A stretch of DNA of 34,851 nucleotides from a virus, in the IMG/VR virus record IMGVR_UViG_3300045988_140506. One strand, written 5' to 3'. The notes beneath the pieces are model-generated. The model had not been told where the DNA came from and did not search any database. It worked only from the letters and a program-made list of their open reading frames with translations. Below, one piece after another: positions 1 to 34,851 of this stretch; positions within the stretch are counted from its first letter, which is position 1, and every line of letters starts with the position of its first letter. The position numbers and the translations under genes were made by a program.

Positions 1-119
1 AAAGCCCCTCGTTGCTTGTCTGCTCGACTTCGTATTTGTAAGGTATTGAGGTTGTCGGCACGGTGTCACGGATAACCGTTATAGAGCCGTTCGCCTTGTT
101 TTGAGCCTTTACGTCGCCC
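1..119. repeat. Exact copy of 34733..34851, the end overlap of a circular or terminally redundant molecule
   Basis: Bases 1-119 read identically to 34733-34851 when the two ends are compared base by base. The implied unit length is 34,732 bp. Confidence 0.95.
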
Positions 120-1477
120 TCGTCAGTTAAATACATTTTGACTGAAGTGTTTACGGTTATATCGGTGTCGGAAATGGTGTATGTGTGTAACGTAACAGTA
201 GAATTTGACAATCCCGAAAACGTGTATGTCGAACCGCCGCTACCGTGGTCAGCATAAAAAATATTTCCTTGTTTATCTAAATAGATATTAAACTTAAATC
301 CAGTTACTGCCTTATAACTTATCTCCATATATTGTTCATTGCCGACAGTCACCATAGCGGTTACAGCGTCATAAACTTTATTATCTCCCAAAAGTTTTAT
401 TTTCCAACCTTGCAATACTCCATAATATTTCGCATCTATGGTTTGAGAATATATTTTATTTGTTTCGGTTAGTGTTGTGCTTTGTATAACGGATATGTTT
501 TTAGTTAGTAAATTTTGGACAATTATTTCGTTCCAACCCGTTGTCGGCAACTCCCCGCTTACTTTCTTATAAGTAACGGGTAAACTCGTCGGAATAGTCG
601 GTATGTCACTTGCTGTTATAAACCCACTATCGTTCGTCAGTTCGCTTGTCTTTGTGGGGACATTCGGCACATAGTGATTTACCAGCGTAAACTGTCCGCT
701 TGCGTTCGTCTGCTTGACCTTGTAGGTGTACGGGATAGGCTGTGTCGGCACGGTGTCGCGTATGACTGTGATTTTTCCGCTTTCAAGGGCTTGCGCTTTC
801 ACTCCGCCGTCGTCCGTGAGTTCCATAAGAACGTCGCTGTTGGGGGTTATGGAAGTGTCGGAGATGGTGTAGAATTGTTGCGAAATGGTCGATGTTCCAA
901 TACGAGTATAAGTAACGGCGTGCGCCGAACTTGCGAAAGTGTCACCTTTTCCGTACATTTTTCCATCTCTTGAAATGAAAATCGTCGGATTGTCAACCTG
1001 ATAATTTTTTCGGAAAGATATGCCAGTCATATCATTTACCGTGGCACTGCTATTTTTGTCCTTGAACGCAACATTATTATTTGTATAATCACCGTAATAG
1101 GAATAGTTATAATCTACTACCATATATGCGGTATCGTCGGAATATAAAATATCTGCAAGTTCTTTTGAAGTTCCAAGAAATGTATATGACGACGGACACC
1201 TGACACTTCCTTCCCAAAAAGTTTGGAAACCTGTTTTCTCCCACCCGCTTGTAGGCAAGTTCCCGCTCTTCAACACACTCGCTTCTTGCGGTAATGCTTC
1301 GGGAGCAGCACCGCCAGCGGGGGAATAAGTTTTCCCCCCGTCGGTCGACACACTGAAAACACCGTCTTTCTCGACAATGTCGGTTACTTGTTTCATAGTC
1401 CCTTCGGTTGCGGGCGAAGAAACATTTTTGTAAACCTTTCCGTTTTTCCTTATTTCGCTTTGAGTTAATTGTTTCAT
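1..1477 (-). CDS. Modular receptor-binding / tail-fibre-like protein, N-terminal 492 codons. The gene crosses the circular junction and ends at 34362, for about 615 aa in total.
   Basis: ATG at 1477-1475 is preceded by AGGAGATAAG (1481-1490). The minus-strand frame stays open down to base 1 and is in frame with listed ORF 34362..34793. It is missing from the ORF track because it runs off the window edge. It lies directly after the giant tail proteins. Confidence 0.75.
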   Translation of the reverse strand, partial: MKQLTQSEIRKNGKVYKNVSSPATEGTMKQVTDIVEKDGVFSVSTDGGKTYSPAGGAAPEALPQEASVLKSGNLPTSGWEKTGFQTFWEGSVRCPSSYTFLGTSKELADILYSDDTAYMVVDYNYSYYGDYTNNNVAFKDKNSSATVNDMTGISFRKNYQVDNPTIFISRDGKMYGKGDTFASSAHAVTYTRIGTSTISQQFYTISDTSITPNSDVLMELTDDGGVKAQALESGKITVIRDTVPTQPIPYTYKVKQTNASGQFTLVNHYVPNVPTKTSELTNDSGFITASDIPTIPTSLPVTYKKVSGELPTTGWNEIIVQNLLTKNISVIQSTTLTETNKIYSQTIDAKYYGVLQGWKIKLLGDNKVYDAVTAMVTVGNEQYMEISYKAVTGFKFNIYLDKQGNIFYADHGSGGSTYTFSGLSNSTVTLHTYTISDTDITVNTSVKMYLTDEGDVKAQNKANGSITVIRDTVPTTSIPYKYEVEQTSNEGL

Positions 1478-1488
1478 TTTCTTATCTC

Positions 1489-4400
1489 CTAAACAATTTC
1501 AATTCCTTGAATATTTGTAATCAACGGCGTTTTCGTCGTAATGTCGATATAACTTCCGTCATTGTGTGTTGTTTTGCCCACAAGAATTATCGTTTCCCCG
1601 TTTTTATTTAGCGTAAACGAAGTCACATAATTGATATAAACCGTGTCCGTTCCCTCGACAACAAACGCTTGACTTGTTCCAGCAATTTCAGCAAAGTTCG
1701 CAATGTCAAAGTTCGTCGGGCTTGCGATATCTTCCGTGTCCGTTCCTGCACTTCGGCGATAAATCGCAAAGGTCGTCGTTTCAACACCCGTCGCACCCTC
1801 GCCCCTATGCAAAGGAATTCTCACACGCATTGTTACCTTGTCCTTGTTGGTAAAGTTAAGTCCACCCTCGCCCGTAAGTTTCGCATTGTCTTGCCAAATC
1901 TTTACGAGTTTAATCGCGCCGTTTCCGCTCGTTTTTTCGCCGAAAGGAAGTTTTGTTGCGCCACTGTTTATCGTGTACCTTATTTGTGCATAGCCTTGAT
2001 TATTGTCTTCAAACTTTGCGTAAGTCCGGTCATAGCGCAAGTGTTCTTCTCTCACCGTCGTGCCTAAAATCAACTCTCTATCGGTAAAACCGGTTGCAAG
2101 GCTTGCGTTAAAGTCTTTAATCGTGATAGAGTTCGGGTTTTGCTGTGCGTTCGGAGTGATAACTATCGCCATTCTGTCAAAGGCTGTCGTCGGGATAGCA
2201 AACGTCCCACTGACTTCGTGTTCGCCCGAAACATCTTCGGTGATAAAGATACTTGAAACTTGCGTCCAACCGCTCGCCAAAGTCAAATTGCCGTCCGTAA
2301 TTCCCGTAACAATCTTGCTGTCAAAAACCCCAGCATTTGCGCCCGTATAGATCAAAAGTCGCATATCCCACGCGTTATTTTTGTTCTCGCCCTTGAAAGC
2401 AACGTTCAAAGTCTTGCCTTTAAGGTTTGCCGTGTCTATGCGGTCAAACACCCTGCCAAAAGCACAAAAGACTATGTTCGAGCCGTCGTCCGAAAGTTTA
2501 ATGTTTCCGTTCGCCACCGAGAATTTCAAAGTCCCCGTAACGTCAACGTGCAGTCCGTCGTTGTAATTATAGAATCCGTCCGCAAGCGTTTGTTCAGCCA
2601 CGGTTTCGTTTTTGAGCCAGTCAAGGCTTAAAAGGTCGTTGTAGTAATACCTGAATTGTTTGTCCCATCTCAACCCCGTCGCAATATCGAAAGCATTGTC
2701 GCCTGCGCTGACTTGTTTTCCAACTTGCAAGGACTGAATAGAATAACAAGTGTCTTGCGTGAGTTCCAAAACTTCATTAAAGCCGTTTTCCACAACAAAC
2801 CCAACCTTTACCATTGACGAGAAAGTTTTAATTCCGTAAGCAACTAATCTCGTGATTTTATCGCCCGTCTTAAAGTATTCTTTGACACCCAAAGGCTTGC
2901 CGTTGTCGTCGGTCAAAATCGTTCCCGTTGCGTTGTCTTGTGCATATATCGAAACATAGCCGTCGCTTTGTGCTTCAACGTCGCCAAAGTCCGCAACGAA
3001 CTTAATCGAAAACGCTGTTTCCGTGTCGTCGCCAATCGCTTGACAAATAACGCTCTTTGTGTTCTTTTCGGCATAAACATAAGAACTTCCGCTTGCCTCA
3101 ATATCGCCAGCCCAAATCTTGCCGTCGATACCGTTAAAGTTGATATATTCCGAGCCGTTTAATTTCGCATAGAAGTTGTCCGCCGCCGTTTTCGCCAGAA
3201 TCGCAGGCTTTATTCTCAACCCAGCCGTGTTTGCGCCGTCTTTATAAACTTCCAACCCGCTTGCACTATCCGCAACAAGTTTTGCCGTTTCGATATCGGT
3301 AGTTCCGTCCGACACTTTAATCGCCGCGACTTCGCCTATTCTATCAAATAGCCAATGCCCGTCCGTGTCGGGTTTAAGAGTGCCGTTATATCCATCGGCG
3401 GTAAGTTCTACCGTGGAAGCCGTTCCGTTGATTGTAGCCCCATTTACGGGCGTTAAAACGACCTTGCAACCCGTGTGGTATGTGCTTCCCTGCTGTAACG
3501 CAAGTCTGATATCAATAGTCGAGTTCAACGCTTGCGGTATGTTTTGAGTGATAGTTTGATTATCAGCCGTAAAGTCAAACACCAAAGATATGTTGTATTG
3601 TCCGTCGTATTCGAGGGAAGTCAGGTCAACGCCCGTCGAGGTTTCTCTGTAAATCGACTTGTTAAGGTTGCAATCGAAAACCTTTTCGCCCAGCCCGGTC
3701 AGGTCAACGTTGCCCAAATCGTCGTCAAGTTTTGATTTGAGTGCCGCCGAGTTGTTGCTTGTTGCACTTTGCATATCTTGCAAGGTCTTGCTCAAAAGTT
3801 GGCTCTTGTCTTTGTCGTAAACCTCGTCGGTGTCGGTCGGCTGTTCGCCAACTTGCCATTGACTGCCGTTCCACTTGAATTGCATTCCGCTGTTAATGCT
3901 TATGTCTTCGCCGTTTATCGAAATTTCTTTCGTGCTTGTTGCGGAGTTCGACACAAAGAAAGTCGCGAATTTTCCAACATCGGCGGGCGCAGGCAAGGTC
4001 AATGCCGTTGCGGTTTCGGTTTGCTCAATTCTCAACGCGCCGAAAGTCGTATAATCTATCGCAGGCAATGCCACAGGGTTTGTCAAAGTCAAAATGCCCC
4101 TTTCTTCGTCCGTTATGCTCGACGCAATCAACAACACGCAATCTAACTTTTCCGTCGTTGTGAGCGTAATATTGCCGTCCGTGTCTATCTTTGCTGAAAA
4201 CGCTATTCTTTCGTAGGTATTCGCCGCAACTAATTCTTGCAAGTCGATAAAATAATTCGTGTTCGGTGCTTGCTGGTGTCTTGTTTGCGGTATGGTCGTG
4301 CTGAAAGTTCCGTCCGTATTTGCCGTCCAATCGGTAGTAAGCACGTTGATTGACTTCATACCGTTTAATGTGTTCACGTCAAAAGTAATTGATTGCGCCA

Positions 4401-6114
4401 CTAAATTGAACGTTGACGGATAAACAGCGTTTGAATACACGTTTATCGTAGTTTCCGTGCTTTCGGTCGTGATAACATCTAACGACTTCGTGAAAGTGTC
4501 GCCAGCGTTTGCTTTTAGACTGTTGTTCCCTAACGCCAAATAAATAGACGATATTTCAACGAGTGTCGGAGTGTCCGCCGCAAGTGCGATTTCGTTCGTA
4601 AGTTCAGCCGACAACAAAGTTTCCGCTTGCCCTACTTTCTTGACCTTTGTCGTAAGCCTGAATTGCACCGAGCATTTTCTATTCGCGCTAACCCAAATTG
4701 CCGAACGGTCGGTCGAGTTCTTTGTAAAGTTGTAGTTGCCAGTCAAAACTCTGTCAATCGAAAACACGTTTGCCGTGCCGATTGCGTTCACCGTCTTTGT
4801 GAATTGAATACCGCTTGCAGGAGTGGTCGGCACATTTTCAACAAAACCGTCAGCCGAATAATAGTAAATATTCGTATAAGTAATAGGAAGATACTTGCTA
4901 TCGCTTTCGGACTTCGTGTAAACGTCGCTTTGCTTCGCGTAAGTCAAGTTTATAACATTGCCGAGTTGGTCTTGTAATGCTTTTGTGGATATTCCGACAA
5001 CTTGCGTGCCGTTGACAATGTTAGTCTGCAAAACGTCAATCAGATTAATTTTCGTTTGGATATTTCTGTAAACGCCCTCATTGTCTTTGTAATAGACGTT
5101 TTTAATCTCGCCGCCCGTTATATCGACCAACACGTTATTTGTCGAGTTTATGCCGAACGTGCCTTTAATCACGCCCAAACTTCCGTTGCTTGCTTGTTCG
5201 ATAGGCGGTATTTCAAAACTGTTCCATTTGTTGTTGTCGCCGTAAATGTATTTGTAGTTTTTGTCCGTCGCTCCGACTATTTCAAGCACAAAGATAATGC
5301 TATCGTTCGGTTTCGGGTTTCTCCCAAGTTCCGACAGGGTAAACGCCGAAAGTTCGTCGTTCGTGGGAAGTGTCGTTCCTTTCATAGTTCCGACAGGCGT
5401 TTCAGCACCCGACACCGTGTTTTCAAGCGTAGTTACCCTCGACTGCAAATCGCTTATGTTTGTGGTATTGCTTGAAATGTTTGCGGTGTTCTCGTCCGTA
5501 TGTCCGTCAACTTCGTTTATCGCCCCGACAACAGTCTTATCGTCGGTAGTAAGGGTATCGTCCGTCTTGTCTTGTTTTAACGGCAAAGTTGCGTTAATAG
5601 CCTGCACTTGCGCGTTCAAGTTTTCGAGTTCGCTCGGCTCAACATCTTCGTCTTTGTCAAGGTTAGTGCTTGCCATAACGTCTAAATGACAAGTTTGGCT
5701 CGTAATGACCGAAAGAACGACAGGCGTTTCCGCTTCCGTGTCGATATTCACCACATTGACAATCAAAACAGGAGAGTTTTCGCCTTGCCCAGCATAAAAA
5801 GTAAACTCTTTCGGCAACTTTCTTTCGTACAATGCGTATTCCACGCCCTTATAGACAAGCGTTTTAAGATAGCGCATATAATAGTTTTTGCTGACCTTAA
5901 TCGCACCGTCCCTTGCCGTGTAGGTCATACCTATTTTCACCGACGTTGCGGCGACATAGGAAGAAGATTGCGACGAAAATTCAGGCGCAAGTATGCTTGT
6001 AGGAACGAAAATGTTTAAGAGTTTGTTTTGAAATTGCCCTTGATACAAGGGGAAATCTTTTTGCAAATCGGCAATTCTGCCACTTTCTGCTAAATAAATC
6101 TTAATCGTATTCAT
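1489..6114 (-). CDS. Giant tail fibre / tail-associated structural protein (about 1541 aa)
   Basis: This is listed ORF 1489..6192. I prefer the internal ATG at 6114 (MNTIKIYL...), which has GAGG 9 nt upstream and a hairpin plus TATAAT between it and the previous gene. The N-terminal third has a coiled-coil-like NISSNTTNISDLQSRVTTLENTV segment. The rest is Thr/Asn/Gly-rich and looks beta-rich, like phage fibres. The function is not proven. Confidence 0.7.
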   Translation of the reverse strand: MNTIKIYLAESGRIADLQKDFPLYQGQFQNKLLNIFVPTSILAPEFSSQSSSYVAATSVKIGMTYTARDGAIKVSKNYYMRYLKTLVYKGVEYALYERKLPKEFTFYAGQGENSPVLIVNVVNIDTEAETPVVLSVITSQTCHLDVMASTNLDKDEDVEPSELENLNAQVQAINATLPLKQDKTDDTLTTDDKTVVGAINEVDGHTDENTANISSNTTNISDLQSRVTTLENTVSGAETPVGTMKGTTLPTNDELSAFTLSELGRNPKPNDSIIFVLEIVGATDKNYKYIYGDNNKWNSFEIPPIEQASNGSLGVIKGTFGINSTNNVLVDITGGEIKNVYYKDNEGVYRNIQTKINLIDVLQTNIVNGTQVVGISTKALQDQLGNVINLTYAKQSDVYTKSESDSKYLPITYTNIYYYSADGFVENVPTTPASGIQFTKTVNAIGTANVFSIDRVLTGNYNFTKNSTDRSAIWVSANRKCSVQFRLTTKVKKVGQAETLLSAELTNEIALAADTPTLVEISSIYLALGNNSLKANAGDTFTKSLDVITTESTETTINVYSNAVYPSTFNLVAQSITFDVNTLNGMKSINVLTTDWTANTDGTFSTTIPQTRHQQAPNTNYFIDLQELVAANTYERIAFSAKIDTDGNITLTTTEKLDCVLLIASSITDEERGILTLTNPVALPAIDYTTFGALRIEQTETATALTLPAPADVGKFATFFVSNSATSTKEISINGEDISINSGMQFKWNGSQWQVGEQPTDTDEVYDKDKSQLLSKTLQDMQSATSNNSAALKSKLDDDLGNVDLTGLGEKVFDCNLNKSIYRETSTGVDLTSLEYDGQYNISLVFDFTADNQTITQNIPQALNSTIDIRLALQQGSTYHTGCKVVLTPVNGATINGTASTVELTADGYNGTLKPDTDGHWLFDRIGEVAAIKVSDGTTDIETAKLVADSASGLEVYKDGANTAGLRIKPAILAKTAADNFYAKLNGSEYINFNGIDGKIWAGDIEASGSSYVYAEKNTKSVICQAIGDDTETAFSIKFVADFGDVEAQSDGYVSIYAQDNATGTILTDDNGKPLGVKEYFKTGDKITRLVAYGIKTFSSMVKVGFVVENGFNEVLELTQDTCYSIQSLQVGKQVSAGDNAFDIATGLRWDKQFRYYYNDLLSLDWLKNETVAEQTLADGFYNYNDGLHVDVTGTLKFSVANGNIKLSDDGSNIVFCAFGRVFDRIDTANLKGKTLNVAFKGENKNNAWDMRLLIYTGANAGVFDSKIVTGITDGNLTLASGWTQVSSIFITEDVSGEHEVSGTFAIPTTAFDRMAIVITPNAQQNPNSITIKDFNASLATGFTDRELILGTTVREEHLRYDRTYAKFEDNNQGYAQIRYTINSGATKLPFGEKTSGNGAIKLVKIWQDNAKLTGEGGLNFTNKDKVTMRVRIPLHRGEGATGVETTTFAIYRRSAGTDTEDIASPTNFDIANFAEIAGTSQAFVVEGTDTVYINYVTSFTLNKNGETIILVGKTTHNDGSYIDITTKTPLITNIQGIEIV

Positions 6115-6147
6115 TGCTTTAACCTCGTTAAATATACTTTTATTTAT

Positions 6148-6153
6148 ATTATA
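6148..6153 (-). promoter_or_regulatory. TATAAT -10-like hexamer upstream of the 1541-aa gene
   Basis: The minus strand reads GCGTATAATATAA, the same TATAATA(T/A)AA context seen before three other late genes. There is no good -35. Confidence 0.35.
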
Positions 6154-6164
6154 CGCTTTAAGTA

Positions 6165-6189
6165 AGAAAAGGGCAAAACGCCCCTTTCT
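6165..6189 (-). terminator. Hairpin with a U-rich 3' side after the 1200-aa gene
   Basis: Minus-strand RNA reads AGAAAGGGGC-GUUUU-GCCCUUUUCU, about 10 bp including one G.U pair. It overlaps the stop codon of the 1200-aa gene. Confidence 0.45.
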
Positions 6190-9100
6190 CATTGCTTATT
6201 GCTGAATATGTTTTTGTTCGGCGCACCCCATACCCATTTTTTCAATGCTTGCGCTCTCGTAAAGTGTTCGGGAATATTCCTTGCAATGACAAATTGTGTC
6301 TTGTACGGCAAGGGCGGACTTTCCGCGCCCTCGTCGGGGTTAAGCGCAACATCGCATAACAACGCTATCGCCTTAACTCTTTGATAGCCATCGGTATTGA
6401 CAAAATGATTGTCCGAAACATTTGCGAACACCGTTTCAAGGTCTATGCCAAACTTTGTAACGACTGTCTTGTTGCCGTTCAAGGGGTTTGTAGCCGTCGC
6501 GGACTTGTCAATCGCATAGGTAAAATACTTGTTAAGTTGCGTTCCGTCTTTGCCCATAGGCGGTATAATAACGCTATTATCAACATACCCCGAAGAAAGT
6601 TTGTTCACTTCTTCGGAAAGCAATACCAACCGCAAATTCGACTTTTTCGGCAAGTACACATAAGGCGACAAAACGAACGTGTCGCTATTCGTAATCATTT
6701 GCAAGTTGTAGTTGACCGAAATTGCTTCTCGGCAGTCTTTCAACAAACCTATTCCGCGCCCGTTAAAGTTTGTGTCGAACGCCTTAACATTTGTTGCGAG
6801 AACATCATATTTGCCGACAAACTTATCAGCCGTGTTGTCCTTTGTTGTGATAGGACTTTCGGGGAAAGCCATTGTTTCAGTGGGCGTAGGCACTCCAATA
6901 CTCCCCAAAATGTAGAAGTCCAATAAAGCCGCGCGTCCGTAAATATCGGTGTATTTGACCGCCCACATTGAATTGTACGCCCCCTTGCTCAACACTGCCG
7001 TTGAACTGTCTATTTTAGGCGACACAATGACCTTATCGCCAGCGGAATAGTTGTCCGCCATGTCGTATTCGTAGGTCAATGTAGTTTCGCTTGAATAGGC
7101 GTTTATCGGGTTTATAACTTCAAGATACAAGTCGCTTTGCCCAACGGTTTGGTCGTAAACACCCGTGTCCTTATCGCCCTTGAAAACTGTTACGGCGTAC
7201 TTCGCAAAGTCCGTTCCCGCGCCAGCGACAAGGCTCGCCAAATGGTCGTAGTTGAATACATAGTTTGAGCCAAAAGACAAGTCGTTTTCGTCATCGGTTA
7301 ATAGCAACAAGTCATTGATAGCAAATTCGCGCCAAATAAGACTTTGTTCGCTAATCTCGTAAAATCTCGGCTCGCTCGGAATACCTATGATATTGCTTAA
7401 TTCGTTGTAGTCCTTGCTATAAGACACTTTGCTGATAATGCACGAGTGCATAATTGTATGCGTTACTTTCGCCACATAATAGAGTTCTCCGTCAATGCGG
7501 TAGAGTTCGCCCTTATGCTTTACATCTGCCCAGTTGTCGTGCCATTCGTAAATGTCATACGAGTTGTTACCCGTCCTTATGAGTTTGCCGAACATTTGAT
7601 TACCAAACTTTATGCTATCGACAACAACGTCCGTTTGGTTGTTAAACTGATTGTGTTCGGGGTATCTATCCCATTTAGAATTTAGCAAATATTTGCGTAA
7701 GTCGGGACGGATATGGTTTTGGCGCACGCTGTCTTTCGTCCTATACCGCACAAAGAACGAATAATCGTTGACTTTTAAGGTCGTCCATTCGCCAGAAGTC
7801 GGCGCAGGGTTTACGGGGTTGTACCCGTTGAACGCACAATAGATGACCTTTTTTATCGCATAGTCCGAATAAATGTTTGGTGTTTTTTGCGGCAGTTGAT
7901 AGTCGCCACCAGCGATTATGTTCGTGCCGAGTTTATAATACAGCGCAATGCCCCTATTCGGCACAACGTCAAAGTCGATAGAAAGCGTTTTGTAAACATT
8001 TTCTTCGTAAATGTAGTCGGTCATATCGGCGATTGCCCCGTCACTGTTGCGCCTAACTTTTATGCTCATAAGTTCTATGATAGGCTTTGACACGATAATT
8101 TCCGCTGTATCGTTCGACACCAAAAGTTGCTCGTGCGTTGTTTTCGGCGACACCCATTCTTCTATGTAGCCGCCCAACTGTACCATATTCGTTATGTACG
8201 AAGAAGTCGCGCAAATGTAGTCCTCAACACTTCGGCTATTAAACAAAGAAGTCTTTGTGCTTGGTTTAACTTGCTCGTCCGTGCGCCCCAAACGATTGAA
8301 AGTAATCATATACTTGTCGTTGTCGCCGAATTTCAGTTCGGGTATTGCGTGTATGTAATTCCCAACTTCTACCATAATTTCCCAAAGGTTCTTTTGGTTA
8401 TAGAAGTTTTCGATAATTTGCGTCGCGGCAAGTTCGTCCCTAAAATTATCGTCAATGTAAAACGGTATGTCCGAATTGTTTACGTCGGCAATGTACGCCC
8501 CGTCTTTCTTTTCGTAAAGCCCCGAATTCACTATCGCTTTTTGCAATAAAGCAAGCGCAGAATACGGCGTGGACGACGAATAAACTATCTTCTTGCTATC
8601 AACACTATATGTTACGAACTCCGCCTTTCCGCTCGTGTTTTGCGCGGTCATATAAAGGTTATTGTTATTTACCTTACCATCTTCAATAGATATGGTATAT
8701 TCTTGATAGAAAGTAGGTTGTTCGCCAGTATATTTTCTTCTTTCCCCACCAGAAATTGGAACATTGGGCAACTCATCGTCGAATTGATGTAACGAAACGG
8801 TTAGTTCATACCGACAGTCTTTTTTTATGTCGAAAAAGTCCGTAAGATAAGAAGACGCTGTTGGAGCAGGCGCGGACTTATCCGTGTATTTTTTGTAATC
8901 AACAAATATGTCGCCAGGAGTTCCTGGTATCGTTTCGCACCGTTCGAGCAGCCATTCCCCGTTTATAATGTTTTGATAGTCCGCACCAACATCGGTCACC
9001 CACGATGTGCCTAAATTCGAGTTTGAAATGACTGTTTTTGTCCACTGCCTTGTAGGCGTTTCAGAGTTAAGGTTGTATTCTCTTATAACATAATCAACGG

Positions 9101-9791
9101 AAGCGTCGCCTTTATACTCATAACTCCTTGTGTCTTTTTTTCCATATAAGATTGAAAGAGCGGGTAACTTAAATCTCGCCTTGTATGTCCCGTCGTCGGT
9201 CTTAAAGTTTTCAATATCAATGTATTGCGATTGAAAAGCCCCACCGCTTTGGTTCAAAAGAAGTAACTCCCCGTCTAAATCAAAGAATTTTCCCGAAACT
9301 CTATATGCTTTGTTGTTGCTTTCATAAACACCAAAGTTAATTGACGGTGGTGAATGTTTCGGCAAAAGGTTAAACCCCGCGCTCCCGCTCGGATAGGCAG
9401 GCTTTTCTTCCAAACTCACATCTTTCAGTTTATAAGTGCTTGCAATGTTGTCCACGAGCCTTTTTTGCGATACCACGCTCGGCTCAATATAAGATATATG
9501 GTGGTCGAAATAGTTGTCGTCGCTCATAACGGGCTGACTTACAATATCTCTCGACACGGAAAAATGAACGGTGCAAACAATCGTGCCGTTCTCTAATACG
9601 TCTATGATAAATTTTGTTTCGGGGTCAAACGCCTTTTTTGACGGAAGCCCGTACAATGTAATCTCGGCGGTGTCAAGAACTTGCGTAATATCTTCGCCTA
9701 AATCTTGCCCTTGTGCAAGAAAGCGGGAAAAATCTTCGCCCCTATACCCGTCTTTCGTGCTGTCGTATTTGTGTATTTGAACAGTAAACAT
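6189..9791 (-). CDS. Giant tail / adsorption-apparatus structural protein (1200 aa)
   Basis: Uninterrupted 1200-codon ORF with ATG at 9791 placed directly after the TAA of the upstream gene. It sits in the late operon between mid-sized virion proteins and the fibre genes. No catalytic motif was recognised. Confidence 0.65.
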   Translation of the reverse strand: MFTVQIHKYDSTKDGYRGEDFSRFLAQGQDLGEDITQVLDTAEITLYGLPSKKAFDPETKFIIDVLENGTIVCTVHFSVSRDIVSQPVMSDDNYFDHHISYIEPSVVSQKRLVDNIASTYKLKDVSLEEKPAYPSGSAGFNLLPKHSPPSINFGVYESNNKAYRVSGKFFDLDGELLLLNQSGGAFQSQYIDIENFKTDDGTYKARFKLPALSILYGKKDTRSYEYKGDASVDYVIREYNLNSETPTRQWTKTVISNSNLGTSWVTDVGADYQNIINGEWLLERCETIPGTPGDIFVDYKKYTDKSAPAPTASSYLTDFFDIKKDCRYELTVSLHQFDDELPNVPISGGERRKYTGEQPTFYQEYTISIEDGKVNNNNLYMTAQNTSGKAEFVTYSVDSKKIVYSSSTPYSALALLQKAIVNSGLYEKKDGAYIADVNNSDIPFYIDDNFRDELAATQIIENFYNQKNLWEIMVEVGNYIHAIPELKFGDNDKYMITFNRLGRTDEQVKPSTKTSLFNSRSVEDYICATSSYITNMVQLGGYIEEWVSPKTTHEQLLVSNDTAEIIVSKPIIELMSIKVRRNSDGAIADMTDYIYEENVYKTLSIDFDVVPNRGIALYYKLGTNIIAGGDYQLPQKTPNIYSDYAIKKVIYCAFNGYNPVNPAPTSGEWTTLKVNDYSFFVRYRTKDSVRQNHIRPDLRKYLLNSKWDRYPEHNQFNNQTDVVVDSIKFGNQMFGKLIRTGNNSYDIYEWHDNWADVKHKGELYRIDGELYYVAKVTHTIMHSCIISKVSYSKDYNELSNIIGIPSEPRFYEISEQSLIWREFAINDLLLLTDDENDLSFGSNYVFNYDHLASLVAGAGTDFAKYAVTVFKGDKDTGVYDQTVGQSDLYLEVINPINAYSSETTLTYEYDMADNYSAGDKVIVSPKIDSSTAVLSKGAYNSMWAVKYTDIYGRAALLDFYILGSIGVPTPTETMAFPESPITTKDNTADKFVGKYDVLATNVKAFDTNFNGRGIGLLKDCREAISVNYNLQMITNSDTFVLSPYVYLPKKSNLRLVLLSEEVNKLSSGYVDNSVIIPPMGKDGTQLNKYFTYAIDKSATATNPLNGNKTVVTKFGIDLETVFANVSDNHFVNTDGYQRVKAIALLCDVALNPDEGAESPPLPYKTQFVIARNIPEHFTRAQALKKWVWGAPNKNIFSNKQ

Positions 9792-10343
9792 TTATCTCAA
9801 TCTCCCCGCCGTAAGGCTTATGCTCGCCCTTGCCCTGTTGTATTCAATCGCATTGTTTTCTTTGTAAACTTTGTAATCGAAATCTCTTGCCTTTGTAGTG
9901 TACTTGAAGCCCAAAGAAGTTGAAGCGGAAATCACCCCGAACGCTGTTCCTAATAGAATTCCTAACGGTCCACCCGCCGCCCCGTAGGTTGCCCCCATAG
10001 CAACGGTCGAGGCAAAGCCTGTCGCGTCTTGGAAAATCTCTGCTTTGCGCTGGGCAAGTTCTTGCAAGGCTTGGTCGCCGTACTTGTCGCCCATACCTTG
10101 AATAGCGTAATTCACGCCCGTATTGATAAGTTGTTTGCTTATCGCTACTCCGTGAGTAATGTTTACACGGAGAAATTGCGCGGACTGTGCGTAGGTGCTT
10201 GCTTGTTTCTTACCGCTTGAAGTGGACGAAGTTTCCCCCGTTGATACTTCTTCGGCAGGCTTTTGTTTCGCGCCTTTTGTTGCAACACCGCCGTCTTTCC
10301 GCACGATAACTTCAATTCTTTGCGTACCCGATTGATAAAGCAT
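9792..10343 (-). CDS. Virion protein with a Gly/Ala-rich hydrophobic segment (internal, ejection or very short tape-measure-like)
   Basis: AAGGAG RBS lies before ATG 10343. The sequence ATGFASTVAMGATYGAAGGPLGILLGTAFGVISAS is membrane-active in character. It lies immediately upstream of the 1200-aa tail protein. Confidence 0.5.
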   Translation of the reverse strand: MLYQSGTQRIEVIVRKDGGVATKGAKQKPAEEVSTGETSSTSSGKKQASTYAQSAQFLRVNITHGVAISKQLINTGVNYAIQGMGDKYGDQALQELAQRKAEIFQDATGFASTVAMGATYGAAGGPLGILLGTAFGVISASTSLGFKYTTKARDFDYKVYKENNAIEYNRARASISLTAGRLR

Positions 10344-10354
10344 AGTCTATCTCC

Positions 10355-11428
10355 TTATACTTTGCCCCAGCCCCTTGTGGTAATGCTCGAAATGTTAAAG
10401 TCGTTGTTCGTAATGACCTTTTGCATATTGTCAATCACGTCTTTATATACGTAAGTATGCTCGTTGCTCTTTATTCTTATGAAAATCGGAATATTTACGT
10501 CTTTTGCGACTTCAAGTTTCCCGTCGTACCTAATGCACGCACAACGCCAAAAAATGTCATTGAATTTCATTGTTAAGGGCTTATTGAAATCATAGAACGA
10601 AAACGTTTTTACGGTTTGCAAAGACTGCACCAAAAAGCCCGTCAAGTCAGGACGATTTTGCGTTACTAACGGCGTGGACGTGAAAATGTTTTGCCACGTC
10701 GCTTTTGTTATCGGCATTGTAAGGTATTTCGTTTCGCCCACAATGTTCCCGTTCTCGTCGTATGTATCGTCGCCGTCAAGCGATATTTGCACTTCCGTGT
10801 CGCCGTAGGTCAAGGCGTCGGCAAGATAGTTAATTGAAAAGTTGCTCGTTACGACAACCGTTTCGCCCAAAGGCGTCATAAACGGCTCTTGCTCATAGGT
10901 CAAGTCGCCCAACAAAATATACGCTTTAATGATGTTCCCGAACGAGTTTTGTATGTCTTGCGGGTTGCCCAAAAATGCGTTTCTGATTTTGGTTACATAA
11001 TAGTCAAGGTTGTTCACTTTGTCGGCTTGAATAAGAAAACTAATTCGTCCGAGTATGGTTTCGCTGTCTATGTCTTGGCTCGCCACAACTTCGCTGTCGA
11101 GTTTTTCCACCAAAGCATAGGCTTGGTTCATAGAAAAGTTCAAACTCCGCACCCAGTCGTCCAAAACCGAAAGACTTTGGTCGTCATCGTAAGTTTGCTC
11201 GTCAACCGACACAAGGTGGTCTTTCCACTTGTAAAATTCTATGTTCAAATACTCTGCAAGGTCAATCTCTTTTCGGCTTCCGCTACCCTCGTCAATAAGC
11301 ACAATCGGCTCGCTATTCGGGTTATTGTAAGTTACCTTTCCGTTCGTCTTTTTGTACGCCCAAAGATTGCCGTTGAAAATCTTGTCTATGATATTTTTAA
11401 TATCCGTAAGTGTAAATATCGTTCTCAT
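10355..11428 (-). CDS. Virion structural protein, function unknown (357 aa)
   Basis: Listed ORF 10355..11452. I prefer the ATG at 11428, which forms an ATGA overlap with the stop of the upstream gene and has GGTAGGAAAG upstream. It lies in the late operon. Confidence 0.55.
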   Translation of the reverse strand: MRTIFTLTDIKNIIDKIFNGNLWAYKKTNGKVTYNNPNSEPIVLIDEGSGSRKEIDLAEYLNIEFYKWKDHLVSVDEQTYDDDQSLSVLDDWVRSLNFSMNQAYALVEKLDSEVVASQDIDSETILGRISFLIQADKVNNLDYYVTKIRNAFLGNPQDIQNSFGNIIKAYILLGDLTYEQEPFMTPLGETVVVTSNFSINYLADALTYGDTEVQISLDGDDTYDENGNIVGETKYLTMPITKATWQNIFTSTPLVTQNRPDLTGFLVQSLQTVKTFSFYDFNKPLTMKFNDIFWRCACIRYDGKLEVAKDVNIPIFIRIKSNEHTYVYKDVIDNMQKVITNNDFNISSITTRGWGKV

Positions 11429-12036
11429 TGCTTTCCTACCTTTTGTAGCCATTTTTCTTTGCGTTGCTCATAGTTCAACGGACTTTTGACCACCATTTCT
11501 TGCACTTTCCACTTCTTTTGAGTTGCGGGAAAATCGTCGCCGTAAACTATGTTTTCCATTATGTCGTTCATAAGATACGAAACTTGCTTTTCCGTCATAC
11601 CCTCTATTTGTTGCATTGACTGCACCCGAAGAAGTAGTTTCGTTTGCACCCCATAACTGCGCCTATTCTTTTCCGCCTCTTTAAGCGCGTCCCTTATCAT
11701 ATCCATATTGTTAGCCGTAAACAAAATAATTTGTTTCTTTGCCAACAAAGCCTCGTAAACGGCGTTTTGAGCGTCGTCTAACTCCCCGACGAGTTCTCCG
11801 CCGATAATGAGTGTATCACCGCTCTGATGTGCCACCATTGGCTTGTAATAAGGTCTTGCGCCCGACTTTGCCGTGTCGAACACTTGTCGATTGACTGTTT
11901 TTGCGTTTGTGCGCTTTGAAACCTTGCCGTTTTCGAGTTCTTTTTCCCGATAATTTATCAACGGAAGTTTGCCCCGAAGTTTCTTGTTGTTGAAAATATC
12001 GACAAGTGTAAAGTTTTGCGAATACCTATTTGCCAT
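11425..12036 (-). CDS. Virion or morphogenesis protein, function unknown (203 aa)
   Basis: ORF in the late operon with ATG at 12036, tightly packed against its neighbours. No clear SD, so translational coupling is likely. Confidence 0.55.
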   Translation of the reverse strand: MANRYSQNFTLVDIFNNKKLRGKLPLINYREKELENGKVSKRTNAKTVNRQVFDTAKSGARPYYKPMVAHQSGDTLIIGGELVGELDDAQNAVYEALLAKKQIILFTANNMDMIRDALKEAEKNRRSYGVQTKLLLRVQSMQQIEGMTEKQVSYLMNDIMENIVYGDDFPATQKKWKVQEMVVKSPLNYEQRKEKWLQKVGKQ

Positions 12037-12038
12037 AG

Positions 12039-12632
12039 TTACAAAATGCTATTAAGGGTAGCGAAGTGTACCCTATAAGGTTTCGGGTTATACTTGACGA
12101 CCGTTTCGGGGTTTTCGACCGAGTAAAGGTGTTTGTCTATGACGACCAAATCTTCTTCGTGGAGTTGAATATCGTCGCTAAAATACTTAATGTTAAGCGA
12201 AGTCAGCGGAATAATGTTGCCTTTAAGAAATTGCGTTTCCGTACCCTCGATAGAGCCTTTAATCATATAATCGAAACTGCCCACAAAGTAATATTTGTTG
12301 GTTTGGTAGCGACTTATGTTGTTAAAGGTTGCGTTGAGTAGCGTTATGTTTCCGGGCAATTCCGTTAAAGTTTGCCACACAAGTCCGTTGTACTTAAAGT
12401 AAGTGTTTTGGTATTGCAAGATAGTAGTGTTGTCGCTAACTATGACTATTTTGCTTGTTTTCGGTGCTTCTGCTGTTTTTGAAAAAGTTAGTGTTTTATG
12501 GTCGAAAGTCCATAACAAATTATCGGAAGTCTTGTAAATCGTTGCAAGGTTTATGCTTTGTTCAAGCCCGACAAATCTTTTATAGAGTAAGCCTTTCGGG
12601 AGTTTTACGGTTGACTTGAATTTCATTTTCAT
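12039..12632 (-). CDS. Virion or morphogenesis protein, function unknown (197 aa)
   Basis: ORF in the late operon. GGTAGGTG lies upstream. A second ATG at 12626 is an equally possible start. Confidence 0.55.
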   Translation of the reverse strand: MKMKFKSTVKLPKGLLYKRFVGLEQSINLATIYKTSDNLLWTFDHKTLTFSKTAEAPKTSKIVIVSDNTTILQYQNTYFKYNGLVWQTLTELPGNITLLNATFNNISRYQTNKYYFVGSFDYMIKGSIEGTETQFLKGNIIPLTSLNIKYFSDDIQLHEEDLVVIDKHLYSVENPETVVKYNPKPYRVHFATLNSIL

Positions 12633-12639
12633 AACGCAC

Positions 12640-13191
12640 CTACCAGTCGTTGCCTTGCGGAATTACGCTGTATCTTCCATAATAGCGAAGCCCGAGCGTT
12701 TTCAGCATTTCGATTGCGTCTTTATGGAAATCGCGTTCTTGATTACGCACAACATCTTCGCTCATATTTTGCATAGTGTCAAGGTCTATGCCAGCAACGC
12801 CCGAAATATCGCCGTTATCAAGCAAATACTCTCCCTCGATAAACATTGCCTCTAAAAAGGCTTGGCGGTATTCAAATGGCGTGTAGCCCCTTATTCCGCG
12901 TACTGCGATAATGTAGTTGAGTTGTTGGCGCGTGCTTTTGTTGGTATTGTATATTTTGGTGTAGAATTTTCTTCTCAACGCCGAAAGCCATATCCGCACT
13001 TTGTCGGGCTGGTTGCCGTCAATCTCGACTTCGAGATTTCTTCCGCGTTCTTGGAAATACTTGCTCGTGAGTTCGTATTGGTGGTCTATTCCGATATAAA
13101 CGGCGTCATCGTCGCTGAACGGATAGTGCAACAAATCTTCGCCCATAATGTCTATTTGTTCTTTTGTGTAAAACGGTGCAATGTATGCCAT
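12640..13191 (-). CDS. Head-tail joining candidate (183 aa), assigned by position only
   Basis: AAAGGAGAATAACA lies before ATG 13191. It lies downstream of the capsid gene, beyond the 154-aa gene. Confidence 0.5.
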   Translation of the reverse strand: MAYIAPFYTKEQIDIMGEDLLHYPFSDDDAVYIGIDHQYELTSKYFQERGRNLEVEIDGNQPDKVRIWLSALRRKFYTKIYNTNKSTRQQLNYIIAVRGIRGYTPFEYRQAFLEAMFIEGEYLLDNGDISGVAGIDLDTMQNMSEDVVRNQERDFHKDAIEMLKTLGLRYYGRYSVIPQGNDW

Positions 13192-13193
13192 TG

Positions 13194-13658
13194 TTATTCT
13201 CCTTTAATGAATTGTTTTGAATAACTATCGTAAGTTTCTTGCGCGTGTTTCGTGAGTTTTGTGTCGGGGTGGTCTTGCATATATTTGTCAAGGTTGCCCG
13301 CCCTTGCTCTCAAAGTGTATTCGCTTTGCGGTTCAATGCCCTTAATCGGCGACTGTTCGGGAACTTTTTTGTCGCCTTTCGTGCCGAGTTCTTTTCCCGA
13401 ATATGCCCTTATGACTTCTTTGCCTTTGCTTTCCGCTTCTTGTTTCATAAGTTTGCCCTTTAAGGTGTTTTCCGAGTGTACTTGCATTTCTCTTGGAACT
13501 GCGGTCGTGGCAAATTTTTTGCCGTTCCTTGCGGTGGCAACTACTTGTATCTTATCTCCCGACCTTACATTGTCGTTGACTATGTAGGTATATCCGTCAA
13601 CGGTCTTTCCTAAACCTTGCCCTTGCGAGCCATATCCACATCTTGCTACTTTTGCCAT
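13194..13658 (-). CDS. 154-aa protein with a scaffold-like C-terminal motif (candidate capsid-targeted or decoration protein)
   Basis: AAGGAGATGGAAT lies before ATG 13658. The C-terminus QETYDSYSKQFIKGE matches the scaffold C-terminus NETFDSYAKQFL. Confidence 0.6.
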   Translation of the reverse strand: MAKVARCGYGSQGQGLGKTVDGYTYIVNDNVRSGDKIQVVATARNGKKFATTAVPREMQVHSENTLKGKLMKQEAESKGKEVIRAYSGKELGTKGDKKVPEQSPIKGIEPQSEYTLRARAGNLDKYMQDHPDTKLTKHAQETYDSYSKQFIKGE

Positions 13659-13677
13659 ATTCCATCTCCTTACTTAT

Positions 13678-13686
13678 ATTATACAC
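13678..13686 (-). promoter_or_regulatory. GTGTATAAT -10-type element downstream of the capsid terminator
   Basis: The minus strand reads ATGTGTATAATATAAGTAAGGAG, about 20 nt upstream of the ATG at 13658. Confidence 0.4.
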
Positions 13687-13692
13687 ATAAAT

Positions 13693-13722
13693 AAAAAAAA
13701 TGGTAGGGAATTTACCCTACCA
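13693..13722 (-). terminator. Rho-independent terminator after the major capsid gene
   Basis: Minus-strand RNA has a perfect 8-bp stem UGGUAGGG-UAAAUU-CCCUACCA followed by U8. It lies 18 nt after the capsid stop codon. Confidence 0.8.
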
Positions 13723-13739
13723 CTTCTTTCTAAAAGTTA

Positions 13740-14993
13740 TTAGTTGGTCGTGCCGTCGTTAAAGCCAGCAACCGCACTGTTACCCGTTACGACTTTGCCG
13801 TCAATCGGCGTGAACTTGATGGTGTTCATAATCAGCGCGATGTTTTCGTCAGTCCACTTGTTGGCAAGACTTGCGCCTGCGTCTTGGAGAACTTTAATCG
13901 TTGCACCGTGCAAGACTTCAACGCCTACTTTCATCTTCGGGAGAATGTACACACCACCGAAATAGGTGTTGGGGTTCGCGACCACGGACGGTCCGACGAT
14001 ACCACGGCAAGTGCCTGCGCCGTAAACAATCATACCTGCGAGCCTGTCAAGCAAGCCACGAACAGCAGCAGTATCGGTTGCAGCGTCGTTAGCCGTGCCG
14101 AGAACGCCGAGTGCGACATAGACGAATTTTCTCGTTACTTTGTTGAAAAGGAACATATCAACGCCGTCATACATACCGCACAAGCCCGTTCTGCTGTTGA
14201 TACGCGCGCCTTCTTGTCCCGAATACGGGTTCATAAAGCCCGTTGCAAGGATACGAGCGGACGCTTCACTTGCGTTCTGCATATACTGACCTTTAAGAAT
14301 TCTGTTGAGTTGCGGGGTAATAAAGCCCTGTCTTTCTTCCGCAGGAACAGTAAGTGCGCCGATTTCGGGAATACCGTCGTTGAGTTCTTCGTTTGCCGAA
14401 AGGAAAGCGTTAGGTGCGCTGTTGGCGTCGGTTGCCGCAACGGTGGGGTCGAACGCGAAGATTGCGCTTGCGATTTCCTCTGCTTTAATATCGGTTTTTA
14501 CGATTGCGCCTACTTGGTGAGTAAGAGCCTTGTCGAAGTTATCGCCGTTACGGAAGAAGCCTTCGATTTGTTTCGCATAAGTGATAATGTTAATAGCCAT
14601 ACCAGCCGTTTTGACAAGTTGTGCAAGGACGACTTGTTTCAGGGCGATAGGGTTAGAATAGATTTGCGAAGAAGTAATCGCGACACCCTCGTCGTAAATC
14701 AAGTCCACGGGAATGGTGTACTTGGTCGACTGCGGAGCGTTGTTGAAACCGCCCTCGTTTTTCTGGTTATGGAATGAGCCGTTATTGGTTGCGCCGAGTT
14801 GTCTAAATCTCGGAGCATAGGGCAGTACCCTCATAACGTCGATGTAAGTTACGTCTTCAACGTCGGAAGTTTTGGTGTATTTATCAACACAACCTTTTCC
14901 GTTAATGTGTTGAATTTCGGGGAATAAGTTTTCATAAACTAACATTGAACTTGCGTGTTCAACGTCGAAATTATTCAGTGCTACAAATGCCAT
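13740..14993 (-). CDS. Major capsid protein candidate (417 aa)
   Basis: AAGGAGATACCACG lies before ATG 14993. It comes directly after the scaffold-like gene and is followed by a strong terminator, the classic portal-scaffold-capsid order. The identity comes from order and size, not from a motif. Confidence 0.7.
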   Translation of the reverse strand: MAFVALNNFDVEHASSMLVYENLFPEIQHINGKGCVDKYTKTSDVEDVTYIDVMRVLPYAPRFRQLGATNNGSFHNQKNEGGFNNAPQSTKYTIPVDLIYDEGVAITSSQIYSNPIALKQVVLAQLVKTAGMAINIITYAKQIEGFFRNGDNFDKALTHQVGAIVKTDIKAEEIASAIFAFDPTVAATDANSAPNAFLSANEELNDGIPEIGALTVPAEERQGFITPQLNRILKGQYMQNASEASARILATGFMNPYSGQEGARINSRTGLCGMYDGVDMFLFNKVTRKFVYVALGVLGTANDAATDTAAVRGLLDRLAGMIVYGAGTCRGIVGPSVVANPNTYFGGVYILPKMKVGVEVLHGATIKVLQDAGASLANKWTDENIALIMNTIKFTPIDGKVVTGNSAVAGFNDGTTN

Positions 14994-15022
14994 CGTGGTA
15001 TCTCCTTATAAATGAATTTTTT

Positions 15023-15583
15023 TTACAAAAACTGTTTGGCATAACTATCAAAGGTTTCGTTTGCGGACTTATCCTTTTCGATAACGCCTTGACGGTTTAC
15101 GTTGCCGAAGTCTTTGTTTTCGTATTTTTCTTTTAAGCCGTTCGTTTCTTCTTGCGACTTGGATAATTGGTCTTTTAAGTCGGTGTTTTCTTTAACGAGT
15201 GCGTCGAATTTTGCCTCAAAGGCGGACAATCTTTCCATAAGTTCGTCTTTGGTAACTAAATCTTCAACTCTTACTCCGTTGCCGACAGGTTCGACTTCTT
15301 GAACTTCGGGGTTTTCAGTTTTAGGTTCTTCTTTGACGGGTTCTTCAACTTTTTCGGGTTGCTGTTCTTCGTCCACTTTTTTGATTTCTTCCTGTTTGAC
15401 CTCTTGGTTCTCGGTTACTTTGGTTTCGTCTTGCATTGCTTTAATTCTCCTTTTTGACTTTTTATTAGATTTCTGCTTAATTTCGTCTATGGGTTCTTCG
15501 CCCAACTTGCGAACGGCGGAACGCTCTTCGGCAGTCATCTTCCCGTGTCTTTCAAGAGCCTTAATCAGCCATTTGGTAAGCAT
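15023..15583 (-). CDS. Scaffolding protein candidate (186 aa)
   Basis: Highly charged Glu/Lys-rich helical sequence (EEIKKVDEEQQPEKVEEPVKEEPKTENPEVQE). It lies between portal and capsid. AAAGGAGAACT lies before the ATG. Confidence 0.7.
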   Translation of the reverse strand: MLTKWLIKALERHGKMTAEERSAVRKLGEEPIDEIKQKSNKKSKRRIKAMQDETKVTENQEVKQEEIKKVDEEQQPEKVEEPVKEEPKTENPEVQEVEPVGNGVRVEDLVTKDELMERLSAFEAKFDALVKENTDLKDQLSKSQEETNGLKEKYENKDFGNVNRQGVIEKDKSANETFDSYAKQFL

Positions 15584-15632
15584 AGTTCTCCTTTACACTA
15601 CTGACCTTTGTGCGTTCGTGTTGCTTATTATT

Positions 15633-15641
15633 ATTATACAC
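15633..15641 (-). promoter_or_regulatory. GTGTATAAT -10-type element between portal and scaffold genes
   Basis: The minus strand reads GGGATAGTGTATAATAATAATAAG in the 72-nt gap 15584-15655. Confidence 0.4.
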
Positions 15642-15655
15642 TATCCCTTGTGAAA

Positions 15656-17179
15656 CTATTTATTCCACGAAGAAAGCATAGTATCTTGTTGCCTATCTCT
15701 TCTGTCTTTTGTTTCTTTAAGATAGGCAATTTCACGGTCTTGTTCGTCCTTTGTCAAGGTGTTGCCGTAAGTCATTTTAACATACAATTCTTCGCTCATA
15801 TTGCCTGCGCTGAAACTGTCGCCGTTTGCCTTTTGTCTTTCGATAAATGGCGATTGGTCTTCCGCTTTCATTATGATTTCGACCGGACCGTGATTGTAGT
15901 AATACATCATTTCACGCAAAAGTTCGTTGATTTCGGGAGCGTTGAGTTGAATTTGCCCTTTAAGCCACGTATCGCTCTTTGTTCTTTCGCTTACGATTTC
16001 GGTAGCGGTTCTTGCGCCTGCGCCCTCGCTCAAAAATGAGGCAATGGAACTTGCGGACACATTGAGTTTGAACGAGCAGTCCTTGTAGATATTTTCCATT
16101 TGCGTACGCATATCGTTGCCACGCAGTAAGAACTGAATAGGCGTGATTTTGTCGCTATCTCCGTTCACGCTGGAAATCTTTTGATAAAACCTTTCGCTTA
16201 ACGCTCTATCGTCGTATGCGGGGTCGTCTTTATTCCAAAATTCTTCGGGGACTAACGCTCTCGCCCTTGCAAGGTCAACTTCGTTCTTCTCAAAGTATTT
16301 CATTTGGTCGTACTGGAAGTTTTCCGTAAACAGAATATCGCCGATAGGTTGCCCGAATTGCGTGTTAGGAATTTGCGGTATATCGTCCGTAAAGCGGAGA
16401 AGATAGCACCCCAACGAGTTCGGGAACGGCAAGAATTGTTCTTCGTCCACGATAACGCTCGGAAAATGCGACTTCACATACTCTTTGATTTTCGGCGGAA
16501 GATTTTTCCAGTTTATTCTTTGAGCGTTGTTTTGCGGGCGACTTTGGACTTCGGTTTGCAAGTTTGCGGAAGCCTTATAAACGCTCGCTTTGACGCAAGG
16601 TTTTCCGTCGTTGTTGAAATACCTTTCTTCGCAAATGCCGTAATGTTCTTTAATACCGCTCGGGTTCGTGTTGTGTATTGCGTCGAAAAAGACTTTCACG
16701 CTTACGACTTTTCCGCTTGCGTCTATGTCGGCAAAGAAAGTGTCTATCCTATGTGCGGAAGCGTAGAGTTCCTTGTCGCAACGGTTGAGTTTCAACAAAG
16801 ACGTTCCGCCAGCGATAGCGAACTTATGCGCCTTTTTAACCGCCTTGTAAAACTTTGTTTTTTTCGCCCATTGAATAGCGAATTGATAGTCTGCTCCTAT
16901 GCCGCTAAAATCAATGCCGTGGGCAAAAAGCATATTGTTAAGCCCCGTGGCTATGCTTTGCAACATTCTTTGCGGGACAAGCCCGCTTTTCTTGTTATGA
17001 AAACCGTTCACCCACCCGTCGTAGCACGCCAAACACCTATTAAGATAGATAGAATAGAAAGAGTAGTAATACTCTGGTGCTAAAAGGTAGAAAGTGTTGT
17101 TCACATAAAAGTCAAAATAATTGCCCAGCGTGTTATCGTTGAAACCCACTGTATCAATGTCAAAAATTTGTTGGCTCAT
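15656..17179 (-). CDS. Portal protein candidate (507 aa)
   Basis: The size and its position between terL and scaffold/capsid fit a portal. AAAGGAGAGTTCTT lies before the ATG. No motif-level confirmation. Confidence 0.65.
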   Translation of the reverse strand: MSQQIFDIDTVGFNDNTLGNYFDFYVNNTFYLLAPEYYYSFYSIYLNRCLACYDGWVNGFHNKKSGLVPQRMLQSIATGLNNMLFAHGIDFSGIGADYQFAIQWAKKTKFYKAVKKAHKFAIAGGTSLLKLNRCDKELYASAHRIDTFFADIDASGKVVSVKVFFDAIHNTNPSGIKEHYGICEERYFNNDGKPCVKASVYKASANLQTEVQSRPQNNAQRINWKNLPPKIKEYVKSHFPSVIVDEEQFLPFPNSLGCYLLRFTDDIPQIPNTQFGQPIGDILFTENFQYDQMKYFEKNEVDLARARALVPEEFWNKDDPAYDDRALSERFYQKISSVNGDSDKITPIQFLLRGNDMRTQMENIYKDCSFKLNVSASSIASFLSEGAGARTATEIVSERTKSDTWLKGQIQLNAPEINELLREMMYYYNHGPVEIIMKAEDQSPFIERQKANGDSFSAGNMSEELYVKMTYGNTLTKDEQDREIAYLKETKDRRDRQQDTMLSSWNK

Positions 17180-17191
17180 AAGAACTCTCCT

Positions 17192-17512
17192 TTATTTTTT
17201 CGCCTTTTTATGACTTTGGCTTACTTTCTTTTTAACTTCTTGACGGACTTCTTCTTCGGCAACATTCTTTTGCAGTTCCTTAAAGAAATCGGCAAGTTTG
17301 TCGGAAGAACACACGGAAATCATTTGCATAAACTCATCGAAGTCGTTGCGTAGTCCTTTAATCTCGCTCAAAAATTCGCAAAAGCAGTTAAGGATAAGTC
17401 TATTTGCTTGTTTGGGGTCGCTAATAGCGGTCAAAATGTCGTCTTGTTTCATAATGTCGAGAACTTCTTTGTCGATTTTCCCGCCTGTTACTTTGATTTC
17501 GTTGTTTTCCAT
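17192..17512 (-). CDS. Hypothetical protein (106 aa)
   Basis: AAAAAAGGAGAATAAT lies before ATG 17512. It is packed between terL and portal. Confidence 0.6.
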   Translation of the reverse strand: MENNEIKVTGGKIDKEVLDIMKQDDILTAISDPKQANRLILNCFCEFLSEIKGLRNDFDEFMQMISVCSSDKLADFFKELQKNVAEEEVRQEVKKKVSQSHKKAKK

Positions 17513-17513
17513 A

Positions 17514-17801
17514 TTATTCTCCTTTTTTATCGTCTGTTAAATAGAGTTTCATCAATGCGCTTGCGTTTCTGAAACTTTGTTTTGCTTGTATGAGTTGTTT
17601 CGTTGTTTCCGTAAGGACGTTAAGGAACGCAATTCTAACAGCCTCGTCCTCGGTTTTCCCCGCGCCGTCAAAGCCGATGTCTTTCAAGTATTCTTCTTCG
17701 GTCATCATAGCGTGTCGGGAAAAGGTCTTTGCAATAATCATATTCATAAGATTGTCGGCGGTTTTTTCTTGCGCCATTTGCTGTGCTTGTTTTTCTTCCA
17801 T
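17514..17801 (-). CDS. Hypothetical protein (95 aa)
   Basis: AAGGAGAAACT lies before ATG 17801. Confidence 0.6.
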   Translation of the reverse strand: MEEKQAQQMAQEKTADNLMNMIIAKTFSRHAMMTEEEYLKDIGFDGAGKTEDEAVRIAFLNVLTETTKQLIQAKQSFRNASALMKLYLTDDKKGE

Positions 17802-17810
17802 AGTTTCTCC

Positions 17811-19277
17811 TTATTTCTTAAAGCCTGCTAACTTTTTAATGTCGTTGTAATGCGCTTCTTGCTCGTAGTTTCTCTTTCGTATCGGGAAAGAAAGGTTGTA
17901 GCAATTACTGTAATAAGGCACAAGCGCGTACTCTAAACTGTCGCAACCGTCGTTCTTGATAGACGCGTCAAGTTTGCCTTTCTTATATCTTTGCGCCTCG
18001 ATTTCTTTGGCAAGTCTATGTTTATTCACTTCGCCGTTCCACATTGTCGTACCCTCGTTCATAATGGTAAGCACATTGTAGGCAAAAGCGTTTTTTATAA
18101 TGCCTAAGTTAACATCTTTCTTCTTCATCGTAAAGCCCTTAATGTCTATGTACTTCCACATTTTCTTTCGTGGCGAAGTCTTTTTCAAGTGCTTTAACTG
18201 TGCAATAAACGGGCTTGCCGCGCCGTCCACGCTCAAAATCGTATGTAATTGATTATACGCTATCCCGTACTTATTGTCTAAAAACTCTAAAAACTCGTCC
18301 AACAATTCGCACTGTTCCGTGGGCGCAAGGGTTCTGTTAGTTTCTTCGGGGTCGTCGTAGCACACTTCAAGCGTTTGCGCTGTCCCGTCGTCCAAAATGG
18401 CAACTGGCGTTACAAAGAAAGTGTCGTTCGCTGTCGCGTGGTCTATGCCGATTATCAGCGTAACAATGTAATGCTCGTCCAACTCGTAGGCTCTCTTGTA
18501 GTTTTTCGCCCTTGTAAATTGCGGGAAAACAACGTCGCTCGTGCTTGCGTGTATGTCGCCCAAAAACATTCGCCTAAACTCAATATAGTTTACTTTCTTG
18601 TAGTTCTCTATGTAGTTTCGCGTTTGTTCGTTCAACAGCCCCCAAATATTGTAGCAGTTCGCATAAATGTAGCACCACTCGGGGTCTTGTCTTTTGTCGT
18701 TTACAAAGTCTATAAACCAATGCCCCGCCGTTTCGCTGTTGCCTACCACTATCATTTTCGCCGACTTGTCAAGTTGTCGGATAAACGTCGCGATAGACTG
18801 TTCCACCACGTTGGCGTCCTTGTTCTTTTGCGCCTCTTCAAAAAGCACCAACGACAATTTGTTCTTTGTCGAAATACCCCTTGTTCGCTGACCGCCCTTG
18901 CTGTCCGTAATCGGATAAAAGTACGTCGCGCCTTGTTGCCCTTTGTGTACCACCCTATCGTGGGACTTCGGAATATACCAGTCGCGCGTTATGTCGTCGC
19001 CCACATCATACCCCGAATTGTTCAAAAACTTCTCTATCTCGTTAATGATACTGTCCTTGATTTCCGTCGCCGTGGCTTGCAAAATAACAATGTCCCTGTC
19101 AGGAAACTTGTTTATAAACACCCACCAAATAGCAACAAGAATACTCGTCTTGCCCGAAATTCGCCCCGATGACAGCACAAAATACCGATAGTTGTCATAA
19201 AATATCTCTTTGTACACATCTGGTATCAGCAAATTCGACGCCGACAACCCGTCATTGTTCACTACTTCCTTGCTCAT
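17811..19277 (-). CDS. terL: Terminase large subunit
   Basis: N-terminal Walker A-like SSGRISGKTS, a hydrophobic-strand-plus-acid LVLFEEAQ (Walker B-like), and a C-terminal nuclease-sized half. It follows terS with a 26-nt overlap. Confidence 0.9.
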   Translation of the reverse strand: MSKEVVNNDGLSASNLLIPDVYKEIFYDNYRYFVLSSGRISGKTSILVAIWWVFINKFPDRDIVILQATATEIKDSIINEIEKFLNNSGYDVGDDITRDWYIPKSHDRVVHKGQQGATYFYPITDSKGGQRTRGISTKNKLSLVLFEEAQKNKDANVVEQSIATFIRQLDKSAKMIVVGNSETAGHWFIDFVNDKRQDPEWCYIYANCYNIWGLLNEQTRNYIENYKKVNYIEFRRMFLGDIHASTSDVVFPQFTRAKNYKRAYELDEHYIVTLIIGIDHATANDTFFVTPVAILDDGTAQTLEVCYDDPEETNRTLAPTEQCELLDEFLEFLDNKYGIAYNQLHTILSVDGAASPFIAQLKHLKKTSPRKKMWKYIDIKGFTMKKKDVNLGIIKNAFAYNVLTIMNEGTTMWNGEVNKHRLAKEIEAQRYKKGKLDASIKNDGCDSLEYALVPYYSNCYNLSFPIRKRNYEQEAHYNDIKKLAGFKK

Positions 19278-19932
19278 CTTCCTTTACGTCCACAACCTCA
19301 AAATCTTTCTCGTCCAACACGACCTGATTTCGGCTGTCTTCCAACTCTTCTTTCTTGCTCGCGTCAACAATGTTCACCGTTATCCCGCCTATCTGCAAGT
19401 TGTCTATGCTCGGCATCATATTAAGCCCCAAAATCTTGTCCAGTTCATTCCTTGCCTTAATACGAATACTCACGTCGTCTATCTCTTCTATCTTCACCGA
19501 CTTAATCTTCCCGTTCTCGTCTTTCGTCGTCGTCCGCTTGTAACTCCGTATCTTCCCGTTCAGAATGTCCCGATAAAACTGTATCCGCCTCGCCGTTTCC
19601 CCGTCCGCCCCGTCTATCGTCTGCAAAAGTTTCTCCGCACTATCCTGCAACGCCAACGCGTCCACTTGCCTGTTCAACAAACTCTTGTCTTCCGTCAACT
19701 CCCGCGCCCGCTTATTCGTCGTCAACTTCGCTATAAGGTCTGCCAACACCTTATTCTCGCGCTCCATTATGTACGCCGCCTGGCTCGGGTTCCCGCTCGT
19801 GTACCCACTCATCTTGTAAGACTGCGCCTTCCCGTACCCCTTTCCACGAAAATCTACATATTTCTTCTGCCGCTCATTAAGCTTGTCATAGGCGCACTGC
19901 TCGTCTATCGTAAAACACGCGTATCTCCTCAT
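19252..19932 (-). CDS. terS: Terminase small subunit
   Basis: The N-terminus LNERQKKYVDFRGKGYGKAQSYKMSGYTSGNPSQAAYIMERENKV has the typical terS HTH pattern. AATAGGAGGCAGAG lies before the ATG. It is directly upstream of terL. Confidence 0.75.
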   Translation of the reverse strand: MRRYACFTIDEQCAYDKLNERQKKYVDFRGKGYGKAQSYKMSGYTSGNPSQAAYIMERENKVLADLIAKLTTNKRARELTEDKSLLNRQVDALALQDSAEKLLQTIDGADGETARRIQFYRDILNGKIRSYKRTTTKDENGKIKSVKIEEIDDVSIRIKARNELDKILGLNMMPSIDNLQIGGITVNIVDASKKEELEDSRNQVVLDEKDFEVVDVKEDEQGSSEQ

Positions 19933-19949
19933 CTCTGCCTCCTATTCTT

Positions 19950-19966
19950 ATTATACACCTTTTTAG
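19950..19966 (-). promoter_or_regulatory. Late promoter candidate before terS (CTAAAAAGGTGTATAAT)
   Basis: A TATAAT hexamer is preceded by AAAAAGGTG. This resembles the spacer plus -10 of the duplicated early promoter (TAAAAAGGGTGTATGAT), but there is no TTGACA-like -35. Confidence 0.45.
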
Positions 19967-20179
19967 AAAATATAGGTCTCGGGAAAATTAGCCCCCCATA
20001 ATCTCCGTTCTCCCGTTCGGGGGGGTAGGGGGTGCGTCCTACAATGCCCTACAATCGACCAAAATATACGGGTTGATAAAATACTTGACTTTGATATAAA
20101 AATCGGTTTTAGCCCCGTTCTACGCCGTCAAATGGGCAAATGCGCCATAATAGACGGGTTCACGGTGTCGGCGGCGGTC

Positions 20180-20201
20180 TGTGTACGTATGCGCGCGCGT
20201 G
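20180..20201. repeat. Perfectly alternating purine-pyrimidine tract TGTGTACGTATGCGCGCGCGTG (left bracket of the iteron array)
   Basis: Read directly from the sequence: 22 nt of strict Pu/Py alternation including (GC)4. Confidence 0.9.
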
Positions 20202-20204
20202 AGG

Positions 20205-20480
20205 GCTTGTTTAGAAAACAAAACAGGCTTTCTTTACTACGATAAAGCGTTAAACCGTTCTCTGCTGTTTAGAAAACAAAACAGGCTTACTTCTGTCCGC
20301 CGCCTGTTTAGTACGATAAAGCAATAAATCATTGGCTTTGTTTAGAAAACTAAACAATTTAGCGCACTAAATCAACAAAGTGTCTATCGTCTTGCTTTAC
20401 TACGTTAAAGTGAAAAAGCGTTGTTTAGAAAACTAAACTCGTTCTTATTCTTCTACAAAAGCCTGTAATAGTACTAAACA
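20205..20480. repeat. Array of two interleaved classes of palindromic sites (iterons or operators)
   Basis: A-type sites (TGTTTAG-AAAA-C(A/T)AAAC) lie at 20205-20228, 20264-20286, 20338-20357 and 20421-20438. A-type half-sites lie at 20305-20311 and 20474-20480. B-type sites (CTTTA(C/G)TACG(A/T)TAAAG) lie at 20232-20247, 20306-20321 and 20395-20410. Confidence 0.85.
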
Positions 20481-20497
20481 CGTACACGCGCGCACGT
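20478..20497. repeat. Perfectly alternating purine-pyrimidine tract ACACGTACACGCGCGCACGT (right bracket of the iteron array)
   Basis: Read directly from the sequence. It has the same GTAC...GCGCGC layout as 20180-20201. Confidence 0.9.
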
Positions 20498-20504
20498 TAG
20501 CCCG

Positions 20505-20632
20505 TTCTTTTTCTTCTTTGCTTTTCTTATCCGAAAAACTCTTTTTTTCTTTTTCATTCTTTCTTTATATATTTCTTTCTTCTTTTTCTTTTTTTCTGAA
20601 AAGCATAATTCTTTTCTTTTTTTCTTTTTCTT
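20505..20632. repeat. Polypyrimidine (plus strand) / polypurine (minus strand) tract built of TTCTTTTT-like units
   Basis: About 128 bp is almost entirely T and C on the plus strand. It is interrupted only at roughly 20531-20540 and 20596-20610. Confidence 0.9.
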
Positions 20633-20777
20633 AAAAAAAGCAAGTACTAGTAATATGCTTATAGTTTTATCTTACAGTTAGTGCTTCTAATAAATAAATA
20701 AATAATAAAAATAAGCATAGAGAGATAAGAATAGGGTATATAACAAGGTAGAAAAGAAAGAGGCGAAAAAAGGCGCG

Positions 20778-20800
20778 AAAAAAGGGCTTTTTCAGCCCTT
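20778..20800 (-). terminator. Rho-independent terminator ending the early / GC-rich-island transcript
   Basis: Minus-strand RNA reads AAGGGCU-GAAAA-AGCCCUU followed by UUUU. It lies 22 nt after the stop at 20823. Confidence 0.75.
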
Positions 20801-20822
20801 TATAAATATATATGTTTTGATT

Positions 20823-21098
20823 TCAAAACCTCGTCAGAATCCAGATAGCAAACGCAAGACTTAATATCAGAATAAACGCCGTAATAGATAATGAAATAAT
20901 CCACTGCCACCCCTCGTCTGATTTTCGTCCGGAAGCGTTCTCTCTCACCCTGTTTTGTCGCTCCCGTTCTTTCTGCTTTCTCTTTTCAAGTTCTAACCGC
21001 TCGCGGGCGATTTTGAGTTTCTCGCGCTCAATCTCTGCGCGGTCGTCTGTCGTATCTGATAACGCTTTTTGTAGTTCTTCAAGACTTAATCTTTGCAC
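20823..21098 (-). CDS. Tail-anchored membrane protein with an N-terminal coiled coil (91 aa, GTG start)
   Basis: Listed as 20823..21260. I prefer the GTG at 21098, which has AAGGGGGG 7 nt upstream and lies just after the TAA of the 109-aa gene. The C-terminus WQWIISLSITAFILILSLAFAIWIL is a clear TM helix. Confidence 0.5.
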   Translation of the reverse strand: MQRLSLEELQKALSDTTDDRAEIEREKLKIARERLELEKRKQKERERQNRVRENASGRKSDEGWQWIISLSITAFILILSLAFAIWILTRF

Positions 21099-21111
21099 TG
21101 CATCGCCCCCC

Positions 21112-21441
21112 TTAATCTCTAAATCTGTAAACGGGTTCGGCGATTTCGTTTTCAATCGAAATCTCTTCGGGATAGTCCCATTCGGTATTCTCCGACCATT
21201 GCCCGACGGTCGCGCCCGCGCCGTCAATAACGCCATAAATCGCGGGTTTAATGAGTTCAAACGCTATCGTTTCGACGCGCCCGCTATCGCTGCGCCTGCC
21301 TGTTTCTACTTCAAAATCTGCGCTTCCGTATGTGCCGTCGCACTCGCTCGCCCACGTTTCTGCCTCGTCAAGGGTTTCACACGGGCTAAAACCGTTTTTT
21401 TCGCACCATTTTACAAAAGTTTTCGGGTTTGTTAATTTCAT
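21112..21441 (-). CDS. Strongly acidic 109-aa protein, function unknown
   Basis: AAAGGAGTTTTGAGAA lies before ATG 21441. By my count there are about 23 Asp/Glu against 10 Lys/Arg. The coding sequence is GC-rich. Confidence 0.65.
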   Translation of the reverse strand: MKLTNPKTFVKWCEKNGFSPCETLDEAETWASECDGTYGSADFEVETGRRSDSGRVETIAFELIKPAIYGVIDGAGATVGQWSENTEWDYPEEISIENEIAEPVYRFRD

Positions 21442-21546
21442 TTCTCAAAACTCCTTTATTTGTAGTACCCCGACGGGGAAAACGCTCTCACCGTCAGTCG
21501 CTCGCGGCTTAAACCCTATTTTTCCCCGCCGCGACGGGTTGCGCGG

Positions 21547-22197
21547 TTAGTCGCGCCATTTCAAGCCCTCAACCGCGATTTCGTTTAATTCGTGCGCTTT
21601 TGCGCTCGCAACGTCAAATGCCTTGCGGGTTTCGGCGGTCAGTCGCTCGATTTTATTCAAGTATTTTTCGATATTATCGATATACTTATTAGGGTTTGTG
21701 ATTTCCGCGACAGCTTCGGCGTGAATTGCGTTGTTTTCGTCAACGATTTTCGCGCGGTTTTTCGTCCAGCACTCCACGCCGCGTCCGTATGCTCCGCGCT
21801 CGCTGATGTTGATACTATCTTTTATTTGTGTAAGATAATTAGTCGAAAAATAAAACGAAAACCCTTTTTCGCGCATTTCGTCGCGGATTTTCTCGGCAGT
21901 TCTCTCGCCGTGCTTTTTGCCGTCGTATTTTTTCAAAACTTCCGCAAGGGCTTTTTTACCCGTTTCAACAAGTACATAATTATAATTATTACTTAGTACT
22001 TTGCCGCGTGCGCTTATGCGCTCGGCTTCTTTTTGTAACGTTTCAATTCTAAGCGACGTAAGCCGCGCCGCGTCGCGGTCGCCTGCCTTATGTGCGGCGA
22101 TAAAAGCGGCGTTGACGTTGTTGCGCTCTGCGCTCTTTGCGCGTTTGGCGTCCTGAGTTGTTTCAATTTCCTTTTTAATTTCTTGTAATGTTTTCAT
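21547..22197 (-). CDS. Hypothetical Ala/Arg/Lys-rich helical protein (216 aa; an alternative upstream in-frame start gives 254 aa)
   Basis: Listed as 21547..22311. The ATG at 22197 has AAAGGAGTAAAAAAA upstream. The upstream in-frame ATGs have poor SD context. The coding sequence is GC-rich. Confidence 0.6.
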   Translation of the reverse strand: MKTLQEIKKEIETTQDAKRAKSAERNNVNAAFIAAHKAGDRDAARLTSLRIETLQKEAERISARGKVLSNNYNYVLVETGKKALAEVLKKYDGKKHGERTAEKIRDEMREKGFSFYFSTNYLTQIKDSINISERGAYGRGVECWTKNRAKIVDENNAIHAEAVAEITNPNKYIDNIEKYLNKIERLTAETRKAFDVASAKAHELNEIAVEGLKWRD

Positions 22198-22364
22198 TTT
22201 TTTTACTCCTTTTGCGGGCTTACCGCCCTTGTTTTGTTGCCTTAATCTTATCACGGCGTCAACAATTTTGCAATACTTTGTCCATCCTTTTTTCATATAT
22301 CCACATATCAAAAAGGATATACTCTCCCCCGTCCCCTAATATTAAGGCACCCCCTTTTTGCTTT

Positions 22365-22409
22365 TCCCCAAAACAAAAACCCCGCCCAACGATTTTTTCC
22401 TATCGTATT
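22365..22409 (-). terminator. Compound hairpin plus U5 after the sigma-factor gene
   Basis: Minus-strand RNA reads CCCCCCCC-UUAAU-ACGAU-AGGAAAAA-AUCGU-U-GGGCGGGG-UUUUU. The outer stem is G/C and the inner stem is 5 bp. Confidence 0.55.
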
Positions 22410-22449
22410 AAGGGGGGGGTCTTTTTTCTTGTGCCTTATTATTTTGCTA

Positions 22450-22926
22450 TTAAGGGGGGGTTATCTGACGAGCCTTGCTTTTGATTGTTTCGATATGCTG
22501 ATGTAAGACGGGATAAGTACACTTGATTGTCTGTATCATTTCCTTTTGTCCATAGCCCTGTAAGTTGAGGTCTATTATTTGCCTTTCTACGGCGTTACAA
22601 CGGACTTTTAGTTGCTCTATGATAGTTGTGTCGAAGTCAGGCATTTCCGCGCCTTTAAGGGGCATTGCAAGGTCAAGGGCGGTTTCGTTAAAAGACTTTA
22701 CTGTTTCCTTTTTGTGTTGTCGCTTGATAAAATAGTAAACGTTCTTGTAAGCATAAGTTGTCCATTTTATGTTTCGGCTTTCGTCAAACCTTTCAATGCA
22801 CATACACATATACAAGATTGCGCTTTGCCTTAAATCTTCGTCGCCCGATAAACCTTGATTTTTAAGTGCCGTGTTTACAACCCATAAACTATTCTCAATA
22901 GTCGTCCGTTGCTCGTCCGTCAACAT
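22450..22926 (-). CDS. Phage-encoded sigma-70-family (small, ECF/SigK-like) RNA polymerase sigma factor
   Basis: A region-2-like segment reads RQSAILYMCMCIERFDESRNIKWTTYAYKNVYYFIKR. A region-4 HTH-like segment reads ERQIIDLNLQGYGQKEMIQTIKCTYPVLHQHIETIKSKAR. The ATG at 22926 has AAGGAG 5 nt upstream. The listed start at 22932 is a GTG. Confidence 0.8.
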   Translation of the reverse strand: MLTDEQRTTIENSLWVVNTALKNQGLSGDEDLRQSAILYMCMCIERFDESRNIKWTTYAYKNVYYFIKRQHKKETVKSFNETALDLAMPLKGAEMPDFDTTIIEQLKVRCNAVERQIIDLNLQGYGQKEMIQTIKCTYPVLHQHIETIKSKARQITPP

Positions 22927-22935
22927 ACCCACTCC

Positions 22936-23250
22936 TTAAAACGGCGTTTCTTCTTCCGCCTCTTCTTTCTTCGTTAATACAAAGTTCCAGCCCCTTACCG
23001 TCAATGCCCAGTTCGTTCTCGTGTCCGTAACAAAACTGTTCATCGAGCCGTAAAGTTCAATGGGACTGCCTTTCTTGAAATACTTTGCGATTGACTTTGC
23101 TTCTTTGTCCCACGCTACACACACAAAATAGTCTACTTTGTCTTTGCCGTCTTGTACCGCTACGCTAAATCTCGCGTTCGGCACGCCGTTTATCGTTTCC
23201 GTAAGGTCTACGTCCCGTACTAATCTTCCTGATATTGATATGTTGTTCAT
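22936..23250 (-). CDS. ssb: Single-stranded DNA-binding protein
   Basis: OB-fold-type N-terminus MNNISISGRLVRDVDLTETINGVPNARFSVAV and an acidic C-terminal tip EEAEEETPF, typical of SSB. Confidence 0.85.
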   Translation of the reverse strand: MNNISISGRLVRDVDLTETINGVPNARFSVAVQDGKDKVDYFVCVAWDKEAKSIAKYFKKGSPIELYGSMNSFVTDTRTNWALTVRGWNFVLTKKEEAEEETPF

Positions 23251-23549
23251 TCTTCTTTCTCCTTTCTTTCTGCTACCACAAATTGTACTCCTTTCGGCAA
23301 TACCGCCATTTCAATCGGAATTCCCAAAACTCTGTCAAAGTCTGGTATCTTGTTTTTGCTGTTTACCAAAATAAAGTTCGCTTCGTGTCCGTCTTTATGC
23401 AACTTTTCCATTTCTTTCAAAATGTTTACAAAAAGCGTTTTCTTCGTCTTTTGCTTTAACGCGTCTTTAAGGTCGATTATCATCACCCCGATTATCCACG
23501 CCAAAAGAAACACATTAAACAATATAAGTATGATTTCAATTGTTCTCAT
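23247..23549 (-). CDS. Small membrane-anchored protein (100 aa)
   Basis: N-terminal TM helix IEIILILFNVFLLAWIIGVMII. AAGGAGAATAAAAA lies before the ATG. There is an ATGA overlap with ssb. Confidence 0.6.
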   Translation of the reverse strand: MRTIEIILILFNVFLLAWIIGVMIIDLKDALKQKTKKTLFVNILKEMEKLHKDGHEANFILVNSKNKIPDFDRVLGIPIEMAVLPKGVQFVVAERKEKEE

Positions 23550-23650
23550 TTTTTATTCTCCTTGATTATTTTTTCGCATTTCTTGTTTATTTCTCCGCTC
23601 AATATTCTCTCGCACCATTTAGGCTTAATTGATATTAAAACTGATTTCAT
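23546..23650 (-). CDS. 34-aa ORF resembling the first strand and helix of an ASCH-type domain (possible remnant)
   Basis: Not in the track because it is under 60 aa. The sequence is MKSVLISIKPKWCERILSGEINKKCEKIIKENKK. It has ATGA overlaps with both the upstream stop (23647) and the downstream start (23549). Confidence 0.4.
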   Translation of the reverse strand: MKSVLISIKPKWCERILSGEINKKCEKIIKENKK

Positions 23651-23964
23651 TTTTTCGCCAACTCCTTTATAAGTTCGTCGATTTTCTCGACTTCGACTAC
23701 TTCTCGACAATAATCGTTTACATACGACTTTTCTTTCAACTTGTTCAGCACGTCGATTGTGTTCTGCCTCGCAATACGCAGTTCGTCGTCAAGCAAGGCA
23801 CACTCGGCTTTGAGTTGCATTATGTCTTTTTCTTGCTCGGCTATGAGGTCGAATGTGTGCCCTCTTAATTCTATCTGACAACCTATTATATTAACATATG
23901 GACAGTTCCAACACTTGCCCGCTATACAACATTCCAACGCTTTCTTAATTTCGGCTTTCGTCAT
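23647..23964 (-). CDS. Cys-rich N-terminus plus coiled-coil protein (105 aa)
   Basis: Listed as 23647..24063. The ATG at 23964 has GGAGGTGGAAGA upstream and an ATGA overlap with the previous stop. The motif is ECCIAGKCWNCPY. Confidence 0.6.
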   Translation of the reverse strand: MTKAEIKKALECCIAGKCWNCPYVNIIGCQIELRGHTFDLIAEQEKDIMQLKAECALLDDELRIARQNTIDVLNKLKEKSYVNDYCREVVEVEKIDELIKELAKK

Positions 23965-24200
23965 TCTTCCACCTCCGCTTTTTGCCCGACTTGTTTTATG
24001 ATTTCGTCCAACTTCTGATTGTAATGTACTCCGTTCGGCGGCTCGTTGTGACACCTGTGGCACAAGTGGACTGTCAGCCCGTATTGTTCAGACTTTTTCC
24101 GATAAGCCGTGCCGTTGAAAATGTGGTGCCGTTCTATCCAGCCTGTTCGACCGCAAATGTAACACTTGTCTTCTTTGTCGCCTTTGATTATTGACTTCAT
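23961..24200 (-). CDS. Cys/His-rich zinc-binding, HNH-like small protein (79 aa)
   Basis: CYICGR...ERHHIF...LCHRCHNEPPNGVH has a CxxC plus HH plus CxxCH arrangement. There are ATGA overlaps on both sides. Confidence 0.6.
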   Translation of the reverse strand: MKSIIKGDKEDKCYICGRTGWIERHHIFNGTAYRKKSEQYGLTVHLCHRCHNEPPNGVHYNQKLDEIIKQVGQKAEVEE

Positions 24201-24496
24201 ACGCTCTTGTCCTGTGCAAACTCGATATAATCGACTGTGTTGTCCAGCCTTACTTTGTAACTATCGCCACGCAACGACGGGTAGAGCTCCATAACCTTGC
24301 GCCTTGCCCGTCCGACGGTTTCCATACTCGGTAATTCTTCCGCCTTGACTAAATTCGCCAACTCGTTGAATGGTATGTTGATTGAATATCCGTACTTGTT
24401 TAGAACGAACCCGTAAAGCACAAAATCGCAATCTCTTGCTCTCGGCTTTTGCTCCAAAATCTCTTTAACAATCTCCGCTGTATTCCGTATCTTCAT
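24197..24496 (-). CDS. Hypothetical protein (99 aa)
   Basis: ATG at 24496 has GGGGA upstream. It overlaps the GIY-YIG gene end by 32 nt. Confidence 0.55.
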   Translation of the reverse strand: MKIRNTAEIVKEILEQKPRARDCDFVLYGFVLNKYGYSINIPFNELANLVKAEELPSMETVGRARRKVMELYPSLRGDSYKVRLDNTVDYIEFAQDKSV

Positions 24497-25064
24497 CGTC
24501 GTTTTCCCCTAAAAGTTCCATAAGTTTAGCAAGGTGCTGTTCCTTGCGCTTATTCGGACACTCGATTACAAGCCGAATATCGCCCTTTGTGAGCCGGTTG
24601 TTGATTTCGTCGATTACTTTCTTGCGCCCTTGCTTTATTCCGTCGTAATAGCCTTTTGCGGGTTTTTGTTCACCTAATGCCTGTTTGCCTTGCCCTTGAC
24701 TTCCCGTCGTATGATTGTAAAGTTGATAACCTAAATTGTGTACTCGCTTTATCCACTCTTGCTCGTTGTCGTTCAATTCTTCTTCGGAGCAATAAATGAC
24801 TTTCTCGCACTTCCATTTATCTTCCTTAATGAAAGCCGAGCCGATACCGTGTTTTTTCAACGATAGGTCTATGTGTTGATACCCCGACAGGTGTTCTGCA
24901 AGCCGTGTTAAAACCTTTTTCGCTTGTCCAACATATGCAAACTTAAAGCCGTTCTCGTCGTATCTCGTAAGGATGTAAATTCCGCTTTCGTCTTTTATCG
25001 AATAGTATTTCAACCACTGCTCTTTATTCTTTTTCAAAATCGCGTATCGCTGTTTATTGTTCAT
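24465..25064 (-). CDS. GIY-YIG domain nuclease (free-standing, homing-endonuclease-like)
   Basis: The spacing GIYILTRYDENGFKFAYVGQAKKVLTRLAEHLSG ... EQEWI ... N matches GIY-(10-11)-YVG, the R..EH and the downstream Glu of the GIY-YIG fold. AGGAGAATGTAAAA lies before the ATG. Confidence 0.8.
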   Translation of the reverse strand: MNNKQRYAILKKNKEQWLKYYSIKDESGIYILTRYDENGFKFAYVGQAKKVLTRLAEHLSGYQHIDLSLKKHGIGSAFIKEDKWKCEKVIYCSEEELNDNEQEWIKRVHNLGYQLYNHTTGSQGQGKQALGEQKPAKGYYDGIKQGRKKVIDEINNRLTKGDIRLVIECPNKRKEQHLAKLMELLGENDDEDTEYSGDC

Positions 25065-25093
25065 TTTTACATTCTCCTAAATCGGTCGGAAGT

Positions 25094-25423
25094 TCAGTCG
25101 CCATCTCCGTATCTGTATTCGGTAGGCACATACCCGCCACCCCAACCGCACTCGTGGCACACATAGTTTCCGCTTTTCTCGTCATATTCCAAATCCGCTC
25201 CGCAATCAGGACACACGCCCTCGAATTCCGCGTTTTCTTTGATTTCTTCTTTGCAATACTCTCGCATCTCTTTGAGTTTCGCAAGCGTGCGCCCTGCGTA
25301 GGTTTCAAACCCTAATTCTTCTATCTCGGCAATCGCCCCGTCAAGTGCTTCAAGGAATTCCACCTTTTCACCGTCGCTCCAATAATCATAAAGCGCGTCC
25401 GTCAATTCTGTACTCTTTACCAT
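25094..25423 (-). CDS. Acidic zinc-ribbon protein (109 aa; 111 aa if the ATG at 25429 is used)
   Basis: CPDCGADLEYDEKSGNYVCHECGW has a CxxC-N14-CxxC pattern. AAGGAG lies 9 nt before ATG 25423 and only 3 nt before 25429. Confidence 0.6.
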   Translation of the reverse strand: MVKSTELTDALYDYWSDGEKVEFLEALDGAIAEIEELGFETYAGRTLAKLKEMREYCKEEIKENAEFEGVCPDCGADLEYDEKSGNYVCHECGWGGGYVPTEYRYGDGD

Positions 25424-25548
25424 TTTCATTCACTCCTTTTTCGTTTTCTGTTCTCGCAATGCCGAACACCACCGTGCCGTTCTTCCGCGCAAAATAGTCC
25501 GCGTCGCTTAACTTTCTGAAACAGCAACACACGTTGCCACAAAAGACT

Positions 25549-25716
25549 TTATACATTTTTCTTGCTCCTGTAATACAGTTCGTTGTATGCTTTGCGTGTT
25601 TTCGTGATTTCCTTTTCCTTGCGTTGAAATTCGCTTTTCCACGCCTTGTAAACTTCGCAAGTGTCGTGACACGCTTCCGTTCTGTTCGGGCATTTATAGC
25701 AATTATTTTCCGTCAT
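25549..25716 (-). CDS. 55-aa Cys-rich protein not in the ORF track
   Basis: The sequence is MTENNCYKCPNRTEACHDTCEVYKAWKSEFQRKEKEITKTRKAYNELYYRSKKNV. GGAGCAAGGAAGAAT lies before the ATG. Its composition is typical of this genome. It competes with listed ORF 25508..25693, which has no RBS. Confidence 0.45.
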   Translation of the reverse strand: MTENNCYKCPNRTEACHDTCEVYKAWKSEFQRKEKEITKTRKAYNELYYRSKKNV

Positions 25717-25885
25717 ATTCTTCCTTGCTCCTGTACATAGGCGGTCGCCCTGTTTGTTTAACGTAGCCCAGTTTTTCGCGGTTGATAATTTCGTCTACCG
25801 ACGGGCGATACCCTAATTCTTTGCAAAGTTTGTAGATAGTCGTTCTCGACACGCCCGTGATTTCTACAAGTTCTCTAATTGTCAT
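25703..25885 (-). CDS. Small helix-turn-helix DNA-binding protein (Xis/AlpA/MerR-like, 60 aa)
   Basis: MTIRELVEITGVSRTTIYKLCKELG is a textbook HTH. GAGGACGAAGAAA lies before the ATG. Confidence 0.7.
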   Translation of the reverse strand: MTIRELVEITGVSRTTIYKLCKELGYRPSVDEIINREKLGYVKQTGRPPMYRSKEEYDGK

Positions 25886-26822
25886 TTTCTTCGTCCTCTC
25901 TTATTGTTACTCGAATTTGTGATTTCACCTTTGTTAGTTTTTGGCACTCGCTGTAAACTTGCGGGTAACTTTCTTTTAACTTCTTGCTGTCCACGCTCAA
26001 CCTATCCGTTTGCGGTATGTATGTTACCAACACTTTGCCGTTGTCCCAACTCTTTATGCCTTGTTGCTCAAAAAGTGTCAAGAGTTCAGCCCTTAATTCG
26101 TCCCGCTTTACTTGCGCTTCTTTCGCTTGTTCTTCTAATGCGATAAAGTTTCTTTCCGCCTCTAAATAGCGGTTTTCAAAGTCTTTATCAATCGTCAGAC
26201 TTGTGCGCTCGTATGTCGTGTTGTTGTATTCGCAGTCAAGCAATTTCTCAATCTCGCCGTCGTCTACCTTGTCCAGCACTTCCACCGTCATATCGCCGCT
26301 TTTCGGCTCGTAATGGAAACAGTAAAAGGTTTTCGCGCCTTTCCATTTCAACGCTTTGCCATTGACCTTTTCGTCGCCCAACTTCCTTGCGAAGTAGTCC
26401 AAAACACTCACTTGCCACGATACGTATTCTTTGTGGAAACTTGCAGTGTTCTTGTGGTCGCCGATAATCAAAGTCCCGTCTTTCGCTATGCCCATTACGT
26501 CCGCCGTCCCTGCAATAATCATTCCGTCCCGTTCGTACGCAAGCATTTGCTCACCCACTCCGCAATCAAGGTTTTCCGCCACCCATTCTTTGAAGTGCTT
26601 GCCTTGCGCCGTTGTAGGCTCGTATTTCGCCACGTTAAGCACGTTTTCAAGGTCTTTGTGTACTTCCTTGCCCCTTGTTGCGCTTTCCCTTAATTTCGCC
26701 TTGCTCACCCCCGAATAGTCGGGAGCAAGTCCGTGCTTCCTTAAAAGTTCCGTAACCGATATGCTCGCAATGTCGCCGTTGACCGAATAGATATGTCCTT
26801 TTTCTTCCAACTCTATTCTCAT
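25875..26822 (-). CDS. PD-(D/E)XK (RecB/Cas4-like) recombination exonuclease with a C-terminal coiled coil
   Basis: The N-terminus GHIYSVNG...ISVTELL and the core GTADVMGIAKDGTLIIGDHKN (D...D-x-K) match the fold. There is an ATGA overlap with the upstream annealase gene. Confidence 0.75.
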   Translation of the reverse strand: MRIELEEKGHIYSVNGDIASISVTELLRKHGLAPDYSGVSKAKLRESATRGKEVHKDLENVLNVAKYEPTTAQGKHFKEWVAENLDCGVGEQMLAYERDGMIIAGTADVMGIAKDGTLIIGDHKNTASFHKEYVSWQVSVLDYFARKLGDEKVNGKALKWKGAKTFYCFHYEPKSGDMTVEVLDKVDDGEIEKLLDCEYNNTTYERTSLTIDKDFENRYLEAERNFIALEEQAKEAQVKRDELRAELLTLFEQQGIKSWDNGKVLVTYIPQTDRLSVDSKKLKESYPQVYSECQKLTKVKSQIRVTIREDEENDN

Positions 26823-27457
26823 TTTCCTAACGCCTTTTCCTTTGTGTTGATTACATACTCCGCTTGCTGATAAGTGAGTTCGTCAACGCTGTTTACCCTA
26901 AACTTTTTAAGCACGTTCGGGACAATGATTTCAAGTTCCTCAAATCTTTTCTTTTGCTTGTCCGTGATAGGCTCGCCCAACTCGATAGGCAAATCTTCGC
27001 CCGCATAAATATACAAGCCTAAACCAAACATCGCTATGTTCTTCGTCAAGCACCTCATTATGGTCTTGTTTACGTCGAACATTGTCGCCGCTTCACAAGT
27101 CTTTTCAAACTTGTTTTGCCCCTTGCCTACAATATAAGTGTACGGCTCGTCTTTCATAGCCTTGTTCGCTCCGTCCATTACGGGCAACCACATTTCCCTT
27201 GTAAGCCCCCTTGCGGTTATGCTCGTGAATACCATATATCCCAAAGTCTTGTCATATTGATAACAATGGAAAATACCGTCTTTGTCCGCAAATTGCTTGA
27301 TTTCGTAAGTTGCGTCAGGACACACTTTCAAAAACTCTTGCCACGCCCACGCCCACGATAAGTAAGTAAGGTCGTTTTTGAGTTCCGTATGTTCGTTTAC
27401 ATTCAACTGTATAAGTTTCTTAAACAGTTCTTCTTGCTCTTGTCTTAAATCTGCCAT
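26819..27457 (-). CDS. Rad52-like single-strand annealing protein (Sak / DUF1071 type)
   Basis: The family-typical pattern is LTYLSWAWAWQEFLKVCPDATYEIK ... WLPVMD ... RCLTKNIAMFGLGLYIYAGEDLP. I prefer ATG 27457, which has AAAGGAGCAAAAA upstream. The listed ATG at 27493 lies inside the -10 box of the promoter. Confidence 0.7.
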   Translation of the reverse strand: MADLRQEQEELFKKLIQLNVNEHTELKNDLTYLSWAWAWQEFLKVCPDATYEIKQFADKDGIFHCYQYDKTLGYMVFTSITARGLTREMWLPVMDGANKAMKDEPYTYIVGKGQNKFEKTCEAATMFDVNKTIMRCLTKNIAMFGLGLYIYAGEDLPIELGEPITDKQKKRFEELEIIVPNVLKKFRVNSVDELTYQQAEYVINTKEKALGK

Positions 27458-27488
27458 TTTTTGCTCCTTTGTTTCTTTTGATACTTTT

Positions 27489-27517
27489 ATCATACACCCT
27501 TTTTAAGCGATTGTAAA
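27489..27517 (-). promoter_or_regulatory. Sigma-70-type early promoter, copy 2 (TTTACA-N17-TATGAT)
   Basis: The minus strand reads TTTACAATCGCTTAAAAAGGGTGTATGAT. It matches the element at 31625-31656 at 31 of 32 positions and lies about 30 nt upstream of the annealase start. Confidence 0.65.
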
Positions 27518-27577
27518 CCATTTATACACATTTTTTCATATTTTTTTTAATATTTTTTTCATAAAAAAACGCACCCG

Positions 27578-27760
27578 TCATTGAGTGCATTTTTCAAGTT
27601 CGTTTTCGTATCTGTGCCGTGCCTTTTCTTCGGTGTAGTAGATAGCGGTGTAAAGTTGGTCATCTTCCATAAAATAAACCGCCCACTTACTGTCCCCGAT
27701 TTTCCGAATTGACGGAATTATCAGAATTTGCCTGCCGTCCTTTGTTTTTAGAACGTCCAT
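27578..27760 (-). CDS. Hypothetical protein (60 aa)
   Basis: ATG 27760 has GGGGGTGAGAAAA upstream. The listed start 27769 is a GTG inside that RBS. Confidence 0.5.
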   Translation of the reverse strand: MDVLKTKDGRQILIIPSIRKIGDSKWAVYFMEDDQLYTAIYYTEEKARHRYENELEKCTQ

Positions 27761-28004
27761 TTTTCTCACCCCCTTTCCATTTGTCGAAATAATGATAACA
27801 GTGTATCATTCCCACGCACCCGAATATATCCACAAGTCCGCATTGTGCATACAGAAGATACTTCGTTTGTTGCGCCGTCAAACGCCCTATGCACGCTATA
27901 AGACCTATGTTCGCAACAACTATCAAAGTGATTACAATCGCCGTTCCTAACGCCTGTATCGCCCGATTACGGTATTCTTTCCACTTTTCATCGAAATCAG
28001 TCAT
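27687..28004 (-). CDS. Two-TM small membrane protein (105 aa)
   Basis: The first hydrophobic stretch is LGTAIVITLIVVANIGLIACIG and a second lies near CGLVDIFGCVGMI. There is a TAATG overlap with the upstream gene. The basic, low-complexity C-terminal 25 aa overlaps the next gene by 74 nt. Confidence 0.5.
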   Translation of the reverse strand: MTDFDEKWKEYRNRAIQALGTAIVITLIVVANIGLIACIGRLTAQQTKYLLYAQCGLVDIFGCVGMIHCYHYFDKWKGGEKNGRSKNKGRQANSDNSVNSENRGQ

Positions 28005-28192
28005 TATTCGCCAACATCGGAAACACTATCAACAGCGTTATCCCGATTACAATTATAGTTATCGTATTCATAAACAATCTCCCGACACATTTCAACCGCT
28101 TGTTCTGCGTTAAAACGTTCTTTACCTTTCCAATTTGCGGAAAGTTTAGCGTGCAAGTCTTGTAATAATTCGTTTGCTCTCGATTTACTCAT
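28004..28192 (-). CDS. Hypothetical protein (62 aa)
   Basis: AGAGGTGATATA lies before ATG 28192. Confidence 0.55.
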   Translation of the reverse strand: MSKSRANELLQDLHAKLSANWKGKERFNAEQAVEMCREIVYEYDNYNCNRDNAVDSVSDVGE

Positions 28193-28248
28193 TATATCAC
28201 CTCTTTGTTGTTTTGTAAAGTTGTTTTATATTTGTTCCTTATAAACCG

Positions 28249-28515
28249 TCAAAAGTTTTCTTCTACTACTTTTATGTTTTGTTCCCCAAATAATTCAGCC
28301 ACATTTTTACACGATGGACTAAAGCGTTGGTGCGCCGAATTATATAACTTTGTCGGCATTGCAAGATAAATAGGCTCGTAAGATGGAATATTATAATACC
28401 ATTTCCATAATTTGCTTAATTCGTCGATTGACAAGCCTTGTGTAACTAATATCTTGTTATTTGCTTCAACTTCCGTGGGATTTATGAACCCACATCTTTT
28501 ACATTTTATAATCAT
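28249..28515 (-). CDS. Hypothetical protein with an N-terminal CxxC (88 aa)
   Basis: AAGGAGTGAATC lies before ATG 28515. Confidence 0.6.
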   Translation of the reverse strand: MIIKCKRCGFINPTEVEANNKILVTQGLSIDELSKLWKWYYNIPSYEPIYLAMPTKLYNSAHQRFSPSCKNVAELFGEQNIKVVEENF

Positions 28516-28537
28516 GATTCACTCCTTATAAATCGAT

Positions 28538-28640
28538 TTAACGCCAATTCTCCCCTTTAACCTCAATCTGCTCGCACATTTCCCTTATTCGGTCAATTGT
28601 AACTATGTCATACCCTTTTTGCATAAGCGTTCTTAATGTT
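28538..28640 (-). pseudogene. Orphan 3' end of a second, diverged DnaC-like allele (relic)
   Basis: The minus strand translates to TLRTLMQKGYDIVTIDRIREMCEQIEVKGENWR-stop. The intact gene end (29827-29929) reads TLSELMRKGYDVVTVDRIREMCEQVEVKGDNWR-stop. That is 26 of 33 aa identical, about 75-80 percent nucleotide identity by eye. An in-frame TGA lies a few codons further upstream and there is no start. Confidence 0.75.
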
Positions 28641-28735
28641 GTTTTGTAAAGTCGAGAAAGGGCGGTTTCTCAACTAAGGGTGTTATTTTATTTTGTTTGT
28701 TTATTTACTCCGCCGCCGCCCCGACGGCGCATTGC

Positions 28736-29830
28736 TTATCTATTGAGTTTATAACTGTATAACCCACTCTCAATGAGCCTTGTCATAAGTCTTTTTATCA
28801 TAATCGGCGGAACGCTCATACCGCATATATATTTAGGGTTTTGCCCGCAATAATTATAGTCTTGCGGGAATGTTTGTGCATTTATGATTTCATTTTGGTT
28901 AATTTTCGCTCCCCAATTCTCAATCCATATATCACATCCTCCTGCAACAAGTGTAGGACATATTTTGTTTCTATAAACAATGCGTTCAGTGAAATATGTA
29001 TCTTTATTATATAGCCTCTTCATTGTGTCACCAAGGTCTTTATCTTCTTTACTTGACAGCTTTGCAACTTCTGCCCTTTTTCCATTCTCAACAGCATGCT
29101 GTCCTGTCATAATATCCCCATACGTAATCGGCTCATAATTGAATGTAAGGTCAATATTTGACAAGTCAAAATTAAGTTTTGTTGCGACGAAAAATACTCT
29201 ATGTCTTGTTTGCGGAACGCCCATATCTTCGCCCTTTAACAGCCAATGCCTCACCGTATATCCTATTTCTCTGAATTTGGCATATATTTTTTCAATATAT
29301 TTATATGCATTGCCCAATAATAGCCCCTCGACATTTTCCATAATGACCGTTTTAGGACGAAATTTCGCAACTGTATCAATAAACACGAAAGATAAATCAT
29401 CAAGAGTTTGCTCGGATTGTCCCTCGCGAAATTTCTTTTTCTTTCCCCAACTATCTTCTCTTTCGCCAACCATCGAGAACGTCGTACAAGGCGGTGAGCC
29501 GTCAAGTATATCGAGGTTAAAAAGTTCTTCGGGCAAGTTTCCAAGTTCGTTGAATTTGCGAATATCCATAAGATAATTATATTTAGGTTTATGATTTGCA
29601 ACATATACGTCGTTCATCTTCTTGTCTATTTCGCAACAACCGAGAACGTCAACCCCACATAATTTATATCCCATTGTGCTACCACCGCCGCACGCAAAGC
29701 ACGAGAATGCAGTAAGCCCGTTTTTTTCAGGATAATCGGTCGCCATATTCCATTTCCAATCGGTAGATTTGATTGTCTTATAATCTGTAAGTGTTTCGTC
29801 AATATCCCATAATGCTATTTGTTCGTTCAT
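28736..29830 (-). CDS. DNA (cytosine-5) methyltransferase
   Basis: Motif I FACGGGS, motif IV GSPPCTTFS, motif VI ENVEGLL, motif VIII QTRHRVFFV and motif X GMSVPPIM are all present. ATG 29830 forms an ATGA overlap with the DnaC-like stop. The listed start 29836 is a TTG. Confidence 0.9.
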   Translation of the reverse strand: MNEQIALWDIDETLTDYKTIKSTDWKWNMATDYPEKNGLTAFSCFACGGGSTMGYKLCGVDVLGCCEIDKKMNDVYVANHKPKYNYLMDIRKFNELGNLPEELFNLDILDGSPPCTTFSMVGEREDSWGKKKKFREGQSEQTLDDLSFVFIDTVAKFRPKTVIMENVEGLLLGNAYKYIEKIYAKFREIGYTVRHWLLKGEDMGVPQTRHRVFFVATKLNFDLSNIDLTFNYEPITYGDIMTGQHAVENGKRAEVAKLSSKEDKDLGDTMKRLYNKDTYFTERIVYRNKICPTLVAGGCDIWIENWGAKINQNEIINAQTFPQDYNYCGQNPKYICGMSVPPIMIKRLMTRLIESGLYSYKLNR

Positions 29831-30621
29831 CTCCAATTATCCCCCTTGACTTCAACTTGCTCGCACATTTCCCTTATGCGGTCAACGGTAACAACGTCAT
29901 ATCCTTTTCTCATAAGTTCGCTCAAAGTGCAGTTCGACGTGATTATGACCGGTCTTTCGCCGATATATCGGTCGTTGATTACATTGTAGATTTTCGACTG
30001 TAACCACGTGTCTTGATTGTTTTTCATAACAACGTCTTTGCCGAAATCGTCCAAAAACAAAAAGTCGCACTGTTTAATTTCTTGCAGTTCAGCCTTGTCG
30101 TTTTCGTAAATAAGGTCAATAATTCGGTTTATGTTCGTAAACTTGACCTTAAAACCTTGCTCTAAAAGGTCATTCGCCATACACGCTGATATATGCGTTT
30201 TGCCCATTCCCGTCTTGCCGTAAATATACAGTCCTTTGCCGTCTTTAAATTTTTGTCTTGCGTTCGTACAATAGTCTTTGCACTCGCCCATTGCGTTCTC
30301 AAAGTCCGCCGTTCCTTTCGTACTCGCAACAAAACTCACCTTTGAATATCTCTCGTCCATTAACGATATTTCTTTGAGCCGTGCGATTTTCTGCAATATT
30401 TCCCATTTCTTTTCTTCGTCCTCGATTTCACGGTTTCGTTTGTCCCGACACTCGCAAGCACACATTATAAGATTGCCGTTTTCGTCGATAAGGTCAGGCA
30501 TTGCTCGCGGCGTGTTGCAGTTCGCACAATACAACACATCGTCTTTTATATAATCGCCGTCGGTCATCGTGCGTTCGTATTTCCTTAATGCCAATAGATA
30601 TAAGTTTTTATCTCGTTTCAT
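29827..30621 (-). CDS. DnaC/IstB-like AAA+ helicase-loader ATPase with an N-terminal Cys cluster
   Basis: Walker A GKTGMGKTH, Walker B DFLFLDDFG, and the N-terminal pattern CANCNTP...CACECRDK. AAGGAGTAAATT lies before the ATG. Confidence 0.85.
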   Translation of the reverse strand: MKRDKNLYLLALRKYERTMTDGDYIKDDVLYCANCNTPRAMPDLIDENGNLIMCACECRDKRNREIEDEEKKWEILQKIARLKEISLMDERYSKVSFVASTKGTADFENAMGECKDYCTNARQKFKDGKGLYIYGKTGMGKTHISACMANDLLEQGFKVKFTNINRIIDLIYENDKAELQEIKQCDFLFLDDFGKDVVMKNNQDTWLQSKIYNVINDRYIGERPVIITSNCTLSELMRKGYDVVTVDRIREMCEQVEVKGDNWR

Positions 30622-30631
30622 AATTTACTCC

Positions 30632-31480
30632 TTAAAAATATCTTAAAAGTTCTTTGTCGGTATAATTCGCAAGGTCAGGTCTTGCTTTTCGCAATTCCAA
30701 AAGTTCACGCTGTATCTTTTGTTCTTTCGTTTCTTCCGTCGGTTCGACTTGCTCGTTTTCTTTTAGCGGAAACAAACCCTGCCAACTGTTCATCACCGAT
30801 AGATTTATTATTTCAATCTGTTCGTTTATGTTTTTCGATAAGCGATTAAGTTTCGCAATCGCAAGTTCAAGACCGTGTTCCGTTATAGGCTTTTTGATTG
30901 CCTTTCTCATTTTTACATATTCTTTAAGTGGACTTTGTATTTTTTCATCTTGTTTGCTTATAATATCGTCAATAGTGTTTTCTTTCTCTTTCTTATTTTC
31001 TTTCTCTTTTAATATATTAGAGTTAGAATTAGATATAGAGTTAGAATTAGAATTAGATATAGAGATTTGTTTCACTTGCGTTACACAATCGTTACTTTGT
31101 AACGCTTTTTGATTTTTTCGTTCTCTAAATTGTCTAACTCTTTCAGCACTTTCGCTTTCGCTACCTATGTTATTACTTGCTTCTAAAAGAAAGAAATCGT
31201 TGTTTTCGTTCATATCTATTAAACCTTGCGATTGTAGATAAGAAATCGTTACACTTATATTTTCGACATCTTCGTCAAGTTTAAGCGCAAGTTCTTCCTG
31301 AAAAGTCGGCTCTATCTTTTCGTATTCGATATAACCGTTGTTTTTAATGCTTAATAATTGCAGTTTAAGATAAATAATCGTGTATGTATCGCCACCAGCA
31401 ATTTTTCTCAATTTTTTGATTTTTGGGCTATCAAAATAGTTTTCTTTGAGTTTTAGCCAAAAATACCTTTTGTCTGCCAT
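30632..31480 (-). CDS. Phage replisome organiser (N-terminal winged-helix type, DnaD-like C-terminal domain)
   Basis: The N-terminus MADKRYFWLKLKENYFDSPKIKKLRKIAGGDTYTIIYLKLQLLS is characteristic of the replisome-organiser family. The C-terminus reads MRKAIKKPITEHGLELAIAKL...SVMNSWQGLF. AAAGGAGCGTGAATAT lies before the ATG. Confidence 0.8.
   Translation of the reverse strand: MADKRYFWLKLKENYFDSPKIKKLRKIAGGDTYTIIYLKLQLLSIKNNGYIEYEKIEPTFQEELALKLDEDVENISVTISYLQSQGLIDMNENNDFFLLEASNNIGSESESAERVRQFRERKNQKALQSNDCVTQVKQISISNSNSNSISNSNSNILKEKENKKEKENTIDDIISKQDEKIQSPLKEYVKMRKAIKKPITEHGLELAIAKLNRLSKNINEQIEIINLSVMNSWQGLFPLKENEQVEPTEETKEQKIQRELLELRKARPDLANYTDKELLRYF
31017..31064. repeat. 24-bp tandem duplication made of TTAGAR hexamers inside the organiser gene (candidate origin iterons)
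   Basis: TTAGAGTTAGAATTAGATATAGAG is followed by TTAGAATTAGAATTAGATATAGAG, with 1 mismatch. It encodes the SISNSNSNSISNSNSN linker and is flanked by an AT-rich TTTCTCTTT tract. Confidence 0.85.
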
Positions 31481-31504
31481 ATATTCACGCTCCTTTTTTT
31501 GTAT

Positions 31505-31560
31505 AAAAAAACCGCCTAAACTTCCCTTAAAGTGATAGTCGGGGTTGTTTAAGCGGTTTT
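31505..31560 (-). terminator. Intrinsic terminator inside the 5' leader of the replication operon (attenuator candidate)
   Basis: In minus-strand RNA, AAAACCGCUUAAAC pairs with GUUUAGGCGGUUUU (10-bp core with one G.U pair). The loop is 25 nt and is followed by U7. The hairpin ends about 20 nt before the RBS of the organiser gene. Confidence 0.6.
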
Positions 31561-31625
31561 GGATAACCGATATTCAGTTTTTCGATGTTCAATGCTATCA
31601 CTCACCGAATACCGATTACTCTTAT

Positions 31626-31654
31626 ATCATACACCCTTTTTAAGCGATTGTCAA
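31626..31654 (-). promoter_or_regulatory. Sigma-70-type early promoter, copy 1 (TTGACA-N17-TATGAT)
   Basis: The minus strand reads TTGACAATCGCTTAAAAAGGGTGTATGAT, with a consensus -35 and 17-nt spacing. It lies about 140 nt upstream of the organiser gene. Confidence 0.7.
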
Positions 31655-31662
31655 CACTTTTG

Positions 31663-31691
31663 TTGCAATTTTTCAATTTTTTTGATACAAT
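31663..31691 (+). promoter_or_regulatory. Divergent plus-strand promoter candidate (TTGCAA-N17-TACAAT)
   Basis: Its -35 starts 8 bp from the -35 of the minus-strand promoter. The -10 ends 6 nt before the ATG at 31698, so the transcript would be leaderless or nearly so. Confidence 0.5.
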
Positions 31692-31697
31692 AAAAAT

Positions 31698-31865
31698 ATG
31701 AACGAAAATGTAATTGTTACCGACAAGAAAAAAATCGAAGAAATAAAACAAGCCCTGCAATCGACGGAGAGTTCTTTTGAAGAGATAAAGTCCGCCGAAC
31801 GTGATAAATTGCCCGAAAACGCAAAAAATGTTTGGTTTGGTATTGACAAGGCGAAAAAACCGTGA
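31698..31865 (+). CDS. 55-aa Lys/Glu-rich protein, the only plus-strand gene candidate
   Basis: The sequence is MNENVIVTDKKKIEEIKQALQSTESSFEEIKSAERDKLPENAKNVWFGIDKAKKP. It is not in the track because it is under 60 aa. Its composition resembles the real proteins here. There is no SD, which is consistent with leaderless translation. The competing minus-strand ORFs run across the duplicated promoter. Confidence 0.4.
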   Translation: MNENVIVTDKKKIEEIKQALQSTESSFEEIKSAERDKLPENAKNVWFGIDKAKKP

Positions 31866-31923
31866 TATAATACCATTGTCACCAAACAATGAGATGACAA
31901 ACATTTCCCCTTTGTTAGATAAA

Positions 31924-31945
31924 GCCCCCGACGAAAGCCGAGGGT
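31924..31945. terminator. Hairpin between the convergent 347-aa gene and the plus-strand unit (possibly bidirectional)
   Basis: Minus-strand RNA reads CCCUCGGC-UUUC-GUCGGGGG (8 bp, two G.U pairs) and is followed by a weak CUUUAUCU. On the plus strand the stem has two mismatches but is followed by UUUUGUCUUU. Confidence 0.45.
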
Positions 31946-31952
31946 TTTGTCT

Positions 31953-32996
31953 TTAATTAGCGGACATTTTTTCCGCTTCGATATCGATTGTAGATGAAAC
32001 AAGTTTCCCGACGAACGCGCCAGGCTTTACGGGTAGACCGCTCCCGAACGTGTCGTCAAAAGTCCGTTTGACAGGGTTGTTCGATTTTTCTTTCGCCCTT
32101 TCGACTTCCAAATCTTTGATGACTTCCACGTCCAAATTCGCCACGCCGTTGACCTTGTTGTTCATCTTATACCTGAATTGCGAAAAGATTTTTAACTTGC
32201 GTTTCAGAGTAATTTTCTTTCGTTCGTTCATTGCACAACCGAAACAAATTCCTGAATAGAGCGAAATTAAAATCGTCACGCATTGAAAGATAATCGGGAT
32301 AATCATTGCTCTGTTAAAGTCGTTCCACGAGTATAATAATTGCCCTGTAAAACCACCGAACGCGGCGAGTGATAAAATTTTCCATAACAGTTTTTTGAAG
32401 CCGTAACGAACCTTATGTGAGTTCAAATCTTCTTCATCTTCGTTTGGTGAAATGTCTACTGTTCCGCTAACCATTTGACTGTAATTGATACGGTGAAACG
32501 ACACATATTGTCCGCTTTCCCAAAGTTCGTCAGCCGTAACGGTCAAGGCTTTGTTTATGCGTTCAAGTCTTTCTGGCGTTCCCCACTTCTTAAACCTGCT
32601 TGCAAAGCGCAATTTCTTTTTCCACTTATAAATATAGTTCTTATATTTGTTCGCTTTGTTCAAGTTTTCAATGTAGGTTTCGAGGTCAGCGGTTTCAGAG
32701 TTTTTCATAATCGTCTGATAATGACCATTGAGCGCGTTAAGACGGTCGATTAAATCATTGTCTTTTATAAGCATAATGTTTTCCGTAACGTTCGCTATGG
32801 ATACCATAAGCACAAAGGTTGCGACCGCCATTACAGATTTTTGTATCCAAAAAACCTTTCCTGATACTTCGGTTTCAATGCCGTTGAAAATGAAAAAGTT
32901 TGTCAAAATCAACGCACCAGCGATACACATAGCAATCGCCGAGTTTATCGTTATTCGACTGCCAACAAGTGCCACTCTTTTCTTTTCGACGTTCAT
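31953..32996 (-). CDS. Four-TM membrane protein with a central ~125-aa soluble domain (347 aa)
   Basis: Hydrophobic helices lie near aa 17-40, 52-72, 207-227 and 238-260. There is an ATGA overlap with the upstream gene. No family was recognised. Confidence 0.7.
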   Translation of the reverse strand: MNVEKKRVALVGSRITINSAIAMCIAGALILTNFFIFNGIETEVSGKVFWIQKSVMAVATFVLMVSIANVTENIMLIKDNDLIDRLNALNGHYQTIMKNSETADLETYIENLNKANKYKNYIYKWKKKLRFASRFKKWGTPERLERINKALTVTADELWESGQYVSFHRINYSQMVSGTVDISPNEDEEDLNSHKVRYGFKKLLWKILSLAAFGGFTGQLLYSWNDFNRAMIIPIIFQCVTILISLYSGICFGCAMNERKKITLKRKLKIFSQFRYKMNNKVNGVANLDVEVIKDLEVERAKEKSNNPVKRTFDDTFGSGLPVKPGAFVGKLVSSTIDIEAEKMSAN

Positions 32997-33493
32997 TTGC
33001 TTTCACCCCCAACAGTTGCCGCTTCCCTTAAACTTGTCGTAATGCAATGCAAGGATACTTTCCCGAACACGCTCGCGGCAATGATTTCGATGATGAGTTC
33101 CAACTTTTCTATCGCATTCTGAAAAGCCGACAAAACCGCCAACGCCATTAAAAGATAAAACATAATCGGTATGTAGCGGATATTCGACACAATCTTTTCT
33201 TCTTTCGCCACGGTCTTTACAAGCAACTCCGACGGGTTTTCCGTAACCTTTAAGTCCGCTTTGTGCTGGTAATAACCTTTAAGATACTCGTCATATTTTT
33301 GCTTAAAAATGCCGTAGATTATCGCACATAAAATTGCAAGGCTTATGAGTGTCCAAAAAAAGCCTTTCGAGTTCGCACTCATCGTATATTGCAATGTATC
33401 TGTGTACGAATAAATCGCATACCCAGCAGTCGGCGCAATAAGCACAATGTACTCCAAAATAGCGGATAAAATACTTTTATAGTTCCGTTTCAT
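32993..33493 (-). CDS. Multi-TM membrane protein (166 aa)
   Basis: There are three to four hydrophobic helices (ILSAILEYIVLIAPTAGYAIY, FFWTLISLAILCAIIYGIF, YIPIMFYLLMALAVLSAF). AAGGGGGTATGAT lies before the ATG. Confidence 0.7.
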   Translation of the reverse strand: MKRNYKSILSAILEYIVLIAPTAGYAIYSYTDTLQYTMSANSKGFFWTLISLAILCAIIYGIFKQKYDEYLKGYYQHKADLKVTENPSELLVKTVAKEEKIVSNIRYIPIMFYLLMALAVLSAFQNAIEKLELIIEIIAASVFGKVSLHCITTSLREAATVGGESK

Positions 33494-33504
33494 ATCATAC
33501 CCCC

Positions 33505-34017
33505 TTAATACAAGGGCGTATTTTCGTTCTCCGCCACTTTTTCAATCTTGACGATAGGTTTATCGACCGAGGGCGTTTCGACCGCTACAAGCCCGTTTTC
33601 AAGGTCTTTCATACTCTCTTTGAGTTCGTCCCTTGCCGAGGTTGATATGGTCTTAAAGTCCGACACGGCACTTGCGATTGCTTTTTGCGATTTGACAAGT
33701 TGTTTGCAAGTCTTTACGAGTTCGGCGTTGATGTTCTCAACTGCTTGAAGACGGTTGCGTGTCGCTTTTTCGATTTCGGAAGTCATATCAATTTCGATAC
33801 TGCCGTTGGTCTTTTCAACAATAGCGTTAGCGATTGCTTGATAATCCGAGTTCGAGAGTTTGACGGGCTTTTTTCGTGCGACAAAAGTCGTGATAATTTT
33901 CGCAATGCCCGCAAGTCCGCCAAGAGCCGTGAACGCCGCCATAAGCCATTTACCGCCCACTGCCGCAATGTTGCGAAGTTGGTCGATTTGTTCTGCCGTA
34001 AGTGATAAACTATACAT
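33505..34017 (-). CDS. Single-TM protein with a long helical C-terminal domain (170 aa); the holin-like architecture is only a guess
   Basis: The TM helix is WLMAAFTALGGLAGIAKIITTFV, followed by ARKKP and about 120 aa of helical sequence. AAAGGAGTATTAT lies before the ATG. Confidence 0.65.
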   Translation of the reverse strand: MYSLSLTAEQIDQLRNIAAVGGKWLMAAFTALGGLAGIAKIITTFVARKKPVKLSNSDYQAIANAIVEKTNGSIEIDMTSEIEKATRNRLQAVENINAELVKTCKQLVKSQKAIASAVSDFKTISTSARDELKESMKDLENGLVAVETPSVDKPIVKIEKVAENENTPLY

Positions 34018-34083
34018 ATAATACTCCTTTGCCCGTGCCGTTGCTACCCGACGAGAGCGTTAAGATTTTTAAGCGGTAGCACG

Positions 34084-34347
34084 CTAAAATTCGCCTTGTT
34101 CGACTGCATTGAATAAGTTCGCAATGTCGTCCGTGTGTTTGTTTACGACTTCGACAAGTTGATTTACCTTGTCTTTGAGTTCGGCAAGTTCTGCAATCAA
34201 TCTTTGCGTGTCGTCTAAACTTTCAGCCTTAATTTCAAAACAGACTATGTCCAGCCCTTTGCATTGTTTTGTAGTGTTGTCAAAATGTTCGCAAGTGATA
34301 CAGTCTGCACTTGTTTTTATGCGTTTAAGATTTTTGTTGTATAACAT
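34084..34347 (-). CDS. Hypothetical 87-aa protein (Cys-rich N-terminus, coiled-coil C-terminus)
   Basis: AAAAGGGAGAACGAAA lies before ATG 34347. The motif is CITCEHFDNTTKQC. It lies immediately after the receptor-binding-type gene. Confidence 0.6.
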   Translation of the reverse strand: MLYNKNLKRIKTSADCITCEHFDNTTKQCKGLDIVCFEIKAESLDDTQRLIAELAELKDKVNQLVEVVNKHTDDIANLFNAVEQGEF

Positions 34348-34361
34348 TTTCGTTCTCCCTT

Positions 34362-34851
34362 TTAATTAGTTATTTTACGATATTTGAAAGATTGATTTTC
34401 GGTTCCAACTTCTGTAATAGTCCCGCCGCTCTTTATTTGTGACGTTGTTTGACTTATAGTCAATATTCCGCCACCGCCGCCGTCAAGTGGTTCAACTTTT
34501 ATGCGATACGTATAAATATTCAAGTTGCCGCTAACAACTGTGGCGACTGACCACGATTGACAGTTTATAGTAAACGTTTCTTTCCCATTATAATCTATGA
34601 TATAAACCGCGCCCTCGGCATAATTAGAAGCCTGCCCATACAATATTTCATATCGTCCAGCGGTTATTCCTACTGTTTGAACAGAACTGCTCCACTTGCC
34701 AGCACTTGGCACATAACTGTTTATGACCTCGAAAAGCCCCTCGTTGCTTGTCTGCTCGACTTCGTATTTGTAAGGTATTGAGGTTGTCGGCACGGTGTCA
34801 CGGATAACCGTTATAGAGCCGTTCGCCTTGTTTTGAGCCTTTACGTCGCCC
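34362..34851 (-). CDS. C-terminal part of the modular receptor-binding / tail-fibre-like protein (same gene as 1..1477)
   Basis: This is listed ORF 34362..34793, and the frame stays open up to the window end. It is in frame with 1477..1 across the 119-bp overlap. The stop is TAA at 34362-34364. Confidence 0.75.
   Translation of the reverse strand, partial: GDVKAQNKANGSITVIRDTVPTTSIPYKYEVEQTSNEGLFEVINSYVPSAGKWSSSVQTVGITAGRYEILYGQASNYAEGAVYIIDYNGKETFTINCQSWSVATVVSGNLNIYTYRIKVEPLDGGGGGILTISQTTSQIKSGGTITEVGTENQSFKYRKITN
34733..34851. repeat. Exact copy of 1..119 (end overlap)
   Basis: Same comparison as for 1..119. Confidence 0.95.

Follow-up and report, generated by a model that had tools for sequence, protein, structure and literature searches.

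The non-coding region upstream of the terminase small subunit gene (terS) in this phage is, as judged from sequence, a plastic cluster of perfectly conserved predicted prophage-repressor operators in a phage without such a repressor. The site that recurs in the cluster, the A site, is a 16-18 bp dyad, GTTTAG-AAAA-C(T/A)AAAC, and the core of the gap would be a hypervariable cluster of orphan operators of this type. The interpretation of the earlier note, which described an ordered array of two interleaved palindromic site classes that could serve packaging, replication or late transcription, is partly supported. The region appears more interesting than a generic pac site or origin, but for a different reason.

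The array and its genome setting

The window, that is the whole stretch of 34,851 nucleotides that was analysed, ends with an exact repeat of its first 119 bases, and a tail ORF crosses the junction. Because of this terminal overlap and the junction-spanning ORF, the window is regarded as a complete circular genome of 34,732 bp and not as a fragment; its contig counterpart is ena:ERZ27229841:k119_260703. All long ORFs of the 34.8-kb window are on the minus strand. The gene order begins at the early end with a replisome organiser (31480-30632) and continues, on the same strand, with a DnaC-like loader, a C5 methyltransferase, a Sak annealing protein, an exonuclease, a 60-aa HTH protein (25885-25703), an SSB, a sigma-like factor (22932-22450) and three unknown ORFs. 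An ORF-free gap of 890 bp (20822-19933) then lies between the last early ORF and terS (19252-19932, minus strand; phrog_51, E = 6e-7), which is followed by terL (19277-17811, minus strand; match to Terminase_3 and Terminase_6N), the portal gene and the structural genes. The gene order is unchanged in relatives, and the early genes adjoining the gap are mosaic among them. No integrase, repressor or endolysin was recognised in the complete circular genome. The nearest cultured TerL is only 23-28% identical, so that the packaging type cannot be inferred from TerL. A PDB sequence search with TerS and TerL gave no match, and neither did a blastn search of the gap against GenBank phages.

The claim that the gap holds no credible ORF is borne out, as the longest ORF between 19933 and 20822 has at most 48 aa. 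The placement of the array upstream of terS holds in gene orientation, with the correction that the genes are on the minus strand (terS = 19932-19252). The GC content is 0.34-0.48 per kb and about 0.43 overall, in line with an estimate by eye of roughly 40 percent.

Four A-type sites had been proposed and all four are present, with cores within a few bases of the ranges given for them. The A pattern TGTTTAGAAAACWAAACA, with up to two mismatches, matches four times in 34.8 kb, always in the array, against 0.03 matches expected, and none of 100 shuffles reaches four. All four sites are annotated on the plus strand. A1 (TGTTTAGAAAACAAAACA, 20208-20225) adjoins the downstream bracket and is invariant in the six sequences of alignment A2. 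Site A2, at 20266-20283, is likewise TGTTTAGAAAACAAAACA, the imperfect variant. A3 is, as had been claimed, a perfect 8-4-8 palindrome, TTGTTTAGAAAACTAAACAA (20338-20357), with a TGTTTAGAAAACWAAACA core at 20339-20356, and A4 (TGTTTAGAAAACTAAACT, 20422-20439) is a further TGTTTAGAAAACWAAACA match and an operator-type site. Isolated A half-sites were confirmed at 20305-20311 and 20474-20480; the latter is CTAAACA, as read from the sequence. The three B sites were also found where they had been placed, at 20232-20247 (B1, CTTTACTACGATAAAG), 20306-20321 (B2) and 20395-20410 (B3, CTTTACTACGTTAAAG), giving three matches against 0.08 expected. B1 and B3 match the B pattern, and B2, the middle one, has one mismatch and is a hybrid, GTTTAG-TACG-ATAAAG, with an A-type left half and a B-type right half. 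The additional hairpin at 20357-20372 is ATTTAGcgcaCTAAAT, as reported, and consists of A-type half-sites with a different spacer (ATTTAG-CGCA-CTAAAT). In three relatives (L001, L002 and L408) this site is GTTTAG-TGCG-CTAAAC, a symmetric double change. The division into two site classes does not stand, since A and B sites are variants of one dyad scheme, NTTTAN-N4-NTAAAN, that covers all eight sites (four A, three B and the additional hairpin). The motif TTTAG-N4-CTAAA with up to one mismatch matches seven times in the window, and six of the seven matches are inside the array. Strictly alternating purine-pyrimidine (RY) runs of at least 18 nt, at 20181-20200 and 20478-20497, bracket the array as described.

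The flanks of the array are conserved. An intrinsic terminator, AGGGCUGAAAAAGCCCU followed by a U run (20776-20800, minus strand; hairpin -11.8 kcal/mol), ends the early operon and is kept in relatives. It is followed in gene orientation by an AT-rich box with small palindromes (20630-20715, minus strand), in which many alignment columns are invariant across the family, and by a polypurine tract of about 135 nt on the gene strand (20505-20640, minus strand; the plus strand is pyrimidine-rich). This AT-rich tract abuts the array and appears in repeat families D2 and D4, in the tandem-repeat rows and in alignments A1 and A2. Just downstream of the array there is a GC-rich block, GACCGCCGCCGACACCGTGAACCCGTC (20153-20179, minus strand), that forms a run of invariant columns in alignment A2. 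A C-rich motif, CCCCCTACCCCCC (20020-20032, minus strand), is unique in the genome and is shared with the relative L006. Finally, a TATAAT hexamer without a good -35 (19950-19955, minus strand) lies about 17 nt before the terS start codon and is invariant in all seven aligned sequences, L006 included. The hexamer is a candidate late promoter; for want of a -35, its use probably depends on an activator or on the sigma-like factor of the phage. The early terminator is on one side of the array and this terS promoter candidate on the other, with no promoter-like site on the gene strand of the gap, where a consensus scan gave no full sigma-70-type promoter. A second terminator formed by a C-run and a G-run before terS was considered and rejected, as the folding is no better than that of shuffles and the structure is not conserved.

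The A site among relatives and in prophage switch regions

Twenty related gaps were collected by TerS-based, pattern-based and exact-protein look-ups in IMG/VR, human-gut metagenome and Logan assemblies; human-gut metagenomes are the source of the phage family. Nine of the 20 relatives have a TerS that is 100% identical to that of the window. The earlier note counted a lost or scrambled array in related genomes against its reading, and scrambling is in part what the relatives show. Even the nine relatives with identical TerS differ in the number, order and spacing of the sites, so the layout cannot be called ordered: the A-site count ranges from one (L410) to five (L419), with spacings of 28-143 nt. 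B sites are absent from three relatives (L003, L004 and L409). None of the 20 relatives has lost all of its A sites or both RY tracts. The 70 A sites in these genomes represent only three distinct 16-mers, in which 14 of the 16 positions are invariant; position 1 is G in 68 sites and A in two, and position 5 is A in 26 and T in 44. Copy number, spacing and inter-site DNA vary freely, and the bracketed interior is hypervariable between conserved flanks. The pattern suggests that selection acts on the A site and not on the layout. Since L410 keeps just one A site, a phage of this family can be viable without a large array. Paired A sites with a spacing of 40-70 nt were found in this phage family only, in IMG/VR and in the metagenome collection. 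In the relative L006 the array position is taken by a palindrome of unrelated sequence, AGAGATTACTCTCT, in four copies.

The exact A 16-mer occurs at no fewer than 119 loci in IMG/VR, and in 58 of those listed a CI-like and DUF739 gene pair is directly beside the site. No such pair accompanies the control motifs (B motif, 0 of 110 loci; L006 motif, 0 of 120). A second near-copy within 400 nt was present at 44 of the 114 loci listed for the A 16-mer and at 1 of 109 and 1 of 120 loci for the controls. At outside loci the B and L006 motifs occur as single hits, none of them beside a CI/MOR pair, and both were rejected as outside operators because these hits are single and chance-like; no outside operator family was found for the L006 motif. 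The gene pair that flanks the A 16-mer is divergent and consists of a 71-aa DUF739 protein, annotated as 'Cro-like repressor' in cultured Streptococcus phages, and an HTH_3 repressor. Pfam searches confirmed DUF739 and HTH_3 + Peptidase_S24, with Peptidase_S24 in the L008 repressor. Among the loci listed there are 55 distinct switch regions. Counted from the DUF739 gene, the 16-mer takes up three positions in them: about -34, between about -80 and -135, and +203 to +210. The site at about -34 lies between the promoter and the ribosome-binding site, and the site at +203 to +210 comes right after the DUF739 stop codon. The orientation is also stereotyped, as 52 of the 55 regions listed read GTTTAG-AAAA-CTAAAC in the DUF739 sense; the spacer is TTTT in L015, L058 and L082, which are related regions.

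In the CI/MOR switch of TP901-1, CI binds three operators, OR, OL and OD, and this topology is common to phages with differing operator sequences (PMC7250872). The positions of the 16-mer correspond, on the evidence of gene context, to the OR/OL/OD topology described for TP901-1, which identifies GTTTAG-AAAA-CTAAAC as the predicted operator of a TP901-1-type CI/MOR lysogeny switch of Clostridia prophages. The suggestion of dimeric binding proteins is supported, in that the palindromes look like sites of a dimeric HTH protein, and the A site is letter for letter a known kind of predicted repressor operator. A3 agrees with the OD-position operator of L029 and L007 at 20/20 positions, and A1 and A2 agree with the operator of L117 at 18/18. 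The same switch and operator were found in Lachnospiraceae, Blautia, Butyrivibrio, Mogibacterium, Oscillospiraceae, Christensenellales and other Clostridia genomes. The recognition helix of CI (xKGALSSYxSG) is strongly conserved across the switch loci and that of MOR is not, so CI is the likely reader of the operator. The similarity between the window and the switch regions ends at the site edges (at most about 25 nt), and for this reason the array was rejected as a copied or transplanted switch region.

The match is not uniform over the A variants. The CAAAAC right half, which is the commonest array variant (44 of 70), is present in just two of the 55 switch regions listed (L117 and L020), so a different reader preferring GTTTTGTTTTCTAAAC is possible. 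That a 16-mer AT-rich dyad would match some operator family by chance or convergence is unlikely, about 1% by a rough reasoned estimate that was not computed. Matches of the 18-mer in Myroides/Flavobacteriaceae are regarded as coincidence, as the site there is inside a coding-like block conserved across six loci. A literature search for the A-site motif found nothing.

Both similarities and differences exist between the array and the TP901-1-type operators of the lactococcal phage TP901-1 and the staphylococcal phage phi13 (PMC7250872). All are 16-18 bp dyad sites, and the Clostridia branch that shares the A-site sequence has the three-operator topology of TP901-1 around its DUF739 (MOR) and HTH_3 CI genes. 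In the phage, however, one to five perfect copies are clustered within about 300 bp upstream of terS and bracketed by RY tracts, there are no divergent promoters at the sites and there is no CI or mor gene in the genome. Adjacent cI (HTH_3) and mor (DUF739) genes are absent from the closed 34.7-kb genome, and tblastn searches with four CI and MOR queries in six frames of the complete genome gave nothing below E = 0.036. CI/MOR homologues were likewise not found in the DNA of the relatives that was examined. In hhalign comparisons the only phage protein resembling CI is the generic 60-aa HTH_17-like protein (probability 84.6%). A lysogeny module hidden outside the window was rejected, since the window is a closed circle and the gene order of the relatives is the same.

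Possible readers and functions of the sites

If the phage has no repressor, what would read the sites? The proposed reader is a TP901-1-type CI (HTH_3 with Peptidase_S24 or another C-terminal part, and a DUF739 'MOR/Cro-like' partner), which would come in trans from a prophage that resides in the infected cell. Binding of the array by such a CI is somewhat more probable than not. Titration is the most likely consequence of the predicted binding. Since the CI of TP901-1 has been described as multimerising (hexameric) and as occupying three operators, a genome with three to five perfect sites would act as a sink of high avidity. During phage replication the sites could come to outnumber the repressor, and CI could be titrated by the decoy; any action of CI on the phage would then be relieved, and the resident prophage could be derepressed. 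The B sites and the spacer variant are likewise built from TTTA...TAAA half-sites; they may serve as alternative sites or as weaker ones. The statement as a whole, an orphan operator cluster that is read in trans by a resident prophage CI and acts as a decoy, is almost but not quite an even call. A more elaborate version is somewhat doubtful. According to this version, a sponge of host-prophage operators would titrate CI and either force the prophage from lysogeny or borrow an SOS-sensitive repressor for late or packaging control, the A/T toggle at position 5 and the interleaved variants would track immunity types, and the RY tracts, possibly methylated by the phage C5 methyltransferase, would be structural boundaries.

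A partial precedent is mycobacteriophage L5, which is said to have many repressor-binding sites, the stoperators, outside its switch; these have reportedly been retained in its virulent relative D29, which lacks the repressor. A phage without a repressor gene can thus, by this account, carry sites that are read by the repressor of a related prophage. D29 is said to be a recent deletion derivative of a temperate phage, with stoperators that are dispersed, asymmetric and oriented with transcription. The sites described here, in contrast, are palindromes in a cluster, and no remnant of a switch is common to the phage and the prophages. Some points also argue against a decoy. The phage, which lacks a repressor, is apparently virulent, and what such a phage would gain from titrating a prophage repressor is not obvious. 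The region upstream of terS is a classic place for pac or cos sites, and the L006 motif would suit a reader encoded by the phage no less than a decoy retargeted to another prophage.

If prophage CI reads the sites, there would be cross-talk at the DNA level in the human gut between a virulent phage and the prophages of its host, with a decoy made of nucleic acid in the role of an antirepressor protein. Such cross-talk would bear on the triggers of prophage induction in Clostridia, and orphan operators would be a sequence signature that predicts which phages interact with which prophages. Whatever the mechanism, an operator and a three-site topology have been defined for a large uncharacterised Clostridia branch of the TP901-1-type CI/MOR switch, and what had been called an ordered array has turned out to be a plastic cluster.

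The packaging-site, origin and own-regulator readings are weakened by the comparisons above. It is unlikely that the array is a pac/cos region in which the A sites are bound by TerS, alone or together with an accessory protein, the DNA is bent with the help of the polypurine tract and TerL then cuts nearby, for example in an RY tract or the AT box. The location is right, as the array is directly upstream of terS and terL, 250-560 bp from the terS start, TerL has its Terminase_3 and Terminase_6N matches, every relative retains an A site and L006 too has four palindromes at the array position. Lambda cosB R sites, SPP1 pacL/pacR boxes and the repeated hexamers of P1 pac that flank the cut are reportedly recognition arrays of this kind, and in P1 pac two repeat clusters are said to bracket a central region. 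The array resembles these in its repeated protein-binding-type sites and its non-coding, bendable setting next to terS. The number, order and spacing of the sites in those arrays are reportedly fixed for a given terminase, whereas here the array varies among phages with identical TerS, nine of which have one to five A sites in differing order and spacing, some without one RY tract. The claim of TerS recognition may be weakened further by L006, whose TerS is 66% identical to that of the window with a nearly unchanged HTH (NPSQAAYIMER versus NPSQSAYMMET) and whose motif is wholly different, although this is a single comparison. The A site also equals the repressor operator of 55 unrelated switch regions among the loci listed. 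Three independent contigs (L001, L405 and L408) end in the AT box within 27 nt of one another, a point in favour of packaging, but these ends are outside the array and at no single exact nucleotide, and they also fit assembly breaks in low-complexity AT-rich DNA. The packaging signal and the late promoter are more likely to be in the conserved flanks than in the array; the AT box and polypurine tract on the upstream side and the GC block, C-rich motif and TATAAT on the downstream side make better candidates for pac/cos and promoter.

Regulation by the phage itself, with the 60-aa HTH protein (25885-25703) or a partner of the sigma-like factor binding the sites in an early-to-late switch at the terS promoter, is improbable. 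The 60-aa protein is the sole phage protein with HTH similarity to CI and is conserved in L120, which has the same A sites, and the invariant TATAAT without a -35 would probably need an activator or sigma-like factor. The nearest A site, however, is about 255 bp upstream of the TATAAT and none is near that promoter-like element, the copy number ranges from one to five, and the recognition helix of the 60-aa protein (SRTTIYKLCKE) is unlike that of CI. No homologue of this protein is found in any switch locus that uses the same operator. To read the sites, it would need the same 18-bp specificity as a repressor family to which it is unrelated. A search for its relatives recovered only the protein itself. 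That the repeats are unimportant, recombination-prone DNA at the early/late junction, with the operator match a relic or coincidence and the RY tracts slippage-prone and microsatellite-like, is quite improbable. The extreme indel variability, the relative with a single A site, the mosaic early genes beside the gap and, on inspection, RY variants that appear to differ by transitions and even-length changes, as slippage gives, would all be explained. Neutral repeats would not be expected to keep 70 sites to three 16-mers while the DNA between them diverges, to retain an A site and an RY tract in all 20 relatives, or to have both A variants coincide exactly with real operators. An iteron-type replication origin, with dyad iterons beside an AT-rich strand-asymmetric unwinding block as in the lambda origin, is very improbable. 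At least four dyad sites adjoin the 135-nt polypurine AT-rich tract, much as iterons adjoin AT-rich purine-asymmetric blocks in lambda ori and in the organiser-gene origins of Firmicutes phages, and genes for a replisome organiser and a DnaC-like loader are present. In phages with Phage_rep_org_N proteins, however, the origin is usually inside the organiser gene, and here that gene is about 10 kb from the array and has its own tandem TCTAAY repeats and AT-rich polypurine block (31016-31064), which weakens the origin claim. Iteron number and spacing are also not conserved, and the A sites match a repressor operator.

Other identities were considered for the array and rejected. A structured RNA does not fit. 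The gap gave no Rfam hit at gathering score and no tRNA. The two strands differ little in how well they fold (z -2.5 and -3.3), which is what palindrome-rich DNA would show, and the A-site hairpin pair is disrupted in 44 of the 70 copies without a change that compensates for it. A CRISPR array or MITE was dismissed because the 'spacers' share content and the paired sites are confined to this phage family.

The alternating purine-pyrimidine tracts

RY tract 1 (ACACGTACACGCGCGCACGT, 20478-20497) is the upstream bracket in gene orientation and RY tract 2 (TGTGTACGTATGCGCGCGCGTG, 20180-20201) the downstream bracket. Only one other alternating run of at least 18 nt is found in the window, at 22796-22813, and there are five overlapping matches against 0.21 expected. 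Variants of tract 1 of 14-29 nt are present in most relatives; the tract is absent in L416 and much reduced in L410 and L418. Tract 2 has variants of 22-32 nt and is deleted in L413 and L415. Across the family 28 distinct sequences of 14-32 nt with CG cores were found, every one perfectly alternating. It is therefore the alternation that is conserved and not the sequence, and the tracts are paired but individually dispensable. They share strict purine/pyrimidine alternation, length and CG cores with Z-DNA-prone (CG/TG/TA)n tracts and are compatible with putative Z-DNA-prone or slippage-prone boundaries. We know of no role for paired Z-DNA-prone tracts that bracket a protein-binding cluster in a phage. 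The building blocks of the tracts are palindromes that the genome tolerates (CGCG, GCGC, ACGT and GTAC). The genome as a whole has hardly any copies of six other 4-bp palindromes, and among the phage genes there is one for a C5 methyltransferase.

Operator sharing and the distant relative

The operator-like A site of the terS gap is also the operator of prophage-type loci that encode a TP901-1-type switch composed of the HTH_3 repressor CI and its DUF739 partner protein MOR. This operator, AGTTTAGAAAACTAAACA, is common to the switch loci at three fixed positions and was found in at least 55 switch regions of IMG/VR and at 18 loci in genomes, examples being positions 11100-11500 of L008 and 5300-5700 of L029. 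The switch proteins of loci sharing AGTTTAGAAAACTAAACA have identities down to 36%. The loci with this operator make up a large and so far uncharacterised branch of TP901-1-type CI/MOR switches in Clostridia.

The more distant relative L006 has a TerS protein that is 66% identical to that of the window. In the same position as the window array, L006 has four copies of a 5-4-5 palindrome, ATAGAGATTACTCTCT (2473-2610), that is unrelated to the A site, and it possesses neither the alternating purine/pyrimidine tracts nor the polypurine block. A search for an outside partner of the L006 palindrome found none.

Flanks of the terS gap

The independently assembled contigs of three related phages (L001, L405 and L408) start no more than 27 nt apart, at about 20690-20715 of the window. 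All three starts fall in the AT-rich box that lies on the upstream side of the polypurine tract. They mark a physical end of the genome or, alternatively, a break of the assembly in DNA of low complexity. A C-rich motif, CCCCC(T/A)nCCCCCC, occurs once in the genome (20020-20032), and every relative, even the distant L006 (about 2627-2640), keeps it upstream of terS. The motif is a candidate element for packaging or for promoter function.

Upstream of the terS gap, at a distance of about 640 nt, a Pistol self-cleaving ribozyme (RF02679) is predicted on the minus strand at 21463-21539, scoring 48.4 bits where the gathering score is 34.5. It is intergenic, located between the ORFs 22311-21547 and 21441-21112. 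The ribozyme was not found in the 14 related loci checked, and it is therefore assigned to an inserted segment of the window's variant.

Replication module

Within the replisome-organiser gene (31480-30632), positions 31016-31064 hold a tandem array of the hexamer TCTAAY, read on the gene strand, with periods of 6, 12 and 24, and after it an AT-rich polypurine block. Array and block together are a candidate origin of replication lying within the gene of the initiator. The first replication gene is preceded by a consensus sigma-A-type promoter, TTGACA-17-TATGAT (31654-31626, minus strand), and by a downstream hairpin with 19-bp arms and a U run (31560-31508, minus strand). This pair resembles an early promoter whose leader carries a terminator or attenuator.

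Genome completeness and composition

An exact direct repeat of 119 bp is present at both termini (1-119 = 34733-34851), and a tail ORF of 615 aa runs across the end-to-start junction. The true genome measures 34,732 bp, the contig being a circularised assembly made at k = 119. Pfam and PHROGs searches of the whole window recognised no endolysin, holin, integrase or repressor and gave no family match for most structural proteins, including those of 1567 aa and 1200 aa. TerL is only 23-28% identical to the nearest cultured TerL.

Six 4-bp palindromes are extremely avoided in the whole window: GGCC (0 observed versus 70 expected), GATC (1 versus 67), CTAG (1 versus 36), CATG (3 versus 65), AGCT (4 versus 70) and CCGG (8 versus 99). 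The CG-containing palindromes GCGC, CGCG, ACGT and TCGA are retained, and the observed/expected ratio of CpG is 1.53 over the same stretch. The phage also encodes a C5 cytosine methyltransferase (29836-28736).

Follow-up and report, generated by a model that had tools for sequence, protein, structure and literature searches.

Positions 20778 to 22320 of the window (the whole 34,851-nucleotide stretch of viral DNA analyzed here) hold, on the minus strand and in this order along the unit, a putative promoter with an upstream palindrome, a leader hairpin, the gene p216, a stop-codon hairpin and pistol ribozyme, the genes p109 and p91, and an intrinsic terminator. Our analysis indicates that this is probably an accessory-gene operon of an uncultured human-gut phage, which would be transcribed early and whose RNA would cut itself. 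The three open reading frames proposed in an earlier note on this DNA are real and all lie on the minus strand: p216 (21547-22197; 216 aa, ATG start), p109 (21112-21441; 109 aa), and p91 (20823-21098; 91 aa, GTG start). Their description as ORFans holds for the named databases, where profile and sequence searches of Pfam, PHROG, NCBIfam, PADLOC, PDB, and INPHARED gave no significant match to the three proteins, but not for public metagenomes, in which all three have homologues. Among GenBank phages, blastn and tblastn returned zero matches for the region, p216, p109, a distant p216 member, or terL.

The head of the unit (promoter, p216, ribozyme, and RBS) is common to an otherwise unrelated phage lineage of ~45 kb, with ~80% DNA identity. 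Alignment of eight loci points to a host sigma-A-type promoter at 22245-22273 (minus strand), in which TTGCAA and TAAGAT are separated by a 17-nt spacer containing TG. These -35 and -10 elements match only 8 of 12 consensus positions, and a consensus scan did not call the p216 promoter; the columns TTG..AA and CCGTG.TA..AT are invariant across the eight upstream regions, and relatives carry TTGACA-N17-TGnTATGAT, with an extended -10. An operator-like palindrome, ATATC-N6-GATAT, stands upstream (22305-22320, minus strand) and is kept in seven of the eight aligned regions, in both lineages. Just 5' of the first gene's RBS lies a leader hairpin, GGGC-loop-GCCC (22216-22228, minus strand), which is conserved in relatives, where it has a GCAA tetraloop. 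Promoter and leader are conserved in the eight loci of both lineages, whichever gene stands first. Judged by its sequence, the promoter appears to share its class with the early phage promoter near 31650, and the late GTGTATAAT element, sought before p216, is absent.

The unit had been described as bracketed by two terminators, of which one is convincing. The downstream terminator (20778-20800, minus strand) is a classical GC hairpin followed by U6 (GGGCU-GAAAA-AGCCC; -11.8 kcal/mol, z -2.4), whereas the upstream one, a weak, branched hairpin with a U-run after the sigma-like gene (approximately 22371-22420, minus strand; -21.8 kcal/mol, z -1.2), gains no stability over shuffled sequence, which leaves room for read-through from upstream. 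A consensus scan called neither. The DNA holding the 20778-20800 terminator is conserved among relatives. That the early/late boundary carries an autonomous unit is borne out by its own conserved promoter, the good downstream terminator, and inner genes that vary in close relatives.

The same stretch had been called compositionally foreign, and for this we find no support in sliding GC and codon usage. Its GC content of 0.468 exceeds the window mean of 0.429 by 1.4 sd, a weak enrichment (the sd among same-size windows is 0.028, and 7.6% of them equal or exceed the island) that is matched or surpassed by terS, the capsid gene, and positions 9792-10343. GC3 is unchanged, being 0.46-0.52 in the island genes against a mean of 0.48. 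The proteins are indeed rich in Ala (10.0% versus 6.4%) and Arg (7.9% versus 3.7%), and CGC makes up 0.52 of Arg codons compared with 0.14, but the GCG share of Ala codons, also said to be raised, is the same as background. The GC excess thus traces to proteins rich in Ala and Arg, to CGC codons, and to a spacer of high GC content. A real compositional difference is found in the CpG observed/expected ratio, which is 2.16 for p216 and 1.94 for p109 versus a mean of 1.54 (sd 0.19). As neither GC3 nor codon usage is shifted, the reading of the unit as a foreign GC island is corrected on the very ground on which its proponent had said it would fall.

The pistol ribozyme and its address

Overlooked in the earlier note, a match to the pistol self-cleaving ribozyme (Rfam RF02679) lies in the 105 nt that separate p216 from p109, at 21463-21539 on the minus strand. 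The match is full length (model positions 1-68 of 68) and, at 48.4 bits, clears the gathering score of 34.5, with an E value of 5e-6 for the whole window. The pistol class is reportedly the work of Weinberg et al. in 2015. P1, the P1-loop pseudoknot, the A-rich linker, P2, P3, and the GU junction are all recognizable. In pistol ribozymes, the two-nucleotide junction between P3 and P2, usually GU, contains the scissile bond (PMC4604425), and the covariance model alignment here places the predicted cleavage site between G21468 and U21467 (21467-21468, minus strand). The predicted cut falls 26 nt before the p109 start, and the resulting 5'-OH leader would carry the p109 RBS. Directly 5' of the ribozyme, the hairpin GCGCG-ACUAAC-CGCGC (21541-21556, minus strand) is predicted to fold so that its loop contains the stop codon of p216. 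The 3' arm does not vary among eight aligned copies, an equivalent stop hairpin is retained where an unrelated 216-aa gene precedes the ribozyme, and this conserved extra hairpin sets the window copy apart from the class description.

Pairing of P1, the 7-bp pseudoknot, P2, and P3 reaches 92.9% in the eight copies, compared with 39-50% when the alignment is slid; there are two compensatory pairs, with changes in P2 and P3. The pseudoknot, which joins the P1 loop to the P2/P3 junction (UCGCGGC/GCCGCGA), has all seven pairs formed in every copy, with one G-C to G-U change. The window copy itself departs from the class in several ways. Its P3 is longer by five pairs, and P1, P2, and P3 each close with a mismatch: P1 has G.A where an A-U closing pair is expected, and at the base of P3, beside the scissile bond, A replaces U to give an A.G mismatch for a U.G pair, the sole such case among 18 distinct copies. 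Its 48.4 bits compare with 41-60, mostly 52-60, in relatives. Given the lower score, the A at the P3 base, and the G.A in P1, the window ribozyme may be slow or inactive.

These same features, the private U-to-A change and the lower score, would fit a decaying, role-less passenger left by recombination with the second lineage, the spacer being only a spacer; moreover, most relatives of the same lineage manage without the ribozyme, having p216 followed by a 63-aa gene 23-31 nt on. However, the score still exceeds the curated cut-off by 14 bits, neither the pseudoknot nor any other conserved position is disrupted, and the ribozyme is 93% identical across copies versus about 80-83% for the adjoining p216 DNA, indicating that the element in general is under purifying selection. 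We regard decay as an unlikely account of the element here.

The position of this ribozyme subtype is strikingly constant. At nine further loci it lies 8-14 nt after p216, with 41-60 bits, and one of the nine, in a genome of the same lineage (L066), has an identical gene order. Eighteen pattern matches yielded 17 real metagenome loci with the subtype, and in 15 of these the ribozyme follows p216, while the other two copies follow an unrelated 216-aa gene; all virus-collection loci with the subtype follow p216. The link does not extend to pistol ribozymes in general, as one bacterial copy (L047) comes after a small gene of no relation, and the distant members of the p216 family lack a ribozyme at E values up to 1. 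Downstream, 22 loci have a further ORF, which in 20 of them begins 20-33 nt past the ribozyme, and these ORFs belong to at least eight families; in the ~45-kb lineage, the ribozyme is followed by at least eight different genes.

A pistol ribozyme between phage genes is a known arrangement, to which the window adds a new member: as in the class description (Harris et al. 2015, PMC4604425), it adjoins phage genes in a Firmicute-type gut phage. Ribozymes flanking phage genes have been reported, with polycistronic RNA processing as their proposed role (PMC3088659, PMC4604425, PMC6765202). Like the hammerheads of phage operons (Perreault et al. 2011, PMC3088659; reviewed in PMC6765202), the present element directly follows a stop codon and closely precedes the next RBS, within a polycistronic unit whose adjacent genes are inconstant. 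Unlike them, it is a single ribozyme rather than an array, and it is tightly linked to one upstream family, at the boundary of a conserved head gene and a variable slot.

p216, p91, and the genes exchanged between them

p216 and p91 form the conserved backbone of the locus, and relatives differ by exchange of the genes in between. The p91 protein is, as had been noted, 91 aa long with a GTG start; its C-terminal 24 residues are hydrophobic, and it is predicted to be anchored in the membrane by this tail and to have a charged coiled coil in its N-terminal part. Homologues of 85-103 aa stand directly before the gap preceding terS in 13 of 13 relatives examined. The p216-family gene, the usual head gene of the array, is present in 11 of the 13, and even in the distant relatives L030 and L020 it still lies between the sigma-like gene and terS; two close relatives, L016 and L017, lack it. 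Presence and absence among relatives, which the earlier note had proposed to check for the island as a whole, apply to the inner gene content and not to an inserted unit: p109 is variable and p216 is missing in 2 of 13, but p91 and the locus are there in all 13. The conservation of p216 and p91 is too high for typical accessory genes.

Collinearity with the window is mosaic. L038 is collinear as far as the p216 stop and resumes at codon 20 of p91, L011 is so over p216, the ribozyme, and p109, and five other loci over p216 and the ribozyme only. One relative carries RtcB in the array and another a clamp-like cassette. The junction of ribozyme and RBS is 93% conserved, with flanks that are ~80% identical or unrelated. 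In the second lineage, the array adjoins terminase genes and ends in an FtsK-like ATPase, and the packaging genes of the two p216-carrying lineages are unrelated.

The p216 protein is basic (pI 9.3) and belongs to a large uncharacterized phage family, with more than 247 matches at 77-83% identity and distant relatives in 185 clusters at 24-37% identity; a species-genome collection gave one weak relative and no other. Its predicted fold is confident (AF2 pLDDT 90.8) and has no match in the PDB by Foldseek, while a PDB profile search produced coiled-coil noise only. Nor was there anything significant when 49 p216 relatives and the three unit proteins were compared to Pfam, PHROGs, NCBIfam, and PADLOC. 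With its size, confident model, and lack of known relatives, this phage protein family deserves to be flagged. An invariant K-Y-x-G-K-x-x-G-x-x-T loop at a helix N-terminus could, on the model, bind phosphate. We rejected a P-loop NTPase, suggested by GKKHGERT, because the motif is G-x3-G-x-K/R-T and not the Walker A GxxxxGK[ST], and because it sits between two helices in the model rather than in a strand-loop-helix. The top Foldseek hits, ESCRT-III/CHMP-like proteins (CHMP3), were also rejected (best E 0.088, TM 0.32-0.33, rmsd >10 Å), the likeness being limited to a helical hairpin.

The steady place of both genes beside terS raises the possibility that p216 and p91 are conserved helpers of late functions near the packaging genes, for example in membrane anchoring or in preparing DNA for packaging, and that only the small genes between them are passengers. 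The p91-type gene in all 13 relatives, the p216 position kept in distant ones, the terminases and FtsK-like ATPase next to the second lineage's array, and a basic p216 whose loop may bind phosphate are consistent with such a role. Against it, L016 and L017 do entirely without p216, the putative promoter is of the early host type and not the late one, p216 moves between lineages with unrelated packaging genes, and it has no similarity to known packaging or replication proteins. We consider a late helper role doubtful.

The acidic protein p109

The swappable cassette in the window encodes p109, which is acidic (pI 4.26) with the 23 acidic and 10 basic residues originally counted. Its 20 homologues share 48-100% identity and keep the acidity (pI 4.3-5.0), and the gene is absent from most close relatives. 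The AF2 model, with two helices and a six-stranded sheet, has a pLDDT of only 73, and Foldseek found no match in the PDB or BFVD (best E 0.26 and 0.039, respectively; TM <0.3). Another gene seen in the slot after the ribozyme encodes a 190-aa protein with 54 acidic residues; a relationship between the two was suggested by motifs and dropped, as hhalign was not significant (probability 4%).

The earlier note took the unit for a horizontally acquired moron and p109 for a DNA-mimic anti-restriction or anti-defense factor, which we hold to be improbable. The moron-like architecture is borne out in part. The unit does share with the morons of temperate phages what appear to be its own promoter and terminator and the presence or absence of inner genes, and p109, like T7 Ocr and ArdA, is small, acidic in all its family, and probably expressed early; the acidic 190-aa protein in the slot elsewhere, the RtcB in a relative's array, and an anti-restriction gene, ardA, flanked by hammerheads in an Agrobacterium prophage (PMC3088659) point the same way. 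Yet GC3 and codon usage are not foreign, and the locus, which has p91 throughout and p216 in most cases, is kept in every relative examined; the predicted mixed alpha/beta fold of p109 has no counterpart in sequence or structure among the DNA mimics, PDB, BFVD, Pfam, PHROG, or PADLOC, and its net charge of -13 is modest for such a protein. In addition, a scan of ten early proteins turned up neither an integrase nor a repressor, making a classical prophage-expressed moron unlikely; with no lysogeny genes found, expression from a prophage in the manner of morons does not apply.

Proposed expression of the unit

On the operon reading favored here, host RNA polymerase would transcribe the unit early, and the nascent RNA would cut itself between G21468 and U21467. 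The upstream product would be a p216 message whose 3' end is the folded ribozyme, bearing a 2',3'-cyclic phosphate, and the downstream product a message for p109 and p91 that begins with a 26-nt 5'-OH leader. The cut would uncouple the expression and stability of the head gene from those of the downstream cassette. In Firmicutes, a 5'-OH end is an entry site for RNase J1, as for the glmS ribozyme, so by analogy the genes downstream of the ribozyme are probably turned down. Our best guess is that the proteins of the unit serve host takeover or counter-defense.

More tentatively, and with low confidence, we suggest that promoter, leader, p216, stop hairpin, pistol, and RBS together make up a portable "expression head," in which the ribozyme and RBS serve as the junction for swapping cassettes between two unrelated lineages and the ribozyme insulates the message of the head. 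What the data show is one pistol subtype with a fixed address, after a conserved, highly expressed-looking head gene and 20-26 nt before a slot filled by at least eight families, in two human-gut phage lineages. With this fixed address, ordinary constructs suffice to test whether the ribozyme acts to insulate and tune a cassette slot. What pistol ribozymes do biologically is still unsolved (PMC6765202); a portable expression head, if true, would give them a concrete role and would define a cassette-exchange system for phage accessory genes.

Gene content and composition

The window is a complete virus record of 34,851 bp with terminal repeats, and the genes of the locus and its neighbors described below are all encoded on the minus strand. 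Along that strand, SSB (22936-23250) and a sigma-70-like protein gene (22450-22932; phrog_351, 5.6e-8; TIGR02937, 3e-6) come before the genes p216, p109, and p91, which are followed by an AT-rich gap of ~890 nt, terS (19252-19932), and terL. The three ORFs are as an earlier note described them: p216 (21547-22197) encodes 216 aa, p109 (21112-21441) has 23 acidic and 10 basic residues, and p91 (20823-21098) has a GTG start and a hydrophobic C terminus. Of the terminators said to bracket them, the downstream one (20778-20800) is convincing, whereas the upstream one (~22371-22420) is no better than shuffled sequence. Ten early proteins were scanned, including Sak, a DnaC-like protein, a replisome organizer, and a C5 methyltransferase, and no integrase or repressor was found among them.

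The unit had also been taken to be compositionally foreign, a view that the computed values do not bear out when judged by the note's own refutation criterion. Its GC content is 0.468 versus 0.429, only +1.4 sd for same-size windows, 7.6% of which are as high; third-position GC is unchanged, and terS, the capsid gene, and others match the unit in GC richness. Its standout feature is CpG, with observed/expected ratios of 2.16 in p216 and 1.94 in p109 versus 1.54 ± 0.19, attributable to more Ala and Arg residues, a preference for CGC for Arg, and a GC-rich spacer. A CpG excess (~1.5) is seen in nearly every gene of the window, and a C5 cytosine methyltransferase is encoded at 28736-29836 (PF00145, 8.5e-40).

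Nor are the three genes orphans, as each has homologues. For p216, there are >247 matches with 77-83% identity, each of 216-217 aa and on contigs of 35-47 kb, and an exhaustive search added 185 clusters with 24-37% identity, nearly all of 200-250 aa; common to these distant clusters are N71, a K-Y-x-G-K-x-x-G-x-x-T loop, N156, Y172, and N205. Among 49 family members there is no consistent Pfam or PHROG match, and the p216 profile matches nothing in the PDB. The AlphaFold model is confident (pLDDT 90.8, pTM 0.81) and combines a long hairpin of helices with a small alpha/beta domain and a helix at the C terminus; likeness to solved structures is confined to the hairpin (CHMP3, E 0.09, TM 0.33). 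The 20 homologues of p109 (48-100% identity, the 100% match being the window's own protein) are acidic throughout and conserve N- and C-terminal motifs; its model is mediocre (pLDDT 73), and a structure search with it gave no match. There are likewise 20 homologues of p91. The related contigs come from human-gut metagenomes, and GenBank phages yielded no member of the three families and no terL relative.

A pistol ribozyme downstream of p216

Overlooked in the earlier note was a pistol self-cleaving ribozyme (21463-21539, minus strand) in the 105-nt p216-p109 spacer, the sole Rfam match in the window (48.4 bits, with the gathering score at 34.5; full model). It has the complete class features (PMC4604425), namely P1, an A-rich linker, P2, an extended P3, and a two-nucleotide GU junction, and the P1 loop pairs with the P2/P3 junction in a perfect 7-bp pseudoknot. 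Over eight copies, pairing is 92.9% versus 39-50% with partners slid, and two pairs are compensatory. Predicted cleavage between G21468 and U21467 (minus strand) leaves a 26-nt leader carrying the p109 RBS, and directly 5' of the ribozyme the p216 stop codon sits in the loop of a small hairpin. Judged from sequence, the window ribozyme may be less active, as it alone among 18 distinct copies has A rather than U at the base of P3, beside the scissile bond.

At nine further loci, the same ribozyme (41-60 bits) lies 8-14 nt after p216, and a search from the ribozyme side places p216 directly upstream in 15 of 17 real metagenome loci. The remaining two (L059:6345-6995 and L064:6890-7540, minus) carry an unrelated gene for a 216-aa protein (MY.NL.EKITAY...), and its last codons fold into an equivalent stop-codon hairpin ahead of the pistol; the protein has no Pfam match and an hhalign value of 0.4% to the p216 family. 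The ribozyme module is thus attachable to another head gene. A general tie between pistol and p216 was rejected: one bacterial pistol (L047) has an unrelated small gene ahead of it, and distant p216 loci gave no ribozyme match at E up to 1.

In most loci the next ORF starts 20-26 nt past the ribozyme. At least eight families are represented among these ORFs, including p109, proteins of 55, 63, 73, 82, and 95 aa, and a 190-aa protein that is very acidic. The 190-aa protein (L007:4715-5287 and L009:2991-3563; 54 acidic residues, pI 4.05) has N-terminal, KPA.Y, and EAV.. motifs in common with p109, a relation that is not significant (hhalign probability 4%). At L061:9334-9567, a 77-aa chimera directly follows the ribozyme and looks like a recombination scar; it joins p216 residues 1-39 to the C-terminal portion of the 63-aa protein from the common cassette.

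Mosaic structure in two lineages

The stretch from the sigma-like gene to terS was compared among close relatives (terL ~92% identical). In all 13 relatives a p91 homologue comes last, and 11 of the 13 have a p216-family gene. L066 has the window's exact order, with the pistol at 59.7 bits, while other arrangements are p216-p91 (L019); p109-like, p216-like, p91 (L067); one other gene, then p91 (L016 and L017); and up to two genes, p216, the 63-aa gene, one or two more, and p91 (L018 and L037 to L040). A clamp-like 185-aa cassette (L004:3394-3951 and L039:2891-3448) resembles half a beta sliding clamp (phrog_947 DNA polymerase processivity factor, 3.9e-8; Pfam DNA_pol3_beta_2, 2.5e-4). More distant L030 and L020 have p216-like and p91-like genes in the same place. 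The array of L020 (IMGVR_UViG_3300001525_000183) includes an RtcB RNA ligase (L020:1661-2914; PF01139, 8.5e-65) just downstream of three tRNA genes (L020:213-708); no pistol was found at this locus. RtcB joins the end types made by self-cleaving ribozymes and anticodon nucleases.

A second lineage, of ~45-kb phages, has unrelated neighbors, including a T7-type terminase on the opposite strand, and an array of p216, ribozyme, variable small genes, and then an FtsK-like ATPase. Many of the small genes also occur in the first lineage. The second-lineage large terminase at L011:1-2028 has 1007 aa and contains an intein (PF14890 Intein_splicing). DNA comparison locates two mosaic breakpoints in L038 (the p216 stop and codon 20 of p91), one after p109 in L011, and one just past the ribozyme and RBS in each of five loci.

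Promoter class and proposed role

Whichever gene is first, both lineages have in common ahead of it a palindrome (ATATC-N6-GATAT), a promoter (TTGACA-N17-TGnTATGAT; window 22273-22245, minus strand, reading TTGCAA and TAAGAT), a leader hairpin, and an RBS. The promoter belongs to the class of the phage's early promoter, and the late GTGTATAAT element, which precedes terS and two other late genes, is absent before the three-gene unit; together these indicate that the unit is most likely transcribed early by host polymerase. The (G)GTGTATAAT elements (minus strand) lack a -35; the one at 19950-19959 precedes terS, that at 15633-15642 the scaffold gene, and that at 13678-13687 a 154-aa gene that follows the capsid gene. 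They are consistent with a late promoter class of their own, which the phage's sigma-like protein may recognize.

The stretch is best read as a self-contained accessory operon whose backbone is conserved and whose interior is shuffled; the ribozyme, placed after the head gene and ahead of the variable slot, would process the operon transcript. The sequence data establish the genes, the ribozyme match and its linkage to p216, the mosaic structure, and the conservation of promoter and leader, and from them we infer early transcription, cleavage in vivo, and an effect on message stability. The guess that the proteins might act in host takeover or counter-defense draws on the variability of the array, on cassettes found in relatives (RtcB and clamp-like), and on ribozyme-flanked ardA as a precedent (PMC3088659). 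Pistol ribozymes adjoining phage genes are already known (PMC4604425); new, if modest, are the fixed pairing of the pistol with one large uncharacterized protein family, its location at the start of a cassette slot, and the occurrence of this head in two phage lineages.

Follow-up and report, generated by a model that had tools for sequence, protein, structure and literature searches.

A conserved module of three membrane proteins in the lysis slot of Clostridia phages: a putative holin-type lysis device of a new family

Three neighbouring genes of a gut phage, encoding proteins of 170, 166 and 347 residues (p170, p166 and p347), appear from their sequences and arrangement to be one conserved, coupled membrane-protein module that occupies the lysis slot of Clostridia phages and prophages. 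We read this trio as a putative holin-type membrane lysis module of a new family, with a probability of roughly one half. What makes the module unusual is that the genome has no recognisable peptidoglycan hydrolase, so that either a divergent phage enzyme or host autolysins would be needed to break down the cell wall.

The window, by which we mean the whole stretch of 34,851 nucleotides that was analysed, is a circular assembly from a gut metagenome. Its terminal overlap of 119 bp (positions 34733-34851 duplicate 1-119) closes the phage genome at 34,732 bp. Removal of the overlap and circular joining produce a single 1848-nt ORF, a fibre-like gene of 615 aa that crosses the window ends (1477..1, then 34851..34362). 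This gene is also called in public contigs of the same phage, and the N-terminal motif of its product is found again in the fibre genes of relatives; the protein has no Pfam match. The earlier note on this DNA had placed the cluster after a receptor-binding gene. This placement stands, with the correction that the gene in question is the 615-aa fibre-like gene spanning the ends of the circular assembly. The features discussed below are as follows.

1..1477, minus strand: fibre/receptor-binding-like gene, 5' part, continuing over the circular junction into 34851..34362
31925..31944, no strand assigned: G+C-rich hairpin, likely terminator of the late transcript (terminator scan and sequence)
31953..32996, minus strand: p347, third member of the trio (hydropathy, overlap with p166, AF2 model)
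32993..33493, minus strand: p166, second member of the trio (hydropathy, family alignment A7)
33505..34017, minus strand: p170, first member of the trio (hydropathy, family alignment A6 across lineages)
34084..34347, minus strand: p87, a soluble protein of 87 aa, variable accessory gene before the trio (ORF and Shine-Dalgarno site)
34362..34851, minus strand: fibre/receptor-binding-like gene, 3' part (ORF and circular join)

The four minus-strand ORFs of the cluster were found where the earlier note had located them, and they are also called in the public contig that corresponds to this window (ENA ERZ27229628:k119_318130). All four have a Shine-Dalgarno site (GGGAG for p87, AAGGAG for p170, AAGGGGG for p166 and GGGGGTGA for p347). 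The genes are closely spaced, with 14 nt between the fibre gene and p87, 66 nt between p87 and p170, 11 nt between p170 and p166 and -4 nt between p166 and p347, the last value being the ATGA coupling described before, which can be read directly in the sequence. The hairpin that had been proposed to close the cluster was recovered by a terminator scan and in the sequence itself, and it is kept in relatives. It has 8 pairs, 6 of them G-C, lies 9 nt past the p347 stop and is unchanged in 10 aligned relatives save for one inserted loop base. Because its reading on the plus strand is followed by a better T-run (TTTTGTCTTT), it may be a bidirectional terminator. The three proteins would be expressed late, on a transcript shared with the fibre genes.

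Hydropathy gives p170 a single N-terminal transmembrane segment (approximately residues 24-47), in agreement with the earlier reading. After this segment come a basic stretch, ARKKPVK, and a helical, probably cytoplasmic domain of about 120 aa. The p170 family comprises 297 clusters (about 300 at 90% identity), none of which is named; among the 120 clusters listed, the sole Pfam entry is PF13286 (in P0147), which is unrelated. In p166, for which three to four helices had been expected, hydropathy finds four hydrophobic segments, and the protein has a basic N-terminus; its second and third segments are joined by a charged loop of about 40 aa. This architecture is kept in family alignment A7 at 14-23% identity, and no Pfam domain was found in the homologues. 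Both proteins, p170 with one transmembrane segment and p166 with four, have the make-up of holins, which are small phage membrane proteins with at least one such segment, and p166 is the most holin-like member of the trio. Holins usually also have a hydrophilic, strongly charged and mostly basic C-terminal tail. Lys-rich C-terminal tails are present in most members of the p166 family, whereas the tails of p170 and p347 are acidic or neutral. The p166 tail of the window itself, however, is weakly charged, with a net charge of only +1 over its last 25 residues, and this argues against a holin. So does p347, whose 347 aa lie outside the usual holin size range and whose large, probably cytoplasmic domains are far from those of a typical holin.

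For p347, two pairs of transmembrane helices separated by a soluble domain had been described. The AF2 model contains both pairs, whereas hydropathy shows two segments at the N-terminus and one clear segment at the C-terminus. Long helices of the model span residues 2-38, 47-78, 195-220 and 229-279 and a helical soluble domain lies between 80 and 176, which results in a layout of two transmembrane helices, a helical soluble domain, two further transmembrane helices and a tail, also helical, of about 90 aa. The model, computed with 56 sequences, is all-alpha (pLDDT 88.2, pTM 0.81); an AF2 model with just 6 close homologues had a pLDDT of 49 and was set aside. The fold comparison suggested by the earlier note was carried out for p347 with Foldseek and gave no significant PDB match and none resembling a lysozyme (best E 0.099-1.8, probability ≤0.21, TM-score ≤0.2). 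A tripartite alpha-pore-forming toxin (SmhB/AhlB/Hbl-B) and a bestrophin-like channel were considered and rejected, as their superpositions were non-significant, and the F-BAR and ABC transmembrane domains in the same PDB search were non-significant long-helix look-alikes. Against BFVD, the model matched four uncharacterised viral proteins with a probability of 1.0 and TM-scores of 0.40-0.61. The p347 family has 70 representatives at 50% identity among 1.84 billion proteins and no consistent Pfam family, and PDB sequence and profile searches with it gave nothing. A single member out of 56 has a match to Phage_holin_3_6, which is below threshold (E 0.0098).

The product of the gene in front of the trio, p87, had been characterised as Cys-rich with a coiled coil, and it does combine a zinc-ribbon-like N-terminal part with four Cys (C16, C19, C29 and C36) and a coiled-coil-like C-terminal half. 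Its matches in Pfam, PHROGs, PADLOC and NCBIfam were all weak and below cut-off. Most relatives have a protein of 157 aa at this position, the C-terminus of which is 33-45% identical to the C-terminal half of p87. The Cys-rich half of p87 resembles proteins of 58-62 aa at loci L042, L045 and L046.

Could the cluster itself contain a wall-degrading enzyme, in the soluble domain of p347, in p170 or in p87? We consider this very improbable. Several acidic and His residues are conserved in the soluble domain of p347 (about 125 aa) among close homologues, but in the wider family near-invariance is confined to W50, N113, K117 and F274. As the confident all-alpha model with its long helices matches no lysozyme, transglycosylase or peptidase of the PDB, p347 does not appear to be a hydrolase. 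The positive-inside rule predicts that in each of the three proteins the soluble parts face the cytoplasm. The soluble part of p170, like the C-terminal half of p87, looks coiled-coil-like, with weak, sub-threshold matches to coiled-coil families, and the small upstream protein is not conserved.

The earlier note had recognised no peptidoglycan hydrolase in any ORF, and at the level of profile HMMs this was borne out. Pfam was applied to all of the approximately 45 ORFs of at least 60 aa on the coding strand and PHROGs to 38 of these, and neither a standard endolysin domain nor a standard holin family was found in the window. The muralytic domains sought in its ORFs (amidase_2/3/5, GH25, CHAP/NlpC-P60, M15/M23, SLT and glucosaminidase) gave no match. 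In the precomputed Pfam tables, which cover about 24.7 kb of this phage, no lysin or holin appears, not even as a faint match, and in about 20 trio neighbourhoods with precomputed Pfam (up to 10 kb per side, at least 8 lineages) no lysin or holin family is present. PDB sequence searches with the 1567-, 1200- and 254-aa proteins were empty; the fold-level search for a muralytic match covered p347. Neither p87 nor any of the trio proteins is recognised by Pfam, PHROGs, NCBIfam or PADLOC, and the homologues at locus L031 have no holin match at the curated thresholds of Pfam, PHROGs and NCBIfam. That no trio protein belongs to a holin family known to these three databases speaks against the holin reading, as does the missing adjacent endolysin, the defining partner of a holin.

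Such negative HMM results weigh less than usual here, because the clade is so divergent that its capsid and tail proteins have no Pfam match. All 10 structural proteins scanned, the capsid protein among them, lack one, which suggests that many families of this phage are beyond HMM reach, and tblastn with the capsid protein gave no match in 50,697 GenBank phage records. Also without a match among GenBank phages were the cluster and the head region (blastn) and p347, p166 and five distant members of the p347 family (tblastn), so that there is no annotated isolate that could be used as a guide; the collection searched holds no cultured relatives. Hence, a normal but very divergent or undescribed muralytic enzyme encoded outside the cluster, with the trio as its holin-type partner, is a weighty, if tentative, alternative. 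Such an enzyme might be encoded, for instance, by an unannotated early ORF or lie within one of the tail proteins of 1200, 1567 or 365 aa. This alternative is compatible with a holin-type trio and removes the most surprising element of the system. It gains from a survey in which 43% of predicted metagenomic lysins had no matches to known lysin domains (bioRxiv 10.64898/2025.12.08.692814). In addition, exactly the position behind the holin that an endolysin would occupy is taken, at loci L049 and L050, by a conserved soluble protein (174-226 aa, fold unknown). The lysin-free profile searches of the window and of the trio neighbourhoods and the empty PDB searches detract from it, however. The soluble neighbours of the trio are not universal either (L042, L045 and L046 have merely the small Cys-rich protein), the window has no homologue of the 174-aa protein of L049, and an endolysin away from the lysis slot would be unusual.

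The case for a functional unit comes from conservation. Loci were gathered with subgroup A5 of the p347 family, the full distant alignment (A4) having no conserved stretch. With HMMs from the three families, 44 of 65 loci were found to carry all three genes side by side in the same order. A further 13 loci have homologues of p170 and p166 followed by a look-alike third protein with four transmembrane helices and the same size and layout; for the types of L046 and L051, hhalign of the p347 profile against this protein gave probabilities of 2-12%, which indicates a common architecture and falls short of demonstrated homology. The trio of the window is 81-87% identical to that of L040, L043 and L044. 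In the same comparison the identities are 92% for TerL, 93% for the portal, 90% for MCP, 73% for the 1200-aa tail protein and 65% for the N-terminus of the 1567-aa protein. The trio thus appears to be as conserved as the core genes. In phages of about 53 kb it is 83-88% identical, and their portal and capsid genes have no BLAST similarity to those of the window; the trio seems to move as a module between unrelated backbones.

Its position is equally constant. The trio always lies behind fibre/receptor-binding genes (BppL_N/Mtd_N, DUF6273, Gp53-like_C, Phage_fiber_rpt), and in most lineages it is set apart from the head and tail genes as the last late unit before the integration module. It is followed by an integrase or resolvase and a repressor in L058, L059 and L065, by HicAB, SocA and AAA_21 morons elsewhere and by an early or replication module in the window and L061. 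In temperate Firmicute phages, the slot after the fibres is that of the holin and endolysin. L049 and the near-identical L048 lack the trio, their TerL, portal and MCP being ~71-72%, 71% and 65% identical to those of the window. In its place they have a 119-aa protein with one transmembrane segment that passes the gathering score of Phage_holin_6_1 (Holin_LLH; 26.6 vs 24.9 bits), a protein with three such segments and a soluble protein, and after the slot, on the opposite strand, integrase-like and HTH repressor-like genes (read by eye). By hhalign, the family profiles of p170, p166 and p347 are unrelated to the cassette proteins of L049 and L050, so the replacement would be non-homologous; between A6 and the Holin_LLH protein of L049 the probability was 0.5%, and the transmembrane segment alone was aligned. 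The earlier assignment of this position to the canonical lysis-cassette slot is thereby strongly supported, by the temperate relatives as well as by the holin in L048 and L049.

Prophage copies of the trio occur in contigs of Clostridia and Christensenella MAGs, one beside spoVAD and another beside ordinary cellular genes. Wall-less hosts would need no endolysin. A wall-less, Mollicutes-like host was considered and rejected, given ORFs that are intact under code 11, strong Shine-Dalgarno sites, a G+C content of 43% and these prophages.

Genes of lysogenic conversion and exclusion are also found at the ends of late operons, and for this reason the slot is suggestive and not proof of a lytic function. 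It is unlikely that the trio, travelling with the receptor-binding genes, serves superinfection exclusion, receptor masking or a membrane-acting defence or counter-defence instead of lysis, although it is always beside fibre/receptor-binding genes, including DGR-diversified ones, and is exchanged with them. The end of the late region, by the integrase, does harbour genes of exclusion and conversion, for instance the three-gene gtrABC clusters, and the slot of L050 holds a GT2 glycosyltransferase and an AgrB-like membrane protein. The cluster proteins, however, have no GtrA or Glycos_transf_2 (GT2) domain in Pfam or NCBIfam, PADLOC gave only chance-level matches for the four (E ≥0.0033, <15 bits), and the all-helical p347 has no enzyme-like fold. 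Typical of exclusion and defence genes is a sporadic distribution, whereas the trio persists as a conserved core unit between lineages with as little as 15-20% identity, and the variable accessory genes (HicAB, SocA and AAA_21) come after it. It is also kept in the phage of the window, where no integrase was found, and in L048 and L049 its place is taken by a bona fide holin. Of the three readings among which the earlier note did not choose, exclusion or defence is accordingly weakened, a lysin hidden in the cluster has become unlikely, although a divergent one elsewhere in the genome is possible, and lysis by membrane proteins alone, the most novel of them, is conceivable.

That the trio is a membrane complex for some other late function, such as an anchor for virion or fibre assembly or for packaging, or a packaged channel for DNA entry, we regard as quite unlikely. 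In the ~53-kb phages it lies between what appear, from size and order alone, to be structural blocks: a 681-aa gene the size of a portal gene lies upstream with the fibres, and a 400-aa gene the size of a capsid gene lies downstream with giant proteins. The large helical domains of p170 and p347 are more scaffold-like than pore-like, and what weak structural resemblances there are point solely to helical proteins that remodel membranes or form pores. On the other hand, four strongly hydrophobic transmembrane helices make a protein an improbable virion component; in most lineages the trio is separate from the head and tail genes, the same slot holds a holin in L048 and L049, and Pfam and PHROGs showed no homology to ejection or assembly proteins.

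If the trio is a holin-type lysis module, its three products would accumulate jointly in the cytoplasmic membrane, probably as a complex. The lesion-forming, holin-like core would be p166, with four transmembrane helices, both ends probably in the cytoplasm and a basic tail in most homologues. Its obligate partners would be p170, with one transmembrane helix and a long cytoplasmic helical domain, and p347, with four transmembrane helices, a cytoplasmic helical bundle and a tail; these two may scaffold the lesion or set its timing, much as an antiholin or regulator does. The soluble coiled-coil protein encoded upstream (p87, or the 157-aa protein of most relatives) may dock on their cytoplasmic domains. 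The wall would then be broken down either by a phage enzyme too divergent for profile HMMs and encoded outside the cluster or by host autolysins freed when the membrane potential collapses.

The most radical version of this scheme is a clade of tailed phages of walled, spore-forming Clostridia that have no muralytic enzyme of their own and in which the conserved trio complex alone lyses the host. The trio would then collapse the membrane potential and so set off host autolysins, or it would block a membrane step of wall synthesis. We consider this version rather unlikely. We know of no precedent for a lysis cassette without a muralytic enzyme in tailed phages of walled hosts, and a literature search yielded nothing relevant on endolysin-free tailed phages or on lysis by Christensenellaceae phages.

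In textbook lysis by tailed phages a holin acts with an endolysin, joined by spanins in diderms, and endolysins are treated as universal and mined as enzybiotics. Widespread phages and prophages of gut Clostridia have three conserved, wholly unannotated membrane proteins in the slot of this cassette. Should the trio be a lysis device, it would provide new holin-type families, a new cassette architecture and an annotation for hundreds of metagenomic phages. Should there truly be no phage muralytic enzyme, the accepted minimal needs for lysis of a walled host would change, and lysis by the trio would be the first endolysin-free strategy in Caudoviricetes of walled bacteria.

Among known systems, the serotype-conversion cluster gtrABC is likewise a set of three genes for membrane proteins that closes the late region, beside an integrase. 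Unlike this cluster, the trio has no GtrA-like or GT2 domain, the soluble domain of p347 is helical and not of a glycosyltransferase fold, and the trio is also present in a phage where no integrase was found. With Holin_LLH (Phage_holin_6_1, PF09682), p170 shares an N-terminal transmembrane segment followed by a helical domain, but it is longer, its soluble domain is predicted to be cytoplasmic and it has no PF09682 match in Pfam. Several co-transcribed membrane proteins acting together are known from multi-component sets, of which we compared PBSX XepA-XhlA-XhlB-XlyA, SPP1 gp24.1/gp26, P1 LydA/B/C/D, mycobacteriophage holin-like pairs and CidAB/LrgAB. XepA and XhlA are accessory soluble or coiled-coil proteins in front, and the trio is preceded by such a protein as well; p166 has four transmembrane helices like holin-like proteins of the LrgA/CidA type. 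In Pfam and NCBIfam, nevertheless, the trio showed no sequence relation to XhlA, to LrgA/B or to a Phage_holin family, and to our knowledge each of these sets either comes with a recognisable muralytic enzyme or controls host hydrolases. The last comparison is with the holin-endolysin cassette of temperate Firmicute siphophages (Lactococcus, Streptococcus, Clostridium). The trio differs from it in having three membrane proteins instead of one or two and in the size and large cytoplasmic domains of p347; no endolysin gene was found, and none of the three proteins could be placed in a described holin family. Its slot, however, is identical, and like the cassette it consists of small to medium-sized membrane proteins that are tightly coupled, ends at a terminator and is exchanged between unrelated backbones.

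ORF calling placed the four genes of the cluster (minus strand, 31953-34347) where the earlier note had put them, and its description of their TM layout, coupling and terminal hairpin was likewise borne out. The cluster does follow a receptor-binding gene, as claimed; the sole correction is that this gene wraps around the ends of the window. A Firmicute-type Shine-Dalgarno (SD) sequence lies ahead of each ORF, the spacings are 14, 66, 11 and -4 nt, and direct reading of the sequence finds an ATGA overlap joining p166 and p347 (the proteins are named by their length in amino acids). The first of them, p87, has four Cys, all among residues 1-36, and its C-terminal half is coiled-coil-like. Hydropathy gives a single hydrophobic segment in p170 (residues 24-47) and four in p166, and p347 has two TM segments at its N-terminal side, two at its C-terminal side and a soluble region between them. 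A hairpin of 8 pairs, of which 6 are G-C, lies 9 nt past the p347 stop and is kept in ten relatives, in which its flanks vary.

All long ORFs of the window are on the minus strand. The first 119 bases recur exactly at the window end (1-119 = 34733-34851). This length equals the assembler k-mer, which can be read from the contig name k119_318130, and the window is accordingly a circularly closed assembly. Removal of the overlap leaves a closed genome of 34,732 bp. As the genome is circular, ORF lists made from the linear window miss a 615-aa gene at the junction. The same phage is present in the public assembly on five contigs, and one of the public contigs, ENA ERZ27229628:k119_318130, has both the length and the gene content of the window. 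The gene order is as follows.

Coding strand, start: small and large terminase, portal, scaffold-like protein, 417-aa capsid-size protein
Coding strand, next: four small proteins, a 365-aa and a 183-aa protein
Coding strand, then: tail/fibre proteins of 1200, 1567 and 615 aa
1477..1 then 34851..34362, minus strand: the 615-aa junction ORF, which crosses the circular joint
Coding strand, after the tail/fibre genes: the four-gene cluster, then a 470-bp intergenic region
Coding strand, last: replication/recombination module with replisome organiser, DnaC-like ATPase, C5 methylase, Sak, SSB, HNH and sigma-like factor

A GIY-YIG domain protein in the last module scores barely above the Pfam cut-off. 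No integrase was found among the window ORFs, and no tRNAs in the window. Several smaller features were seen outside the cluster genes.

19933-20822: about 890 bp ahead of the small terminase gene in which neither strand has an ORF above 48 aa and the GC skew is strongly negative; a possible pac/cos site, origin or regulatory region
21463-21539, minus strand: Pistol self-cleaving ribozyme (Rfam RF02679; 48.4 bits against a gathering score of 34.5, full-length model), in the short gap between a 254-aa ORF (21547-22311) and a 109-aa ORF (21112-21441) upstream of the terminase region
31698-31865, plus strand: 55-aa ORF convergent with p347, apparently the sole opposite-strand gene
31654-31626, minus strand: 11/12 promoter facing the replication genes, back-to-back with the 55-aa ORF
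31843-31955, plus strand: extended sigma-70 promoter (TTGACA, 17 nt with TG, TATAAT; 12/12) on the otherwise empty strand, aimed at the 3' end of p347

In 18 related IMG/VR loci a homologue of the 55-aa protein, 67-86% identical along most of the sequence, is encoded at the corresponding position; the protein may act as a small regulator where divergent promoters form a switch. Both hexamers of the plus-strand promoter are kept in 10 relatives, with a varying spacer, and the conserved hairpin lies downstream of it with a good T-run on the plus strand. The implied RNA of about 75-80 nt (folding z = -4.3) would overlap the late (lysis) transcript at its end and is a candidate small antisense RNA.

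The earlier note had recognised no peptidoglycan hydrolase in the genome, and at the level of profile HMMs this held in Pfam and PHROGs scans of the window ORFs. None of the four cluster proteins reached threshold in Pfam, PHROGs, NCBIfam or PADLOC, and p166 and p347 had zero PHROG matches even at E up to 1. All other coding-strand ORFs of at least 60 aa were scanned with Pfam, 32 of them also with PHROGs; the families identified belong to packaging, portal, replication, recombination and regulation, and none is muralytic or a holin. Precomputed Pfam tables for the same phage list not even faint matches for the tail genes and the cluster, and PDB sequence searches with the 1567-, 1200- and 254-aa proteins came back empty. 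However, a negative HMM result is weaker evidence here than in a well-sampled group, because ten structural proteins scanned, the capsid-size protein included, had no Pfam match and the clade has no relatives among 50,697 GenBank phage records. Literature searches on endolysin-free tailed phages and Christensenellaceae phage lysis found no published description of p170, p166 or p347. Elsewhere in the genome, one early-region protein resembles a class-II holin by its features.

27687-28004, minus strand: 105-aa protein encoded well away from the late operon; two TM segments, and a long charged C-tail rich in Lys, Arg and Asn

Full-length homologues with 78-86% identity occur in 14 relatives, and the Pfam/PHROG batch scans reported no holin family for this protein.

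We also considered whether a lysin is hidden inside the cluster itself. The AlphaFold2 model of p347, built with 56 family members, is confident (pLDDT 88.2, pTM 0.81) and all-alpha, with helices at 2-38, 47-78, 195-220 and 229-279 and shorter ones between them and in the tail; as a prediction, it confirms the 2TM-soluble-2TM layout. Foldseek gave no significant match of this model in the PDB. The best was a bacterial bestrophin homologue (E 0.099, TM about 0.12-0.16); next, with a probability of at most 0.2, came subunits of tripartite alpha-pore-forming toxins, F-BAR domains and ABC transmembrane domains. Matches in BFVD were limited to four uncharacterised phage proteins (probability 1.0, TM 0.40-0.61), which are presumably members of the p347 family. 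Near-invariant in this family are only W50, N113, K117 and F274, which together do not look like a catalytic site. The positive-inside rule predicts a cytoplasmic location for the N-termini, for the central domain and the tail in p347, for the loop joining TM2 and TM3 in p166, and for the helical domain that follows ARKKPVK in p170. Hence, the cluster contains no plausible extracytoplasmic hydrolase, and a hidden lysin is very improbable given an all-alpha p347 with no PDB match and soluble parts that probably face the cytoplasm.

The three membrane proteins p170, p166 and p347 (the trio) form a conserved unit. A word-indexed search of 5.8 billion proteins found only 6 clusters of p347 homologues, and a profile search of 1.84 billion representatives retrieved 70, each 260-420 aa long and built on the same 2TM-soluble-2TM layout; 56 family members share no consistent Pfam family. 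There are 15 clusters of p166 homologues and, by family profile, 297 of p170, none of them named; among the 120 p170 clusters listed, one has a Pfam entry, which is unrelated. We retrieved 68 loci from metagenomes, IMG/VR and GTDB genomes, and counted the trio in 64 of these plus the window with HMMs from the three family alignments. The genes p170, p166 and p347 are adjacent and in that order in 44 of the 65 sequences. In 13 more, the gene after p170 and p166 encodes a protein of about 305-317 aa that has 3-4 TM segments and no detectable homology to p347 (hhalign probability 2-12%). Three loci end ahead of the slot, three (L048-L050) have a different cassette, and two have only the p347-family gene (L026 starts at it; in L030 its neighbours are different). 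Gene overlaps within the trio are also kept across loci, and p166 relatives at 14-23% identity retain one plan, in which a charged loop of about 45 aa separates two pairs of TM segments, the N-terminus is basic and the tail is usually Lys-rich.

In three close relatives (L040, L043, L044) the trio is 81-87% identical to that of the window, a level near those of TerL (92%), the portal (93%) and the capsid (90%), whereas the adjoining tail proteins are much lower at 73% and 65%. With 83-88% identity, the same trio recurs in phages with genomes of about 53 kb; BLAST detects no similarity between their portal- and capsid-sized genes and the proteins of the window. Thus, the trio moves as a module with fibre segments between unrelated backbones. 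These larger phages have a diversity-generating retroelement near the trio; in one of them, L001, it is directly upstream of the cassette.

L001, 5361-8185: bAvd accessory protein, RVT_1 reverse transcriptase and DUF6273 target protein

DUF6273 proteins also lie ahead of the trio in L051, L053 and L055-L058.

Upstream of the trio there are always fibre or receptor-binding genes, with Pfam matches in relatives that include BppL_N/Mtd_N, DUF6273, Gp53-like_C, Phage_fiber_rpt and BspA LRR, and in one lineage a phi29 gp9-like tail knob further upstream. Downstream, the early module follows (the window, L061), or variable accessory genes (HicAB, SocA antitoxin, an AAA_21 ATPase pair, IS transposase) precede an integration module, or that module follows directly, as with the tyrosine integrases of L058 and L059, the serine recombinase, Bro-N and repressor of L065 and the ImmA of L053. 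Two prophage copies are in MAG contigs: in L057 the prophage stops after the trio and cellular genes come next, and in L009 (Christensenella sp. UBA6880) spoVAD is about 3 kb downstream of the cassette. Temperate Firmicute phages have their holin and endolysin in exactly such a position. The precomputed Pfam tables of these neighbourhoods contain no lysin or holin domain. That the trio is an exclusion or defence module is unlikely, as it is conserved like core genes, precedes rather than joins the variable morons, is present in the window phage, where no integrase was found, and is negative in PADLOC. Some different late membrane function is quite unlikely as well. Two further kinds of gene were seen ahead of the cassette.

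L009 (DKCG01000041.1), 7051-7959: 302-aa ORF just upstream of the cassette, with a fibre-like N-terminus of about 45 aa fused to a complete triosephosphate isomerase (Pfam TIM, E 1.6e-66)
L001, 8187-8420; L005, 398-658; L009, 8118-8414; L049, 17255-17560; L060, 1996-2211: small ferritin/EncFtn-like protein

The former is either an odd metabolic domain in a prophage fibre region or a MAG assembly chimera. The latter (71-101 aa) is found in most relatives and is absent in the window; it has EGEA...Y and E..NH motifs and weak matches to the NCBIfam EncB family and Pfam EncFtn-like.

Three relatives of the window phage have no trio: L049, the near-identical L048, and L050. Their identity to the window is about 71-72% in TerL, about 71% in the portal and 63-65% in the capsid. 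After the fibres, the L049 slot reads as follows.

Item 1: small ferritin-like protein
Item 2: 119-aa 1-TM protein, Phage_holin_6_1 (Holin_LLH), above gathering score (26.6 against 24.9 bits, E 8e-6)
Item 3: 202-aa protein with three TM segments at its C-terminal end
Item 4: 174-aa soluble protein
Item 5, opposite strand: 437-aa integrase-like gene and HTH repressor-like gene, by-eye reading only

None of these cassette proteins is homologous to the trio. A sister lineage thus has a recognised holin in the same position, and this replacement is the strongest single evidence that the slot encodes a lysis function. The L049 cassette has no recognisable endolysin either. The position of one, after the Holin_LLH gene, is held by a soluble protein family of 174-226 aa.

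L049, 18539-19063; L048, 18428-18952; L050, 20221-20901: N-terminal domain of about 95 aa, acidic linker, C-terminal coiled coil; no informative Pfam match
L050, 18192-22260: the trio is replaced by a GT2 glycosyltransferase (E 8e-15) and an AgrB-like membrane protein (E 2e-7), together with several multi-TM proteins that are unrelated

The soluble protein is a candidate undescribed lysin or lysis regulator. The content of L050 indicates that the slot tolerates a wholesale swap for other membrane-protein sets.

We infer the function of the trio from its position only. The best fit, to which we assign a probability of about 0.5, is that the cluster would encode a new family of holin-type lysis module acting on the membrane, with three obligate partners and a variable soluble coiled-coil accessory. 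A wall-less host was rejected, as the ORFs are intact in genetic code 11, the SD sequences are strong, G+C is 43% and prophage copies occur in MAG contigs of Clostridia/Christensenella. Two routes are candidates for degradation of the wall: a phage enzyme beyond HMM recognition, a priori the likelier, and host autolysins after depolarisation. Such use of autolysins has partial precedents in pneumococcal and Bacillus systems. Among predicted metagenomic lysins, 43% are without matches to known lysin domains (PhaLP 2.0 preprint, bioRxiv 10.64898/2025.12.08.692814).

The finding is surprising to a specialist, the trio is widespread, and three small genes suffice for a direct test. In comparison with known systems, the slot would hold a lysis cassette of unusual composition; that a walled host is lysed here with no endolysin at all, which would be categorically new for a tailed phage, is unlikely.
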